Below are positions 1 through 64,000 of a stretch of DNA of 64,000 nt, in pieces (the first letter of the stretch is position 1; every line of letters begins with the position of its first letter). The notes under the pieces were generated by a model that worked only from the letters and a program-made list of their open reading frames with translations, was not told the origin of the DNA and ran no database searches. The translations under genes were made by a program, and so were the position numbers. Location: the sequence record DRR723986_6241. The stretch is one strand, 5' to 3'.

Positions 1-204
1 CGCATAGGCCTCATAGGCATACCACCACTGATAAATCCGCCAGGGTTTGTAAACTGGCGTGTCGCCCAGAATGAACCACGGACGTCCGATTGCGGCCTGA
101 TACTCAAGCGCAGCCGCAGCCCATTGCGTAGCTGCCCAAGTCGCACCAACAACTATCGCAAGAACGACAACGATCTGACCCAGAAGAATTTTGGTCGGCG
201 ACAT
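1..204 (-). CDS. traG: Conjugal transfer coupling protein TraG/VirD4, N-terminal part (runs off the left edge)
   Basis: Not in the ORF track. Manual translation from ATG at 204 gives MSPTKILLGQIVVVLAIVVGATWAATQWAAAALEYQAAIGRPWF...WWYAYEAYA, the typical N-terminus of Tn4371-family TraG. GGAG RBS upstream. Confidence 0.85.
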   Translation of the reverse strand, partial: MSPTKILLGQIVVVLAIVVGATWAATQWAAAALEYQAAIGRPWFILGDTPVYKPWRIYQWWYAYEAYA

Positions 205-430
205 GCGCACCACTCCAGACACTTGATCTGGAGTTTGTCGTCCATTTCACGGACTTCACAGTGTGATCAGCGGCCAATTCCCGACGCCACGCGCAGACGG
301 CACCAAAGCCACACATACTGAAGATATTACAAGATCAATAGACGGGAGTTATATCGCCAGTCGATCTGAAAAACCGATAGTGGGCCGTAAAATCGTCAAT
401 TCTGCTCTGGGCGCGACACTCTATATTGCT

Positions 431-874
431 TCACCGGAATATCCTCCCGAGAACCCGACGAAGCCATCTCACCTCTGATTGTTGCGCTGACGTATTCAGC
501 TCAGACGAAGGAGCGAGCGGCTTTTGCGGCTGCCGTCCCTTTGTGCGTCTCCATTCATCGCGGTGACGGCCAGCCGCAATTTGCTCTTCTGTCCAATCGT
601 TGGCCCATTGGATTCGATTCTTGGTGATTAGGTAGTGCGAGCGACACTCGAAGCCCCAATTTCCGACAGACGGCCGAATTGTAACAGATTTGCCATCGAA
701 CAATAGGTTCCAGTCTGTTGGATGAAGCGGAAGGACAACTTTACTACCACAGCCGCAGGCGCATTTATGTGCCGTCGTGGTGTACTCGATGGAAACATAG
801 AGAACTCCGGGCTCCAGATCCTTAGGAATGAAATCAACAAATTGAGGCGTCAGCTGATCGATAGATGAAGTCAT
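431..874 (-). CDS. DUF6527-like Cys/His-rich protein
   Basis: Motifs HKCACGCG, L.PTDW, PSVGNW..ECRSHY. Start chosen at MTSSID (ATGA overlap with the upstream stop at 871-874). Confidence 0.8.
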   Translation of the reverse strand: MTSSIDQLTPQFVDFIPKDLEPGVLYVSIEYTTTAHKCACGCGSKVVLPLHPTDWNLLFDGKSVTIRPSVGNWGFECRSHYLITKNRIQWANDWTEEQIAAGRHRDEWRRTKGRQPQKPLAPSSELNTSAQQSEVRWLRRVLGRIFR

Positions 875-2055
875 GCTGCCGTCCGGATAAGTGTGCGAGC
901 ATCGACTTGGTGTATCCAAACAGGATCGCCATGATCCGCATAAAAGCCTCGATGCGCCTTCCACAACTGTACCGCCATATCCGCGTTCATGCTGTTGAGG
1001 TCGGATACTTGTATATTCGCCATGTAAAGGCGGTCTTGGCTTGGATTATCGACTGGGATATGGGGAGCAACAGCCGATCGGTTCTCAGGCGTACTAAGCA
1101 CGGCGCGAAGCGTTCCGCCGAGACCATTTGGCGTCATATGCAGACCCATACCGACTTCTACAAAAGCAACCCCCATGGCGTCGAGCTTTGCGATAACGGC
1201 GGCCTTCGATGGGCCGGGATCCATGGCAAGAAATGCGAAAGTTACCCCATCCAAAAGGCTCACATTTTTCGCAGTCAGCGCGACAGCGTTGGGGATAATC
1301 CCATTTTTCATTTGGGCGTATCGGCCCGCGTGGTAGTCCACCTTCGGGCGCGGTGGTTGCAATTCTTCGCGCGCCGGCGCGCCCGGCGAGCGAAACGCAT
1401 TATGTGGGTAAAAACGATCATTGTCGAACAGGCGCGCCTCTTTGATCGGCGTTTTGCTTACATGGTCGAGTATGTACGCGCCGGTACCACCCAACCCTAC
1501 CAATGCAACAATCTCGCTTTTGAACAGTGCGGCGAGCTGCGTTGTCCCTGATCGCGCGGAAGCACTGTCAGGAAAGACGAATGCATCGTCCTCTGAATTC
1601 ATCGAAGGTAACGCGCCGACTTTCGGCGTTGCATTCTGATCAACAGCATGCACCTCGCCGAGGATAATGTCGACGTAGGTAACGACTTTCTCGTGGAAGT
1701 TTTTGTAGCTCCTCTGGCCTGATGCATCTCGCAGCTTGTTGGAGAAACCATGACTGATCTTCATATCGCCGAGTTGAGATGCACACGGACTTGTCTTGCC
1801 CAGAGCGCTTAATTCACGGCCATTTCTATCGCATGGCATGTCGCCTGAAAATGACATTATATGCGTTCTTGGCGGAACGGTTTGTTCTGCAGTTGCATCG
1901 AGGGGACAAACAAAGGCGCCGCGGCGGATATTCCCACTCGCGTCGAGATATGGAATTTCTTCAACCACAAGATGGCCTTCCGCAATACGGAGCGCATACC
2001 CCTCGATGGCGAGTTGGCGCAGGTCGGCGCTATGATTTATCAGTTGCTGAGACAT
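871..2055 (-). CDS. ThiF/E1-like adenylyltransferase with N-terminal E2-like (DUF6791-type) domain
   Basis: LVGLGGTG nucleotide-binding loop, LFDND...HNAFR motif, ~165 aa N-terminal extra domain. Start MSQQLINH at 2055 overlaps the Ubl gene. Confidence 0.85.
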   Translation of the reverse strand: MSQQLINHSADLRQLAIEGYALRIAEGHLVVEEIPYLDASGNIRRGAFVCPLDATAEQTVPPRTHIMSFSGDMPCDRNGRELSALGKTSPCASQLGDMKISHGFSNKLRDASGQRSYKNFHEKVVTYVDIILGEVHAVDQNATPKVGALPSMNSEDDAFVFPDSASARSGTTQLAALFKSEIVALVGLGGTGAYILDHVSKTPIKEARLFDNDRFYPHNAFRSPGAPAREELQPPRPKVDYHAGRYAQMKNGIIPNAVALTAKNVSLLDGVTFAFLAMDPGPSKAAVIAKLDAMGVAFVEVGMGLHMTPNGLGGTLRAVLSTPENRSAVAPHIPVDNPSQDRLYMANIQVSDLNSMNADMAVQLWKAHRGFYADHGDPVWIHQVDARTLIRTAA

Positions 2056-2707
2056 TGAAGACCATCCCCACGACGACGCGGACTTTACCGCCCTCAAGCA
2101 AAACGCCTTCGCGACGGCGCTTTGGGCCCCGCGAGAAGGAAACGGTGAAACAGATTTGATCGCGCCCAAAAAGATCAGGGAAAGCAAGTCTGGCGAGTTC
2201 ACCGAAAGTTAGCCGCCCCTTGTCAACGCTGATCATCTCGCCGTTCAAAATGATGTCGACGGTTTCATCCTTTGGCTCTCCTGACCGGATACGCTCAACG
2301 CCGTCCTTTTTGAGACGCACGCGCCCATCATCGTCGATCGACCGATCACCATCTGAGTCGAGAAATAAGTCTTGATCGTCCTGGACGTGCCCGATCGCGC
2401 GCAGATCAACCGAAGAAATCTCTTCATCGCCCCACAGCACTTCTCTTTCATTCAACAGTGCCCGAAAAAGGCGATCTCCCTTGAAGGCCCTGAAGATTAG
2501 CGGTTCGTCCGATTCGATGTTCACCAACTCGTCGAGGCCAATCGCTCTTGTACCGAAATCCTTGAACACGACGATTGAATAATCGGACGCCGGGCGAAAT
2601 GCGGCAAGGCTCAATAAGTCCCGACCGGATAGATTACCGTCTTCAGTAGTATAGATGCGATCGTTGACTACGACTTCGCGGCGGTTGTTTGAGGCAGGGT
2701 GGCCCAT
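2030..2707 (-). CDS. Multi-ubiquitin domain protein (three beta-grasp repeats)
   Basis: Three ~70 aa repeats beginning VVVND / ALLNE / IILNG, with patterns such as LSGRDLL and LTFGEL. GGAG RBS before ATG 2707. C-terminus ATDKS. Confidence 0.8.
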   Translation of the reverse strand: MGHPASNNRREVVVNDRIYTTEDGNLSGRDLLSLAAFRPASDYSIVVFKDFGTRAIGLDELVNIESDEPLIFRAFKGDRLFRALLNEREVLWGDEEISSVDLRAIGHVQDDQDLFLDSDGDRSIDDDGRVRLKKDGVERIRSGEPKDETVDIILNGEMISVDKGRLTFGELARLAFPDLFGRDQICFTVSFSRGPKRRREGVLLEGGKVRVVVGMVFNVSATDKS

Positions 2708-2783
2708 GGATTTCTCCAGTATGAGTTCGCCCACTCGCCGGGCTCAGCGAAGGTTGACTGAAAGCGCGCAGCATGATTCTAGT

Positions 2784-2839
2784 GTCTCACCGATAAGACG
2801 TTTCATGTGTGATGCGCAAACTGTCTCACTTATGAAACA
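2784..2839. promoter_or_regulatory. Three palindromic operator-like sites GTYTCA-N4-TGARAC in a divergent promoter
   Basis: GTCTCAccgaTAAGAC (2784-2799), GTTTCAtgtgTGATGC (2800-2815), TGTCTCActtaTGAAACA (2822-2839). Confidence 0.65.
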
Positions 2840-2893
2840 CATAGGAGGAACACCCATGACCTGTCAAGGGGCGCCTCGCGCGCCGCACAAGAA

Positions 2894-3229
2894 ATGAGTC
2901 TCAAAATTGAAAAGCTGGGAGAAATGGTCGTCGAGCGCAGGGGCACACTTGGCGTAAGAGCCGCGGCAAAAGCGATAGGAATAAGTCCAGCAACTCTATC
3001 GCGCATCGAGAACGGCCACGTCCCAGATCTGACCACCTTCGCCGCAATCTGCAGATGGCTTGATGAAGATCCGAATCTGTTTCTAGGTATGCAACCTTCA
3101 GACAAACAACGAGAATCGGCTACGGTTCACCTGCGCAAGCAGAAGACGACATCAGTCGACACCGCGCGCGCCCTTGGTGAAATGATCATCTCGGCGCAGC
3201 AAGCGCTCCGCGATATAGATCGTCTCTAA
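2894..3229 (+). CDS. XRE-family HTH repressor (CapH/DdrO-like)
   Basis: VRAAAKAIGISPATLSRIENG HTH plus short C-terminal domain. Directly upstream of a metallopeptidase gene. Confidence 0.85.
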   Translation: MSLKIEKLGEMVVERRGTLGVRAAAKAIGISPATLSRIENGHVPDLTTFAAICRWLDEDPNLFLGMQPSDKQRESATVHLRKQKTTSVDTARALGEMIISAQQALRDIDRL

Positions 3230-3231
3230 TC

Positions 3232-3789
3232 ATGCGGCGCGGCTTCAAGACACAAGCGGAAAAGCTCGCGCTCAGACACAGGTCCGCTTTTGGCGTCGAA
3301 CCGCACGAAAAGATCAATCCAAAAGCGTTTCTGGAGTCCATTGGTCTTGTAGTTTGGAAACCCGAAGACATTCCTGGAATCAGTCCTGACAGTCTGAAGC
3401 AACTCATGCAAAGCGACCCCGATGCTTGGTCTGGTGTCACCGTTCGAGAGGGTCCTCACACTGCCATTATTGTCAATTCAGTTCACCCACCGACGCGTCA
3501 GGCAAGTACACTTATGCACGAATGGGCGCATATTGAGCTACGACACAAACCCAGCCGGGCGGATCGGTCCGTGGGTGGATTGTTGCTTCTGAGCGATTAT
3601 CCCGCAGAGATTGAAGAAGAAGCCGATTGGCTTGCTGGCTGTATATTGGCGCCGCGTGAGGGACTTTTACATCTGTGCTCCCGAGGACTGAAAGCCAATC
3701 AAGTGGCTGTTCACTATGGAATTAGCCTGCAAATGTCCAACTGGCGGATCGGCAAAACCGGGGTGATGCGACAGCTCGGGATCAGATAG
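3232..3789 (+). CDS. ImmA/IrrE-family Zn metallopeptidase (CapP-like)
   Basis: TLMHEWAH (HExxH) and EEEADWLAGCILAP motifs. Confidence 0.9.
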   Translation: MRRGFKTQAEKLALRHRSAFGVEPHEKINPKAFLESIGLVVWKPEDIPGISPDSLKQLMQSDPDAWSGVTVREGPHTAIIVNSVHPPTRQASTLMHEWAHIELRHKPSRADRSVGGLLLLSDYPAEIEEEADWLAGCILAPREGLLHLCSRGLKANQVAVHYGISLQMSNWRIGKTGVMRQLGIR

Positions 3790-3897
3790 CCCAATCTATT
3801 GGCCCAAGATACATGACTGAGTATTCCAGTACGGGTTCTTGCTTACAATCTGTTCGGCCATGAATGGGCAATGTCTGCCATCCGGATTTAATGAGAT

Positions 3898-5841
3898 TCA
3901 TCTCCCAATGCCCCGCGATATACCTTTCTCAAGTGTCCAGGAAACCCCAGCGCCGACTCTTTTGACTTCAATTCCGCGTTCAAGATTTTGACTCAACTCC
4001 CGGCGCCAAGGCACAAGCACAAACTCCTTCCCATTCCCAATCACCGCCATACGCCCCTGCGCCAAGTCGACGGTCGTCTGCATCGTCCCGCGAAAGCTGC
4101 CCCCAGGCTGAAGCTCAGCCGCGCCCTGCCCCGTTCGCCGCGCGACATCTTTCGACGCCGTGAGCAATTCCTCCATTTTCAACTTAACCAATACTTCTTC
4201 CGAAACCCGTGCCTCGCTCTGCACCAGCACCCCCTGCCCGCGCAAAAAGTTCAGCCGCGCCCGTCTCTTGGCCGCCAATTCGACCTGTCCCATTCTCCCG
4301 TCTGAAGCATCGTCGAACGTATCAAGCCACGTCGCACCCGGATGTTCCAATTGGTCGCTCACGCTGATCCATGATCGAATAACGATTTGTGCGCCACCCG
4401 CGCGGGTTCGCTCAAACTCACCTGCACGCTCCAGAAAATCAGATCCAACTGACCACGACCCATCAGAATTCCGCATGACAACTCCCGCCCGCCTCAGCGC
4501 CTCCAGCCGCCGCTTGTGTGCGAGCCGATAGGCGGCGCTCGATCCCGGCTCTGCGGCTGCATGCAGCGCGTCAGAATAGATGCCGCCTGACCGCTCCGCG
4601 ATCCTCGCTATTGTTCGATCTGACGCACGCGGCTCGCCAATCGCGGTCGACACTTCGACAATCGCCCCTTTCGGCGGCATGCTTCCGGCACCAAGCCCGG
4701 CTGCATCAACATGCCAGGTCCCGCCATCGAACTCCCGCACGAGCAAATATCGCGTATCGCGCAATTCATCGGCTGGGCCTGATGCAATCACTTCCCCAAG
4801 AACGGGGCCCGTGCCCGGCGCCCTCGTCTCGAACATCTTCAGGTCATCGATCCGCGCCTGCGTGTGGGACGCCGACAAGGTCCGGATAAAATCCCCCCTG
4901 CGGCCCATCTGCCGAAGCGTATCGGCCCACCCCTGCTCCATCTGGTATTGACCGGCACTCATCCGCGATGCGAGCCGGAGACCTTCAAGATGCTTCAGCC
5001 GGGCAAGCTTGAGCGACCGCTGGAACCGGTCCGCACTCTTAGAGGGTGGCGGGATCGCGACAATCCCCTCACGCGCCTCGCTCAGCAGTTGACGATCAAT
5101 CCCTGTAAATCTGTCCTGGCTGATCTCGCTCTGACGGGCTCGCATGATCTCAAGATCCCGGCGAGGACCGAGCGTTTGGGTGACGAGGTCCTCCGCCTGC
5201 CGCCGCAGACCTTGTGTCAGGTATTCGCGGGCGATGACCAGGTCGCGTCCGAGCTGGTCCTTGCCCCGAATGACAATATGCGTGTGAGGATGGCCGGTAT
5301 TGTGATGATCGACAGCCAACCAGTCGAGGCGGGTTCCGAGGTCACTTTCCATCCGGTCCATGAGCTGACGCGTGTTCGATTTGAGATCACCCATCTGGTC
5401 GCCGTCTTCCGGCGATACGATGATCCGGAATTGGTGGCGGTCGCTTTCGCTGCGTTCGAGGAATTCCCGCGACCCAATCCCCTCTTCCCGTGAGGAATAC
5501 AATTCACCGCCACGCCCGTCCCGATCCACGCCGTCACGCTGGAGATATTTGAGATGGGCGTTGAAGGCTGCGCGCCCGGCGCCGGGTTTCGACCGGGCGA
5601 TATGCACTTTGACCGTGACACGCCGCATGCGATGTCGGGGCAGTCGCTGGCCTCGGACAGACGCCATGCGTCCTACCACCGCGCCGCGCCCATATCGGCT
5701 TCCGGTAAAGCCTGGCTTTCCCACCGGTTTCGCAAGGCGGGCAGCAACCTTCGTGACACGCTGCCGGAACCGCTTGCCACCTGCGGCGCCCACATCCCGG
5801 ATACGTCCCAGGCGCGGCGTGAAATCGTCCTCGCCGCTCAT
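3898..5841 (-). CDS. rlxS: MOBP relaxase RlxS/VirD2-like with DUF3363-type C-terminus
   Basis: HLKYLQRDG (catalytic Tyr), FRIIVSPEDG and HHNTGHPHTHIVIRG (HUH) motifs. Confidence 0.92.
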   Translation of the reverse strand: MSGEDDFTPRLGRIRDVGAAGGKRFRQRVTKVAARLAKPVGKPGFTGSRYGRGAVVGRMASVRGQRLPRHRMRRVTVKVHIARSKPGAGRAAFNAHLKYLQRDGVDRDGRGGELYSSREEGIGSREFLERSESDRHQFRIIVSPEDGDQMGDLKSNTRQLMDRMESDLGTRLDWLAVDHHNTGHPHTHIVIRGKDQLGRDLVIAREYLTQGLRRQAEDLVTQTLGPRRDLEIMRARQSEISQDRFTGIDRQLLSEAREGIVAIPPPSKSADRFQRSLKLARLKHLEGLRLASRMSAGQYQMEQGWADTLRQMGRRGDFIRTLSASHTQARIDDLKMFETRAPGTGPVLGEVIASGPADELRDTRYLLVREFDGGTWHVDAAGLGAGSMPPKGAIVEVSTAIGEPRASDRTIARIAERSGGIYSDALHAAAEPGSSAAYRLAHKRRLEALRRAGVVMRNSDGSWSVGSDFLERAGEFERTRAGGAQIVIRSWISVSDQLEHPGATWLDTFDDASDGRMGQVELAAKRRARLNFLRGQGVLVQSEARVSEEVLVKLKMEELLTASKDVARRTGQGAAELQPGGSFRGTMQTTVDLAQGRMAVIGNGKEFVLVPWRRELSQNLERGIEVKRVGAGVSWTLEKGISRGIGR

Positions 5842-5942
5842 CGCCTGTGCACCTGCTGACTCGCCGTCGCTTCAGGCAACTCAGCCAATCCTGTGCACCT
5901 CGAAAACCTGCAAGAGGCACCAAAAATCAGATGTGCAGACAA

Positions 5943-5983
5943 GGCACTAACCAGAGGTTGGTGCCACAGCTTTAATCTTGCCC
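5943..5983 (+). other. Candidate oriT (inverted repeat followed by IncP-like nic site)
   Basis: GGCACTAACC-aga-GGTTGGTGCC inverted repeat, then TAATCTTG^CCC, resembling the RP4 nic TATCCTG^CCC. Lies between traF and the relaxase. Confidence 0.6.
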
Positions 5984-6047
5984 TACCGGGTCCGCTGACC
6001 AGATCCTTGCTCACGCTTGCATCGCCTTGACCCCGCTTGCGCCGGGT

Positions 6048-6548
6048 TCACCTAATTCGTTTCCAGAGGAGGACGGCAACGCCGTCCAGGTCTTCGCGTT
6101 TTGTCGGGCCGAAGTATCGGCCATCAAGCGAGCGCGGATGCGGATTCAGGAGAAACACGTCATCGTCTTTCAACACGACGCAGCCGCTCCACGCCGGCAA
6201 AACGCGACCCAGATGATCGACAGACAGTGCTGTCGCGACGTGCTTTGCGTTCACAGAAATGAGTTCCCCATGCCTGCAGGCTTCATCGCCGGACATAGCC
6301 GCAATCTGCTTGATCAGTGGCCAGTCCTGCCCAACAAATCCCTTCGCCTCGGCCCATTCCGCTTCACGGCTCCTGGCTGAGATGACGACCCATCGCCCAT
6401 GGGTGAAGGGGGCGTCACTCAGCCAGTAGAGACCTTCTGGCGCGCTACCGGTACGGTTCCAGATCAGCCTTGCCTGAGGATCGAAGATGAAGCCAATCAG
6501 GCCGATCAGGACTGCACCGGAGGCGACAATCGCCGGCGCTTTTCTCAT
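6048..6548 (-). CDS. traF: S26-family conjugative peptidase TraF
   Basis: WNRTGSAPEGLY, LIKQIAA and SLDGRYFGP motifs. Confidence 0.9.
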   Translation of the reverse strand: MRKAPAIVASGAVLIGLIGFIFDPQARLIWNRTGSAPEGLYWLSDAPFTHGRWVVISARSREAEWAEAKGFVGQDWPLIKQIAAMSGDEACRHGELISVNAKHVATALSVDHLGRVLPAWSGCVVLKDDDVFLLNPHPRSLDGRYFGPTKREDLDGVAVLLWKRIR

Positions 6549-6787
6549 TTCGTGCGCTGAACACGTGAGGAGGTTGACGAGAACATCTGCGCTTCCGACC
6601 AGGCGAGAAGGCTTGCCCTTGTATAGAAAACGCGGGTGCCGTGCTTGCGATAGATCGGCCCGCGTCCTTCGCAGCGATAATGATCGAGCGTCGACCGCTT
6701 CAGCCGCAGGAATGCGGCTGCTTCCACAACGTTGAAAAGGTCATTGTCATTGGCCGCCATGGGCAGTGTCTTGTCCTGATCATTCAT
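6545..6787 (-). CDS. Excisionase/RdfS-like HTH protein
   Basis: EAAAFLRLKRSTLDHYRCEGRGP.YRKHG.RV.Y. Upstream of traF-rlxS as in rdfS operons. AAGGAG RBS. Confidence 0.8.
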   Translation of the reverse strand: MNDQDKTLPMAANDNDLFNVVEAAAFLRLKRSTLDHYRCEGRGPIYRKHGTRVFYTRASLLAWSEAQMFSSTSSRVQRTK

Positions 6788-6965
6788 CGGTATCTCCTTT
6801 CCTGAGGTTTTGTCCGATGCGATCAGAATGCCGCTTGCTGCGCCGATTTTGAGAGGAAAAATGCGCCCCCGCAATTTTCCCCCGCCGAATTTACCATGCG
6901 GCAGACACGCGAAAGCCGCCCCGGAGAATATCTCCGGAGCGGCTCCGAGGCGATGGAATTGAAAC

Positions 6966-7289
6966 CTAGTCCCGCGGGTTCCAGAGGATCACGTGGCGGC
7001 CTTTCTTGCCTTTGACGGGGGCGAGATTTGCGTAGATCTTGCACGGGCCGATCTGCGGGTCCGCGAGGGTGATCGAGACATAATCGCGTCCGGAGGCTTT
7101 CGCCTTTCGCATCCATCCGCCACCGATTTCTGTCGAGGTTTCTCCGGCGAAGATTCGGTAGTCGGGCTGACCTTCTGCCGCTTTCTCACCGTTCTTCTCG
7201 ATGCGGATGGGGCTTGTGAGGTTCATCATTGCGAGGGCGCCTTCGAAGCCGGTTTTGGTCTCAGAGACATATCCAAGTGCGTTTGCCAT
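6966..7289 (-). CDS. DUF736 family protein
   Basis: QPDYRI...IGGGW...DYVSITLADP motif. Start MANALG after a GAAAGGA RBS. Confidence 0.85.
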   Translation of the reverse strand: MANALGYVSETKTGFEGALAMMNLTSPIRIEKNGEKAAEGQPDYRIFAGETSTEIGGGWMRKAKASGRDYVSITLADPQIGPCKIYANLAPVKGKKGRHVILWNPRD

Positions 7290-7323
7290 TGTGTGGTTCC
7301 TTTCGTTATTGCGCTTGTCCCGG

Positions 7324-7537
7324 GGACCCCTTGTCCCCGTCGACGCCGGACCGCCCGGACGGCGCAGGACGGGTTTGAACCGCTTGCGGGCGAAACGCAG
7401 TGGAGCACCGGCGCGGCGATGAATTTTGATCCGCGAGGAGCCGCAAAGCGGCGGGGAAAATTCTTGCGCCCGGGCCGGTTTCACAGCCCGGCAGGCGTCG
7501 TCCAGGTCACACGGCAAGAGACGGGGACAAGGGGTCC
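7324..7537. repeat. Long nested inverted repeat (putative ssDNA hairpin)
   Basis: 18-bp perfect arms GGACCCCTTGTCCCCGTC / GACGGGGACAAGGGGTCC, plus several internal complementary segments. Confidence 0.75.
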
Positions 7538-7744
7538 GATACGCGAGGTTACGAAAACGGATGGAACCAGACTGGCAGACAATTCCGGATGCAAGGCGAA
7601 ACCCAAAGACGGGCGTTTTTTTGGCGCCCTCACCCATGAAACAGCTCTGCCAACAGTCCCTCAGCATGAGAGAATGATACGGGAAAGCCGCCCGATGCCT
7701 GGCACCGGACGGCTCGCGATCCGCCTGAAAAGGAGACTGAATCC

Positions 7745-9517
7745 TCAGGCGGCGTTTGGCTCTGCGAAAGTCTCCGCATCTGGCTGAGAATTGTCTGGGC
7801 CATCCTCAAACAGACTTGCAATCCGGGCCCAGGCATCAGCAGGCGCAGACCCCGCCCCTTCCACAAGGCGGGCTGGCGGCACTTGCATCCACCCCGGTCG
7901 CCAGTCGGGATTGGGCTCACAAGCCTCGCCAATGATCCGGTGCCCGATGAGAGTCTTCTGCACTTTGGCCGTATCGGTGACGCAGGTTGCCGCCAAAGAG
8001 TCAGACCCAATGTCCGCCACCATCGCGTTGATCGCCCGCTTGTCGCGGCAGAGGTCGAAAAAGGCCGGTTCCGGCTTCCAGCGGGCTGACAGGTCCGTCT
8101 CGCAAACATGCAGAACGGCCTCAACCACCGCCCCGCCTGCTTCCAGTGTCTCTGCCATGGTAAAGGCCAGAACCTCACCCACTTCCGCGTCCGACATGGC
8201 GAGCAAGGCGGCGAAGATTTCGCAAAGGCGATAGGCGTCGCCATTGCGCCGCGCCTCCCCGGACACGTTCATCGCTCCAAACAGGCTTTTCACACGCTCG
8301 CGTTTCGCTGCCATGTCGGCTACAGCTGTCGACGCCTCAAGGCTCGCCCGCGTGGCGTCCTTTCGGCTGCTGCATTCATGCGCCCGGATCGTCCAGAGCG
8401 CGCTGCCGGTCATGGCATGGGCCACCATCAGGCGCAGCGCGATAGCGGGCTGGGCGACGAGGCTCGCCTGCGCCGCCCCATGGCGGTGCAGCAGGATATA
8501 TTCAGCAAGCGGGCCGGACATTTCAGGTTTGACGGGCGCGGACGATGCGTCGTCTGCGCCGCGCTTGTCCTTCTCCCGACGCCGCGCCTCAGCCTGTGAA
8601 ATATAGCCTTCATGGAAGGTCACGCTGCCGTCATGGCGAAGCTCGACAAACACCTTGCCGCCCTGCGTCTTCGTCTTGCTTAGATGGTCCCAGCGCTGGA
8701 AATACTGCCCTCGCTCAAGGCAGACCACGTCCATCCAGCCCTCGGCGAGATAAGCTTCAATACGCTGCGCGACGACAGCCGACTGCGAAGTCCAGAAGGC
8801 GTCCGCGTCGGCAAACACGCCATGCTCACCAAACAGGTCGGCGGTTATCAGGCCGTCATAGCCTGCCAAGTCAAACAGAGCCTTTTCGGTGGTGATAATC
8901 GCCCCGCCCGTGATCCACGCCTTGCAGTTCCGGCCCATCGGCGCGCGCTCGTACTCGCTATCGAACAGGCGAAGCCATTCTGCCTGTTGGTCTTGCGTCG
9001 CGAGCGTCAACGCCCGGATCGTCTCGCGGTCGATCTCGTCTTCGGCATAGAGTTTGCGGATGGGCTCGGCGAGCGAAGCCAGCGCCAGCACACGTCGTAC
9101 CAGAAGCAGAGTGACGCCGAAGAAGGCGGCGATATCCTCGACCTCGCGGCCTTCATCATGCAGGCGCTTGAAGGCTGTGTATTGCTCCATTTCTGAAGCA
9201 GGCAAGCGTCCAACATTCTCGATGACGGATGCCGCAATCGCACTGGCGGCATCTTCCTCGCGCATGATTGCGCACGGCACCATGGGCGGTTTGCCGGCCT
9301 CCTTCTCGATCTCCTTCAGGGCAAAGAACCGCCGCCGTCCGGCAACGACGCCATAGTGATCGCCTTCACGGCGCACCAGCAGAGTCTGGCGAATGCCGCT
9401 CTCACGAATGGACGGCAGAATATCGGACACGTTCGGCTTCTTGCGTCCTTGTCGCATGTTGAGTTTGGAAATCCGAAGCTCGGACAGTGGCAAGGATTTG
9501 AGGATAGGCTGGGCCAT
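7745..9517 (-). CDS. parB: ParB/RepB/Spo0J-like protein (ICE leading-region type)
   Basis: ParB N-domain VVAGRRRF, ENVGR, and HTH. Start MAQPIL after GGAGG. Confidence 0.88.
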   Translation of the reverse strand: MAQPILKSLPLSELRISKLNMRQGRKKPNVSDILPSIRESGIRQTLLVRREGDHYGVVAGRRRFFALKEIEKEAGKPPMVPCAIMREEDAASAIAASVIENVGRLPASEMEQYTAFKRLHDEGREVEDIAAFFGVTLLLVRRVLALASLAEPIRKLYAEDEIDRETIRALTLATQDQQAEWLRLFDSEYERAPMGRNCKAWITGGAIITTEKALFDLAGYDGLITADLFGEHGVFADADAFWTSQSAVVAQRIEAYLAEGWMDVVCLERGQYFQRWDHLSKTKTQGGKVFVELRHDGSVTFHEGYISQAEARRREKDKRGADDASSAPVKPEMSGPLAEYILLHRHGAAQASLVAQPAIALRLMVAHAMTGSALWTIRAHECSSRKDATRASLEASTAVADMAAKRERVKSLFGAMNVSGEARRNGDAYRLCEIFAALLAMSDAEVGEVLAFTMAETLEAGGAVVEAVLHVCETDLSARWKPEPAFFDLCRDKRAINAMVADIGSDSLAATCVTDTAKVQKTLIGHRIIGEACEPNPDWRPGWMQVPPARLVEGAGSAPADAWARIASLFEDGPDNSQPDAETFAEPNAA

Positions 9518-9564
9518 TGCATGGGCCTCCTTTGATGAATTGATTGAAGAGGTCAGGCGCGCAC

Positions 9565-10083
9565 TCATGTGCGCGCCTCAAGATTCGAGAGGGTCGCACA
9601 AAGACGCTGTGCGGCCCGGCGACCGATCGCGAGAGCGTCGGGAAGAAGGTCATCTGCGACGTCCGTCAGATATCCATTATCCGAACCCGGATAATTGGCC
9701 TCGACGCCCCACAGGCTGATGGCGTGTTCGTCCAGTATGACACCGTCCAGCGATACCGAGAGGACTATGCCGCAATAGAACCAGTCGCCGCGCCGCCATG
9801 CCTCCATAATCGCCTCGGCTTCGGCCTGCGCCTTGGCAAAGCGTTCCCGGAAATTGTTTCCGGGGCCGATGAACCCCGGCTCATCCTTGTAGAGGGATGG
9901 CCAGAATCCGTCCTGGCGTCCCTCGGGAAAACGCTCCACTGGAGCGTTTTCTGATCCTCGGAACTCCGGCGCATCCGGGCTATCGTCGCGCACAATGCGC
10001 GCGACGATCCGGAACCCGTCCTGTTCGCAAGCGATGCAATCGCCCTCGCATACGAACGTGTCAAAGCGTTCCGTGAAAGCCAT
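9565..10083 (-). CDS. Conserved ICE hypothetical protein, carrying an in-frame palindromic insert
   Basis: Intact ORF coupled to ardA. Contains the palindrome at 9927-9951. Confidence 0.7.
   Translation of the reverse strand: MAFTERFDTFVCEGDCIACEQDGFRIVARIVRDDSPDAPEFRGSENAPVERFPEGRQDGFWPSLYKDEPGFIGPGNNFRERFAKAQAEAEAIMEAWRRGDWFYCGIVLSVSLDGVILDEHAISLWGVEANYPGSDNGYLTDVADDLLPDALAIGRRAAQRLCATLSNLEART
9927..9951. repeat. Short palindromic element copy 1
   Basis: GAAAACGCTCC-act-GGAGCGTTTTC, perfect 11-bp arms. Confidence 0.8.
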
Positions 10084-10085
10084 CT

Positions 10086-10652
10086 CTAACGGCTCCAGAA
10101 CACGTGGACTTCATCAAAGCCCGTCTGGAACACCATGATCTCACCATTGAGGGCCATGTCGCGGGCGAGCGCCTGCCAGTCGATATAGTATTTGAGGCTT
10201 TCCGGTATCGCTGTGCCGGTCTCATCGTGCAGCTCTTCGGCAAAGTCCGCCGCGCTGCGGAATTCTCCGGCGTAATCCTCGAACGCGGCGCGCGCCTGCT
10301 CAAGATCGTTGCCGAACTGGCTGTAGAGCTTCGCGCCAAGCGCGCTATGTTCCTCAATGAAGTCTGCAAGCTCGCACACGGTGTCGAAGCTGGCCCATTC
10401 GGAAATCCGGCAACCTTCGAACCCTTCGTAATCGTGAATCGCCCATTCGTCCGCCTCCGGTTCCGGCGAAGCGGCGAGCATCTCGCGCACTCGTTGCCAG
10501 ACTTCGTGCGGATCGGTGGCATCAATCCAGCGCCCATGCAGGCGGCCATTATTGTAGGCGGCAAGGCAAGCCACGTAGATACGGGGACGGTCTGGAACCG
10601 TGAGAGCGGTAGCTGTTCCAAGGGGCGTAGCGGTTGTAATTTGGTCAGTCAT
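10086..10652 (-). CDS. ardA: Antirestriction protein ArdA
   Basis: RIYVACLAAYNNGRLHGRWID, EWAIHDYEGF and YIDWQALARD motifs. Very acidic. Confidence 0.92.
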   Translation of the reverse strand: MTDQITTATPLGTATALTVPDRPRIYVACLAAYNNGRLHGRWIDATDPHEVWQRVREMLAASPEPEADEWAIHDYEGFEGCRISEWASFDTVCELADFIEEHSALGAKLYSQFGNDLEQARAAFEDYAGEFRSAADFAEELHDETGTAIPESLKYYIDWQALARDMALNGEIMVFQTGFDEVHVFWSR

Positions 10653-10702
10653 GTCAGTCTCCTTTGCGCCGCCCGGCGTTCTTTCCCGCATCAGGCGGGG
10701 GT

Positions 10703-10845
10703 GGGCGGCAAAAGGTGCTCAGCCGGAGCGCATAAGGGCGCCGCGCAAGGGGTGGCCGTAGGTAGGAAACCTAAAGACGATCAATCACGACAAAGTCCCG
10801 CCCCCTTGTGCGGGGACCGCGCTCTGGCAGACGCACCGTCCGCCC
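10703..10845. repeat. Long imperfect hairpin upstream of ardA
   Basis: Nested arms GGGCGG/CCGCCC, GGTGC/GCACC, CAGCCGGAGCGC/GCGCTCTGGCAG and CCGCGCAAGGGG/CCCCTTGTGCGG. Confidence 0.7.
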
Positions 10846-11010
10846 GGACCCGGCTGTTGGGGAGAGATATTGAGGCGCAGGGAGACTGCTGATGGGATCG
10901 AAGGCTTTGCAGGCCATGGCGGTGCGTCCAGACAGTCAGAGCAGACCCCTGGCCTGTTATCTGGGCTGGTTATTTGCGTCGCTCGTCGTGCCTTGTTCGG
11001 AGATCTCTGA

Positions 11011-11042
11011 ACTCAGATACTCAGATACTCAGATACTCAGAT
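11011..11042 (+). repeat. Tandem repeat (ACTCAGAT)x4
   Basis: Four perfect 8-mers read directly. Confidence 0.9.
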
Positions 11043-11303
11043 CCAGCGGTCGTGACCCCTCTGCCTCCGGCAGTGGGAAGCGCGAGCGCGCGACCCGCCG
11101 GCGAGCCCCAGCCTCATGCCCAAAGCCGTACTTGCTGATCCCTCAGTGAGACGAGCCGGGCCGGCCAGAAGAACGGCTCTTCCCCAGCTCAAGACGTCCA
11201 TTCCGGTCGGACAGCCCCGCCTCCGGCGGGCGGGTCGCAAAGAAACCGGCAAACCCCCTATGCTCTTTGGAGAGAGCCACCTCCCGACTGATCCCGGATG
11301 TCT

Positions 11304-12557
11304 TCAGACGCGTCCAAGCAAGCTCTCCGCCCGCCCTGACACCAATCCTTGAACTCCCGCCATCGCCTCCCGCTCGCCCGTCTCCAGTTCAAACCCTGCC
11401 GCCACCTTACCTGCCTTTTCGAGCACCAGCCCGCACAATGCCTTCACCCGGCGCCGGATGAATGGCTCGGTCAGCCCTGTCTCTTCGGCAAACCTGGCCC
11501 AGTCCCGCACCTGGATGTCTTCCAATGCAGCCCGCTTCGCAATCTTCATCGCGAGCCGTGGACTGAGCTCGGGATAAGCGACGGTCGAAAGGAGATCATA
11601 GAGCGGTGCGAGCTCTGTGCTGCCATTGTAGAGAAGGCTGTAGTTCTTCCCGTGCGCGTCGGCATTGCCGATGATCAGATTGAAGATTGCCGCATCGAAG
11701 AGTTTGAGCACTTCGATGGCGGGCCGGGTCGTCACGCGCCGCAGGAGCGTGAACAGATCGCGGAACACCGGGCCTCCATCCGAGGCGTATTTGCGTGCTG
11801 ATGTGAACCCGAGCGCCTGACAGAAATCCTCCTGATGCAGGCGCGCAACCACGCCGTCCTCACCTGTCACGCGGTCATAGCGCCGGACGAGCAGGAAGGG
11901 CGCGCCTCCGGCCCTGTGGATCTCGACCTCGGCCACCTGGAGCCCGATCAGGTGCGCAAGCCGCATCCCATAGGCCTCATTTTCCGTCGTGCCCTCGAAC
12001 CGGGTGATGGGAGGTTTCAGAATGTGCGTTGTCGGCTGGCCCGGCGCTGGGAGCGCGATTCCATCCGGCGTCAGGATGACAGGGAGTTTCGCCTGGGCGC
12101 CGGCCAGCGAGAGTCGCAGCCCCTCTTCGCCGGCCAGCATGGGGCGCTTCGGCAGGGAGTCGATCAGGACGCGCAGCTCTTTGTCAGACAGAAGCTTTGG
12201 CTTGAACGGCCCCTCTATAGCAGGCGGCTCTTCGCCTTCCGGCCAGAGCGCCAGAGCCCCCGCGACTTCCCCGCCCAGCATTTCAAGCAGGCGGAATTCA
12301 TTCCGCTCAGAGACGCCGAGCGCGGCAGCCACGTTTTCTCGCTGGCTCTCCTCAGGCAGGATACCCTCGAAGAAGGGCAGGCATTCGCGCCGGGAATACG
12401 GCTCCTCCCGCAAAGGCAGGGACACGGAAATGGCCCGAGCATCGCTCCGGGCAAGCCAGGCGGGCAGATAGGCAAATCCCAATTCGCCATGCACATCGAC
12501 CGACAGGGTCCCGACCGCATCCCTCCCCCACCAGAGCGTCAGTGCGCGCGTGGTCAT
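11304..12557 (-). CDS. hipA: HipA-family kinase toxin
   Basis: LSLAGAQAK, HQEDFCQ, GNADAHGKNYS and LAPLYD motifs. ATGA overlap with hipB. Confidence 0.93.
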   Translation of the reverse strand: MTTRALTLWWGRDAVGTLSVDVHGELGFAYLPAWLARSDARAISVSLPLREEPYSRRECLPFFEGILPEESQRENVAAALGVSERNEFRLLEMLGGEVAGALALWPEGEEPPAIEGPFKPKLLSDKELRVLIDSLPKRPMLAGEEGLRLSLAGAQAKLPVILTPDGIALPAPGQPTTHILKPPITRFEGTTENEAYGMRLAHLIGLQVAEVEIHRAGGAPFLLVRRYDRVTGEDGVVARLHQEDFCQALGFTSARKYASDGGPVFRDLFTLLRRVTTRPAIEVLKLFDAAIFNLIIGNADAHGKNYSLLYNGSTELAPLYDLLSTVAYPELSPRLAMKIAKRAALEDIQVRDWARFAEETGLTEPFIRRRVKALCGLVLEKAGKVAAGFELETGEREAMAGVQGLVSGRAESLLGRV

Positions 12558-12772
12558 CGGCGATCCTCCGGTGTTGTGATGGTCAGCGCGCAACCGAGGG
12601 CCGACAGGACATCGAGCATTTTACCGATTTGCGCGGTCGGCTTGCCGCGTTCGAGCTCGACAAGAAAGCGCAGGCCAACGCCCGAGGCTGCGGCGAGCTC
12701 AGGCTGACGCAGACCTTGGGCCTTGCGTGTCTTTCGAATGAGGTGGCCAATTTCTTCTGGTGTCATGTGCAT
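12554..12772 (-). CDS. hipB: HipB-like HTH antitoxin
   Basis: RKAQGLRQPELAAASGVGLRFLVELERGK. Directly upstream of hipA. Confidence 0.88.
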   Translation of the reverse strand: MHMTPEEIGHLIRKTRKAQGLRQPELAAASGVGLRFLVELERGKPTAQIGKMLDVLSALGCALTITTPEDRR

Positions 12773-12773
12773 A

Positions 12774-12939
12774 ATTTCCCGTACGGGAAATATATGTCTG
12801 TTTCAGGCGAAATACAAGAGAAATATCCCGATCAGGAAATTTATTGCCCGTCGACCGCCAAATCCATCAAACTTTCCCGTACGGGATATAAAACACGGAA
12901 CGCCCGGTCAGATGTTATAAAATACCCCGAACGGGATAT
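12774..12939. promoter_or_regulatory. Four 18-bp palindromic operators upstream of hipBA
   Basis: ATTTCCCGTACGGGAAAT (12774), ATATCCCGATCAGGAAAT (12823), CTTTCCCGTACGGGATAT (12872), ATACCCCGAACGGGATAT (12922). Confidence 0.8.
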
Positions 12940-13062
12940 TTGGTTTAAAATCTGCCTCAAACACTCACCCATAGTGAGTGTTTCTGGACACTTTCAAACC
13001 TGTTCTTCGTGAGAGCACCCGAGGACAGCACAATTGAACCGGGCCGCGCTGCGGACGCCCCC

Positions 13063-13911
13063 TCAAGCCGCCTCCTGATACGGCCCCAATTGTCCGCCCA
13101 GCAGTTCGATCAGATAGCCGCCATCGCGCAGGCCTTCAGCCTTGTTCACGAGGTACTTGATCGCATCCTTCATGATGCCCCGGTCATCGGCCCAATCTGC
13201 ATCGACAGCGTCCTGACCGTAGAGCACACCGGCGATCTCACGCCGGCTCATGCCGAGCTCAAGGCAATCGAGCACGATCAACCCATCCCGCAGGATCTGG
13301 GTCCGCTTACTCCAGAGCGGGGTCTGCCTGTCGAAGTCATCGCCATAGATTTCAAAAGCCTCGCGCTGGACTTTCAGTTTCTTCTCATAGGCATCCATGT
13401 CGGAAATCGTGAGCTTCATGCGTATCTTCTCCATGCCGAGAAGAGAGAGCCCCGTGCAGCGCACCTGCGCAACACAGCCATTTCCCCGCAAAAGGAAGAC
13501 CTCCCGGCCCTGCCGGTCGGTCAGATGCGTGATCCTGCAATGCGGGACCGTGCGATCCCAGATCCCGCAGACTTCACCTTCGGAACGCGGACTGCAATGG
13601 ACCTCGACCTGGTCGGGATGAACGGGGTGGCTCCAGAAGACATCGGCGTCAAATCCGTTCTTGTCCGGATCGGGCATGATCATCAGTCCCCAGCGTTCGG
13701 CAAGAGTCTGAGGGACACGCGCCCGCAGCAGCCGGATGGGGGCACAGGGCGCGGTCATTTCAGAAATGTCTTCGTCGCCCCGTGTCGCGGCATCGCGCCT
13801 GAACTCAGGATTTCTACGAAGATATTCCCAGGCCCACCGATCAGACGACAGGCGCCAGAGATAATCATAACGGGTCAGCACCCGATCGGATTTCAGCGTG
13901 TAAGTCTTCAT
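13063..13911 (-). CDS. FseA-like transcriptional activator (DUF6499 + DUF2285)
   Basis: AWEYLRRN motif in the N-terminus and C-terminal HTH (GMSRREIAGVLYG...GGY). Confidence 0.8.
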   Translation of the reverse strand: MKTYTLKSDRVLTRYDYLWRLSSDRWAWEYLRRNPEFRRDAATRGDEDISEMTAPCAPIRLLRARVPQTLAERWGLMIMPDPDKNGFDADVFWSHPVHPDQVEVHCSPRSEGEVCGIWDRTVPHCRITHLTDRQGREVFLLRGNGCVAQVRCTGLSLLGMEKIRMKLTISDMDAYEKKLKVQREAFEIYGDDFDRQTPLWSKRTQILRDGLIVLDCLELGMSRREIAGVLYGQDAVDADWADDRGIMKDAIKYLVNKAEGLRDGGYLIELLGGQLGPYQEAA

Positions 13912-14207
13912 TCCCACACTCCCTTCGAAAGGGAAAATTGCAACGTGAGTGCCAGCAGGCGCCACCAGAAGGTGCGAATGTCTTAAGAAACGAGGCCCTG
14001 TTGTTAAGATATCGGCAGATTGAGGCGGTTATCGGCTCCTCCTCGATTCACGCTTTTTTCCATTCAGGCGATCGCCCCCCGAACAGGCGCACTTGGCCCG
14101 GTCTGCGCGGCGCTGCTGCGCCCTGCCCGAATTGGCCCGGCGTCCAACTCCCCGAGCACACCGCCAGCGATGATGATGGCGATGACCAGACAGAAAGGCC
14201 CTGCCTC

Positions 14208-15203
14208 ATGGCAATCGCGGGACACGCTCAGGAAACAGACAGCCGCCGGACCGCCATGCTGCGCACGGCCTTCTGCCCGGTCGTACGCACTGCGCTCGAT
14301 GCCGCCGATACGATCGAAATCATGGCCAATCCTGACGGCTCGGTCTGGATCGAGTCCCAGGGCGAAGGCCTGTTCGATTCCGGCCATCGCCTTGCTGCCG
14401 AGGACCGTGAACGCGTCATCCGCCTCGTTGCCTCCGGGGTGGGAGAACCCGTCAACCGCGCCTCCCCGATCGTCTCTGCCGAACTGCCTGGCAGCGGCGA
14501 GCGATTTGAGGGGCTTCTCCCACCCATCTCTGCCGCGCCCTGCTTTTCGATCCGTAAGCCGGCCGAGGCCCGGCACACGCTCGATACCTATGTCGGGCGT
14601 GACGCGCTGTCGCCCGCACTTGCCCTTGCGCTCAGGGCCGCAGTTGAGGCCCGTGACAATATCCTGATCGCTGGCGGCACATCCTCCGGCAAAACCACAT
14701 TTGCCAATGCGCTCCTGGCCGAGCCCATTTTCCATGAGGACCGGATCATCATTCTGGAAGACACGCGCGAACTGCAATGCGCGGCGCCAAATTCGGTCCA
14801 GCTCCGCACCCACAAGGAGAGCGTTTCGCTGCAACAGCTCGTGCGCTCGACGCTCCGTCTTAGGCCGGACCGGATTGTGGTCGGCGAAGTCAGAGGTCCC
14901 GAAGCGCTGGACCTGCTCAAGGCCTGGAACACCGGCCATCCCGGCGGGATCACGACCCTGCATGCCAATTCCGCGCTCGGCGCCCTCTCCCGGCTTGAAC
15001 AATTGGCGCTCGAAGCGAGCGCCCGCGCGCCTTTCGATCTCATCGCCGAAGCCGTCGACATTGTCGTGTTCATGAGCCGCAAGAACGGCAAGCGCCGGAT
15101 CGAAGACGCCATCCGTGTACGCAGTTTTGATGGCGAATCCTACGTGACCGAACCCCTCATCTCGCGCGCGTTGTCGCTCGTCAAACAAGGAGAGACCCAA
15201 TGA
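14208..15203 (+). CDS. trbB: P-type conjugative transfer ATPase TrbB
   Basis: EIMANPDG, GGTSSGKTT, LRLRPDRIVVGEVRG and WNTGHPGG motifs. Start at 14208 after GAAAGG. Confidence 0.93.
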   Translation: MAIAGHAQETDSRRTAMLRTAFCPVVRTALDAADTIEIMANPDGSVWIESQGEGLFDSGHRLAAEDRERVIRLVASGVGEPVNRASPIVSAELPGSGERFEGLLPPISAAPCFSIRKPAEARHTLDTYVGRDALSPALALALRAAVEARDNILIAGGTSSGKTTFANALLAEPIFHEDRIIILEDTRELQCAAPNSVQLRTHKESVSLQQLVRSTLRLRPDRIVVGEVRGPEALDLLKAWNTGHPGGITTLHANSALGALSRLEQLALEASARAPFDLIAEAVDIVVFMSRKNGKRRIEDAIRVRSFDGESYVTEPLISRALSLVKQGETQ

Positions 15204-15535
15204 CTCCCAACACCGAGAACAGGCTTGCCAGAAAAGCCTCCAGGATCGCCGCCGGTCTCGCCGTCGGCGTGCTCGCCAGCCTTCCCGCCCATGCGGCCGG
15301 TTCCGGCATGCCCTGGGAGGGTCCGCTCGACCAGATCCTGCAATCGATCGAAGGGCCGGTCGCCCGGATCGTCTCGGTGATCATCATTACCCTGACGGGA
15401 CTTGCGCTCGCGTTTGGAGAGACTTCAGGCGGCATGCGCAAGCTGATCCAGATCGTGTTTGGCCTTTCGATCGCCTTTGCCGCGACGAGCTTCTTCCTCA
15501 CCTTCTTCTCATTCGGCGGCGGCGCGCTGATCTGA
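15200..15535 (+). CDS. trbC: TrbC/VirB2 pilin
   Basis: AHAAGSGMPWEGPL..IL.SIEGPVA motif. Confidence 0.92.
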   Translation: MTPNTENRLARKASRIAAGLAVGVLASLPAHAAGSGMPWEGPLDQILQSIEGPVARIVSVIIITLTGLALAFGETSGGMRKLIQIVFGLSIAFAATSFFLTFFSFGGGALI

Positions 15536-15563
15536 TGGTGACGACCGGTTTTCTGAAAGAAAA

Positions 15564-15588
15564 CGAAACGCTCCGGTGGAGCGTTTCG
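15564..15588. repeat. Short palindromic element copy 2
   Basis: CGAAACGCTCC-ggt-GGAGCGTTTCG, same core as 9927-9951. Confidence 0.8.
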
Positions 15589-15601
15589 AGGGATGAACGC
15601 A

Positions 15602-15868
15602 ATGAGCGTTAGCGAATGCCAAGGCTTTGAGATCCCGCTTCACCGCTCCCTGGCCGAGCCCATCCTGATGGCCGGTGCGCCGCGCGCCGCCGCCATCGCC
15701 ATCGGGACCCTCGCGGCGGTGCTCGGGCTTGGACTCAGGCTCTGGATCCCCGGCCTCCTCGTCTGGGTGATCGGACACTCAGCGGCCGTCTTCATGGCAC
15801 GGTCTGACCCGGATTTCATGACGGTCGCGAGCCGTTCGACCCGGCACAAGGAACACCTCTCATGCTGA
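15602..15868 (+). CDS. trbD: TrbD/VirB3
   Basis: GFEIPLHRSLAEPILMAGAPR. Start uncertain (15593 or 15602). Confidence 0.88.
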   Translation: MSVSECQGFEIPLHRSLAEPILMAGAPRAAAIAIGTLAAVLGLGLRLWIPGLLVWVIGHSAAVFMARSDPDFMTVASRSTRHKEHLSC

Positions 15869-18321
15869 ACCTCAGGGAACATGCCGAGACACCGAAACTG
15901 CTGGCCGACTATCTCCCCTGGGCCTGCCTCGTCGCACCCGGTGTGGTGCTCAACAAGGATGGCAGCTTCCAGACCACTTTTCGCTATCGCGGACCGGACC
16001 TTGAAAGCTCCACCGAGGCCGGGCTCGTCGCCATTACCGCCCGCGTCAACAATGTCCTGCGCCGGTTCGGTTCCGGCTGGGCGCTCTTCTTCGAGGCCGT
16101 GCGGGTCGAGGCGCATGACTATCCAGACTGCACTTTCCCGGATGCCGTCTCCTGGCTGATCGACCAGGAACGCGCGCTGCGAGCCGATGAGACCGGCGCC
16201 CGCTTCGTAAGCCACTATTACCTGACCCTGCTCTGGCTACCGCCGGCCGACGCGGCGGGTCGCGCCGAAAAGGCCCTGATCACCCGCGCCGACAGCGAAG
16301 ATGCCGCGACCTGGCGCCACCGTCTTGCGACGTTCGAGCAGCAGGCCCGCCGCACGCTCGATCTCCTTGCCACCTGTCTCGCCGAGATTGCGCCGCTGAC
16401 CGATGATGAGACCCTGACCTACCTGCACGCCTGTATTTCGACAAAGCAGCACGCCGTCAGGACGCCTGACCTTCCGGTCTTCCTCGATGCGATTCTCGCA
16501 GACGAACCCTTCGCCGGCGGTCTCGAACCGATGATCGGCGAGGCGCACCTGCGCTCGCTGACGATCCTTGGATTTCCGGCATCGACGCTGCCAGGCATTC
16601 TTGATGAGCTCAACCGTCAGGGTTTTGCCTACCGGTGGACGACGCGGTTCATCGCCATGGACAAGGCAGAAGCGGAGAAGATACTCGGCCGCAAACGCCG
16701 TCACTGGTTTGCCAAGCGCAAATCTCTCGGTTCGGTGCTGCGCGAGACTCTGTTCAATGAACAGGCTGCGCTCCTGGACAGCGATGCCGACAACAAGGCG
16801 CTTGATGCTGACGCCGCATTGCAGGAACTCGGAAGCGATCTTGTTTCCTATGGCTATGTGACGACGACAATTACAGTCGCGAACGAAGACCGCCGCAGGG
16901 TCGATGAACATATCCGCATTGCGGAGCGCATTATCAATGGCCGCGGGTTCACGGCGATCCGTGAAACCCTGAACGCTGTCGATGCCTGGCTCGGGACCCT
17001 TCCCGGGCATGTTTATGCCAATGTCCGCCAACCGATCCTGCACACGCTGAACCTCGCCCATATGGTACCACTGTCGGCGGTCTGGGCGGGTGAGGCCCAG
17101 AACCGCCATCTCGACGCGCCTGCGCTTATCCAGGCGCAGACCGATGGCACGACGCCCTTCCGCCTCAATCTCCATGTCGGCGATGTTGGTCACACACTCA
17201 TTGTCGGCCCGACCGGCGCGGGCAAATCGGTGCTCCTCTCGCTGCTTGCCCTGCAATGGCAGCGCTATCCGGGCGCGCAGGTCTTCCTGTTCGACAAGGG
17301 CCGGTCTGCCCGCGCGGCCGTGCTCGCCATGGGCGGCGCGCATGTCGATTTCGGCAGCAAGCGGCGGCCCAGCCTGCAACCCCTGAAAGACATCGACTTG
17401 GAGACCGGCGCGCGATTCGCCGCCGAATGGCTCGCCGGGCTCTGTGTTCATGAAGGCCTCGCAATGACGCCGCACCTGAAGGCCTGCCTCTGGGAGGGGG
17501 TCGAAGCGCTGGCAAGCGCGCCTGAAACTGAACGAACACTGACGGGCCTTTGTCTCCTCCTGCAGGACGAGACGCTCAAAGCTGCCCTACATCCTTACAC
17601 ATTGGAAGGCCCGCATGGCCGCCTCCTCGATGCCGACCATGAGAGTCTCTCATTCGCTGATATTGTCTGTTTCGAGATGGAGGACCTGATGCAGACGCGG
17701 GGCGCGGCCCTCCCCGTCATAACCTACCTCTTTCACCGGCTCGAAGCCCGGTTCACCGGTCGGCCAACCCTGCTCATTCTGGACGAAGCCTGGCTGTTTC
17801 TCGACAATGCGCTGTTTGCGGCGCGCCTGCGCGAATGGCTAAAGACCCTGCGCAAGAAGAATGTGGCGGTTGTGTTCGCCACGCAGTCGCTCGCCGACAT
17901 TGCGGCAAGCGCGATTGCGCCAGCACTCATCGAATCCTGCCCGACCCGCATCTTCCTTCCGAATGAACGGGCCAGCGAGCCGCAGTCAAAGGAGACCTAC
18001 CAGCGCTTCGGCCTCAATGACCGCCAGATCGACCTGATCGCCCACGCAACGCCCAAGCAGGACTATTATTACCAGTCGCCGCTCGGATGCCGGCTGTTCG
18101 ATCTCGGGCTCGGGCCAATTGCACGCGCGACCTGCGCCGCCGGCTCTCCCGCGGACCACGCGCGCCTCGACCGTATCTGGGCCGAGACCGAGGGAGAGAA
18201 TTTCGCCGAGACCTGGCTCGTGGAGAAAGGTCTGTCCTGGGCGGCAGACCTGCTCCCCCGCTGGCCGGGTCATCAACCAGACGCTGCCGCCACACAATCA
18301 CACGCCATCGCTGCCGAATAG
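15862..18321 (+). CDS. trbE: TrbE/VirB4 ATPase
   Basis: LADYLPWA, GPTGAGKS and LDEAW motifs. Confidence 0.95.
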   Translation: MLNLREHAETPKLLADYLPWACLVAPGVVLNKDGSFQTTFRYRGPDLESSTEAGLVAITARVNNVLRRFGSGWALFFEAVRVEAHDYPDCTFPDAVSWLIDQERALRADETGARFVSHYYLTLLWLPPADAAGRAEKALITRADSEDAATWRHRLATFEQQARRTLDLLATCLAEIAPLTDDETLTYLHACISTKQHAVRTPDLPVFLDAILADEPFAGGLEPMIGEAHLRSLTILGFPASTLPGILDELNRQGFAYRWTTRFIAMDKAEAEKILGRKRRHWFAKRKSLGSVLRETLFNEQAALLDSDADNKALDADAALQELGSDLVSYGYVTTTITVANEDRRRVDEHIRIAERIINGRGFTAIRETLNAVDAWLGTLPGHVYANVRQPILHTLNLAHMVPLSAVWAGEAQNRHLDAPALIQAQTDGTTPFRLNLHVGDVGHTLIVGPTGAGKSVLLSLLALQWQRYPGAQVFLFDKGRSARAAVLAMGGAHVDFGSKRRPSLQPLKDIDLETGARFAAEWLAGLCVHEGLAMTPHLKACLWEGVEALASAPETERTLTGLCLLLQDETLKAALHPYTLEGPHGRLLDADHESLSFADIVCFEMEDLMQTRGAALPVITYLFHRLEARFTGRPTLLILDEAWLFLDNALFAARLREWLKTLRKKNVAVVFATQSLADIAASAIAPALIESCPTRIFLPNERASEPQSKETYQRFGLNDRQIDLIAHATPKQDYYYQSPLGCRLFDLGLGPIARATCAAGSPADHARLDRIWAETEGENFAETWLVEKGLSWAADLLPRWPGHQPDAAATQSHAIAAE

Positions 18322-18329
18322 GTCACAAT

Positions 18330-19046
18330 ATGAAACGCGCGCTCTCCTCTGCTGCTCTTTGCCTGATGCCGATCGCCGCCGTCCCGCTCTGGGTCTTCGT
18401 GCCCGCGCCCGCCGAAGCCCAGCTCGCCGTCTACGATCCAGCCAATCATGCCCAGAATATCCTGCAGGCCGTGCGCGCCTTGCAGGAAGTCGACAACCAG
18501 GTCCGTCAACTCACCCACGAGATCGACATGATCGAGAAAATGGCGCGCGACCTTGAAACGCTTCCCACCCAGGTCGCGCATGCCATCATCCAGGACCGGA
18601 TCACCCGCATTGAAGATCTCCTGAAACGTGCCGACGGTATTGGCTACCAGGTCGATGAGGTCGAACGCGATTACGAAATCCTCTACCCGGACTCCTATGG
18701 CGAGACGCCGCCGGCCTCGGCCGTTCTTCTGGAAGATGCCCGCGCCCGCTGGCAGCAATCGCGGTCGGCGCACAAGCATGTCCTGATGATGGCGGCCGAG
18801 GCGGCCTCGTCCAATACCGGCGATGCCGATGCGCTCTCCGGTCTCGTCACTGACAGCCAGGGCGCAGTCGGCAATCTCCAGGCGCTGCAGGCCGGAAACC
18901 AGATTGGGGCGCTCACCGCCGAGCAGTTGATCCAGATCGAATCCCTGATGGCCGCACGCTACCGCGCTGATGCAATGGATGAGGCAAGCCGGCTTGCCGA
19001 AGCGACACGCGGCCGCGCCCGGCTTAAATCCTTTCTCGGGGACTGA
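18330..19046 (+). CDS. trbJ: TrbJ/VirB5
   Basis: Signal peptide, VYDPAN.AQN and SQGAVGNLQALQAGNQ motifs. Confidence 0.88.
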   Translation: MKRALSSAALCLMPIAAVPLWVFVPAPAEAQLAVYDPANHAQNILQAVRALQEVDNQVRQLTHEIDMIEKMARDLETLPTQVAHAIIQDRITRIEDLLKRADGIGYQVDEVERDYEILYPDSYGETPPASAVLLEDARARWQQSRSAHKHVLMMAAEAASSNTGDADALSGLVTDSQGAVGNLQALQAGNQIGALTAEQLIQIESLMAARYRADAMDEASRLAEATRGRARLKSFLGD

Positions 19047-19052
19047 CACACC

Positions 19053-20351
19053 ATGGCAGAGATGGACGTCATCGACCGGTTCCTCGAAACCTTCATCGCC
19101 TATATCGATAGCGGGTTCGGCCTGCTGGCAGGTGATGTCGCCTATCTCACCTCGACACTTATCGTCATTGACGTGACGCTGGCTGGCCTGTTCTGGGCGC
19201 TCTCCCAGAATGCCGACGTCATATCCGGGCTTCTCAAGAAAGTCCTCTATGTCGGCTTCTTTGCCTTCCTGCTCGGCAATTTCTCCCTCCTCTCGAGCGT
19301 GATCTTCGAAAGCTTTGCCGAGCTTGGCATCAAGGGCGGCTCCGGCACGCTTGCGGCTGCCGACCTGATGCGGCCAGGCTTTATCGCGGGGGTCGGATTC
19401 GAAGCGGCCCTGCCACTACTTCAGGAAATCGGCGAAATGCTCGGGCCGATCGGGTTCTTCGAAAACTTTGTCCTGATCGCGGTCATGCTGATTGCCTGGG
19501 CCGTGATCCTGATCGCCTTCTTCGTCCTCGCGATCCAGCTCTTCGTCACCATTCTCGAATTCAAGCTGACGACGCTCGCCGGGTTTGTGCTCGTCCCCTT
19601 CGCGCTCTGGAACAAGACGACATTCCTTGCTGAACGCGTCCTCGGCAATGTCATCACCTCCGGCCTCAAACTGATGGTGCTCGCCATCATCATCGGCATC
19701 GGATCGACCCTGTTTGCCAGCGTCACGGACGCATTCACCGGAACCGAAGATGTAACGCTCGCTCAGGTGATGGGCACGGTTCTAGCCTCGCTCGTCTTCC
19801 TCTGGATGGGTGTGTTCGGACCCGGCATTGCATCCGGACTGATCACGGGCGCGCCCCAGCTCGGTGCCGGGTCGGCTGCCGGCACGCTTGCCGCAGTCGG
19901 CGCAGGCACTGTGCTTGCTGGCGCAGGCGGCGCTGCAGCCGTGCGGGGGGCGTCTGCCGCGGTCAAGGCAGGTGCTTCTCTCGCCGGCGCGACCCGCACG
20001 TCCTACGACATGGGCCAGGTTGCCTCTGGCGCGTCCGGGGCGCGCGGGGCGATGGCGGGTCTTGGCGGTGTCGCGAGCGCCGGCGCCGACACGCTCCGCC
20101 GTACGGCCGGCCGTCCCCTTCAAGGCGTTGGGGACGCGTACCGAAGCGGCAGCCAGAAAGCCTTCAGCGCGACCGGTGGATCCGGCACGTCACCGGAAGG
20201 CCCGAGCGCGTCGCCGAGCCCTGCCTGGGCGCAGCGCCTGCGCACAGAGCAGCGCATGCAACATGCCGGAACGCTCGCCGCGCACACGCTGCGCGATGGT
20301 GACCGGGGATCGAGCGGCGCCGCACCTCACCTGAACGACAAAGAGGACTGA
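19053..20351 (+). CDS. trbL: TrbL/VirB6
   Basis: YIDSGFGLL, EFKLTTLAGFVLVPF and Gly/Ala-rich tail. Confidence 0.92.
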   Translation: MAEMDVIDRFLETFIAYIDSGFGLLAGDVAYLTSTLIVIDVTLAGLFWALSQNADVISGLLKKVLYVGFFAFLLGNFSLLSSVIFESFAELGIKGGSGTLAAADLMRPGFIAGVGFEAALPLLQEIGEMLGPIGFFENFVLIAVMLIAWAVILIAFFVLAIQLFVTILEFKLTTLAGFVLVPFALWNKTTFLAERVLGNVITSGLKLMVLAIIIGIGSTLFASVTDAFTGTEDVTLAQVMGTVLASLVFLWMGVFGPGIASGLITGAPQLGAGSAAGTLAAVGAGTVLAGAGGAAAVRGASAAVKAGASLAGATRTSYDMGQVASGASGARGAMAGLGGVASAGADTLRRTAGRPLQGVGDAYRSGSQKAFSATGGSGTSPEGPSASPSPAWAQRLRTEQRMQHAGTLAAHTLRDGDRGSSGAAPHLNDKED

Positions 20352-20355
20352 CATC

Positions 20356-21054
20356 ATGGCCTTCCGGCGAAGTGCAACACATTATGGGACAAGCCCCTTT
20401 CCTGAGACGCCCTACCAGAAAGCCGGCCAGGTCTGGGATGAGCGGATCGGCTCAGCCCGGGTTCAGGCCAGGAACTGGCGGCTGATGGCGCTCGGTTGCC
20501 TCGCGCTCTCGTTCCTGAGCAGCGGCGCGCTCGTCTGGCGCAGCCTGCAGTCGACCGTCACGCCCTATGTGGTCGAAGTCGACGAGACTGGCGCAGCCCG
20601 CGCCGTCGCCCCGGCCGAAACGCCCTACACGCCAAGCGATGCGCAGATTGCACACCACCTTGCCAATTTCATCCAGAATGTCCGCGACCTCAGCACCGAT
20701 CCGGTCGTTGTCCGCGAGAACTGGCTCAAGGCCTATGATTTTGTGACCGCGGAAGCGGCCATCACACTCAATGAATATGCCAGAGACAATGACCCGTTTG
20801 CCGATATCGGCCGCAAGTCCCGGACCGTGGATGTGGTGAGCGTGGTGCGCGTATCGGACACGTCTTTCCAGGCCCGCTGGATCGAGAAGACTTATGAAGG
20901 CGGCGCGCTCACGGGGGCCGAACGGTTCACCGGCCTTTTCGCCATCGTCACGCAGGCGCCGAGGGATGCCGAAACCCTCCGCGTCAATCCGCTCGGCCTC
21001 TATGTCCGCTCGCTCAACTGGAGCCAGGACCTCGTCAAAGGAGACACAAAATGA
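20356..21054 (+). CDS. trbF: TrbF/VirB8
   Basis: TPYQKAGQVWDERIGSARVQA.NWR and NPLGLYV motifs. Confidence 0.93.
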   Translation: MAFRRSATHYGTSPFPETPYQKAGQVWDERIGSARVQARNWRLMALGCLALSFLSSGALVWRSLQSTVTPYVVEVDETGAARAVAPAETPYTPSDAQIAHHLANFIQNVRDLSTDPVVVRENWLKAYDFVTAEAAITLNEYARDNDPFADIGRKSRTVDVVSVVRVSDTSFQARWIEKTYEGGALTGAERFTGLFAIVTQAPRDAETLRVNPLGLYVRSLNWSQDLVKGDTK

Positions 21055-22073
21055 TCCGCTTACTGCTTGCCGGTTCGGCACTGGCACTGATTGCGGCGTG
21101 CGCGACGCCTGCCGCCCAAATAATGCCCGATGAGATGAGCCCCTTCATCGCGGCCTCCGAGGTGGAGGAGACTGTCGAGCGTCCTGTCGAAATCGTGTCT
21201 GTCGCGGAAGCCCTTCCCCTCCCCGGGCAGCTAAAGTCAGTCTCCGGCGCCCTTGCGGGACAAACCGCAGAGGAGCAGGAACCTGCCCCTCCGATCGCAC
21301 CGGAAGCCGCCATCGAACAAGGCCGCAAAAGCGCGCTGATCGAGCCTTCGGTCGACGGCTATGTGAATGCAATCCAGGTCTATCCCTTTACCGAGGGTGC
21401 GCTCTACCGGCTCTATGCGAGCCCCGGACAGGTCAGCGATATCGCCCTGCAACCCGGCGAACAGCTCGTGTCAGTATCTGCGGGCGACACCGTCCGCTGG
21501 GTCGTCGGCGACACCGTATCGGGAGCGGGCCGAACCGCGCGGGCGCATGTACTTGTCAAACCGATCAGCGCCGGCATCCATACGAACCTGATGATCGCCT
21601 CTGACCGGCGCGTCTATCATCTTGAGCTTGAAAGCACAGGCGATGGCTACATGGCCGCCCTGTCCTGGCGCTATCCGCAGGACGACCTCATGGATCGTAT
21701 TGCGCGCAATGAACGCGCCCGTTCGCGAGAGGACAACACTGTCGGCACAGGCGTGACACTGGAAGGTATGGATTTCAATTATACGCTATCGGGCGACACG
21801 CCAGACTGGGCCCCCTTGCGAGTCTTCGACGATGGACGCCAGGTCTTCATCCAGATGCCGGACGATATTGCGGCGCATGACCTGCCGCCGCTGTTCGTAC
21901 TCGGCGAGAGGGGCAAGGCCGAGCTCGTCAATTACCGGGTTAAAGCCAACTATTACATTGTCGACCGGCTGTTCAGGGCTGCAGAGCTCCGGCTCGGTGA
22001 AAAGCGACAGACCGTGGTGCGCATCACGAAAACCGGGAAGCGCTCTGGCTTCGCCGCCTTGTTCGGAGGCTGA
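21051..22073 (+). CDS. trbG: TrbG/VirB9
   Basis: DIALQPGE, AGDTVRW and RVFDDG motifs. Confidence 0.92.
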   Translation: MIRLLLAGSALALIAACATPAAQIMPDEMSPFIAASEVEETVERPVEIVSVAEALPLPGQLKSVSGALAGQTAEEQEPAPPIAPEAAIEQGRKSALIEPSVDGYVNAIQVYPFTEGALYRLYASPGQVSDIALQPGEQLVSVSAGDTVRWVVGDTVSGAGRTARAHVLVKPISAGIHTNLMIASDRRVYHLELESTGDGYMAALSWRYPQDDLMDRIARNERARSREDNTVGTGVTLEGMDFNYTLSGDTPDWAPLRVFDDGRQVFIQMPDDIAAHDLPPLFVLGERGKAELVNYRVKANYYIVDRLFRAAELRLGEKRQTVVRITKTGKRSGFAALFGG

Positions 22074-22076
22074 ACC

Positions 22077-23321
22077 ATGGCCGACCCGATCCCGTTCGAA
22101 GCCCAGGCCGAGGCCATGCAGATCCGCGCGCGTCCGCGTCCGGTCAGCCGTATCAATCGCAAGGTCCTGATGCTCAGTGCCTGCGTCGGCGCGATCGCAT
22201 TATTCGCCGTTGCGAGCGCAGCGCTGAAACCTCCCAGAGCAGCCAGTGCCGACAAAAATTCCGAAATCTACAGCACGACCAACAAACGCACACCCGACGG
22301 CCTGACCGCCTTGCCGGCAAGCTATGCTGACGTGACTACGACGACGCCCCGCCTCGGGCCGCCGCTCGCCGGAGACCTGGGCGGCACCATCCTCGCGGCC
22401 GAACGCGATCTCGGACTTGAGCCGGAATACGCGAGCCGGTTCGAAGATGACTTCCGTCCCAACCCGATCGACGAAGCAGCCCGTGCACGCCGCCTGCGTG
22501 AAGCCTCGATGGCCGAGGATGCGTCAAGGGCGCCTGTCTTCTTCAAGCTGGCTGGCGTGGCGAGCCCGGCAAGCGAGGAGAATTCTGGGGCGGTCTTCCC
22601 GGCCGCAAAATACGAGTCTGAACTGCTTGCACTCGCCAAAGCACCACAAGCCATCCCGGCCGGGTTCAACTCCGCCGGTGATCCGAACCTCCAGGACCGA
22701 AAGCAAGCGTTCGCAAAACAATCAGATTCCAGCGACATCTATAATCCGCACCGGGTCGAAGATCCGCTCTCGCCCTATCAGGTGATGGCCGGCACAGTGA
22801 TACCCGCTTCCCTCGTCACCGGCATCAATTCTGATCTGCCCGGGACAATTATCGCGCAGGTGACCCAGCCGGTCTACGACACCGTGACTGGCCAGTTCAT
22901 GCTCATTCCCCAGGGATCCCGCCTCATTGGACGCTACCAGTCCGAAGTATCTTTCGGGCAGGACCGCGCCCTCGTGGTCTGGGACCGGATACTATTCCCG
23001 GACGGCACGTCGATCACGATCTCGGAACCGGGCGCCGACGCGCAAGGCGTTTCAGGCCTCGCCGACCGGACAGATCATCACTGGGACCGGGTCTTTGCTG
23101 CTGCTGGCCTTGCCACGCTTCTCGGTATCGGGTCGGAACTCGGCAATGGTGATGACGACGATGTCGTCCGCGCGATCCGCCGCGGCACAAGCGAGACGGT
23201 CAACGAGGCCGGCCAGCGCGCTGTCGACCGCAATCTCGGCATCCAACCAACGATACGGGTTCGTCCCGGCTGGCCGGTCCGGGTCATCGTCACGCGTGAT
23301 CTTGTCCTTCGGCCCCAGTGA
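22077..23321 (+). CDS. trbI: TrbI/VirB10
   Basis: AGTVIPASLVTGINSDLPG and QPTIRVRPG motifs. Confidence 0.93.
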   Translation: MADPIPFEAQAEAMQIRARPRPVSRINRKVLMLSACVGAIALFAVASAALKPPRAASADKNSEIYSTTNKRTPDGLTALPASYADVTTTTPRLGPPLAGDLGGTILAAERDLGLEPEYASRFEDDFRPNPIDEAARARRLREASMAEDASRAPVFFKLAGVASPASEENSGAVFPAAKYESELLALAKAPQAIPAGFNSAGDPNLQDRKQAFAKQSDSSDIYNPHRVEDPLSPYQVMAGTVIPASLVTGINSDLPGTIIAQVTQPVYDTVTGQFMLIPQGSRLIGRYQSEVSFGQDRALVVWDRILFPDGTSITISEPGADAQGVSGLADRTDHHWDRVFAAAGLATLLGIGSELGNGDDDDVVRAIRRGTSETVNEAGQRAVDRNLGIQPTIRVRPGWPVRVIVTRDLVLRPQ

Positions 23322-23338
23322 AAAGGAGACCAAACCCC

Positions 23339-23569
23339 ATGTCCCTTCGCCTCAAAAAGCTTCCCGATCGTACACCTGTTCGTCTCAGCATTTCGGTCGA
23401 CCCGGACCTCGCACAGGCCCTGACTGACTATGCCGACCTCTACCGGCAAACCTATGGAACTGCGGAAAAGCCGGAAACCCTGATCCCGGCCATGCTCGAA
23501 AACTTTCTCGGCAATGACGCCGGATTCAAACGGGCGCGCCGCGCCTTCAACGCCAGCAAAGGAGACTGA
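23339..23569 (+). CDS. DUF2274 protein
   Basis: LKKLPDRTPV...LIPAMLENFL..DAGF. Typical position after trbI. Confidence 0.82.
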   Translation: MSLRLKKLPDRTPVRLSISVDPDLAQALTDYADLYRQTYGTAEKPETLIPAMLENFLGNDAGFKRARRAFNASKGD

Positions 23570-23572
23570 CCC

Positions 23573-23881
23573 ATGGCGCAAATCGGAACCTTCACACACA
23601 AGGACGGAACCTGGACAGGAACCATCCGGACCATGACCATCAATATCAAAGCCCAGCTTGTCCCGAACAAGTCGAAAGCGAATGAAGATGCACCCGACTT
23701 CCGGTTATATGCTGGGGGAGCCGAGCTCGGCGCCGCCTGGCGTCAGGATTCGAAAGACGGTAAAACGTCCTATTTCTCCGTCAAGCTGGATGATCCGAGC
23801 TTCTCAGCCCCGGTGCGTGCGGCGTTCTTCGGAGATGAGGGCGCCGGAACGGGCACGATGGTTTGGAAGAGACAGGCGTGA
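23573..23881 (+). CDS. DUF736 family protein (second paralog)
   Basis: MAQIGTF...APDFRL...ELGAAW...SVKLDDPSF. Confidence 0.88.
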   Translation: MAQIGTFTHKDGTWTGTIRTMTINIKAQLVPNKSKANEDAPDFRLYAGGAELGAAWRQDSKDGKTSYFSVKLDDPSFSAPVRAAFFGDEGAGTGTMVWKRQA

Positions 23882-24266
23882 AGACCTGATCGGCGCCGGT
23901 CAGGACGACCCACAGGTGGCTCTGAATTGCTACGTTCTGCAGATCTATTGATCCTTTTGCCAGGCAATTTTTGAGTCGCGCCAACCGCACCGGGCCATTA
24001 ATCCGGTTGCATCAACTATTCGCTTGAGCAAGATCAACGCGCCGGTTCTGGTTCAGATCTGGGGACGGTTGGGGATCACAGCACAAGTTCTATAGTATGT
24101 TGAGGACAAGGGAATCCGGCACGCCCGCATCAAGCCAAGCGGACGTCAACTTCACAGTAAGTTCGAGCACTCAAATCGATCCAACCACGAAGCGTTTTGC
24201 CAATTAATAGTGTACAAAGACGATGCCTGTTGACCGATCCATCCCTTCCTCAACACCATTTGGAAC

Positions 24267-25001
24267 TCAATCGGGGACGTAATCCTTGTGGCGCTTTTCG
24301 CCCGGAGGGAGCGCCACCCCAACGCGCTTGCCTGCAAACGGCCCGCCGCGTTCGAGATGGTCAAGAATCACACGCGCTGCATCCTCGTAATAGATCGTCA
24401 ACTGCGGCATCGTCTGCCGGAACGCCAGGGACGTAAAAATGCGCGGCAAAGCCTTGGTCACGCCAAGGCGCGGCACGGGCCATGTGTCAGAGGACAGACG
24501 CAAGCCATCGGTTGGTTTACTGCAGGGCGCATCGATCATCGGCCCCGGACAGAGCATGGACCAATCGAGCGATGTCGACCGAACGGCTAAGAGATTTTCA
24601 CGGTGCGCTTCGAAAATTCTGGGGATCCTGGGCAGATCGAGGGTCAGGTCTTCTGTCCCTGGAATATCAAGGACCGCCGCGCCGCCGAAGAGCCAGAACC
24701 GGCCTCCGGGACCCAACGCCGCATCTGCCGCACGGATGATACGCTGGACAAGGGGCGCATAGGCCGGACCATCATTCGAGTTGCCGGCCGCATTGATGAC
24801 GACGTCGAGTCCCTGCATCGCCCTGGCGAGCGCGGCCTCATCCTCGAATGACACAACCTGCACAAGAAGATTTGCGCGATCGGCATTCTGAATGCGGCTT
24901 ACATCCCGAACGATGGCTGTAACTTGATGACCGCGCTCAAGGGCAAGATCCACAATCCGCCGCCCGGTATTTCCGGCGGCGCCCGCAACACCGATCCTCA
25001 T
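24267..25001 (-). CDS. NAD(P)H-binding oxidoreductase (atypical SDR)
   Basis: GAAGNTG Rossmann motif. ATGA overlap with the upstream gene. Confidence 0.82.
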   Translation of the reverse strand: MRIGVAGAAGNTGRRIVDLALERGHQVTAIVRDVSRIQNADRANLLVQVVSFEDEAALARAMQGLDVVINAAGNSNDGPAYAPLVQRIIRAADAALGPGGRFWLFGGAAVLDIPGTEDLTLDLPRIPRIFEAHRENLLAVRSTSLDWSMLCPGPMIDAPCSKPTDGLRLSSDTWPVPRLGVTKALPRIFTSLAFRQTMPQLTIYYEDAARVILDHLERGGPFAGKRVGVALPPGEKRHKDYVPD

Positions 25002-26488
25002 GCTGCGGCTCTTTTCCATTGGTCCATGAGGGTTCCTGGCTCACCTGTTCCGAAGACGTAGCGGTCGGGCCGCACCAGAACAGCTTCAGCGGAATGCGCA
25101 GAGAGCCATTTTTCCAGTGCGCCCCGGAAGGGCGAAATGGCAGGGTCATCCAGCGCCACGGTGCAAAAACCCGTCTCTTCACTTTCAGATGCCCTGGACG
25201 CGGAACGGCTTATCAACCACACACCGCTGCCAAGGATATCATCCAGCCTGATTGTGCCCGCGGCTTCGCAAACAGGCTGCGGAAAATACGATCCGGCGCC
25301 GGGTGATCCTGCGAGGATGCAGCCGGTTTCAATATCCGGATACGAAACCCTTCCATCTGGCGCGTTGCCGGACGCCCGCGCAGCGAGCATGCCAGCATCG
25401 CGCTGCTTTGCAGCCTCACGATCTGTGATGCAGACGGTCTGGCCCATCATCATCGCCATGGAGATGATGGCCCGGACATTCGGATCGCGTTCTGGTTGGT
25501 AGGTGTCGAGCAGGTCTTCGGACGCACCGTGCTTGATGGCAATAAGCTTCCAGGCGAGATTGGCAGCGTCGCGCAATCCTGAACAGAGGCCCTGCCCCGC
25601 AAAGGGTGGCATCTGGTGAGCGGCGTCACCCGCCAGGAGGAGGCGTTCCTGACGCCACTGTTTTGCGACCCGCGCATTAAAACGATAAACTGCCTGGCGT
25701 TCCAGCGTGACCGCGCCATCCACGTTCCATGGCGCCAAAAGCTCAGCAACGAAAGCGTCGTCGAGGACCTGATCAGCCGTTTCGCCCGGCTTGATCATGA
25801 ATTCCCATCTATGGCGCCCCTCGCCCATCAACACGCAGGTTGTCGGCCGCTCAGGATTGCAGATCTGGAGATTGACGTTTGGCAGGCGCGAGGCATCGTG
25901 CACGATTGTATCGATTACCAGCCACGGCTCATCAAAGTTCAGGTCATCAAACGCGATCCCGGCCGCTTGGCGGACCGGGCTGCGCGCCCCATCGGCGCCG
26001 ACTATGAACGATGCCTGCTTCCGAACAAGGCCGCCCGGTGTGTCGATGTCTATTTCGACATGGTCGTTCTGTTGCTGATGCGACCGGTAGGCCCAGCCGG
26101 TTTGAAGATCGACGCCGTCCTGATCTGCAATCGCGCCACGAACAACCGCCTCAAGTGACGGCTGGTGGATCATGTTGCCTGCCGGCCAGCCTCCAGGACC
26201 GATCTGGTCCATCCCCTCGAACCTTAGAAGCACCTCGCCATCGGCATTGAGAAAGTCATATCGCGCGGACGACCGCCAGGTTGTGGCAAGTGCGTTCGCC
26301 AGCCCAAGTTCCTGGAAGATACGGACAATCTCGTGATCGATATGGGCGGCGCGCGGGAGCGGATAAATATCTGCTTCCTTGTCGATGATCAGCGTATTGA
26401 CCCCACCACGCGCGAGCAGGAGCCCGAGCGTTGCGCCGGTTGGTCCTCCTCCGACAATCACGACGTCATAGTCTGGCATATGCGTCAT
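24998..26488 (-). CDS. FAD-dependent aromatic hydroxylase, MhpA-like
   Basis: GGGPTG, GADGARS, LAGDAAHQMPPFAGQG and LVRPD motifs. Confidence 0.88.
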   Translation of the reverse strand: MTHMPDYDVVIVGGGPTGATLGLLLARGGVNTLIIDKEADIYPLPRAAHIDHEIVRIFQELGLANALATTWRSSARYDFLNADGEVLLRFEGMDQIGPGGWPAGNMIHQPSLEAVVRGAIADQDGVDLQTGWAYRSHQQQNDHVEIDIDTPGGLVRKQASFIVGADGARSPVRQAAGIAFDDLNFDEPWLVIDTIVHDASRLPNVNLQICNPERPTTCVLMGEGRHRWEFMIKPGETADQVLDDAFVAELLAPWNVDGAVTLERQAVYRFNARVAKQWRQERLLLAGDAAHQMPPFAGQGLCSGLRDAANLAWKLIAIKHGASEDLLDTYQPERDPNVRAIISMAMMMGQTVCITDREAAKQRDAGMLAARASGNAPDGRVSYPDIETGCILAGSPGAGSYFPQPVCEAAGTIRLDDILGSGVWLISRSASRASESEETGFCTVALDDPAISPFRGALEKWLSAHSAEAVLVRPDRYVFGTGEPGTLMDQWKRAAA

Positions 26489-26492
26489 GTGT

Positions 26493-27332
26493 TCACTCCA
26501 CGGAATTCATGTGCGCCTCAATGGCGCCGAGGTCATCGATCTCGCAGCGAACAACATCGCCAGGTTTGAGGAATTGCCTCGGATCCATTGCCGCCCCAAC
26601 CCCTCCCGGCGTTCCGGTAAAGATCAGATCACCCGGTTCCAGCGTCATCGCCTGAGACAGGTGCTCGATCTGTTCCCATATATTGAAGACAAGATAGCTG
26701 GTATTCGACGTCTGGCGCGTGTCGCCGTTGACGTGACAGCGAAGCCCGAGTTGATGCGGGTCGGGAACCTCGTCAGACGTGGTGATCCAGGGACCGATCG
26801 GCGCATGGGTATCGAATGACTTACCGAGACTCCACTGGGGCGTGCGATGCTGCCACATACGCTCTGTCACATCGTTTCCGACACAATATCCGAACACGTG
26901 CGATGCGGCATTCTCGGCTGAAATCCGCCGACCCCTTTTTCCAATCACAGCGACCAGCTCGACTTCATAATCGACGAGAGGTGCAAAGGCCGGCACTTCG
27001 ATCGGATCGAACGGGCCATTGATTGATGTCACCGCCTTTGTAAACCAGACTTGATGCGGTGGCGTCTCCATCTTGCTCTCGGCAATATGGTCGGCATAAT
27101 TGAGGCCAATGGCGAAGATCTTGCCAGGTCTTTGGACCGGCGCCAGAAGCTTCACATTTGAAAGCGCAATCCGCTCGCCGGACCGGGCGGCTTCGCTCAT
27201 GGCGGCCTCCAGGTCGCTCCATCCGGAGATGAGGTCGATCATCGTACCGGGCAGTCCCGTCGCAACAATCTCCTCGCCGAAAACAATGCCTGTCTGCGGA
27301 CCGGCACCCGCGTCAAATGTTGCGAGCTTCAT
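26493..27332 (-). CDS. Fumarylacetoacetate hydrolase family protein
   Basis: IGLNYADH, DYEVEL, GKSFDT and GDLIFTGTPGGVG motifs. Confidence 0.9.
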   Translation of the reverse strand: MKLATFDAGAGPQTGIVFGEEIVATGLPGTMIDLISGWSDLEAAMSEAARSGERIALSNVKLLAPVQRPGKIFAIGLNYADHIAESKMETPPHQVWFTKAVTSINGPFDPIEVPAFAPLVDYEVELVAVIGKRGRRISAENAASHVFGYCVGNDVTERMWQHRTPQWSLGKSFDTHAPIGPWITTSDEVPDPHQLGLRCHVNGDTRQTSNTSYLVFNIWEQIEHLSQAMTLEPGDLIFTGTPGGVGAAMDPRQFLKPGDVVRCEIDDLGAIEAHMNSVE

Positions 27333-28264
27333 GCGTCTTCTCCTGCCATCATGGGATGTAACGGGCCCCACTGGACATTCAGCAGGTCGTGGAAGGTTGC
27401 CGTGTTCGAGCCATCTTCGGCCGTGAACAGATCGCCATCGGTCCAGTGTTCCAGCTCATGCCCCCAGGGGTCCTTCCAGTAATCGAAGACCTGGCTGCCA
27501 AGCACATGGCGGCCGACGCCCCAAGCTGGCGTCCGGCGGGCACGCTTGAGATGGGTATGTCCGCACATGAGGTCATCAAAGTCTGCCACTTCAAAAGCGG
27601 CATGATTGAAGCGCGGCGCGCTCGGCGCCTGCAGCAGGAACAGGGTATGGTGGTCGGTCGGCATATTCCCGCGGTCGCAGCGCAGGAAGGCGCCGATCGC
27701 CATGCCCGGTGCCATTTCGATCTCATCGGACGTGATGAATCCGAACCGGGCCTTGTACCAGGCTTCTGACGTCCGGAAGTCTGTCACTTCAAGCACTGCA
27801 TGACCAAGCCGGACCACGTTGGCCGGGCCTTCGGCAAGGCGAAGGGGCGCCCGCTCCCGGGCTTTGGAGCGGGCATCATTGTGCTTTTCTCCCGGCGGAA
27901 GCGCCAATGGCTGTAAAGGCTCCTGTCCAGCGACGACCTCTACGACATATCCGTCCGGATCGGTCAGACGGACCACATAGCCGCCTCCGGGTGCATCAAG
28001 CGCTTCAAGGTCAGCAGATTCGGCCTCGGCGAGGCGGCGCAGATCGTCAAGACTGGCAGCCCGAAACCCGATTGCAACAAATCCCGGTTCTCCCTGGCTT
28101 GTCGCGTGGAGAAAGGGCGCTGGCCCGGATCCTCGCGCATAAAGTATTCCCTCATCGGAAAGTTCAGGCTTCAGGCCGAACTCTTCGAGAAACGTGCGCA
28201 TCTCGCCGAGATCCGGTGCTCGGAACCGGACATGGGCGATGTCCTCGATCTTGATCGTGCTCAT
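27329..28264 (-). CDS. VOC-family extradiol dioxygenase
   Basis: RLGHAVL, HAAFEV, WGVGRHVLGSQVFDYW and EH motifs. Confidence 0.85.
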   Translation of the reverse strand: MSTIKIEDIAHVRFRAPDLGEMRTFLEEFGLKPELSDEGILYARGSGPAPFLHATSQGEPGFVAIGFRAASLDDLRRLAEAESADLEALDAPGGGYVVRLTDPDGYVVEVVAGQEPLQPLALPPGEKHNDARSKARERAPLRLAEGPANVVRLGHAVLEVTDFRTSEAWYKARFGFITSDEIEMAPGMAIGAFLRCDRGNMPTDHHTLFLLQAPSAPRFNHAAFEVADFDDLMCGHTHLKRARRTPAWGVGRHVLGSQVFDYWKDPWGHELEHWTDGDLFTAEDGSNTATFHDLLNVQWGPLHPMMAGEDA

Positions 28265-28932
28265 GTCGATTTCCTCCTTTTTGTGGGCGCCGCCTGCAAC
28301 GGCAGCTTGGCGAGATCAGGCAACGCGGCACGCGACAGGCTCTGCGCTTCTTTTCGCGGCATGCCGGCCGCCACCAACAGGAGCTCGGCTGTCCGCGTGC
28401 CGGCATTGCGCCAGGTCTGGTGCCCGGCGATCACTGCGCTCATCGCAGCAAGCGTTGTCCCTGCGAGCATGGCGACGAAGGATTTCTCCCGTTCCGGATC
28501 CACCCTGCCCCCGCCGCGGCGCAAGACCAGGCCCGCGTCCCTTACGGGCGGCGCTTCCAGGAGCGCCTGGAGATCGTCATGACCCATGCCGAATCGCACC
28601 AGGAAGAGGCCCCAGTCGCGTTCCTCAGAAGCACGCCTGATGAACAGGCGAAGTCCTGTCGCAAGCCTCAGGGCAGGATCCTCAATCTCCGCGATTGTCG
28701 CCTCGACCCGCGCAATCATCTCCGCCGACAGGTCCGAGGCCACCTCCGCGAACAGGTTCTCCGGGTTTGAAATATTGTTGTAGATGGTGCCCCTTGCGAT
28801 GCCGGCAGCTTCTGCCAGCTCACTCAGCGACACATCCACCGTGCCGCGATCGGCGAAGGTCCGCATTGCGGCTTCGTGGATTTTCACCCTCGCATTTCTG
28901 CGTCTTGTCACTGGCTCGGTGTTTTTCAACAT
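28261..28932 (-). CDS. TetR-family regulator
   Basis: SELAEAAGIARGTIYN HTH. Confidence 0.88.
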   Translation of the reverse strand: MLKNTEPVTRRRNARVKIHEAAMRTFADRGTVDVSLSELAEAAGIARGTIYNNISNPENLFAEVASDLSAEMIARVEATIAEIEDPALRLATGLRLFIRRASEERDWGLFLVRFGMGHDDLQALLEAPPVRDAGLVLRRGGGRVDPEREKSFVAMLAGTTLAAMSAVIAGHQTWRNAGTRTAELLLVAAGMPRKEAQSLSRAALPDLAKLPLQAAPTKRRKST

Positions 28933-28939
28933 TGTTCTA

Positions 28940-28961
28940 AATTGAACAATGGTGTTCAATT
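28940..28961. promoter_or_regulatory. Perfect inverted repeat, probable TetR operator
   Basis: AATTGAACA-atgg-TGTTCAATT between divergent tetR and SDR genes. Confidence 0.7.
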
Positions 28962-29034
28962 GTCAATACCGACTCGAACCGCTACAGGTCCTTCAGGCCT
29001 GTCGGTGGCCGGACCATATGGTGAAAGGAACAAG

Positions 29035-29865
29035 ATGTTTTCTGACAAAACCTGGTGGGTGACGGGCGCGTCATCGGGCATCGGCGCCGCCCTGGCGGAG
29101 GCACTGGCTGCGCGAGGTGCGAACCTCGTGCTTTCTGGCCGCAATATCGGCGCGCTGGAGGATGTCGCAGAAAGATGCGGCACGAAAGTGCTCACATTGC
29201 CGTTCGAAGCCACGGATTTCGATCAAATCCCGGCACTTGTTGAAACAGCCTGGTCATGGGCTGCTCAGACAGGTGACCGCATCGACGGCCTCGTCAACAA
29301 TGCCGGCATTTCCCAGCGCTCCCTTGCCGTGGAAACGGTCTTCGACGTGTACCGGAAGATTGTCGATGTCGACCTTCTGGCACCGATCGCCCTCACACAG
29401 GCTCTGTTACCGCACATGATCGAGGCGGGAGGCGGAAACATTGTCGGCATATCCAGCGTGGCCGGCATCATCGGCGCTCCGCTTCGCAGCGCCTACAGCG
29501 CGGCAAAGCACGGCCTGATCGGTTACCATGACAGCCTGCGCGCTGAGACGGCGCATTGGGGTGTTGAGGTCCTCGTCGTCGCGCCTGGTTCGGTGCGTAC
29601 CAACGTGTCACGCAATGCCCTCGACGCGACCGCGAACAAACGGGGCGTCAGTGACACGGCGATCGAAGAGGGCATGGATCCCCGGGAAGCGGCACGGCGC
29701 ATCGTGGACGCTATCGCTGAAGGTCAGCGTGAACTGATCCTGGCAGAGGGAATCGAAGCTGAAATGGTGCGACTGCGACGCGAAAGCCCGGAGGTCCTGT
29801 TCGACATGATGGCGAAGCTGGTATCTGACGGTTATGCAACCCGTATGGGCGCGTCTGACGAATAA
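29035..29865 (+). CDS. SDR oxidoreductase
   Basis: TGASSGIG, NNAG and YSAAK motifs. Confidence 0.9.
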   Translation: MFSDKTWWVTGASSGIGAALAEALAARGANLVLSGRNIGALEDVAERCGTKVLTLPFEATDFDQIPALVETAWSWAAQTGDRIDGLVNNAGISQRSLAVETVFDVYRKIVDVDLLAPIALTQALLPHMIEAGGGNIVGISSVAGIIGAPLRSAYSAAKHGLIGYHDSLRAETAHWGVEVLVVAPGSVRTNVSRNALDATANKRGVSDTAIEEGMDPREAARRIVDAIAEGQRELILAEGIEAEMVRLRRESPEVLFDMMAKLVSDGYATRMGASDE

Positions 29866-30061
29866 AGACGCCCCCTTTGCGAAGCAGATCCGCACACCGG
29901 AAAAAGTCCCTGATTGAGGCCAGTTGTTTCTCGCAAGTTTCTCCGGACTAACGATTACCGAAAATCATGAATGCCCTGGGGATTTCCCATAGAATAGCGG
30001 GAGAGAATGCGGTTCCGGTTTCTGGTATCGGGCACGATTGAGGGTCGCCCTGTTCGCGCAA

Positions 30062-30664
30062 CTACCTCAACAGACCTCGATTAGACGCCAAAGCCCGACA
30101 GAGTAACAGGCAGATCGCAGCCAGCCAGACTGCGATGACGATGTGATAGAGATGCCAGCTGAGCTCCGGTGTGAGCAGAGGGGATTGTCTCACAACCAAG
30201 GCATTTATCGGAAACAATGCGGCCAGGCCAAACGCCGCCAACCTGTTGCGCACACTCTCAGCCGGCAGGAAAAACGAAGCGACAGCAAGCAGGACGGACC
30301 ATCCGAGAATAAGCGGAATCGTCATTACCGGAAGCATAACGCTTGCAAGAAGCGAACACACAATCACTCCCAGCAGCACCAAACTCACGAGCCGGCGGTG
30401 CAGGTTCGGTGCAAGCATCCGGAGACAGTCCGCGGTGATGAGCCCCATTGCGACGACGCCGCCATTCTGAGATACGAAGCGATGCACGCCAGATAGCTCC
30501 GGCCCGAGGCCCAGTCCAAACCTGAGTGTGCCGAGCGCCGCCGCAAAGCCGAACAACGCCGCTCCGCCTGCAGCGAACGTCAATTGAGAACGCCCTAATC
30601 GCCGCACACAAAGGGCCGTAACGATGACCAGAACCGCTTCAGACAGCGCGTAATGCGTAGGCAT
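30062..30664 (-). CDS. Membrane protein of unknown function
   Basis: About 6-7 hydrophobic segments. Likely co-transcribed with the desaturase. Confidence 0.65.
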   Translation of the reverse strand: MPTHYALSEAVLVIVTALCVRRLGRSQLTFAAGGAALFGFAAALGTLRFGLGLGPELSGVHRFVSQNGGVVAMGLITADCLRMLAPNLHRRLVSLVLLGVIVCSLLASVMLPVMTIPLILGWSVLLAVASFFLPAESVRNRLAAFGLAALFPINALVVRQSPLLTPELSWHLYHIVIAVWLAAICLLLCRALASNRGLLR

Positions 30665-30675
30665 GTCGGGACCTG

Positions 30676-31617
30676 CTATGAACCGCTGGACGTAGCAGCA
30701 GACGAGAAATTCTGGGCGGATGGATTATTCGCAGCGGCTTTGATGTCGAGCGAGGTCAGCCGCGATCCGTCATGGCTCCAGCCCGGCGGCGCAAAGATAT
30801 AGAGGAAGCGGTCCTTCAGGCTCCGTTTCGGCCCGAAGACATCTTTCAGAATCCCCCAATATTCATGAAAGATGATCGTGAGGGGATTGAGCGTGTCGAG
30901 GTCCTTGACCAGTCCGTAATCTGGCTTGTCGGCCGGATCTTCGGCAACGAACGTACCGAACATCTTGTCCCAGATGATCAGGGTTCCGGCATAATTCGTA
31001 TCCAGGTATTGCGGGTTTTTCCCATGATGGACGCGGTGGTGAGATGGTGTGTTGAAGACGGCCTCAAACCATTTCGGAAGCTTGTCGATTGTCTCGGTAT
31101 GCAGGAAGAATTGGTAGATTGCGTTCAGCGCGCCGCAAAACAGAACAAGGACCGGATCAAAGCCAATCAGTACGAGTGGGATTTTCAGAAACGTGGTCCC
31201 GCTGAAATGCTTGGTCCATCCCTGACGGAGTGCCACAGCAAAATCGAAATGCGTACTGGAATGATGCGTGACATGCATGGCCCACGGCCAGCGGATCCGA
31301 TGCGCCATGCGATGGTGCACATAGAATCGCAGGTCATCGAGAACGAAACAGGCGATGACCGAGAAAACCGAAAGAGGTATCGTGGCGATGCGATACTGGG
31401 CGGCCCAGAACAACATGCCGACCGACAGGAATGCCGTTGCCCCGTTGGTAACGATACTCATCAAACCAAGAAAGATGCTGACAAGATCATCTTTCGTATC
31501 CATGGAGCCTCGCGCCTTGAAGACCCGGACAGCGATTGTTTCCAGAATGATCGCACCAAAAAAGACCGGGACGGCCAGAAGTGTGATCTTTGATGCGACG
31601 ATGTCTTCAAGAACCAT
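30676..31617 (-). CDS. Sterol desaturase / alkylglycerol monooxygenase-like membrane di-iron enzyme
   Basis: His boxes HHRMAH, HVTHHSS, FFLHTE, HHRVHH, plus NYAG..IIWDKMFGTF. Confidence 0.88.
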   Translation of the reverse strand: MVLEDIVASKITLLAVPVFFGAIILETIAVRVFKARGSMDTKDDLVSIFLGLMSIVTNGATAFLSVGMLFWAAQYRIATIPLSVFSVIACFVLDDLRFYVHHRMAHRIRWPWAMHVTHHSSTHFDFAVALRQGWTKHFSGTTFLKIPLVLIGFDPVLVLFCGALNAIYQFFLHTETIDKLPKWFEAVFNTPSHHRVHHGKNPQYLDTNYAGTLIIWDKMFGTFVAEDPADKPDYGLVKDLDTLNPLTIIFHEYWGILKDVFGPKRSLKDRFLYIFAPPGWSHDGSRLTSLDIKAAANNPSAQNFSSAATSSGS

Positions 31618-31727
31618 GTGAACTCCCTCCAATGGAGCGCTTTTTCCTGCGCCTGAAGGTTTTGTAGACGGACGCACACATTCTTTGAATTGAATTATTC
31701 AGTGATATTTATTAGCATTTAGAATAT

Positions 31728-32627
31728 ATGACCGACCTCCGCCTGATCCGTCACTTTGAATCTGTCTTTCGCCTCGGCAGCTTTTCGAAAGCTGCCGACG
31801 AGCTTGGCTTGTCGCAGTCGGCGCTGACCAAAAGCATCCAGACCCTTGAAGCAAGTTGGGACGTTATCCTGTTCCATCGCACGACCCGGTCCATCGCCGC
31901 CACGGATGCCGGCAAACGTCTCTACCCCATGGGCGTTGATCTTCTGGCGCATGCTGAGACGGTGAAACAGGAAACGCGTGAGGGCGAACGTGCGCTGAAC
32001 ATTGTCTGCGGCCCGGCGATTCTTGATACACTCATTCAGCCGGCTATCGAAGTGTTCCGGGACGCGTTTCCCCTGACGCGCGTCAGTGCTGAGACGATGC
32101 CTCCGGCCCATGCCGTCGAAGAGCTGATACAGCGCCGCGTGCATCTGCTGCTCTATCACTCAACGACGATTGACGGCCTGCCGCACGCAAGACGCATCAA
32201 GACCGCAGAACTGTTTAGCGAACCTTATGTCGTGGCATGCCGCCCCGGCCATGCCGTGCTCGAGACGGACAGATCGCTGACGTCGCTCCTGAAGTTCGAG
32301 TGGGCAATCGCCGGATACGACCCTGTATTCGAGTCCGGCCTTCCGAAGGATATTCGCGATGTCCTGCTCGCGAGCAACTTCCCAAAGTATCGGCTGCTCA
32401 GCCAGCCAGCCTGCCTGGAAATGACCAGGCGGACTGACATCCTGAGCTCAGCGCCTCAGTCTGTGATTGCCCCCCTAGTGGCGAGCGGGGACCTGGATGT
32501 GTTTCCGCATCCGGCGAACCTGAAATTCTCAATTGGAGCTGCGTCCCTGATTGAAACATGGCGGGAGCCTGTCGTGATGGGCTTTGTCGAAAGCCTTCGA
32601 TCGAGTTGTCAGAAACGACTTGATTGA
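31728..32627 (+). CDS. LysR-family regulator
   Basis: GSFSKAADELGLSQSALTKSI HTH. Confidence 0.9.
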   Translation: MTDLRLIRHFESVFRLGSFSKAADELGLSQSALTKSIQTLEASWDVILFHRTTRSIAATDAGKRLYPMGVDLLAHAETVKQETREGERALNIVCGPAILDTLIQPAIEVFRDAFPLTRVSAETMPPAHAVEELIQRRVHLLLYHSTTIDGLPHARRIKTAELFSEPYVVACRPGHAVLETDRSLTSLLKFEWAIAGYDPVFESGLPKDIRDVLLASNFPKYRLLSQPACLEMTRRTDILSSAPQSVIAPLVASGDLDVFPHPANLKFSIGAASLIETWREPVVMGFVESLRSSCQKRLD

Positions 32628-32634
32628 ACGCAAT

Positions 32635-34146
32635 CTATCCCGCCCCGTCCGAGGATTGGACATCCTCCTTCAACCAGCCCAACAGCGACCTCACCATGAA
32701 TACGCCGGCAATCGCAATTGGAAGGCCCGCAAGGAGTACCGCCGACTGAACCACCTTCAGTCCACCAATAAACATCAGTCCTACCGGGAGTACGCCAAGA
32801 ACCCCCGCCCAGAATACGCGATGCCAGCGCGCGGGATCTTCGCCGGCATGCAGGGATTGCGTGGCCGCTGATGCAAGCGTGTAGCTCGCCGAATTGTAAG
32901 TGGTGGCAACGAAAACCGTGGTCACCGTCACAAAAATAGCGAGAGCGACCTTTCCGAGCGGCAGATGCGCAATGATCGACGCGATCGCAGCGGCTGCGTC
33001 GGCATGGACCATGTCGACCACTGGCAGTGCGCCGGTGAGCTCAAGGTAGAGCGCGTAGTTTCCAAAAACGATGTAGAAGGCCCAGACACCCAGGCTGCCA
33101 AACACCGACATGCCAAGCAGGACCTGACGGATCGTTCTCCCCTTCGAGATACGCGTGACGAAAATGCCAACGAAGGGCGCAAACGCGATCCACCAGGCCC
33201 AGTAAAAGATTGTCCAGTCCTGAACGAACCCGGTTTTCTCTACCGGGTCGGTGTAGGTGATCATGGTGAACATATTTGAGGCCATGTGACCGAGACTTTC
33301 CGTCCCCATGGTCAGAATAAACCCGGTCGGTCCCACGATCAGAATGAACACCAGGAAAAGCAAAGCCAGCCACAAATTGGTGTCGGCGAGACGTTTGATG
33401 CCTTTTTCCAGCCCCAGATAGACCGTCACACCGAACAGACCGACGCAGACCGCAATCACGATCAGATCCATGATTGTCGATCGCGCCACTCCGATGAGTT
33501 CGGCAACACCGGCCGAAATCACCGGCACGGTCAGTGCCAGCGACGTCCCTGCCCCGCCAATCAGGCCAATCATGAAGATGAGATCGATGAGTTTGCCCCA
33601 AGGCGAGGTTGCGCAATTATCCCCCAGTATTGAAGCGCTGAAGCGCAAATAGGGTACGCCTTTGTTGTAGAAGGCATAGGCCAGGGCGACGGAGGGAAGC
33701 CCGTAGATGCACCAGGCACTCACGCCCCAGTGGAACAGGCCATAGCTCGTCGCCCAGCGGATTGCTTCAGTTGACCTCGGTTCTACACCGAAAGGCGGTG
33801 CTTCATAATAATACGTCCATTCGATGCCAGCCCAGTAAAGAAGGCCGCCGCCAACACCGGCCGTAAAGAGCATCGCGACCCAGCTAAGTGTCGAAAAGTC
33901 CGGAACATCTTCTTTCGCACCGAGTTTGATGCGCCCATAGGGTCCAAAGGCCAAATAGGCCGCGACAATCATCGCCCCGATCGCAGCCCACTGATAGATG
34001 ATGCCAAGATTGAGCGCAGTCCAGTCATAGAGGGTAACAATGCTCGGACCGAGCGATTCACTGAACAGGATCAGAGGTACCGAGACGAGCAAGGATGTCG
34101 CAACGGCCAGCGCGAAGACCGTCTTGTCGATTGGTTTGCCACTCAT
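32635..34146 (-). CDS. BCCT-family transporter
   Basis: SWVAMLFTAGVG and WTIFYWAWW..APFVG.F..RISKGRTIR motifs. Confidence 0.92.
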   Translation of the reverse strand: MSGKPIDKTVFALAVATSLLVSVPLILFSESLGPSIVTLYDWTALNLGIIYQWAAIGAMIVAAYLAFGPYGRIKLGAKEDVPDFSTLSWVAMLFTAGVGGGLLYWAGIEWTYYYEAPPFGVEPRSTEAIRWATSYGLFHWGVSAWCIYGLPSVALAYAFYNKGVPYLRFSASILGDNCATSPWGKLIDLIFMIGLIGGAGTSLALTVPVISAGVAELIGVARSTIMDLIVIAVCVGLFGVTVYLGLEKGIKRLADTNLWLALLFLVFILIVGPTGFILTMGTESLGHMASNMFTMITYTDPVEKTGFVQDWTIFYWAWWIAFAPFVGIFVTRISKGRTIRQVLLGMSVFGSLGVWAFYIVFGNYALYLELTGALPVVDMVHADAAAAIASIIAHLPLGKVALAIFVTVTTVFVATTYNSASYTLASAATQSLHAGEDPARWHRVFWAGVLGVLPVGLMFIGGLKVVQSAVLLAGLPIAIAGVFMVRSLLGWLKEDVQSSDGAG

Positions 34147-35702
34147 TCGCCGCTCCCGTTCAATGCGTCACAGAGCGGCGCCATGAAATCACCTGTTGCC
34201 GCCACGCGATCTCCCAGTTCCTGAACCTGATCTGCCCCGGGCTTACGTCGCGGCCAGTCTGGCAGGCTCGGCCCATTGGGGTCACCGGTACGCGCGAAAT
34301 TGGTCCAGTAAGCCATTATTGTTTCGGTCAGCTTGTCGTCGTCGGAGTTGGTCGGAAGCCAGTCATCGTGCGTGTTGAAGACATAAGGGATCTCGGCGCC
34401 ATGATAGACGCCATAGGCGTCGGCGCCTTCCCGCTTGCGCGCGAAGCGATAGAGATAGGCCCCCTCCCCTTGCGCAGCGGCCGCGTCTGCAATGCGCGCC
34501 GACGGACAATGGAACTGCGAGGCGGTCGACAGGACGTCTGAAGTTTCGCGCGGGGCAAGATCCTCAAACATTGGAAAGGACAGCAATGCTGCGCGGCCTT
34601 CGTCAGGATAGTCTGCCAAGCCTTCAGCCAGAACATCTGCGTCTGATCCGTCGATATACATCAGCATTTCGTTGAGATTGCTGCCCGCCATCACATCGAC
34701 ACCGGCGTTAATCTCGTCTGTCTTGCGTACCCAATACCCATCCAGGACCGGCCCATGATAATGATCCACGCCTGTGGTCTTGTGCAGATCGACAAGATCC
34801 TGCCATGGGAGGGCCCGTGCGGCATCGATATTTTTGATGCCGGCTTTTGAAAACATCTCTCTGGCCCGGGCTTGTGCCATTGCAAACGACGGCATGTCAC
34901 CTGGCCCGAGAGCGCCGCTCTCCAGAATGGCACGCTGGAACAGGCCTTCAGCCTGCGGACTTTTCATCAGTGCGTAAATATCCGCGCCTCCGGCGGATTC
35001 CCCGAACAGGGTAAGATTGCCTGGGTCACCTCCGAAGGATTCGGCATTTTCGCGAACCCAGCGTGTCGCGGCAATAAGGTCTGAAATACCATAATTTCCG
35101 GGCGGAATGCCTGACATCTCATCAAATGGAATGGGCAGGAATCCGAGCGCGCCCATGCGATAATTCAGCGAGATCACAACCACGCCCTGAGCTGCGAGCG
35201 ACGCTCCGACATAGTTCGGCTCATAGGCCCAACCATTCACATTGCTGCCACCATGCACCCAGATCATCACGGGCAGAAGCTCTTCATCCTCGCGCTGCGG
35301 CGTCCAGATGTTCAGGTACAGGCAATCCTCATCCATGTGCGTGAGGTCTGGAATGACGGACGGATCATGCCCGAAACCTTCTGCCACCATGCGATACCAG
35401 TTCGGATTGCCCTGACTCTGCGGGCATGCCGGTGCGTACGCTGTCGCATCCACGCGTCCCTGTCGCGCCCTGTGCGGCTCTGCCGGACGCCACCGCAGGT
35501 CTCCGACAGGTGCGGCAGCATAGGGCACACCGAGGTATGCTGCGACGCCAGAATCCAGGCGCAATCCGACCAAAGTCTCACCGCCCGCGACCATGGTTGG
35601 TGAAACATTTGCCGGGTCCGCCGACTGAGGGGCACGGCAACCGGAAAGGCAAGATATCACGCCGATCGCCAGCACCGTGATGAACCGCGCACTTTGCCAC
35701 AT
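34143..35702 (-). CDS. Type-B carboxylesterase/cholinesterase-like lipoprotein
   Basis: EDCLYLNIW, WVHGG, FGESAG and HGAEIPYVF motifs. Lipobox LSGC. Confidence 0.9.
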   Translation of the reverse strand: MWQSARFITVLAIGVISCLSGCRAPQSADPANVSPTMVAGGETLVGLRLDSGVAAYLGVPYAAAPVGDLRWRPAEPHRARQGRVDATAYAPACPQSQGNPNWYRMVAEGFGHDPSVIPDLTHMDEDCLYLNIWTPQREDEELLPVMIWVHGGSNVNGWAYEPNYVGASLAAQGVVVISLNYRMGALGFLPIPFDEMSGIPPGNYGISDLIAATRWVRENAESFGGDPGNLTLFGESAGGADIYALMKSPQAEGLFQRAILESGALGPGDMPSFAMAQARAREMFSKAGIKNIDAARALPWQDLVDLHKTTGVDHYHGPVLDGYWVRKTDEINAGVDVMAGSNLNEMLMYIDGSDADVLAEGLADYPDEGRAALLSFPMFEDLAPRETSDVLSTASQFHCPSARIADAAAAQGEGAYLYRFARKREGADAYGVYHGAEIPYVFNTHDDWLPTNSDDDKLTETIMAYWTNFARTGDPNGPSLPDWPRRKPGADQVQELGDRVAATGDFMAPLCDALNGSGE

Positions 35703-35803
35703 AAGCAATCCTCCCCGTCGGCAAGTCACTAGGGCGGACTTGTCCATAGTCAGGTTTAGGCGCGCGCCGAATGGTGCGGCAAACGAATAAACATCGCCTA
35801 TGG

Positions 35804-35819
35804 ATGAATTTCACTCATG
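35804..35819. promoter_or_regulatory. LysR-type box ATGA-N7-TCAT
   Basis: ATGAATTTCACTCATG, identical to 38587-38602. Confidence 0.65.
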
Positions 35820-36777
35820 AGCCAGACGCGACAGGAGCCGCCATGGCCGCATCAATCAGCGGCGCGAGCGTTGCATCTTCGGCAATCTGTGCTTTCAGCC
35901 AGTCCTGGAACAGACGGATTTTTCGGACGCTCGCACGCTCCTTCGGATAGGTAAGGAACCAGTGCCCGATTGTACGCACGCGCCGCTCGGGGAAGAGATC
36001 GACCAGATGACCTGCCTCAATATCCTCGGCGACATAGGGCTGCATCGCCAGGGCGACGCCCATGCCGCGCGCGGCCATTTTCAGGGCGTGGTCATAACTG
36101 TCAAAACGGAGCCCGGCGTCCGGATCGACATTCCGCACCTTGTTGGCTTCCAGCCAGACCGGCCAATCATTCGCAGACGGGTAAACTTGCAGGATAGGAT
36201 GCCCGGAAAGATCTGTTGGCGAATCCAGGGACTGGCCGTCTGATTCAGCCAACTCCCGGTAGCGCGGGCTGCAGACGGCCAGCATTGTCGGCGAGAAAAG
36301 GTACTCATAGTGAATTTCGTCACGGCGGCGCTGGCCAATCATCAAGGCGAGATCGATCCCGCGTTCAGAAAAGTCTGCATCAACCTGTGAGGTGTTCACC
36401 CTGACCTGGATATTTGGATACGCTTGCTGGAAACCCTGAAGTCGTGGCATCAGCCAGCGGACAGCGAAGGTCGAATACATCTGAACAGTGAGAATATTTT
36501 CTTCCTGCGGACTGAGCAGCTGCTTGGTTCCATCGGCGATCCGGTCAAAGGCTTCCCGGATGACTGGAAAATACGCGGCACCTGCAGTGCTCAGCTCAAC
36601 TGCGCGGGGGGTGCGCACAAAAAGTTCAGTCCCGAGCTGCTCTTCAAGATGTTTGACCTGGTGGGAGATTGCCGACTGGGAGACGCTCAACTCTTCGGCC
36701 GCTTCCCGGAAGGATCCGAGCCGCGCGGCTGCCTCAAAGGCTCTGAGGGCCGTCAGGGGGGGGAGTCGCCGTTTCAT
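35815..36777 (-). CDS. GcvA-like LysR regulator
   Basis: LPPLTALRAFEAAARLGSF..AA.ELSVSQSAISHQVK. Confidence 0.9.
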   Translation of the reverse strand: MKRRLPPLTALRAFEAAARLGSFREAAEELSVSQSAISHQVKHLEEQLGTELFVRTPRAVELSTAGAAYFPVIREAFDRIADGTKQLLSPQEENILTVQMYSTFAVRWLMPRLQGFQQAYPNIQVRVNTSQVDADFSERGIDLALMIGQRRRDEIHYEYLFSPTMLAVCSPRYRELAESDGQSLDSPTDLSGHPILQVYPSANDWPVWLEANKVRNVDPDAGLRFDSYDHALKMAARGMGVALAMQPYVAEDIEAGHLVDLFPERRVRTIGHWFLTYPKERASVRKIRLFQDWLKAQIAEDATLAPLIDAAMAAPVASGS

Positions 36778-36863
36778 AGGGCGCAATCTGACATGAGAAT
36801 TTTTCAAGAGCCAGAGAGGATTTTGCCTTTGTCAGTCAGCGCTATCTCGGTCAGTCTGCCATC

Positions 36864-38495
36864 ATGACAGACATTTCTTCAGATGTGCGGCTTGCAGAAG
36901 CCGACGCTTTGCGGGCCGCCGGCCACCCGGAACTGATCGAGGCGGCCAGTCACATGCTGGCAGGGGCTTTCGGCAAGGCCGAGCCGCTCTGCCGCATCGT
37001 GCTCAAACGCGACCCGCTTGACGTCAATGCCATGCGCCTTCTTGCTGAAATCGGAATGGAAGTCGGTCGCCTTGAAGATGCAGAAGCCCTCCTGGAGCGG
37101 GCGCTCGAACTTGCTCCGGACTTTCGCCTGGCGCGCGGCAGCTATGCCAATGTCCTCGGACGGCGGGGAAAATTTGCAGCGGCGCTGGCCGAGCTCGATT
37201 CGCTGCTCGCCGCAGATCCTGCCCATCCAGGCTATCTTACCCTGAAAGCAAATACGCTGGTCAGGATCGGGGATCATGTGAGCGCCATCGCCATTTATCG
37301 CGATGTCCTCGCCAGGGTGCCCGCAACCGCTGGCGTGCAGATGAGCCTCGGGCACAGTTTGAAAACGGTCGGCGATCAGGCGGAAGCCATCGCAGCCTAC
37401 AACGGCGCAAGGGCGATGCGGGACGATCTGGGCGATGCCTATTGGAGCCTTGCCAATCTGAAGACGTTCCGATTTTCGGATGAGGACATCGATACCATGC
37501 GCCGCGTCGCCGCGCGCGAAAAAATCGACCGGGAAGACTATTACCATCTTGCCTTTGCGCTCGGCAAAGCGCTCGAAGATCGCGACGAATACGAAGAGTC
37601 TTTCACCTGGTACCGACGCGGCAATGCGATCAAACGCCGCCTCATCACCTATAGCGCTGATGACAACCAATCGGACATGGCCCGGCTATCTGACTATTTC
37701 ACGCCGGATGTGTTCGCCGCCCGGTCGAATGCCGGCTGCCAGAGTCGCGCGCCGATCTTTATCGTCGGCCTGCCCCGCGCCGGGTCTACCCTCCTCGAAC
37801 AGATCCTCGCCAGCCATAGTCAGGTCGAAGGCACGCAGGAATTGCCCGATATCATATCCATCGCTCGCCGGATTGCTGACAAGAAACGTGCAGGAGATCC
37901 GTCCAACTACCCGAATGGTCTGAGCGATCTCACGGATTCAGACCTCACTGCGCTCGGCGAAGAATACATCGAGCGCACCCGCATTCATCGCACCGATGCG
38001 CCGTTCTTCATCGACAAGATGCCGAACAATTTCGCCCATGTCGGCCTGATCCGCCTGATCCTGCCAAAAGCGACCATCATCGATGCAAGACGACATCCCC
38101 TGGCCTGCTGTTTCAGCGGCTACAAGCAACTCTTCGCCAAAGGCCAGCATTTCACTTATAATCTGACAGATATAGGGCGCTACTACGCTGACTATGTCGG
38201 GCTGATGAGGCATTGGCAAAGCGTCCTCCCGGATCATGTTCTGCATGTCCAGTATGAAGACGTTGTCGCCGATACGGAAACACAGGTCCGCCGCCTGCTC
38301 GATCATTGCGGCCTGCCCTTTGAGGATGCCTGCCTGCGTTTCTATGAAAACCGGCGCGCTGTTAAGACCGCCAGTTCGGAACAGGTCCGCCAGCCCATCT
38401 TCACGTCCGGACTCGACCAGTGGGGAAATTATGAGCCCTGGCTCGCACCGTTGAAAGCGGCTTTGGGTGACGCACTTCAGACCTACAAGCAATAG
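36864..38495 (+). CDS. TPR-repeat sulfotransferase-family protein
   Basis: N-terminal TPRs, IVGLPRAGSTLLEQIL, DKMPNNF and TASSEQVRQPI motifs. Confidence 0.9.
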   Translation: MTDISSDVRLAEADALRAAGHPELIEAASHMLAGAFGKAEPLCRIVLKRDPLDVNAMRLLAEIGMEVGRLEDAEALLERALELAPDFRLARGSYANVLGRRGKFAAALAELDSLLAADPAHPGYLTLKANTLVRIGDHVSAIAIYRDVLARVPATAGVQMSLGHSLKTVGDQAEAIAAYNGARAMRDDLGDAYWSLANLKTFRFSDEDIDTMRRVAAREKIDREDYYHLAFALGKALEDRDEYEESFTWYRRGNAIKRRLITYSADDNQSDMARLSDYFTPDVFAARSNAGCQSRAPIFIVGLPRAGSTLLEQILASHSQVEGTQELPDIISIARRIADKKRAGDPSNYPNGLSDLTDSDLTALGEEYIERTRIHRTDAPFFIDKMPNNFAHVGLIRLILPKATIIDARRHPLACCFSGYKQLFAKGQHFTYNLTDIGRYYADYVGLMRHWQSVLPDHVLHVQYEDVVADTETQVRRLLDHCGLPFEDACLRFYENRRAVKTASSEQVRQPIFTSGLDQWGNYEPWLAPLKAALGDALQTYKQ

Positions 38496-38586
38496 TATTT
38501 TTTGAGCTAGGGCGTTCGCCCAGGTATCAAATTCCAATAAATGAAGCAGGTTACGGAGGCTGCGCGCCTGCTCACCCTCAGAGCCC

Positions 38587-38602
38587 ATGAATTTCACTCA
38601 TG
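38587..38602. promoter_or_regulatory. LysR-type box upstream of the TonB-dependent receptor
   Basis: ATGAATTTCACTCATG. Confidence 0.65.
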
Positions 38603-38768
38603 CGTCGGTGACAAATGATCTTTTGTCAGCAAACAGCCGCAAGACTAGCCATTGATGACGGGAAGAACGTCCGCGCGGCTTGTGCGGGGGCGTCCAGACG
38701 ACCCGGGGAAACGTTCAGGCAGTGTCAGCACCGAAAGATCGGGCCGGCTGCTCCAGGGAGGAAACAAG

Positions 38769-41075
38769 ATGTCATACCAGATGTGGACCAGCCGGCAGCG
38801 CCTTCTCGCTCAGGCATCGGCATTCGCAATCGCAAGCGTGGTTGTCACCGCGCCCGCCTTCGCGCAGGAAGACGGCGGCGATGAGGCTTCGGCCATGAAA
38901 CTGCAAACCGTGACCGTCACGGCGCAGAAACGGACAGAAAACCTGCAGGATGTACCAGCCAGCCTCCAGGTGCTTGGCGGTTCGGAACTCGAGTCGCAGG
39001 GTGTCGCAAACTTCGAAGACTATGTCGCCCTCCTGCCGAGCGTCTCCTTTGCCGGTCAGGGCCCTGGCAACTCACAGGTCTTCATGCGCGGGATTTCATC
39101 CGGCGGCGACGGTAACAAATCCGGTTCGAGCCCAAGTGTCGCTGTCTATCTCGACGACCAGCCCGTCACCACGATTGGCCGGGTCCTTGATGTCCATATG
39201 TATGACATCGCCCGGGTGGAGGCCGTGGCGGGACCTCAAGGAACGCTTTATGGCGCGGGATCCCAGGCCGGCACGCTGAGGATTATTACCAACGCCCCGA
39301 GCAGCGCCGGATTTGAATCCGGATATGACTTGTCAGTCGGCACGACCAAGGAAGGCAGCGAAAGCTACTCGGCCGAAGGCTTCGTGAACCTGCCCATCGG
39401 TGAAAAAGCCGCGCTTCGGATTGTCGGTTGGCACTCAAAAGATGGCGGCTATATCGACAATGTCCCGGCAACCACGACTTTCACGTTCGGCAATATAACG
39501 GTCGACAATGCGCCGTTCGTAAAAGAGGATTTCAACACCGAGGAAAACACCGGCGCGCGCGCAGCCCTCAAGATCGATCTCAATGAAAATTGGACGGCAA
39601 CCGCCAAGATCATGCACCAGAGCCAGAAGACACACGGCGTCTGGGATCATGATCCGGAAGATGTCGGCGATCTCGAAGTGGCGCGCTTCTTCGATGACAG
39701 TGGTCAGGACAAGTTCACACAGGCGGGTCTCTCTGTCGAAGGCAAGATCGGTGGGCTCCAGCTCACCTATGCCGGATCCTATCTCGACCGCGAAGTCGAC
39801 TATAATGTCGACTATTCGGCTTATGCAGAATACTCCGCCTACATTCCATATTATACGTGCTACAGCTCCGGCACGCTGGACGAAGCTACCTGTACCGATC
39901 CGCGCATCCAGTATGACAGCGATGACAAGTACAAGACGATGACGCACGAGCTGCGCATCCAGAATGACGAGTCGGAACGCCTGCGGTTTATCGCCGGCCT
40001 GTTCTATCAGGATGCCGAGCACGACTATCTCAATATCTGGCATATTCCGAGTATTCCTGCTGCCAGAAGCGTCAACGCCAATTCGCAACTCAGCGGCTAT
40101 CCCGATGATGCGTATTTCATCACGGACCAGGTTAGGAATGAGAAAGAAGCCGCCCTCTTTGGCGAGGTGTCCTTCGATTTCACTGAAAGGCTGACCGGTA
40201 CATTCGGCGCACGCTTTTTCGAGACGGACAGCGACCTTAAAGGAGCCGTCGGCACCCTCTTTTCCGGTAGTCCGCTCATCGACCTGTCTTCAGGGGAAAG
40301 CGGCGATGTCTTCAAAGGCAATCTCAGCTATAATTTCACGCCGGATGTTCTGGTCTATCTGACTTATTCTGAAGGCTTCCGTCCGGGCGGCAACAACCGC
40401 GCTTCAACCTCCAATATCCCTGCGGTCTACATGTCAGACCTGATCACGAACTATGAAGCCGGCTGGAAGACCACATTCTGGGATGGCCGGGCGCGTTGGA
40501 ACGGCGCCATCTTCAATATGGACTGGGAAGATATTCAGATCACCCGGTTTGATCCAGCCGAATCCTTCCTTGGTCTGACAGCAAACGTCGGCACAGCCCG
40601 GTCACGCGGCATCGAGACGGACTTCTCCCTGCTCGTTTCCGAAGGCTTCCAGGTCAATGGGGCCGCATCCTGGATCGAGGCAGAACTGACGGAAGATTAC
40701 ATCCGCAACCTGTCGACCCAAAACGTCGATGCGCCGGCTGGTACCGAACTCCCGGATATCCCGAAACTCAAGCTTGCCCTGACTGGCCGCTACGAGTTTG
40801 ACCTCATGGGTATGGATGCGTTCGCCCAAGGTAGTTATCGCTATGTCGGCGAACGTTACAATGACCTGTTCGTGGCAGCACGCCAGAAGCAGGACGCCTA
40901 CTCAATCATCAACGTCTCGACGGGAATTGATAGAGACACTTGGGGCGCCAGTCTCTACGTAACAAACGTCACAGATGAACGCGCCGAGCTCAACCGCAAT
41001 GCGGCGACCTTCGATGAGCGCATCACGACCAATCGCCCCAGAACGATTGGCGTGAGCTTCTACCAGCGCTTCTAG
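38769..41075 (+). CDS. TonB-dependent receptor
   Basis: Signal peptide, TVTVTAQKR TonB box, GPQGTLYG plug motif and C-terminal Phe. Confidence 0.93.
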   Translation: MSYQMWTSRQRLLAQASAFAIASVVVTAPAFAQEDGGDEASAMKLQTVTVTAQKRTENLQDVPASLQVLGGSELESQGVANFEDYVALLPSVSFAGQGPGNSQVFMRGISSGGDGNKSGSSPSVAVYLDDQPVTTIGRVLDVHMYDIARVEAVAGPQGTLYGAGSQAGTLRIITNAPSSAGFESGYDLSVGTTKEGSESYSAEGFVNLPIGEKAALRIVGWHSKDGGYIDNVPATTTFTFGNITVDNAPFVKEDFNTEENTGARAALKIDLNENWTATAKIMHQSQKTHGVWDHDPEDVGDLEVARFFDDSGQDKFTQAGLSVEGKIGGLQLTYAGSYLDREVDYNVDYSAYAEYSAYIPYYTCYSSGTLDEATCTDPRIQYDSDDKYKTMTHELRIQNDESERLRFIAGLFYQDAEHDYLNIWHIPSIPAARSVNANSQLSGYPDDAYFITDQVRNEKEAALFGEVSFDFTERLTGTFGARFFETDSDLKGAVGTLFSGSPLIDLSSGESGDVFKGNLSYNFTPDVLVYLTYSEGFRPGGNNRASTSNIPAVYMSDLITNYEAGWKTTFWDGRARWNGAIFNMDWEDIQITRFDPAESFLGLTANVGTARSRGIETDFSLLVSEGFQVNGAASWIEAELTEDYIRNLSTQNVDAPAGTELPDIPKLKLALTGRYEFDLMGMDAFAQGSYRYVGERYNDLFVAARQKQDAYSIINVSTGIDRDTWGASLYVTNVTDERAELNRNAATFDERITTNRPRTIGVSFYQRF

Positions 41076-41088
41076 TGTTCCTCCCCTC

Positions 41089-41120
41089 TCCCGGCTCGCC
41101 CCTTCAGGGGCGAGCCGGGA
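41089..41120 (+). terminator. Strong 14-bp hairpin after the TonB-dependent receptor (terminator or mRNA-stabilising stem)
   Basis: TCCCGGCTCGCCCC-ttca-GGGGCGAGCCGGGA. No U-tract. Confidence 0.6.
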
Positions 41121-41145
41121 CACACAAACGACCGAGTGCCATTTC

Positions 41146-41940
41146 ATGTTTTCCGGCTCTTCCTCGCTCCTTCAAGACAAGCGCATCGTCATCACGGCGG
41201 GTGCAAATGGCATAGGCCTATCCATGGCTCGTCACTTTCTCGACCAGGGGGCGACTGTCTGCATCTGCGACGTCGATGGCGCAGCTGTCGCGGCGCTCAA
41301 CGGGAGCCATAACAAGCTTCATGGATTTGAAGTTGATGTCGCCGATCCAGTCTCCGTCCAATCATTTTTCGAGACCGCTGAGCGGACTATGGGCGGCCTC
41401 GACATTCTGGTGAACAATGCCGGCATAGCTGGACCAACAGCGCTCTGCGAAGATGTCGGGATCGAAGACTGGCGCCGGACAATCGAGGTCGATCTCAACG
41501 CGCAATTCTATTGCACCAAGTACGCAATACCCATGCTGAAAGCATCCGGTGGCGGCTCGATTGTCATGATGGCCTCCAACGCAGCCCTCTTCGGCTACCC
41601 GTTACGCTCTCCTTACACCGCCGCCAAATGGGCACTCATTGGCCTGACCAAGACCCTCGCCATGGAACTTGGCCCCCATGGAATCCGAGTAAACGCGCTC
41701 TGCCCCTGCAGTGTCGAAGGCCCCCGGATTGACGGCGTAATCGAACGCGAAGCTGCCAAGCGCGGTGTGTCTTCCGAAAAGGTGCGGGAGGACTATCAGC
41801 GGCAAAGTTCTCTCAGAACGTTTGTCAGCGCCGGCGACGTTGCCGCGATGGCCTTGTTCCTGGTGTCAGATCTTGGCGCGAAGATATCCGGCCAGGCGAT
41901 CGGGGTGGACGGCCACACGGAATCGCTTGCGCAACTTTGA
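41146..41940 (+). CDS. SDR oxidoreductase
   Basis: TAGANGIG, NNAGIAGP and YTAAK motifs. Confidence 0.9.
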   Translation: MFSGSSSLLQDKRIVITAGANGIGLSMARHFLDQGATVCICDVDGAAVAALNGSHNKLHGFEVDVADPVSVQSFFETAERTMGGLDILVNNAGIAGPTALCEDVGIEDWRRTIEVDLNAQFYCTKYAIPMLKASGGGSIVMMASNAALFGYPLRSPYTAAKWALIGLTKTLAMELGPHGIRVNALCPCSVEGPRIDGVIEREAAKRGVSSEKVREDYQRQSSLRTFVSAGDVAAMALFLVSDLGAKISGQAIGVDGHTESLAQL

Positions 41941-41956
41941 ATACGAGGAAAAGACG

Positions 41957-42937
41957 ATGAAAGCTGTCTGGTATGAAGCGACGGGCGCCGCTCAGGATGT
42001 CCTGCAATTCGGAGACTTGCCGCAGCCTGTGGCCGGTCCGGGAGAGGTCCTTGTCAGGGTCAAGACATCGGGTGTGAACCCGTCCGATGTGAAATCCCGC
42101 GCCGGATTGCGGGGGCCCATCCCCTTTCCACGCGTGATACCTCACTCGGACGGGGCGGGAACAATCGAGGCCGTGGGCGAAGGTGTTGACACGTCCCGGA
42201 TCGGCGAGCGCGTCTGGATCTGGAATGCGGCCTGGCGCCGCGCCTTTGGAACGTGCTCTGAGCTAATGGCTATTCCAAACGCACAAGCAGTCCCCCTGCC
42301 CGATAATACGGGCTTTGATGCGGGCGCCTGCCTCGGCATTCCGGCGAGCACCGCCTATCATGGTGTGTTTTCCGATGGACCGGTCGAAGGACATACGGTC
42401 CTGGTCACGGGCGGCGCCGGCGCTGTCGGCCACTATGCCATCCAGTTCGCCAAATATGGCGGCGCGCAAGTCATAACGACGGTAAGCGGCGACACAAAAG
42501 CGGCCCACGCCAAGACCGCTGGCGCAGATCATGTGATCAATTACAAAACGGAGTCTGTCCACGAGAAGGTGATGGACCTGACGCATGGCGCAGGCGTGGA
42601 CCGAGTCGTCGAAGTCGAATTTGGTGGCAATCTGGCCGAGATCGCCCCGGTCCTGAAAGCCGGCGCCGTGATTGCGACCTATGGCTCCATGGCGGACCCC
42701 AATCCAGCCATTCCATTCTATGATCTGATGTTCAAGAACGTCACCCTCAAGATGTATCTCATCTACCTTCTCAGCGAATCTGCCCGAAAACAAACGGTCG
42801 AGGGCGTCAATGCCGCGCTCGCAAGCGGCAAGATATCTCATGCAATCGCGAAACGTGTGCCGCTCAAGGATACCGCACTGGCCCATGCACTCGTTGAAGC
42901 GGCGAGCGAGATGGGCAATATCGTCATCGAAATATAG
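41957..42937 (+). CDS. NADPH:quinone reductase (zeta-crystallin-like MDR)
   Basis: GVNPSD, PHSDGAG and VTGGAGAVG motifs. Confidence 0.88.
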   Translation: MKAVWYEATGAAQDVLQFGDLPQPVAGPGEVLVRVKTSGVNPSDVKSRAGLRGPIPFPRVIPHSDGAGTIEAVGEGVDTSRIGERVWIWNAAWRRAFGTCSELMAIPNAQAVPLPDNTGFDAGACLGIPASTAYHGVFSDGPVEGHTVLVTGGAGAVGHYAIQFAKYGGAQVITTVSGDTKAAHAKTAGADHVINYKTESVHEKVMDLTHGAGVDRVVEVEFGGNLAEIAPVLKAGAVIATYGSMADPNPAIPFYDLMFKNVTLKMYLIYLLSESARKQTVEGVNAALASGKISHAIAKRVPLKDTALAHALVEAASEMGNIVIEI

Positions 42938-42944
42938 GCCGCCT

Positions 42945-43418
42945 GTGCAACTCGTCCCGCTTCTCACATTTCGAAATACACTGTCGGCTGTCCAGACAAT
43001 CGGAAACACACCGTTTGGACATAGGATGACCTATATTGTTGGTGCAGGCCGCTTCCAGGGCGAGCGCCTGCGCGGCCGCATTCTCCCAGGTGGCGGAGAC
43101 TGGTTGATCCGCGGATCTGGCGACCTTGCCCGACTTGACGTGCGCAAGACTTTTGAGACCGATGATGAAGCCCTCATTCATGTCAGCTATACGGGGCTCT
43201 ACAAGTTCAGCGATGATATCGCTGCCTGCCTGGCCTCCGGCAAGGATTGTGAATTTGGTGACACGCTGTTTCTCGCTCACGTTCAGTTCGAAACCGGAGA
43301 TGAGCGATATGACTGGCTGAATGAAACCATCGCAATTGGAGAGGGTCGCGAAACCCAAACGGGTGTCGAGTACTGTGTTTACGCTGTCCAGCAGACGAAA
43401 CCAGCTCTGCCGGAATGA
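42945..43418 (+). CDS. DUF3237 family protein
   Basis: G.ILPGGGDW, LDVR..FETDD and FETGDERYDWLN motifs. GTG start inferred. Confidence 0.8.
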   Translation: MQLVPLLTFRNTLSAVQTIGNTPFGHRMTYIVGAGRFQGERLRGRILPGGGDWLIRGSGDLARLDVRKTFETDDEALIHVSYTGLYKFSDDIAACLASGKDCEFGDTLFLAHVQFETGDERYDWLNETIAIGEGRETQTGVEYCVYAVQQTKPALPE

Positions 43419-43800
43419 ATGTTTGCATTCGAATGCACATTTGATATGGCTTGTGTCCGATCAGGGAGCGGGCATGCCTCCCACACACTCGACGAGATCA
43501 TTGTCGCTAAGGTTTACAAGGCCGGGATCAGGCTCGACTGCGCGAAAGCTACTTGCCGCGATGGGGATGTCTGGCATTGAATGGTCTGTCAGAGTCCTAG
43601 TTGCGACCTACAGACCGAATCAAAGGCGTCAAGATCAATGCAAGACAGATCCTCTTCATCCGTGACGGGGCCTTTTTCAAGTTTCGACCAACCTCGCGGC
43701 GGGACAAAAAAATCGCCGCTTAGTACGACTACTGACGTTTTGGCAGTGCACACGTAGCGCACACAAAGGCCTGTAACACCTTGTTTTTATTGTATTTTTT

Positions 43801-43859
43801 GTGCAATCCATCATGGGCGCGACGGAGAATCTGCGATCTAACACTTGAGTTTCATGCAA
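43801..43859 (-). pseudogene. dusA: Stranded 5' fragment of dusA at the element junction (att site)
   Basis: Translates ...LDRRFSVAPMMD then diverges (CTKNTIK instead of the conserved WTDRH). Confidence 0.8.
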
Positions 43860-43972
43860 TCTTGTTTGGCGACCTCATCAGGCCGAGCGGTTCGTATGGA
43901 TGGATTTTAGCGGCAGCCGCTTTCGGCCCCGGGCGGCCTATTCGTGGCGGCAGCCACCTGAAAAGGCAAGCC

Positions 43973-44611
43973 TTACTGCTGCAGGCGCGAGGCTTGAAGG
44001 CGTCCATTCGTCGATACGATGACTTGCATGTCTTCTCTGTACAGATTTTCCCGCCAGTACAGCTCGGCAAGGCTCACTTCATACGTCATTTCAGCACGAA
44101 CCTTGCCGCCGAAGGCGCGGCTGTCATACACGCAGTCGCGGGCGCTCACCGTACCCTTGTAGGCGCCAGCCGATTGCTCCCAGGTAAAATCGCAGCTCGG
44201 AGGAAAGGTCATCAACGAACCAGGCGAAAGTCCCGGCCACCGCGCCGGGTCGAGGTCCAGATTGCCGGATGCCTGGCCCGGCATGAATATATAGGCAGCC
44301 ATCCGAATTGCACCGCGCTCATCTGGCGGGCTGAGCACGAATATCTTCATCTGCAATGGACCTTCGCCTGCCTGGTCAGCGCTCAGCTGATAGTAAAGCA
44401 CCTCATCGCCAAATTGAGGCGCATCAATTGGCGCAAATCGGTGGAAGACGGGCTGCATGTCTCCGTCGTTTGCCAATCCGGCGGGTGCTTCTCCACGATA
44501 CGTGCCGGGCAGGAGGCGCATCAGATCTGCAGTCTCGAAAGGTGGATTGGTCTCCGTCGCGGCGCAGCCGGCCTGAACGAGCAGAAAGGCCCCGATGGTT
44601 AGCTGTTTCAT
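43973..44611 (-). CDS. Exported CpcT/CpeT-like beta-barrel protein
   Basis: Lipoprotein-like signal (QAGC). Pattern APQFGDEVLYYQ...CDFTW...GTV...DC recalls CpcT/CpeT-family proteins. Confidence 0.5.
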   Translation of the reverse strand: MKQLTIGAFLLVQAGCAATETNPPFETADLMRLLPGTYRGEAPAGLANDGDMQPVFHRFAPIDAPQFGDEVLYYQLSADQAGEGPLQMKIFVLSPPDERGAIRMAAYIFMPGQASGNLDLDPARWPGLSPGSLMTFPPSCDFTWEQSAGAYKGTVSARDCVYDSRAFGGKVRAEMTYEVSLAELYWRENLYREDMQVIVSTNGRLQASRLQQ

Positions 44612-44947
44612 TGGACGGACCTCTTACAGCGTGAATCGCATCAGACATTGATATACGCCAACTTCAGTTGGCCAGTCGCCAGAAGCTCGGCGGAGCGCGA
44701 GTCGCCGTGGTCCACGCTTATGCCATTCGCCGCCGTCGCGGACATTCCGGCCTAAAATTGATCGCCAAGTGATCGCCGCAAAATTAGCTGGCTCTTTCAA
44801 CGCCGGTCAGATGATTGTTAGACAATGCCCAATCTTGAACCGAGCACATCCACAAATCCGGACGAGCGTGCGGGCCTTGAGGCGAACCGCCCGAAACTAA
44901 AGGGCCCCGCGAGATAAAGTCCCTCCACCTGAAGCCACCAGATTTCC

Positions 44948-46810
44948 ATGACGCGATATACTGAAACCTATTCGAACTATCTCTCAGACCCTGAAGGCTT
45001 CTGGATGGAGCAGTCAAAATCCGTTGGCTGGATCAAGCCGCCTCAAATTGCACGAAATGAGGACGGCTGGTTTGCGGATGGAACGATCAATGCCTGTCAC
45101 GTCTGCGTCGATGCCCATGTCGAGTCGGGCCGCGGCGACCAGGTGGCCCTCATCTATGACAGCCCCGTTTCAGGCCAGAAGAAATCATTCACGTTCAACG
45201 ATCTGCGCGACCAGGTATCCCTTTTTGCAGGCGGATTGAAATCGCACGGGGTCGGCCATGGCGGGCGCGTGCTGATCTACGCGCCGATGATCCCGGAAGC
45301 CGTAATCGCCATGCTGGCAACAGCGAGGCTTGGAGCCATCCATTCGGTCGTCTTTGGCGGGTTTGCAGCGGCAGAATTGGCGAAACGGATCGATGATTTC
45401 AGACCGGACGTCATAATTACCGCCTCCTGTGGGATCGAAGTGACGCGGGTCACCCCCTACCAGCCGCTGGTCGAGGAGGCGCTGGCCTTGAGCCACGCGT
45501 CCCGCCCGGATGTGATTGTCGTCAACCGGCCGGAGTGCGACTACGAGACGACGCAGGAACAGGTTTTCGACTTCTACGAGGTCTGCGACGGCTCAGCTGG
45601 ATCGCCTTGCCACCCCTGCAAGTCAACCGACCCGCTCTACGTTCTTTACACGTCAGGAACCACCGGAACGCCGAAAGGCGTCGTTCGGGATATTGGCGGT
45701 TATCTCACGGCCCTCAAATGGTCGATGTCCAACATTTACGGGGTCGCAGAGGGTGAGACCTATTGGGCAGCCTCCGACATAGGATGGGTCGTCGGACACT
45801 CCTACATCGTCTACGGCCCTCTCGCTCACGGGTGCACCACGATCTTGTATGAAGGCAAACCTGTCGGCACGCCCGATGCCGGCGCGTTCTGGCGAATTAT
45901 CAGCGAATACAATGTCAGCGTCGCCTTCACGGCACCGACGGCTATCCGCGCGATCAAGCGAGAAGACAGCGACGGCAAGCTGATACACCCTGAACGCCTG
46001 AACAGCCTCAGAGCCTTGTTTCTCGCGGGAGAGCGTGCCGATCCTGACACGGTGGAATGGGCGGCCGGACAACTCGGCGTTCCCGTCATAGACCATTGGT
46101 GGCAGACCGAACTCGGCTGGCCCGCACTCGCCGCCTTTCCCGGCTTGGACGATACAGAGATCAAGATTGGTTCAGCTGGCCGGCCTGTCCCCGGGTTTTC
46201 ATTCGCTGTCATCGGCCCCGATGGCAAAGAAGTTGAGTGCGGCACGTCCGGATCAATCGTCATCAGAACACCGCTTCCGCCAGGGGCGATGTCAGCCCTT
46301 TGGAATGCACCCGGCAGATTTCATGACGAGTACCTCTCCCATTATCCCGGCTTTTATCTGACCGGCGACGCAGGCTTTGTTGATGATGGGGGCTTTGTAC
46401 ACGTCATGGGGCGGACAGACGATATCATCAATACGGCCGGCCACCGTCTCTCTACAGGTGCAATTGAAGAGGTGGTTTGCAGCCATCCCGCAGTCGCAGA
46501 AGCGGCTGTTGTCGGTGCGGCTGATGAATTGAAGGGGCAAGTGCCGGTGGCGTTTGTTGTTCTCAAGGCATCTGCCCGGACGAGCGCAGATGCGATGTCG
46601 GCGGAACTGATCGCCCTGGTACGATCAAATATCGGTCCGGTTGCCTCGTTCAAAACAGTTCATGTGGTCGAGCGCCTGCCAAAGACCCGGTCCGGGAAAA
46701 TTCTCAGAAAATCCTTGCGGGCCATAACTGACGGCGATGATCAGCCTGTTCCGGCAACGATCGATGATCCGGCTATCCTGGATGAAATCAGGGCCAGGGT
46801 AGAGAAGTGA
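44948..46810 (+). CDS. Propionyl-CoA synthetase-like AMP-binding enzyme
   Basis: YTSGTTGTPKG, DHWWQTE and LPKTRSGKILR motifs. Confidence 0.88.
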   Translation: MTRYTETYSNYLSDPEGFWMEQSKSVGWIKPPQIARNEDGWFADGTINACHVCVDAHVESGRGDQVALIYDSPVSGQKKSFTFNDLRDQVSLFAGGLKSHGVGHGGRVLIYAPMIPEAVIAMLATARLGAIHSVVFGGFAAAELAKRIDDFRPDVIITASCGIEVTRVTPYQPLVEEALALSHASRPDVIVVNRPECDYETTQEQVFDFYEVCDGSAGSPCHPCKSTDPLYVLYTSGTTGTPKGVVRDIGGYLTALKWSMSNIYGVAEGETYWAASDIGWVVGHSYIVYGPLAHGCTTILYEGKPVGTPDAGAFWRIISEYNVSVAFTAPTAIRAIKREDSDGKLIHPERLNSLRALFLAGERADPDTVEWAAGQLGVPVIDHWWQTELGWPALAAFPGLDDTEIKIGSAGRPVPGFSFAVIGPDGKEVECGTSGSIVIRTPLPPGAMSALWNAPGRFHDEYLSHYPGFYLTGDAGFVDDGGFVHVMGRTDDIINTAGHRLSTGAIEEVVCSHPAVAEAAVVGAADELKGQVPVAFVVLKASARTSADAMSAELIALVRSNIGPVASFKTVHVVERLPKTRSGKILRKSLRAITDGDDQPVPATIDDPAILDEIRARVEK

Positions 46811-46940
46811 GAGGCTTTAGCTGTTGACTTCGGCAGCGGGCGACAGCCGCGCCTCGAATGATGGTACTTGGCGGCGAGGACCGCGAACCACCAAGTTCAC
46901 TGCGCTTTCATTTCGCTGCAATTGATATATCTTTATCACG

Positions 46941-48338
46941 ATGACTTCCTCGCTCACCCTCTTCGACAAGCTCTGGAACTTGCATCGTGTCGGCGATGCG
47001 GGCGATGGATATGACCTTATTGCGATTGACCGGCTGCTGCTTCACGAGCGCACGGGAGCTGTCGCGCTAAAAGGCCTTGCGGAAAAAGGCTTCAGCCTGC
47101 GCGACCCATCCAGGGTCTTCGCCATCATGGATCATATTGTGTCCTTCAAACCTGGCCGGGGGCGCGACGAGTCACGCACGCCAGGCGGCGAAGTGTTCAT
47201 TACCGATACACGCCGGCTGGCGAAAGAAGCAGGCATAAACCTGATCGACACCGACCATCCTGCGCAAGGCATCGTTCACGTCGTGGCGCCGGAAGAGGGA
47301 ATCGCCCTGCCGGGGCTGTCGCTGCTTTGTCCGGACAGCCATACGTGCAGTCTCGGCGCATTGGGCGCGCTCGCCTGGGGCATAGGGTCGAGTGAGGCTG
47401 AACATGTCATGGCAACAGGCGTGCTGCGCGCGAAAAAGCCAAAACAGATGCGCGTCGCGGTTAATGGCACACTGCCGGACGGCACCAGTGCGAAGGACAT
47501 CGCTCTCTATCTCATATCCCGCTTCGGCGCAGGCGGTGGCAAACGCCACGCCATCGAATTCTCTGGCACTGCGGTCAATCAATTGAGCCTCGAAGGCCGC
47601 CTGACGCTCTGTAATCTGGCTGTGGAATTTGCAGCCCATTCGGCGCTCGTCGCCCCGGACAGAAAGACCATCGACTATGTGCTGAGCCGCCCCAATGCGC
47701 CGGAGAACTCTGCCCGCCTCAGAGAGTACTGGTCGGATCTGCAGAGCGATGCCAATGCCGTATTTGACGAAACCATTGAACTGGAAGCGGACGACATACA
47801 GCCGCAAATCAGCTGGGGAACAAGCCCGGAAGAGACGGTCCCGGTCAACGGAAAGGTTCCTTCTGATGCCCGCGATGCAGCGCTTGTCTATATGGGACTG
47901 ACTGCTGGAGAAGCACTGGCAGGGCTTCCCATTGATGGCGCTTTCATTGGCTCCTGCACGAATGGACGCCTGTCAGACCTTGAAGCTGCTGCAAGCGTTC
48001 TAAAAGGGCGGAAAGTTGCCGCTTCGGTGAGAGCTGTTTGTGTCCCTGGCTCGAAGCCTGTCAAACTGGCGGCTGAAGCGAAGGGCATTGACACTATTTT
48101 CAAGCAAGCGGGATTTGAATGGGGGGAGCCCGGCTGCGCCATGTGCTTCTATGCAGGCGGCGAGACCTTCCCTCCGAAAAGCCGCGTCGTCTCCTCGACA
48201 AATCGCAACTTTGAAGGCCGACAGGGTCCCGGTGTCCGAACACACCTGACGAGCCCGGCGATTGTGGCGGCGAGCGCCGTGGCTGGCCGTATTTGTTCGG
48301 TCGAAGAGCTCGCCGATCTCGCGGAGGCGATCAATTGA
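46941..48338 (+). CDS. LeuC-like aconitase-family dehydratase, large subunit (divergent)
   Basis: DSHT, GSCTNGR, GCAMC and STNRNFEGRQG motifs. Confidence 0.88.
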   Translation: MTSSLTLFDKLWNLHRVGDAGDGYDLIAIDRLLLHERTGAVALKGLAEKGFSLRDPSRVFAIMDHIVSFKPGRGRDESRTPGGEVFITDTRRLAKEAGINLIDTDHPAQGIVHVVAPEEGIALPGLSLLCPDSHTCSLGALGALAWGIGSSEAEHVMATGVLRAKKPKQMRVAVNGTLPDGTSAKDIALYLISRFGAGGGKRHAIEFSGTAVNQLSLEGRLTLCNLAVEFAAHSALVAPDRKTIDYVLSRPNAPENSARLREYWSDLQSDANAVFDETIELEADDIQPQISWGTSPEETVPVNGKVPSDARDAALVYMGLTAGEALAGLPIDGAFIGSCTNGRLSDLEAAASVLKGRKVAASVRAVCVPGSKPVKLAAEAKGIDTIFKQAGFEWGEPGCAMCFYAGGETFPPKSRVVSSTNRNFEGRQGPGVRTHLTSPAIVAASAVAGRICSVEELADLAEAIN

Positions 48339-48958
48339 CGGAACCCTTGCGGCAGCACTCGGGCATCGCGGCCGTGCTCGACGTGGACAATGTCGACACC
48401 GACCAGATCATTCCTTCTCGTGAGATGAAGACCGTAAGCCGGAAGGGTCTTGCAGACGGCCTTTTTGCGGGATGGCGCTATACCAGTCCGGGAAGCCGTG
48501 TCGAGGCTTCTGATTTTGTGCTCAACCAGATCGCAAATCCCAAAGCAAGTCTTCTGGTATCCGGGACGAATTTTGGCTGCGGCTCGTCGCGGGAGCACGC
48601 AGCCTGGGGGCTTCGCGAGTATGGTATTCGAGTGATTGTCGCCAAAAGCTTCGGTGAGATCTTCTATGGAAACTGTCTGCGGAATGGCATCTTGCCCATC
48701 ACGCTGAACGCAGCAGACATCGACAAACTCGTCGACACAGGATCAAAGCTCGACATGACGGCAGACCTTGAAGTCTTGACGGTAACTTGCGCGCAAATAC
48801 CCGGCTGGATAGCTCGCTTCGAAATCGATGAGTATCCAAGACGCATGCTTCTGGAGGGTCTCGACCCGATCGGGCTGACACTTAAACAGGCTGATGAGAT
48901 CGAAGCATTTCTGACAAGCGACCGGGTCGCGCGGCCTTGGGTCTATTCTGCGAGCTAG
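48335..48958 (+). CDS. LeuD-like small subunit
   Basis: NVDTDQIIP and NFGCGSSREHA motifs. TTG start overlapping the leuC-like stop. Confidence 0.88.
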   Translation: MTEPLRQHSGIAAVLDVDNVDTDQIIPSREMKTVSRKGLADGLFAGWRYTSPGSRVEASDFVLNQIANPKASLLVSGTNFGCGSSREHAAWGLREYGIRVIVAKSFGEIFYGNCLRNGILPITLNAADIDKLVDTGSKLDMTADLEVLTVTCAQIPGWIARFEIDEYPRRMLLEGLDPIGLTLKQADEIEAFLTSDRVARPWVYSAS

Positions 48959-50160
48959 GCACCCGGCTCCGTCGAAGAATCCGTAATCAGACCTTGTCCA
49001 ACCAGATCGTCGATTTCGGCATCTTCTATGCCGAGGCCGCCAAGAACCTGCCTTGTATGCTCTCCGATGTGAGGCGGATTGAGGTTGAGCCCCGGCCTTG
49101 CGCCATCAATGGCGATCGGAAGGGCTGGAAGGGATATTTCGCCACCTTCTGGTATGACCATGTCGATCAGGCCCCCTTTGGCGCGCAGGTGGACATCATC
49201 GAATAGGTCTTCGGGCTTCTGAATTGGCGCAAAAGGAAGACCGAGACGCTCCAGCTTTTCCATCAGCTGCTCCTTGGTGAAGCCCGCGAACAGCTTTCGC
49301 AATTCCGGCATTATTTCGTCACGATTCCCAACGCGGTCATTATTTTCCGCAAGACTTTCGTCAGCGGCCCAGGCTTTCAGATCAAAAGCCTCGCAGAAGG
49401 CGCGCCACTGGGTGTCGGAGACCACGCCGACAAAGACTTTCTCGTCATTCTTGACATCGAACACGTCATAAACTGCCCACGCAGAGACACGCGCGGGCAT
49501 CGGCGCAGCCGGCGACCCCGTGACGGCATACTGCGCCATATGCTGGCCAACGAGGAAGGCTGTCGTCTCGAACAGCGACGCGGAGACATGGCACCCCTGC
49601 CCCGTCGTCTGTCGCGACTGAAGCGCTGCCAGAATTGCAATGGTTCCGAACATGCCGCCGGTTACATCAATGACACTCGCCCCAGCACGCAGCGGCCGGC
49701 CCGGCGGACCCGTCATATAGGCCAGCCCTCCCATCATCTGGGCGACCTCATCCAGAGCCGTCCGATGATCATAAGGGCCGGGCAAGAAGCCTTTTTCAGA
49801 ACAATAGATCAGTCGCTGATTGCGCTTTGAGAGCGCTTCAAAACCAAAGCCCAGCTTGTCCAACGCGCCTGGCCTGAAATTTTCGATGAACACATCTGCC
49901 TGATCCACAAGCTCCAGAACGAGATCCCTTCCACGCTCCGATTTCAGATCGATCGCGAGACTTTTCTTGTTGCGGTTGTACATCGGGAAATAACCCGCTC
50001 CAGACCCGCGCAAACGACGCGTCTTGTCTCCGGCAACCGGCTCGACCTTTATGACTTCCGCTCCAAGATCCGCGAGGGACAGACCTGCAGCAGGCCCCAT
50101 CACCATATGGGTGAATTCCACGACTTTGAGACCTTTGAGCAAATGTGTTGGATTTGACAT
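48955..50160 (-). CDS. CaiB/BaiF (family III) CoA-transferase
   Basis: LADLGAEVIKVE, NRNKKS and ENFRPG motifs. Confidence 0.92.
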   Translation of the reverse strand: MSNPTHLLKGLKVVEFTHMVMGPAAGLSLADLGAEVIKVEPVAGDKTRRLRGSGAGYFPMYNRNKKSLAIDLKSERGRDLVLELVDQADVFIENFRPGALDKLGFGFEALSKRNQRLIYCSEKGFLPGPYDHRTALDEVAQMMGGLAYMTGPPGRPLRAGASVIDVTGGMFGTIAILAALQSRQTTGQGCHVSASLFETTAFLVGQHMAQYAVTGSPAAPMPARVSAWAVYDVFDVKNDEKVFVGVVSDTQWRAFCEAFDLKAWAADESLAENNDRVGNRDEIMPELRKLFAGFTKEQLMEKLERLGLPFAPIQKPEDLFDDVHLRAKGGLIDMVIPEGGEISLPALPIAIDGARPGLNLNPPHIGEHTRQVLGGLGIEDAEIDDLVGQGLITDSSTEPGA

Positions 50161-50207
50161 GGTTTGACCGCCCTTATTCAGACCACCACCTTGGCAGGCC
50201 GCGACTT

Positions 50208-50223
50208 AAAAGATATATCTTTT
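50208..50223. promoter_or_regulatory. Perfect palindrome in a divergent promoter, candidate GntR operator
   Basis: AAAAGATATATCTTTT. A related TTGATATATCTTT lies at 46922-46934. Confidence 0.6.
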
Positions 50224-50263
50224 TCCCGGAAGGTCGATAAATGACCAGAGAAAAAGGCGCGAC

Positions 50264-51217
50264 ATGGCAACTGACTCGGTATTGATTAGCGAAGTAGGCC
50301 CCCGCGATGGGCTGCAGAACTGCAAGTCCATCATGCCAACCGCAGCCAAGACTGCGTGGATATCGGCATTGGCGAAGGCTGGCCTGAAAGAAATAGAAGT
50401 CGGCTCGTTCGTGTCTCCGAAACTCCTTCCGCAAATGGCTGACACAGCCGATATTGTAGAGCACGCGCGCACTATTGAAGGATTGGAAGTCGCCGTCCTT
50501 GTGCCCAATCTCAAAGGCGCCGAGCGCGCAATCGAGGCTGGCGCCAACAAGATCACCCTTCCAATGTCAGTCAGCGAAACGCACTCGGTGCGAAACATCA
50601 GGCGAACCCACGCGCAGGTGCTGGAGGAGGCAACCGCGATTGCAGAGCTGATCAGGTCGCAACCGGAACATCAGCGCCCACACTTCGAAGGCTCGCTATC
50701 GACAGCTTTCGGCTGCACCCTGGAAGGACCGATTGAAGATCGCGTCCTGATCAGCTGTGCGGCGGGCCTGGTGAAGGCCGGCTGCGATGAGATCGGCCTG
50801 TCCGATACGACCGGATATGGCGATCCTTCTTCAGTCCGCCGGTTGATCCGCCTCGTTCGCGAAACCGTGGGTGATGAATACGTCACTGGCGTTCACCTGC
50901 ACAATACGAGAGGTCTTGGCCTGGCAAATGCGCTCGCCGCATTCGAAGAAGGCATCACGACCTTCGACAGTTCACTCGGCGGCCTCGGCGGCTGTCCGAC
51001 AGCCCCGGGCGCAAGCGGAAACATAGTCACCGAAGATCTCGTCTTCATGTTCGAATCGATGGGCGTTTCGACTGGCGTTGATCTGGACGCCCTGCTCGCC
51101 TGCCGGGATCATCTGAAGCGGGCTTTGCCAGACGAAAGTCTCTACGGATTTACACCGGGTGCTGGTCTGCCACTCGGTTTCGTTCCGGCAACACCGCACG
51201 CTGTGGCCGCAGAATAG
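50264..51217 (+). CDS. HMG-CoA lyase-family protein
   Basis: EVGPRDGLQ, HLHNTRG and GLGGCP.APGASGNI.TED motifs. Confidence 0.9.
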   Translation: MATDSVLISEVGPRDGLQNCKSIMPTAAKTAWISALAKAGLKEIEVGSFVSPKLLPQMADTADIVEHARTIEGLEVAVLVPNLKGAERAIEAGANKITLPMSVSETHSVRNIRRTHAQVLEEATAIAELIRSQPEHQRPHFEGSLSTAFGCTLEGPIEDRVLISCAAGLVKAGCDEIGLSDTTGYGDPSSVRRLIRLVRETVGDEYVTGVHLHNTRGLGLANALAAFEEGITTFDSSLGGLGGCPTAPGASGNIVTEDLVFMFESMGVSTGVDLDALLACRDHLKRALPDESLYGFTPGAGLPLGFVPATPHAVAAE

Positions 51218-51242
51218 ACCCGGTTACTGAAGGGGGAGCGAC

Positions 51243-52694
51243 ATGTCTGGTCAAAGCGCTGCGCTTGCCACCCTGATTGTGTATGCTGTGGCGCTTATTG
51301 CCATAGGTGTCTGGACGTCCAGGCAGGCCAGGGACGAAACAGCTTTCCTGCTCGGCGACCGGAACCTCGGACCTATCGTCTCCGGCCTTGCCTATGCGGC
51401 ATCAAGCTCAAGCGCCTGGGTGCTGCTGGGCTTTTCCGGTTTCGTATATGTTGCTGGCCCCTCGGCGCTGTGGATGGTGCCCGGCATCCTCGCAGGCTAT
51501 GCAGCTGTCTGGTTGTGGGCGGGGCACGTCCTGCAGAGCAGCAGCCGCAAATCCGGTCACCTGACCCTCACCGATTTTCTATGCGAGCATGCCTCGCCGG
51601 AAACAGCACGGCTGGTGCGTATTTCCGCCAGCCTGATGATTGCCTTCTGTTTTTCCTATTATGTCGCCTCCCAGTTTCAGGGCGCGGGACTAGCCTTTGA
51701 CGGCCTGTTCGATACAGGGCTCACACTGGGCGTGCTTATCGGCGCGGCAATCATTCTGGCTTACACGTTCCTCGGCGGCTTCCTTGCCGTTTCGCTCGTC
51801 GATACCATCCAGGGACTGCTGATCGGCATTGTGGCTGTGATTTTGCCTGTCACGGCGTTTGTTGCGGCAGGCGGTGTGGAGGGACTTCAGGCGGCGATTG
51901 CCGACATGCCGTCTTCCTACTCCGACTGGGTGGGTGGGCGCCCAGGCTGGATTGCGCTCGGCTTCGTTACCGGACTGACGGCGACAGGGTTTGGGGCCCT
52001 CGGCCAACCCCATTTGACGGCATGGATCATGGCCGCAAGAGACCGCAAGGCCCGGTGGGCCGGCGCGGGCATCGCGATCGGCTGGGGGGCGGTGGTCTAT
52101 CTTGGCATGGCCATTCTGGGACTGTCGGCGCGCGCCATACTCGGCGCCGATGCCCCAGCGGAAGGCGTATTCTTTGCACTCGCCAGCGAGCTTTTGCCAG
52201 GCGCCTTTGCCGGCATTATTGCCGCAGCAACCCTGTCGGCCATCATGTCCACGGTCGATAGCCAGCTTCTCGTTGCCGGAGCAGCGGCGAGCCATGACCT
52301 CGGCGCGTCGAAATGGTTTGGTGGACGCGACGTCCTTGCCTCGCGGGTCGCGATTACTTGCGTCTGTCTAATCGCCGTTCTCATGACACTCATCTTTCCG
52401 GCCACCATATTTGACCGCACGCTCTTCGCCTGGACGGCGCTCGGAGCGAGTTTCGGACCGGTCGTCTCAGCCCGCGCGCTCGGACACAAGCCATCCGGTA
52501 TTGCGGTGCTCGCATCCATCCTGACCGGGTTCGGCCTGTCCCTCGCTTATGAATTCATCCTGCCGAGCGGACCAGGTGATGTCTGGGCCCGAACCGTGCC
52601 CTGGATTGGCGCTATTGTGATGCTGATTGCCAGCGCGAGTCTCCGACAGAAGACCAATCAGGATAAAGCGGTGGGCGCTCCCGGCGAGGTGTGA
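51243..52694 (+). CDS. Sodium:solute (proline-type) symporter
   Basis: ASSSSAWVLLG, GGFLAVS..D..QG, GQPH and AIMSTVDSQLL motifs. Confidence 0.88.
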   Translation: MSGQSAALATLIVYAVALIAIGVWTSRQARDETAFLLGDRNLGPIVSGLAYAASSSSAWVLLGFSGFVYVAGPSALWMVPGILAGYAAVWLWAGHVLQSSSRKSGHLTLTDFLCEHASPETARLVRISASLMIAFCFSYYVASQFQGAGLAFDGLFDTGLTLGVLIGAAIILAYTFLGGFLAVSLVDTIQGLLIGIVAVILPVTAFVAAGGVEGLQAAIADMPSSYSDWVGGRPGWIALGFVTGLTATGFGALGQPHLTAWIMAARDRKARWAGAGIAIGWGAVVYLGMAILGLSARAILGADAPAEGVFFALASELLPGAFAGIIAAATLSAIMSTVDSQLLVAGAAASHDLGASKWFGGRDVLASRVAITCVCLIAVLMTLIFPATIFDRTLFAWTALGASFGPVVSARALGHKPSGIAVLASILTGFGLSLAYEFILPSGPGDVWARTVPWIGAIVMLIASASLRQKTNQDKAVGAPGEV

Positions 52695-52743
52695 AAGGTC
52701 ACGTGACCAGAAGCACTCAAAACGCCGAAGGGAGCCACCTGTC

Positions 52744-53058
52744 ATGGCAACGAAAATCATCGTCCTGTTCAATCTGAAAGCAGGCGTCAGCATCGACGAC
52801 TATGAAGCCTGGGCAAAGTCCGTCGATCTTCCGACCGTCAACAATCTTGAATCAGTAAGCCAGTTCACGGTTCTGAAATCGACCGGATTGCTCGGGTCCG
52901 ATGAAACACCGCCATACCAGTACACCGAAATCATTGATGTCGCAGACATGGATCGCTTTGGCGAGGAAGTGTCCACGGACAAGATGAGCGCCGTCGCCGC
53001 CGCCTTTCAGCAATTTGCGGACGGGCCTGTGTTCATCCTCACTAACGAAATCAGCTAG
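52744..53058 (+). CDS. REDY-like/HapK-family small protein
   Basis: IIVLFNLK.G....YEAWAK..DLPTV...PYQY.EII. Confidence 0.75.
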   Translation: MATKIIVLFNLKAGVSIDDYEAWAKSVDLPTVNNLESVSQFTVLKSTGLLGSDETPPYQYTEIIDVADMDRFGEEVSTDKMSAVAAAFQQFADGPVFILTNEIS

Positions 53059-53067
53059 GAATTCCCA

Positions 53068-53904
53068 ATGACCAGATTTGCAGGAAGAACAGCTGTCATC
53101 ACCGGTTCCGGACGGCGCAAGGGGCTCGGTGAAGCCATCGCCATGCGCCTCGCCCAAGACGGTGCCAACATCGTAATTTCCGATATCGGACAAACTGTGG
53201 ATGCTGCCACGAGCGCAGAACACATCGGGTCTACCAAGGAGATGGAAGCCATCGCCGCGGACATCCGGGAGCTGGGCGTGAACGTGTCGACCCAGCCGTG
53301 CGACGTGCGCTCACTCGACAATATGAGAGCGCTCGCGACCCATGCCAAAGACACGCATGGTAGCCTCGACATCTGGGTGAACAATGCCGGCATCGGTTAC
53401 ATTGCTGCGCCCATTCTAGAGGTCACGGAGGAGCAATGGCGCGCCGTCATAGATGTAAATCTTTCCGGTGCCTTCTTCGGCACAAAGGCGGCGGCGGAGA
53501 TCATGGTTGCCCAGGGCCGCGGCGGCCGCATCATCAACATTGCAAGCCAGGCAGCGAAGTCGGGCTTTCCGCACATGCAGGCCTATACATCTTCGAAACA
53601 TGGCCTGGTGGGGCTTGTCCGTTCGGCCGCGACAGAACTCGGCCGCGAGGACATCACCGTCAACAATGTCTGCCCCAATCACGTCACGACGGGACTGGGT
53701 GCCTGGCAGAACGAATATTTCTACAAGGTTGCGGGCTTCGACAGCGTAGAAGCCTACATGGCCGCAATGGCCGCCCGGATCCCCATGGGCCGCCCGGGCC
53801 TTCCTGAAGACACGGCGAACGCTGTGGCATTCCTTTGCTCAGACGAAGCCAAATACATTACGGCGGAAAGCCTGAATGTATCGGGCGGCGAAGAACCCCA
53901 CTAA
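53068..53904 (+). CDS. SDR oxidoreductase
   Basis: TGSGRRKGLG, NNAG and YTSSK motifs. Confidence 0.9.
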   Translation: MTRFAGRTAVITGSGRRKGLGEAIAMRLAQDGANIVISDIGQTVDAATSAEHIGSTKEMEAIAADIRELGVNVSTQPCDVRSLDNMRALATHAKDTHGSLDIWVNNAGIGYIAAPILEVTEEQWRAVIDVNLSGAFFGTKAAAEIMVAQGRGGRIINIASQAAKSGFPHMQAYTSSKHGLVGLVRSAATELGREDITVNNVCPNHVTTGLGAWQNEYFYKVAGFDSVEAYMAAMAARIPMGRPGLPEDTANAVAFLCSDEAKYITAESLNVSGGEEPH

Positions 53905-53923
53905 TCGCGAGCCATTCCCAGTC

Positions 53924-55522
53924 TCAGTTCGCGGCCTTCGCATTAAGACCGAGACAACCTGGGTTGAGGATACCCTCATGATCGAGATGTTGCTTCAGCA
54001 CATTGAGGAGCGCGAGCGTGGCCTCGTCACGGGTTTCCGCATAGGGGTAAGCCCGGCCGATCTGGAAATGGGCTCCCCCCCGACTGGTGATGATGTCGAT
54101 CACTTTCTGGCGGAGCTCTTTTACGAGAGCAGTGGTCTCTGGATTGGGGGCGTGCGTCCCCATCTTGCGCATGACATCCTTGCCGACGGTCTGTTCGTGG
54201 AGTTCGAAAATCTCTTCCGGCCAGATGAAAACCGGCTCCACAATGTATCCTGTCGTTCCCAAAGACGTCGTCAGATATCCCGTCACGATATTATGTGCGT
54301 CGAGCTCGGCCCTTCTGGCGTTCAACATCTGATCAATTTCCGCCCAGGTCGCTTTCGCTTCTGAAATCGGCACGATGCCATGCACAGGCACCCACCTTTC
54401 GCCCTGCGGGCCGAGGACAGAGGTAAGTGGACCAAACGGGTTCGCGCGTATGATCTTTGGAATGGAATTTTCAATTTGCCGACCATTGAGCGATTTCGCG
54501 ATGTCGATGAGTACACGAAGGTCCTCGTCCGCGCCTTTCTGTGAGTGGCCTTCGACACAGACATGAAGGTTGAAATTGGCGTCCTCCATGAAACCGCGAC
54601 CTGCCAGCGCGACCTTGGCGCCTTCCTTGATCCCCTTAATCCAGCTGCCTTGCTTTCGGATCACATTAGTGAGCGCCGACGCATCGGCGAGAAAGCTGTT
54701 TCGAGCCATCCGCACTCTTGTTAGCACCGGATCGAAACTGAACATTTCACAGGCCCGGTTAGCCCGAACCATCTGGGCCATCGCCTCTGCGCAGCTGTCG
54801 CGGTCCGGAAACTCGAAACTTGCCGTCGCCAGCGCGTCCGGCATCGGGATGAGACGCATGGTAATCTCGGCTTTCAGTCCGAGCGCGCCGCCATCGCCGC
54901 AGAACAGGCCGGTCAAATCAGGCCCGTAATACCTCCAGAACGGTTTCGCGCCTCTGGTTCCACCAGACCCTGTCCGAAGGAGCGTACCATCTCCAAGGAC
55001 AACAGCGACACTCAGTACGCTTTCAGCCGTCGTCCCGTAGCGCCCCGCTCCAAGCAGCGCATTGTTCTGTGAAAGGCCCCCACCAACCGTCGCCAAAAGC
55101 CCCGAAAGCGGACCCCAGAACGGCGTTCGAACACCTTTCTTCTCGAGCGCCTCGTGGAGGGCTGACCAGGTCACACCAGCCTCGACGGTCACATACATGT
55201 CTTCTGTATTGATCTCCAGAATCCGGGTCATTCGCGAGAAGTCGATGATGGCCGTCTGGTCACGGTCCGGTGTGTAGGCGCTTGTATATGACATGCCAGC
55301 ACCGCGCGGGTTCAGGTTGATCCGATTGTCCGCCGCAAATCGGACCGCTTCCTGGAGTGCTTCCGTAGACTCAGGCGTGATGACGAAGTCGGCTGTTTCG
55401 CCCTTTGCCCAGATATCCTGGCTCATCAGCTCCCGTTTGGCATGATCGTCGCTGACGCTGTCCGGGCCAAGGCGTTGCTTAAGGCGCTCGAAGAGCTCGA
55501 TCGTGGTTCCATCAGCCGGCAT
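53924..55522 (-). CDS. FAD-binding oxidoreductase (GlcD/VAO-like)
   Basis: PRGAGMSY, VTVEAGVTW, ATVGG and C-terminal LNPG motifs. Confidence 0.85.
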   Translation of the reverse strand: MPADGTTIELFERLKQRLGPDSVSDDHAKRELMSQDIWAKGETADFVITPESTEALQEAVRFAADNRINLNPRGAGMSYTSAYTPDRDQTAIIDFSRMTRILEINTEDMYVTVEAGVTWSALHEALEKKGVRTPFWGPLSGLLATVGGGLSQNNALLGAGRYGTTAESVLSVAVVLGDGTLLRTGSGGTRGAKPFWRYYGPDLTGLFCGDGGALGLKAEITMRLIPMPDALATASFEFPDRDSCAEAMAQMVRANRACEMFSFDPVLTRVRMARNSFLADASALTNVIRKQGSWIKGIKEGAKVALAGRGFMEDANFNLHVCVEGHSQKGADEDLRVLIDIAKSLNGRQIENSIPKIIRANPFGPLTSVLGPQGERWVPVHGIVPISEAKATWAEIDQMLNARRAELDAHNIVTGYLTTSLGTTGYIVEPVFIWPEEIFELHEQTVGKDVMRKMGTHAPNPETTALVKELRQKVIDIITSRGGAHFQIGRAYPYAETRDEATLALLNVLKQHLDHEGILNPGCLGLNAKAAN

Positions 55523-55655
55523 AGCGCGCTCCCTTCAATCTTGTGGAACGGAAACATGCCGCTCCATCACGCTACAAAAGCCGTCCGGCCGATGGGCTAA
55601 AGGGGCAGTTTCCGAATTGGCCAGCTGGTGAGTAGCGAAAGCCGGAGCTTCGAGA

Positions 55656-56453
55656 TCAGGTCTTGCGGGTCCAGTCGGCTTTGCCGGACGTATCCCGTGT
55701 GAACTGCATATGATATTCGAAGCGGTCGGGACGATAGTGCGCCGTGATCACCTGGACCACACGGCCCTGCGCATCTTTCATGAGCCGGTGAATTTTCATG
55801 GCAGGTGATCCGGGCGCGACTCCAAGGTTCGCTGCCACGGCGCCTTCCGCCTGAACGGCAGAAATAATCTGCTCCGCCTCGACCGGTGCATGACCTGCCA
55901 TCTCCAGCAATGAGATGAGAGATTCGCTCGCCAACAATTCCGGATCGTAGCGCTCGGCAATGTCGTAGGGAACAAATGTGACGAGATACGACAGGGGTTC
56001 ATCATTGAGCGAGCGGACGCGAACGATGCGCTGCACGATATCATTTGGCGAAATCTTCAAGGCTTCCGCGATGGCGGGGCTTGCTTCGCCCATTGTACAA
56101 TCCAGAAGCTTCACCTTGGTCGTCACGCCCATTCGGGTCAGCCCGTCGATCATCGTCTCAAAGCTGCCGCGAACGATAGGCGCCTCGGCGTCGTAGATGA
56201 CCACCGTCCCGATTCCGCGGTGGCGTCGAACAAGCCCGGCCGTCGCAAGCTCATTCATGGCCCGCTTTACCGTGATGCGCGATATGCCGAGCATATCAAT
56301 GAGCTCGTTTTCCGCCGGCAGGCGATCATTAAGCTTGTATTGCCCGCTCAGAATATGTTCTCGAAGCAGCTCGTAGATTTGCTGATATAGCGGCACCTGG
56401 GACGTCTCGCTCAAGAGCCCCGGAGAGAGTTTCGGTTTAGTCGCGGTAACCAA
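55656..56453 (-). CDS. GntR (HutC/UTRA) regulator
   Basis: PLYQQI, LPAENEL...ISRITVKRA and UTRA domain. Confidence 0.9.
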   Translation of the reverse strand: MVTATKPKLSPGLLSETSQVPLYQQIYELLREHILSGQYKLNDRLPAENELIDMLGISRITVKRAMNELATAGLVRRHRGIGTVVIYDAEAPIVRGSFETMIDGLTRMGVTTKVKLLDCTMGEASPAIAEALKISPNDIVQRIVRVRSLNDEPLSYLVTFVPYDIAERYDPELLASESLISLLEMAGHAPVEAEQIISAVQAEGAVAANLGVAPGSPAMKIHRLMKDAQGRVVQVITAHYRPDRFEYHMQFTRDTSGKADWTRKT

Positions 56454-56492
56454 AGTGTCTTCCTCTTGAAACGAGCAGGACCGGGCAGAGCT

Positions 56493-57410
56493 TTAGAGTT
56501 CTTCTGTTCCGCCGTCAAAAAGAGCGACAGCGTCTCTCGCTGTCCTGATGCAAAGACCTTCAATAGCGTTCAGGCCATCCAGTATTTCACGGACCGCCGA
56601 CATCCTGAAGGGCTGGGCCGCAATGTAGGGCGTCAACGTGAATGCGAATGCCGATGCGCCTTCACTGTCATGAACATCGACGCTGTAACGCGCGGCTTCC
56701 AGGATCTGTTCTGTCCAGTCGGCTTCCGTCTGCGACCTGTCGAGGAGAAGCTTGAAGTCTCCAAGCTCATTATAATGTGGCACCGCTTTGATGGGACCGT
56801 TCCGTGTCTGGAATACGGTAGGTCTCTGGTCGGCCTCCCAATCCAGACAGATCTGAAATTCGGCCCTGGCGACGAGATCGAGGGTTCGAAATCCGTGATT
56901 GCGCGCTGGGCTCATCCAGCTCACTGCGTCCGGAAATGTTTCGCGTGTACGGCTGATCCAGGCCGCTTCATCTTCCTCGCTCAGGCCATCATGATGGATG
57001 TGGGCGGTTGAGATTCCGTGCGCGGCGATTTCGTGACCAGCGGCTTGCAGGGACTGGATCAACGAAGGATAGGCCTCGGCCACAGCTGCATTTACCGCGA
57101 ATGTAGCGGACACGCCCGCCGCGTCGAACGCCCGCAAAAGCCTGAACACACCCACGCGGTTGCCATAATCACGCACCGTATAATGGCGAAGGTCGGGATA
57201 TGGTGTTTTCATCGCGCCCGGATGAAGGAACGGCGCCTTTGGCGGATTGAGCGGAAAGAATTCGAGCGGAACAATTATTGTCGCAACGGCGCGAATACCG
57301 TTTCCGATATTGAGCCTCGCCCGGGAGGGAAGCGGGTCCCAGCCGTAATGCGGATTGTCCATCCCATACTTGCGCTGGCCATATTCGAGATAATCGTCAG
57401 GCAGGGGCAA
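56493..57410 (-). CDS. Polysaccharide deacetylase family (PuuE-like) protein
   Basis: RDYGNRVG..R and HEIAAHG motifs. TTG start inferred after GGAGG. Confidence 0.8.
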   Translation of the reverse strand: MPLPDDYLEYGQRKYGMDNPHYGWDPLPSRARLNIGNGIRAVATIIVPLEFFPLNPPKAPFLHPGAMKTPYPDLRHYTVRDYGNRVGVFRLLRAFDAAGVSATFAVNAAVAEAYPSLIQSLQAAGHEIAAHGISTAHIHHDGLSEEDEAAWISRTRETFPDAVSWMSPARNHGFRTLDLVARAEFQICLDWEADQRPTVFQTRNGPIKAVPHYNELGDFKLLLDRSQTEADWTEQILEAARYSVDVHDSEGASAFAFTLTPYIAAQPFRMSAVREILDGLNAIEGLCIRTARDAVALFDGGTEEL

Positions 57411-58341
57411 AGCCGGTCCCTCCCTCTGCATGGCCTCGCTCGGCGATATCGCGCAGGGTCGCATCCCAATACGTGTCTCGGTAGTATTTAGCGATCTCGG
57501 CCCCGGTTGTGAACCACACATCATCCGTGTGCGAAGCTATGTGCTTCAGCGCGCGTTCAAACGGGCGTAGCCTGTGTGGCTGGCTAACAAGATAGGCGTG
57601 AAGCGGGATGCACATCACCGTGCCGCTCTCTTCGCCTTCCGCCAGAAGCTGATCAAAATGCTTGATCAGACAATCGGCATATCGCTCAGCGCTCCATCCC
57701 TGAACGCTGTAGGTAATGACGTCATTCACTTCCAGGCTGTAGGGCATGGAGAGAAGCTTGCCGGATTTCGTTTTAAGCGGTTGAGGCTGGTCGTCCTGAA
57801 ACAGATCGCACGTGTACCAAAACTCATACTCAGCAATGAGATCCAGGGTGCGTTCTGTATGCGTCAGTGCGGGGGCGAGGTAGCCACGGATTCGCTGGCC
57901 GGTCGCCTCTTCAACGCTTCGAATACTGTCTTCCAGTACGGCACGCTCCTGCGCCTCGTCCATGCCGTAGCTGTAGCGTGTGTTGTAAATCCCATGAGAG
58001 AAGAACTCCCAGTCGCGGGCCACACACGCCTCGATGATCTCAGGATGATGGTCGATCAGGCCAACCGACAGCGAAATTGACCCCCTCAAATCGTACTTGT
58101 CGAACAGATCCATCATACGCCAGTGGCCGACCGTGTTCCCCCAGCTGCGCTGACTGTAGCCGACAATATCAGGATTGGGCCGTGGCCACGGCTGGCGCTG
58201 CGGATTGCCAGGCGGATCGAACTCGTAATACTCGATGTTCGGCGCGATCCAGAAGGCGAGCTTCTTGCCGCCGGGCCACTCGATCTTCGGGCGCCCCTCA
58301 TATGGCCAATAGTCGTAAAGATTGGGCCGGGCCTGCATCAT
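57397..58341 (-). CDS. Polysaccharide deacetylase family (PuuE-like) protein
   Basis: WPGGKKLA, EFFSHG, DDQP and IPLHAYLVSQPHR motifs. Confidence 0.85.
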   Translation of the reverse strand: MMQARPNLYDYWPYEGRPKIEWPGGKKLAFWIAPNIEYYEFDPPGNPQRQPWPRPNPDIVGYSQRSWGNTVGHWRMMDLFDKYDLRGSISLSVGLIDHHPEIIEACVARDWEFFSHGIYNTRYSYGMDEAQERAVLEDSIRSVEEATGQRIRGYLAPALTHTERTLDLIAEYEFWYTCDLFQDDQPQPLKTKSGKLLSMPYSLEVNDVITYSVQGWSAERYADCLIKHFDQLLAEGEESGTVMCIPLHAYLVSQPHRLRPFERALKHIASHTDDVWFTTGAEIAKYYRDTYWDATLRDIAERGHAEGGTGFAPA

Positions 58342-59036
58342 GCCTGATACCTCTCAATCGCCTCATAGACCTCAGAGACGCCAACCACGTCGGCATATTT
58401 AATCAGAAGGTCCGTCAGATTGGCGAAGTGATAGCTTTCATGCTTGTCGGCAACACATTCGATCGGAACGATCGTTCTGTATCCATGCGACAGCGAGTCC
58501 ACAGCTGTCGCCCGAACGCACCCGGATGTCGATCCGCCTGTCACAACGACTGTATCGACGCGGTGCCATGTCAGAAAGCTTGCGAGCGGCGTTTCGAAAA
58601 AGGCGCTCGGCATGCGCTTGGTGTAAACCGCGTCGACATTGGCGTCGATGTCGAGCCGGTCGTCGAAGTCATGTCTGTCCGATCCGAATTTTATGTTCTG
58701 CAGACTGTCAGGCGTGTTCGTTCGCGTGCCCCAGACGCCCGCATCAGAGGCGTCCTCCATATAAGCAACATGTGTCCAGACGACAGGCAGGCCCTTCTCG
58801 CGCGCTGCAGAGGAGATCCCATTGATGTGCTCCATCTGCATCGGATCTGTAATGTATCCTGTCTTTGGAAACAGATCAGGCCGCGTATAGGCCTTTTGTG
58901 GGTCTACATTGACGATTGCCAGTTTTTCACCGAATCCGAACTTCGCCCGCGTCGGATTGGAACGGATTTCCTCGAATATCTGGCGCGCAGTCTTGTCTGA
59001 CAGGGTCATGGTGGGTTTCGACAGGTCTTGCGTCAT
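58338..59036 (-). CDS. Isochorismatase-family cysteine amidohydrolase
   Basis: Asp-Lys-Cys triad: VNVD, KRMPSAF, STSGCVRATAVD. Confidence 0.9.
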   Translation of the reverse strand: MTQDLSKPTMTLSDKTARQIFEEIRSNPTRAKFGFGEKLAIVNVDPQKAYTRPDLFPKTGYITDPMQMEHINGISSAAREKGLPVVWTHVAYMEDASDAGVWGTRTNTPDSLQNIKFGSDRHDFDDRLDIDANVDAVYTKRMPSAFFETPLASFLTWHRVDTVVVTGGSTSGCVRATAVDSLSHGYRTIVPIECVADKHESYHFANLTDLLIKYADVVGVSEVYEAIERYQA

Positions 59037-59047
59037 TTTTGCCCTCG

Positions 59048-59929
59048 CTAGAGTTCTACGACTTCAACCAAAGCCCCGTCGGGGCCTTTCATTGTTGCGG
59101 CGCGCTTGCCGCGATAGATTTTTCCCTGCTGCAGTTGCGGAGCAGATATCCAGGGTCCGGGCAGACTGCTCCAATCAGGCGTGAAGAAGGTCGTCATCGC
59201 GACGCCTGGTGCAAGCTCTCCGGCTCGTCCGGGGCGCGGCACAGCTTCCTCCGGATACTGATCAATCTCCAGGAACACATCCTGCTCATGCGTCATCGTC
59301 GTCAGTTCATACTGGGTAGATATGTCCTCGCCATACGCCTTCGAAAGCATGGTGTAGGCAATTCTCATTGTCTCGCCGAATGACAGCCCAAGATGGTCGG
59401 TGAACCACTCCGTTGCGGCTTTCATGTCTGAGCATCCGATCACCATGATAAAGACCTGATCGATCAGGCTCTCTGCTCTAGGCAGCCTGAAGGGCGCGAC
59501 ATCGGAATTGATCTGCGTAAGGAAGATAACCTCTTCGTCGGGCCCCTTGATCTGCATCGGATGGATATTTGCAAGCCCGGCATTGGCGCGCGGCGGACCT
59601 ATTATCTCGAATGAGCTATTCTTGATTTGCTCATGAACGGCCAGAACGTCGGACACGCAGATCTCTATCGCATTCCACCCAAATGTCCGTAGCGCCTTGA
59701 AACCGGGGACACTCTTCTGCTGCACCAGTCGGAGATAAATTTCCTTGCCGGACGACGGCTGGAGCACAGCATAGGGATGACCCGCGCATTGTTCCGCACC
59801 CCAGCTACTGGCAAGTGTATCGGGAATCTCTCCTCGTTCCACGAGACGGTAGTCGAGCCACGTCTCATAGAGGTCAATTGACCGGTCGAGATCCGCTACT
59901 GATATCGTTGCTGCACGAAGGAGTATCAT
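59048..59929 (-). CDS. VOC-family protein
   Basis: ATISVADLDRSI..Y and terminal GPDGALVEV. Paired VOC modules. Confidence 0.7.
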   Translation of the reverse strand: MILLRAATISVADLDRSIDLYETWLDYRLVERGEIPDTLASSWGAEQCAGHPYAVLQPSSGKEIYLRLVQQKSVPGFKALRTFGWNAIEICVSDVLAVHEQIKNSSFEIIGPPRANAGLANIHPMQIKGPDEEVIFLTQINSDVAPFRLPRAESLIDQVFIMVIGCSDMKAATEWFTDHLGLSFGETMRIAYTMLSKAYGEDISTQYELTTMTHEQDVFLEIDQYPEEAVPRPGRAGELAPGVAMTTFFTPDWSSLPGPWISAPQLQQGKIYRGKRAATMKGPDGALVEVVEL

Positions 59930-59963
59930 TCCGGCCTTTCCGACAGGTCTCGCATGAAAAGGA

Positions 59964-61169
59964 TCAAACGATGCCCGAGGCGCGCAATTTGTTGACCTGC
60001 TCGGGGCTGAGATCAAGAAGCTCCGTCAGAACTTCCTCCGTGTGTGCGCCCAGCTCTTCCGGACCAGCCCAACGCACCTCCCCCTGGGTTTCCGACATTT
60101 TCGGAAAAACGCCCTGCATCTTCAGCTTGCCAAAGCGCTCCGAAGGCATCTCGATGATAGCGTCGCGCGCCTTGTAGTGCGGGTCGTCGAGCATGTCCTT
60201 CGCGCGGTAGATCTTTCCGACAGGCACAGCGTGTTCAATCATCAGTGCTTCTAGCTCGGCAGATGTTTTCGTCTGGCTCCAGGTGTTGATGATCTCATCA
60301 AGCTCGACCTGGTTCTCGCCCCTGGCAACATGTGTGGCATAGCGCGGGTCCTCCGCCATGTCCGGCCGCTCCATCGCCTCGCAAAGGCGCTTGAAAATCG
60401 TATCCTGATTAGCCGCGACAATGACCATGCCGTCGCTTGTGTCGTAGATATTCGAGGGGGCGATCCCCGGCAGGTAGGAGCCTGTCCGCTCGCGCGTAAC
60501 CCCTTCGGTAAAGTACTCCCCGATCAGGCCCTCTGTAATCTGGAGACAGGACTCGTAGATGGTTGCATCAACGACCTGCCCTTTTCCCGTCTTCTCCCGG
60601 TGATGAAGCGCCGCGAGCGCGCCAACCGTCGCATAAGTGGCCGCCAGCGAGTCGCCAAGCGAGATCCCGGCTCTTGACGGCTTGCGGTCCGGCTCGCCCA
60701 TCAGGTATCTGATACCGCCCATTGCCTCTCCGACAGAGGCGTAGCCGGGGCGTTTGGAATAGGGTCCCGTCTGGCCGTAACCCGAAACGCGGATCATGAT
60801 CAGGCCCGGATTGATCTCGCTCAATTCCTCGTAGCCGAGGCCCCATTTTTCCATCGTACCCGGCCGGAAATTTTCGAGCAGGAAGTCCGCCTCCCTGACC
60901 AGCTGCCGGATGACGTCCTGGCCTTCATCCTTACGAAGATCGAGCGTGATGCACCGCTTGTTCCGAGCACAGACAGACCACCACATGGGGTAGCCATCGC
61001 GTCCCCAAACTCGCATCGGGTCTCCGCGACCGGGCGGCTCAACCTTGATGACGTCGGCCCCCATGTCGGCGAACAATTGTCCGCAGAACGGGCCGGCAAT
61101 CAGCTGCCCCAGCTCGATTACGCGAAGATCGGTCAGCGGTCCTTTTCGCTGATTGACGGGCTGTGTCAT
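59964..61169 (-). CDS. CaiB/BaiF CoA-transferase
   Basis: GQLIAGPF, GADVIKVE and ENFRPG motifs. Confidence 0.92.
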   Translation of the reverse strand: MTQPVNQRKGPLTDLRVIELGQLIAGPFCGQLFADMGADVIKVEPPGRGDPMRVWGRDGYPMWWSVCARNKRCITLDLRKDEGQDVIRQLVREADFLLENFRPGTMEKWGLGYEELSEINPGLIMIRVSGYGQTGPYSKRPGYASVGEAMGGIRYLMGEPDRKPSRAGISLGDSLAATYATVGALAALHHREKTGKGQVVDATIYESCLQITEGLIGEYFTEGVTRERTGSYLPGIAPSNIYDTSDGMVIVAANQDTIFKRLCEAMERPDMAEDPRYATHVARGENQVELDEIINTWSQTKTSAELEALMIEHAVPVGKIYRAKDMLDDPHYKARDAIIEMPSERFGKLKMQGVFPKMSETQGEVRWAGPEELGAHTEEVLTELLDLSPEQVNKLRASGIV

Positions 61170-61180
61170 GGATGGCCTGC

Positions 61181-63061
61181 CTATTCCGCCGCAACGGCTT
61201 CGGGTGTTTTCCACTCAGGCTGCACCGGGGCATCCAGGCCGGTGTCGGTCTTGCAGCTGGCTCGCAGCTCGTCGATGGACGGCCCGAAGTCAAACACTTT
61301 CGTCTCGCCTCTCGTCGCCTTCATTTCCTTGCGGAGCGCGGCCGTCGCCACGTCATCCACACCGCCATCATTGGAAATGACAACGCCATAGGACCGTGCA
61401 CCCTCAACAGTGACGAGCCCTTGGCGCACTTCGAGGGCGACAAGCGCAGTATCCCGGTCGGTCGGGTCACCCCAGCCGCCTCCGCCCCATGTTACGAAGT
61501 GAAGGACGTCGCCGGCATGAACTTCGATATTGTCCCATTTGGCGCCGAGCATTTCGACGTCTCCATTGGCCCTGATCAGCTTTTTCAGGGAGCGCTTGGC
61601 CGGCAGGCCACCATTCACGCCCCATGGAGGAATGAACCAGCGATCATCGTGGATGGAAATCTGGCCGTCCTGGGTAAACCGGTAGACCATGTCAATTCCA
61701 TTGCCCCCGCGATAAAAGCCCGGCCCACCGGAGTCCGGCGCCGAAACATATTTCTCGATGACCATCGGAAAATAGCGTTCAAGGAACTCGTTCGGTACGT
61801 TGGTGAAGTCCGGCCAGAGCGAGTGACCGTCCGGGCCATCGCCAAACGGCTTGCCAGGAATGCCACCAAAGCCGATCTGGAACAGCTGGAACCATTTGTT
61901 CTTTTCGTCAAATCCGGAGAACATGAGGTGAGGGCTGGACGAAAATCCGGCCGCGCACAGAAACTCCGGCGTCTTCTGCCCAAGCAGCGCGCCGAGAATA
62001 TCGAAGATCCGTCCAAGCGCATGGGTTCTGCAGGAAAGCGCAGCCGGATATGTCGGCTTCAGCAGCGAACCTTCGGGTATCTCCACTTCGACAAGATCGT
62101 AAAAGCCGTCATTGAAGAGAATCTGCGGGTCGAACACCATGATCATGTAGATGCCGAAGAACATGCGAAACATGTTTTCATTGAGATAGAAATTGATCGA
62201 ATAGTCCGACTGCGGATCTGTTCCGGCAAAGTCGAGATACACTTTCTCGCCTTCGCGATGCATCGTGCACTTGATCTTGAATGGCCCGTTGCCGTTGCCG
62301 TCATCGCAGATGTAATCCTCAAAGCTGACAGGCTCTTCGCCGATACTATCCATGATCAGCTTGCGCATCGCCCGGCGATTGCGATCAAGCAGTTCATCCA
62401 GCGCGGAGTTGAACACATCCACGCCAAAACGCTCGCAGATTTCAACGACGCGAAGTGATGCAACCCGGCAGGAAGCAACAATCGCGTGCAGGTCTGCCTT
62501 GTACCATTCGGGCATTCGGCTCTGATGGGCCGCAATCTTCAGAATGTCCTCCTGGAACTCGCCCTTGCGGTAAAGTTTGACGGGCGGGACTCGCAACCCC
62601 TCCTCAAAGATTGACCGCGCATTATTCGGCATCGAGCCAGGGACCTTGCCACCGATATCCGTCATGTGACCGAACATCGCCGACCATGCGATCAGCCGAC
62701 CCTCGAAGAAGATCGGCATGATGATCAATTGGTCATTGTTGTGGCTGATCGCGCCCTCGCAGGAATAAGGGTCGTTGAGAAGGATGACATCGCCCTCCTC
62801 TATCTTGCCTTCATAGCCCGCAAGGAAGCCGCCAAGGAAAGAGCCGAACTGACCGACGACCATCTTTCCATCGCGGTTGGCAATCATCGGGAAGGCGTCG
62901 CCCTGTTCCCGAATGCCGGGCGAAAGCGCCGTCCTGAAAAGTGTCGCATCCATTTCCAGCCTGGCATTGCGAAGCGCATTCTCGATCAGATCGAGCGTGA
63001 TTGGATCGACAGAGACGGTCGGGATCGGGGCGGTATTCGTTTCAATGATTTCAGCAGCCAT
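61181..63061 (-). CDS. Hydantoinase B/oxoprolinase subunit
   Basis: SPGIREQGD, NDPY...SHNND, GHMTDIGG and GGGGWGDP motifs. Confidence 0.92.
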   Translation of the reverse strand: MAAEIIETNTAPIPTVSVDPITLDLIENALRNARLEMDATLFRTALSPGIREQGDAFPMIANRDGKMVVGQFGSFLGGFLAGYEGKIEEGDVILLNDPYSCEGAISHNNDQLIIMPIFFEGRLIAWSAMFGHMTDIGGKVPGSMPNNARSIFEEGLRVPPVKLYRKGEFQEDILKIAAHQSRMPEWYKADLHAIVASCRVASLRVVEICERFGVDVFNSALDELLDRNRRAMRKLIMDSIGEEPVSFEDYICDDGNGNGPFKIKCTMHREGEKVYLDFAGTDPQSDYSINFYLNENMFRMFFGIYMIMVFDPQILFNDGFYDLVEVEIPEGSLLKPTYPAALSCRTHALGRIFDILGALLGQKTPEFLCAAGFSSSPHLMFSGFDEKNKWFQLFQIGFGGIPGKPFGDGPDGHSLWPDFTNVPNEFLERYFPMVIEKYVSAPDSGGPGFYRGGNGIDMVYRFTQDGQISIHDDRWFIPPWGVNGGLPAKRSLKKLIRANGDVEMLGAKWDNIEVHAGDVLHFVTWGGGGWGDPTDRDTALVALEVRQGLVTVEGARSYGVVISNDGGVDDVATAALRKEMKATRGETKVFDFGPSIDELRASCKTDTGLDAPVQPEWKTPEAVAAE

Positions 63062-63070
63062 GTTTCCCTC

Positions 63071-64000
63071 TCAAGCCTTAACTGGATTGATGATGATGTT
63101 TCCGTGTGGGTCGACCTCTGCGAGGCATCCCGGATGCACGAGTGCAGTAGAGTCCATTTCGATGATGATCGCTGGCCCCGGAATTCTGTCGCCGGCTTTT
63201 AGCTTGTCGCGATTGTAGATACCCGCCGGCTTCATGCCGCCATCGATATAGATCTCCGATTGCCGGATAAGGGCTGCGGCCGGATCGCCGTTTCCGGATT
63301 CGATTTCGATTGCAGGCAGCTCCAGAGTCTTGCCAAGCGCGATGGCTCGCAGATTCACCACCTCATGTTCTGCATCCATATTGAATGTGAACATGCGCTT
63401 GTGCTCGGCATCAAAGGCTTCGCAAAGCCTCTCAAGCCCCCCGTCCGCAAATGTATCGAGGTCAATATCCATCGGAATTTCAAAAGCTTGCCCGTGATAT
63501 CGCAGGTCTGACTGAAACGCGACGGTGATGTCAGCTTCATCGACGCCGTCGCGGCGCAGCTCCTTGCGCACTTGCTCGCCCATTTCCGAAAGCACATCTG
63601 CAATCTCTTTTGAGCTCGTATCCGAACGCTTCTTGGAATGGGACCGCGAAGCTTCGGCGCGGGCCTTGGTCGTCGCATCACCGACCGCACACAGAACGCC
63701 TGGCGATCGCGGCACGATAACCGGCCAGGAGCCCATAAGTTTTGCCACAGCATTTGAATGAAGCGATCCGGCACCGCCAAAGCCCATCAGCGCAAAATCG
63801 CGAGGGTCATAGCCCTGCTGCACTGAGATCATGCGAAGCGCGCCGAACATGTTTTCGTTGACGATATCGATGATACCTGCAGCAGCAGAATAGACATCCA
63901 GACCAAGCGCGTCAGCCACTTTCTGTACGGCCGTCTTGGCAGCTTCCCGGTCGAGGGCGAACGCCCCGCCGAGAAGCTCTTCCGGCAGATAGCCAAGGAC
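63071..64000 (-). CDS. Hydantoinase A/oxoprolinase subunit, C-terminal part (runs off the right edge)
   Basis: GYDPRDFALMGFGGAG, DLRYHGQ and GPAII.EMDST motifs. Confidence 0.9.
   Translation of the reverse strand, partial: VLGYLPEELLGGAFALDREAAKTAVQKVADALGLDVYSAAAGIIDIVNENMFGALRMISVQQGYDPRDFALMGFGGAGSLHSNAVAKLMGSWPVIVPRSPGVLCAVGDATTKARAEASRSHSKKRSDTSSKEIADVLSEMGEQVRKELRRDGVDEADITVAFQSDLRYHGQAFEIPMDIDLDTFADGGLERLCEAFDAEHKRMFTFNMDAEHEVVNLRAIALGKTLELPAIEIESGNGDPAAALIRQSEIYIDGGMKPAGIYNRDKLKAGDRIPGPAIIIEMDSTALVHPGCLAEVDPHGNIIINPVKA

Follow-up and report, generated by a model that had tools for sequence, protein, structure and literature searches.

The closest described systems are the Bub operons. 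Ye, Gong, Chambers and Corbett characterized Type II Bub (formerly 6E.2/DUF6527) biochemically, and their preprint reports the solved structures PDB 9ea4, 9ea5, 9eae, 9eav and 9cd2 (bioRxiv 10.1101/2024.11.21.623953). According to this preprint, the Type II system performs conjugation in vitro, with oxyesters formed on E1 (Ubl~Tyr) and on E2 (Ubl~Ser), and DUF6527 is a Ser-His protease whose domain is specific to Bub operons. An earlier note on the DNA analysed here knew of no biochemical characterization of such operons, which these data correct. Type I operons are described in the same preprint as having Ubl-E2 and JAB-E1 fusions, with a cleavage that exposes a C-terminal Gly. The E2 accessory residues are given there as His and Asp in Type I and as Lys and His in Type II. 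Most Bub operons are reported from defence islands, accompanied by regulators of the defence type (bioRxiv 10.1101/2024.11.21.623953; PMC13373217), and the preprint counts CapH and CapP with 168 of 544 operons. Protection against phage had been demonstrated for no Bub operon as of June 2026 (PMC13373217).

We analysed a stretch of 64,000 nucleotides from sequence record DRR723986_6241, referred to as the window. Five genes at 431-3789 very probably make up an intact operon of the Type II Bub kind that includes a repressor/protease switch and that a conjugative element carries as cargo in a known variable slot. We are also highly confident that this low-GC cassette was placed in the relaxase-traG slot of an element of the Tn4371/ICEMlSym type. 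Type II Bub was known before this copy, which adds one more instance. For every published Bub catalytic residue, there was a counterpart in the window proteins.

Gene content and layout of the cassette

bubA, bubBD and bubE were located on the minus strand, and the HTH and peptidase genes were divergent from them on the plus strand. bubA and bubBD overlapped by 26 nt, and bubBD and bubE by 4 nt (ATGA). The earlier note had called the genes translationally coupled; the overlaps were found, and they are consistent with coupling. Of 59 loci retrieved from other genomes, 58 had the order bubA-bubBD-bubE, so the arrangement was not due to chance. One locus, L001, contained the same five-gene cassette with 62-77% amino-acid identity. 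Unlike in the window, it was positioned past the 3' end of traG, adjoining rplU/rpmA, which meant that the cassette was a portable unit.

The remaining descriptive claims of the earlier note were borne out. Pfam found Multi_ubiq, DUF6791, ThiF (below its cut-off) and DUF6527, and no JAB domain was detected in any of the five genes, which set the operon apart from Bil. The XRE and HExxH genes were divergent as described, the cassette lay between the relaxase gene and traG, and its GC content was lower than that of the backbone (0.530 or 53.0% at 223-3897 vs 0.618 or 61.8% at 3898-24000). On the left edge of the cargo, the spacer between bubE and traG (223..430, 208 nt) had no homology-supported ORF, and no repeat pair joined it with the right edge. 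The right edge was the spacer between the peptidase and relaxase genes (3790..3897, 108 nt). The PADLOC 2.0 check proposed in the earlier note gave a partial result: capP matched the peptidase (5.9e-8), E1-E2 models of the Cap2 type matched weakly (best 6.1e-5), and BubA and BubE had no match.

The three genes and their order were identical to those of the Type II operon of E. coli ZDHYS365, which also has a DUF6527 BubE and no JAB. The E. coli operon is reported in a tRNA-inserted island, whereas the window copy was in a conjugative element, and the regulator pair was described for the window copy only in this comparison. Bil resembles the window operon in combining Ubl, E1 and E2 for conjugation and in lying on mobile or defence DNA. 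However, Bil has a separate E1 and E2 with a catalytic Cys, a JAB peptidase and, as reported, proven anti-phage activity, none of which applies to the window operon.

BubA

bubA (2707..2030, minus strand) encoded a 225-aa triple beta-grasp Ubl (Ubl3). The start ATG at 2707 was preceded by GGAG and was backed by the N-termini of homologues in alignment A2. Pfam matched Multi_ubiq (1.1e-23) in three stretches. Residues 10-225 aligned with PDB 9cd2, the Type II BubA of E. coli ZDHYS365 (phmmer E 1.6e-18), and the AF2 model (pLDDT 89.9) gave 9cd2 as the best Foldseek match at 3e-20, with a low identity of 23%. The next matches were the Citrobacter and M. brachiatum multi-ubiquitins, polyubiquitin and ISG15. 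Some BilA proteins are Ubl3 like BubA (8u38 match). The earlier note had made its reading depend on predicted folds; the beta-grasp fold was found for BubA, and the E2 fold of BubBD was not independently confirmed.

The C-terminus of BubA was Asp-Lys-Ser, not Gly, and the TDKS end was common with 9cd2. Since the stop codon makes the C-terminal Ser directly, no JAB-type processing would be needed. D78 and E138 corresponded in the alignment to D73 and E136 of E. coli. In A2, E138 was invariant and D78 reached at least 90% conservation. Both side-chain ligands of the intra-dimer Ca2+ site reported for BubA were thus kept, and Ca2+-dependent dimers or filaments are probable given these residues. 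The Type I system of Citrobacter sp. RHBSTW-00271 (BubAB, BubCD and BubE; 9ea4, 9ea5, 9eae, 9eav and 9d59) shares with the window a Ubl3-type BubA, the conserved Ca2+ site, the BubE family, the Tyr/Ser oxyester logic and the E1 fold (Z ~22). In contrast to Type I, the window had a standalone Ubl, an E2-E1 fusion, no JAB and a C-terminal Ser.

BubBD

bubBD (2055..871, minus strand) encoded 394 aa, with an E2-like DUF6791 domain (approximately 1-147) and a ThiF-type E1 half (approximately 148-394). The Pfam match was 1.8e-38 for DUF6791 and 3.5e-5 for ThiF, the latter with 23.5 bits under a gathering cut-off of 28.1 bits. H65, S105, K107, R222 and Y344 were invariant among 35 homologues (40-84% identity), and there was no invariant Cys among them. 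The Type II signature given in the preprint is an invariant Ser, Lys and His, with S106, R219 and Y342 in E. coli (bioRxiv 10.1101/2024.11.21.623953). Mapped by position and invariance, S105, R222 and Y344 probably correspond to these three residues. The E. coli protein is also an E2-E1 fusion, in which the Ser/Lys/His set, the Arg and the Tyr occupy almost the same positions. R222 aligned with the Arg that serves adenylation in Citrobacter BubCD.

The AF2 model of BubBD had a pLDDT of 88.7, and 338-344 was the sole internal stretch below 50, which would fit a mobile crossover loop. The E1 half matched Citrobacter BubCD (Foldseek 1.8e-12, Z 22.2) and ThiF (Z 21.8). MoeB, MccB and PaaA matched nearly as well as BubCD, and Atg7 and other E1s were also among the matches. 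In the model, residues 1-147 followed the order helix, four strands, active-site loop and long helix. A PDB search with a profile of this domain gave neither an E2 nor a BubB, the matches of the domain in the atlas were DUF6791 clusters only, and the structure-search matches of the protein were filled by the E1 half. Secondary-structure order and motif suggest the E2-like assignment.

These matches bear on two other readings. One is a ThiF/MoeB/MccB-like adenylating system that serves sulfur transfer or peptide modification and conjugates no protein. The similar scores of these enzymes and the BubA end, which is not Gly-Gly, would agree with it. However, the 225-aa triple beta-grasp BubA was homologous to E. 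coli BubA, reported to be conjugated covalently by BubBD in vitro, the fused DUF6791 domain had the invariant Ser/Lys/His set, the dedicated protease BubE was always linked, and no sulfur-relay or biosynthetic genes were nearby. We therefore regard it as highly improbable. The other is a thioester-based system of the type seen in Bil or in CBASS Cap2/Cap3, which is even harder to believe. The Ubl/E1/E2 logic is common to both kinds, and the weak Cap2-type matches and Atg7 point in that direction. Against this stood the missing invariant Cys, the five genes without JAB, the absence of a CD-NTase from the cassette, the best matches in both sequence and structure, which were Bub proteins, and the reported restriction of DUF6527 to Bub operons.

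BubE and the proposed conjugation cycle

bubE (874..431, minus strand) encoded a 147-aa DUF6527 protein (Pfam 4.7e-24), a predicted Zn-binding Ser-His protease. Among 55 unique homologues, each of C38, C40, C42, C77, S69 and H80 was conserved in 53-55, and all six residues were invariant in a second set (22/22). Two serines, S69 and S79, were invariant, and S69 was chosen between them as the likely nucleophile. The C-terminal tail was basic and amphipathic. The tails of homologues were hydrophobic and basic, as in the published description (bioRxiv 10.1101/2024.11.21.623953). BubE is the "Cys/His-rich protein" of the earlier note, and by analogy it would carry out the deconjugation that is left to a JAB peptidase in other systems.

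By homology with the published Bub work, the E1 half of BubBD would adenylate the C-terminal Ser carboxylate of BubA. Tyr344 in the flexible crossover loop would accept BubA as a Ubl~Tyr oxyester. In the E2-like half, Ser105 would next take over BubA with the help of Lys107 and His65. From the resulting Ubl~Ser oxyester, BubA would be attached to target amines. BubE, with its C4 zinc site and Ser69-His80 dyad, would strip BubA from targets, and its tail may anchor it at the membrane.

Divergent regulators

The capH-like gene (2894..3229, plus strand) encoded a 111-aa XRE-family HTH repressor (HTH_3 7.8e-9, HTH_31 1.9e-7) with 77% identity to its L001 counterpart. The capP-like gene (3232..3789, plus strand) encoded a 185-aa M78 (ImmA/IrrE) Zn-metallopeptidase (Peptidase_M78 7.2e-11), and the PADLOC capP match covered profile positions 21-146 of 242. 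The HExxH motif was H96/E97/H100, plus E129, and the positions matched those of Thauera CapP. As in CBASS CapH/CapP, the XRE-HTH gene was followed by the M78 HExxH gene, divergent from the operon under control.

The peptidase was a short form without a GAF domain, 185 aa compared to 288 aa for canonical CapP, which is reported to sense ssDNA using this domain (bioRxiv 10.1101/2022.04.27.489752; 10.64898/2026.05.16.725639). Its end coincided with the start of the GAF domain in E. coli CapP (residue 182), so half of the ssDNA groove was absent. Residue 113 was Ser, which meant that there was no Cys switch, and the 108-nt spacer downstream left no space for a GAF-coding remnant. A shortened peptidase and the low GC content of evidently foreign DNA could be read as a decayed, non-functional remnant. 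This is very unlikely, since the five ORFs were intact with end-to-end homologue matches, all catalytic residues were present, and the short form made up a large subfamily in nature, for which 529 representatives were found at E <= 1e-10 (<=211 aa in 148 of the best 150).

Between bubA and the capH-like gene was a divergent regulatory region (2708..2893). It was 72% identical to that of L001, compared to 62-70% for the flanking coding DNA. An 18-bp imperfect palindrome at 2822-2839, with related repeats at 2783-2799 and 2800-2812, resembled an operator, and TTGACA at 2867-2862 on the minus strand is a candidate -35 element of the bubA promoter. A consensus promoter scan of 2708..2893 found no promoter. 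A putative upstream ORF (2856..2897, plus strand) had 13 codons, an AGGAGG Shine-Dalgarno sequence and a stop overlapping the capH-like start (ATGA). Its length, position and overlap were the same in L001, and its coding is unproven because only two sequences were available and the opposite-strand -35 box lies inside it.

The palindrome at 2822-2839 is most likely the site at which the HTH protein represses the bubA promoter, and cleavage of this protein by the M78 peptidase would lift repression. In ImmR/ImmA of ICEBs1 and IrrE/DdrO of Deinococcus, a repressor is likewise cleaved by an M78 peptidase, and ImmA-type proteins are short and ICE-borne. Neither pair controls a Ubl operon; their targets are excision or DNA repair genes. 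Because the GAF domain was absent, the inducing signal of canonical CapP is not simply transferable; without the Cys switch as well, induction by DNA damage is not assured. Possible triggers are ssDNA or DNA damage sensed in some other way, or an ImmA-like input. The earlier note had called the operon stress-regulated and a candidate for defence. The HTH/M78 pair was present, but both terms went further than a peptidase without the ssDNA-sensing domain and the phage record of Bub operons allow.

Conjugative element and cargo slot

The transfer operon (3898..6874, minus strand) was identified by Pfam and by a gene order matched in related loci. It comprised an rdfS-like HTH_17 gene (6545-6874), a traF S26 peptidase gene (6048-6548), a 58-aa ORF (5838-6014) and an RlxS-type relaxase gene (3898-5841; DUF3363 2e-98 and a Relaxase domain). 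On the other side of the cassette was the 5' end of traG (1..222, minus strand), encoding a type IV coupling protein and running past the window edge. Its 74-aa fragment gave nothing in Pfam by itself and was 49-63% identical to TraG-type N-termini of seven related loci; the homologue in L088 matched T4SS-DNA_transf (2.2e-105). This gene order has been described for Tn4371/ICEMlSym-type ICEs, and Tn4371-family elements have rdfS, traF, relaxase, variable cargo and traG, with cargo differing by element (PMC2789088). The window contained neither an integrase gene nor an att site or a tRNA gene, a megablast search of the plasmid collection gave no match, and ICE status is not proven.

Eleven related relaxase loci were compared at this slot. 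traG was 149-205 nt downstream in 2/11, lower-GC cargo of 3.2-5.9 kb was present in 5/11, and no traG was found within the stretch fetched in 4/11. Judging from these loci, the slot is a cargo hotspot.

The slot also bears on whether the Bub operon has a role other than phage defence, such as service to the conjugative element itself (for example in its entry, excision, establishment or competition with other elements) or a general stress response. We consider such a role possible but rather unlikely. In its favour, none of the Bub operons is on record as protecting against phage, and the preprint leaves a stress response open; the cassette lay inside the transfer region, the peptidase belonged to the short ImmA-like size class and not to the ssDNA-sensing three-domain CapP, and one related slot (L095) held the non-defence set TetR/SDR/MFS/LysR. 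However, another slot (L089) held CBASS (HTH, M78, SMODS and patatin), two (L088 and L092) held restriction-like or MazG-type genes, and the L001 cassette was outside the transfer genes. The reported association of Bub operons with defence islands and defence-type regulators pointed the same way.

The relaxases of the compared elements were only 35-57% identical. The trb genes of Tn4371 come after traG, whereas the trb operon of the window (13.9-23.3 kb) was divergent and on the other side.

Gene organization of the cassette

The cassette was composed of three genes on the minus strand and two divergent genes on the plus strand. bubA (2707..2030, 225 aa) was preceded by GGAG before its ATG, and it was followed by bubBD (2055..871, 394 aa) and bubE (874..431, 147 aa). 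The genes overlapped by 26 nt at the bubA/bubBD junction and by ATGA at the bubBD/bubE junction. A longer form of bubA starting at GTG 2734 was rejected, as the N-termini of homologues gave it no support. On the plus strand, the HTH gene (2894..3229, 111 aa; HTH_3 in Pfam, 7.8e-9) was followed after 2 nt by the M78 peptidase gene (3232..3789, 185 aa; Peptidase_M78 in Pfam, 7.2e-11). The GC content was 0.530 in 223-3897, compared with 0.618 in 3898-24000. The earlier note had described a coupled trio divergent from an XRE/HExxH pair, placed between rlxS and traG and poorer in GC than the backbone. This description was borne out in all points by the open reading frames, the Pfam matches and the GC content.

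The trio as a Type II Bub operon

The families expected for the trio were all matched in Pfam. BubA was a stand-alone ubiquitin-like protein with Multi_ubiq in three stretches (1.1e-23). BubBD combined a putative E2-like domain at the N-terminus and an E1 adenylation domain at the C-terminus in a single protein. It matched DUF6791 (1.8e-38, at residues 59-212 of the 443-aa open reading frame) and ThiF, the latter under its gathering score (3.5e-5). BubE was a DUF6527 protein (4.7e-24). On all criteria that can be tested from the sequence, the trio is a Type II Bub operon. The name Bub was given by Ye, Gong, Chambers and Corbett to the operons formerly called '6E/DUF6527' (10.1101/2024.11.21.623953).

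The tagging chemistry of this locus would be that of its homologues. In the same study, a Tyr in the crossover loop was invariant among Bub E1s, and a Ser was invariant among Bub E2s. The intermediates are oxyesters because the E1 uses Tyr and the E2 uses Ser. BubA and BubBD of E. coli ZDHYS365 gave covalent products in vitro, which were abolished by R219A, Y342F and S106A, and BubE was described as a weak Zn-dependent Ser-His protease that strips conjugates in cells (10.1101/2024.11.21.623953). According to an EMBO J article of June 2026 (PMC13373217), phage protection had not been demonstrated for Bub operons.

The cassette differed from two related systems. Bil has the JAB peptidase BilC and separate Cys-dependent E1 and E2 proteins, whereas none of these features was present in the cassette. 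The absence of a JAB peptidase, by which the operon had been set apart from Bil in the earlier note, was confirmed, since none of the five cassette proteins matched a JAB family at E <= 0.01 in Pfam. Type II CBASS (Cap2/Cap3) combines a CD-NTase and an effector with a JAB peptidase and an E2-E1 protein, and the cassette did not fit this composition. SMODS/CD-NTase gave no match at E <= 0.01 in Pfam among the six products scanned, namely the relaxase and the five proteins of the cassette. As a further intact example of a Type II Bub operon, the trio adds little new biology.

BubA

BubA residues 10-225 aligned with E. coli ZDHYS365 BubA as deposited in the PDB (9cd2) at E 1.6e-18, and the terminal TDKS was common to both proteins. 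An AF2 model built with 35 homologues had a pLDDT of 89.9 and contained three beta-grasp-like units. The top Foldseek match of the model was 9cd2 (3e-20), followed by the Citrobacter and Methylobacterium multi-ubiquitins. Lower matches were polyubiquitin, USP7 Ubl arrays and ISG15. The beta-grasp fold proposed for the ubiquitin-like protein was thus recovered in the predicted structure.

Triple beta-grasp 'Ubl3' proteins are reported to form Ca2+-dependent dimers and filaments (10.1101/2024.11.21.623966). BubA D78 and E138 aligned with E. coli D73 and E136, the two residues whose side chains bind Ca2+ at the published intra-dimer site. In the alignment of BubA homologues, D78 was conserved in at least 90% and E138 was invariant. 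A separate acidic stretch, Asp-Ser-Asp-Gly-Asp, was observed at BubA 117-121 (DNA about 2345-2359). It was missing from E. coli BubA, and its D117, S118 and D121 were conserved in at least 90% of this BubA clade. This stretch could be an extra cation site.

The C-terminus of BubA was Asp-Lys-Ser right at the stop codon, not Gly, and the E. coli protein ended in the same way. In Type I BubA, a C-terminal Gly is reported to be exposed by JAB cleavage, whereas the Type II protein here had Ser at the stop codon. Among the 35 homologues from the protein search, 31 ended in DKS and 32 in Ser. At 2030-2055, bubBD began within bubA, its first 8 codons sharing their DNA with the last 8 codons of bubA in a different frame. 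The DKS ending and the 26-nt overlap were also invariant in 58 of 58 Bub loci from other genomes, a count that is biased because the pattern used for fishing these loci lies in the same DNA; only the protein-search set counts for conservation of the C-terminus. We had considered the 11 residues after G214 as a cleavable tail. This was dropped, because the E. coli protein and 31/35 homologues ended alike. No discussion of the Type II C-terminus was found in the main text of Ye et al. (10.1101/2024.11.21.623953).

BubBD

The search for BubBD relatives gave 4556 at E <= 1e-5 among 8000 candidates scored. An alignment of 35 relatives with 40-84% identity had invariant columns that included H65, F104, S105, K107, R222 and Y344, and it contained no invariant Cys. 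When 25 sequences of the N-terminal domain were aligned, H65 and S105 were again invariant and K107 was conserved in at least 90%. C75 was also invariant there, and it was variable in the broader 35-sequence alignment. S105, K107 and H65, with no invariant Cys in the 35-sequence alignment, corresponded to the published Type II E2 signature of an invariant Ser with Lys and His. R222 aligned with the adenylation Arg of Citrobacter BubCD, which was the best, but weak, match among PDB sequences (E 0.05).

The AF2 model of BubBD had a pLDDT of 88.7. Its one internal stretch below 50 was 338-344, which ended at Y344. This fits a mobile crossover loop in the model. For the E1 half, BubCD was the best match in Foldseek (1.8e-12) and in VIA (Z 22.2, rmsd 3.2 over 215 residues, model 168-388). 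ThiF (Z 21.8) and other E1s were less than 1 Z unit behind BubCD.

The N-terminal half was less readily placed. Foldseek and VIA searches with the whole model returned E1 matches alone, the lists being filled by the E1 half. An HMM of the N-terminal domain, made from the 25-sequence alignment, detected neither an E2 nor a BubB chain in the PDB; its best match was an unrelated recombinase (E 0.052). A search of the ESM Atlas returned DUF6791 clusters alone. The evidence for an E2 fold of BubBD 1-147 consisted of the order of secondary-structure elements and the Ser/Lys/His signature, which were compatible with it.

BubE

In BubE, C38, C40, C42, C77, S69, S79 and H80 were kept in 53-55 of 55 unique sequences, and the misses came from two truncated copies. 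All seven were invariant in a 22-sequence alignment. The residues for a predicted C4 zinc site and Ser-His dyad were therefore present, with S69 and S79 as the candidate Ser. The C-terminal tails were basic and hydrophobic, in agreement with the published description. No relative of BubE was found by sequence in the PDB, which agreed with the statement of the Bub paper that no structure exists.

The HTH/M78 pair and the divergent region

The HTH repressor gene adjoined the M78 HExxH peptidase gene and was located beside the promoter side of the bub operon. The HExxH motif was H96/E97/H100 with a Glu at 129, and these positions were as given for Thauera CapP. The capP model of PADLOC matched with 5.9e-8, spanning profile positions 21-146 of 242. 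E. coli CapP is described as having a peptidase domain (1-141), an HTH-like domain (142-182) and a GAF domain (182-288), with a groove for ssDNA between the peptidase and GAF domains, to which W196, Y264 and W280 of GAF contribute (10.64898/2026.05.16.725639). In contrast to this canonical three-domain form, the peptidase here stopped at 185 and was GAF-less.

Between the peptidase gene and the relaxase gene, 108 nt were left. The orthologue in L001, a comparison locus with the same five genes, was likewise 185 aa. Among the best 150 of 1134 peptidase representatives (E <= 0.001), 148 were at most 211 aa, and the longest was 244 aa. The length of the orthologue and of these representatives indicated that the 185-aa peptidase was no truncation. 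In addition, the Cys switch was not present, residue 113 being Ser. The Cys-switch loop is optional in CapP, where 134 of 408 are reported to carry it. The earlier view of a CapH/CapP-type pair was thus retained for the HTH/M78 pair beside the operon promoter, as found by Pfam and PADLOC. It did not extend to canonical CapP, under which the peptidase was not filed because it was GAF-less and had Ser at 113.

By analogy with CapP, the peptidase most likely acts by cleavage of the repressor. The GAF-less subfamily would sense either ssDNA differently or something else. A further reading, to which we give very little credence, is that the GAF-less peptidase and its HTH partner would read a signal tied to the element, and not the free ssDNA from DNA damage that canonical CapP reads. 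Such a signal may be the single strand formed as an intermediate of transfer, the activity of the relaxosome, or a host input of the ImmA-like kind. Bub would then be turned on at entry or induction of the element, and it would modify proteins of the element, of the host or of rival elements. If true, this would be the first biological role for the Bub family, outside classical phage defence. With a Bub copy on an alphaproteobacterial conjugative element, transfer, excision, DNA damage and phage infection can all be considered as triggers in their natural context.

The divergent region of 186 nt contained an 18-bp imperfect palindrome at 2822-2839 and related repeats. A candidate -35/-10 for bubA, identified by eye, adjoined the palindrome and repeats, and a consensus promoter scan of the region gave nothing. 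The region was 72% identical to that of L001, compared with 62-70% for the coding parts, which suggests that it is under constraint. A 13-codon upstream open reading frame with a strong Shine-Dalgarno was observed at 2856-2897 (+), and its stop codon overlapped the HTH start codon. L001 had an open reading frame of the same length with the same overlap at about 3474-3433 (-). It may serve translational coupling, or its presence may merely follow from the -35 box on the opposite strand. When the HTH and peptidase proteins were searched with tblastn against 59 Bub loci from other genomes, both were found in 2, and a third locus matched with the peptidase alone; the query was insensitive, and these counts are no estimate of frequency.

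The conjugative backbone

The right neighbour of the cassette was a relaxase gene (3898..5841; DUF3363/MobA-VirD2 in Pfam). This gene was preceded, in the same orientation as in one operon, by a 58-aa open reading frame, an S26 TraF peptidase gene and an HTH_17 RdfS-like gene. The left neighbour was the 5' end of traG (1..222), which was 49-63% identical to TraG-type N-termini in seven related loci. This fragment alone gave no match in Pfam, and one of its TraG-type homologues had T4SS-DNA_transf (2.2e-105). The backbone also carried DUF736, a ParB-like gene, ArdA, a HipA kinase gene and the trbB-I operon.

The order rdfS-traF-rlxS-variable region-traG together with trbB-I corresponded to the gene content of Tn4371/ICEMlSym-type ICEs. 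However, the trb operon was located on the side opposite to its place in Tn4371. No tRNA gene was found in the window, and the open reading frames scanned included no integrase. The ICE assignment is therefore based on which genes are present and on their order. When 1-9600 was compared with plasmids by megablast, no match was obtained.

Several other genes were observed on this stretch. The antirestriction gene ardA was located at 10086-10691 (-; 3.2e-46), and the HipA-type toxin kinase gene at 11304-12593 (-; HipA_C, 1e-51). For two backbone open reading frames, at 9565-10083 (-, 172 aa) and 13009-13986 (+, 325 aa), no Pfam family was found. Metabolic genes followed beyond about 24 kb. The catabolic and transport genes in 24267-64000 included those for an FAD monooxygenase, an FAA hydrolase, a BCCT transporter, a carboxylesterase and a TPR-sulfotransferase, and also a TonB receptor, a CoA ligase and transferase, and hydantoinase B.

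The relaxase-traG slot and portability of the cassette

In Tn4371-family ICEs, adaptive genes are reported in a variable region from the relaxase gene to traG (Ryan et al. 2009, PMC2789088), and variability of this slot has thus already been described. A relaxase search of 401 genomes from the class of L001's genome gave matches in 19 at E <= 1e-50, at 27 places. Eleven of the 27, the best full-length matches, were compared. In two of the 11 loci, the relaxase gene was followed by traG at a distance of 149 or 205 nt, and 3.2-5.9 kb separated the two genes in five. In the other four, traG was not found in the stretch examined. The slot was lower in GC than the rest of the locus in all seven loci with traG.

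The contents of the slots differed among the related elements. The slot of L089 (3967-9286) carried an HTH gene and a gene for a 307-aa M78 peptidase, divergent from SMODS (CD-NTase) and patatin genes, which is CBASS. In L088 (3754-9652), DUF6119, an MmeI-like N6 methyltransferase and a PIN protein were encoded. The slot of L092 (2926-8538) had an M78-I42 (M78-chagasin-like) fusion, a C1 peptidase, UDG and MazG_C, and that of L095 had TetR, SDR, MFS and LysR. L091 (3755-6963) encoded two proteins, of 553 and 340 aa, for which Pfam gave no family. The slot accepts varied, often defence-type, cargo. By analogy, CBASS with the same type of switch in the slot of a related element supports a defence-type role of the Bub cassette, without proving it.

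None of these related relaxase-traG gaps carried Bub genes. In L001, the same five-gene cassette, with 62-77% amino-acid identity, followed traG (3' end) and a small RHH gene and lay beside rplU-rpmA. Since the copy in L001 sits elsewhere and the slots of the other elements are without Bub, the cassette was regarded as a portable unit. No direct or inverted repeats bracketed the cassette, and nothing therefore pointed to its origin from a transposon or IS.

A separate observation was made among the Bub loci from other genomes. The loci L017 and L018 came from records named Pontibacter and Amaricoccus (HB172049 and HB172011), which belong to different phyla. Each was a contig of 92,608 bases, and the Bub locus had identical coordinates and scores in both. 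This identity looks like cross-contamination or a mix-up between the two assemblies.
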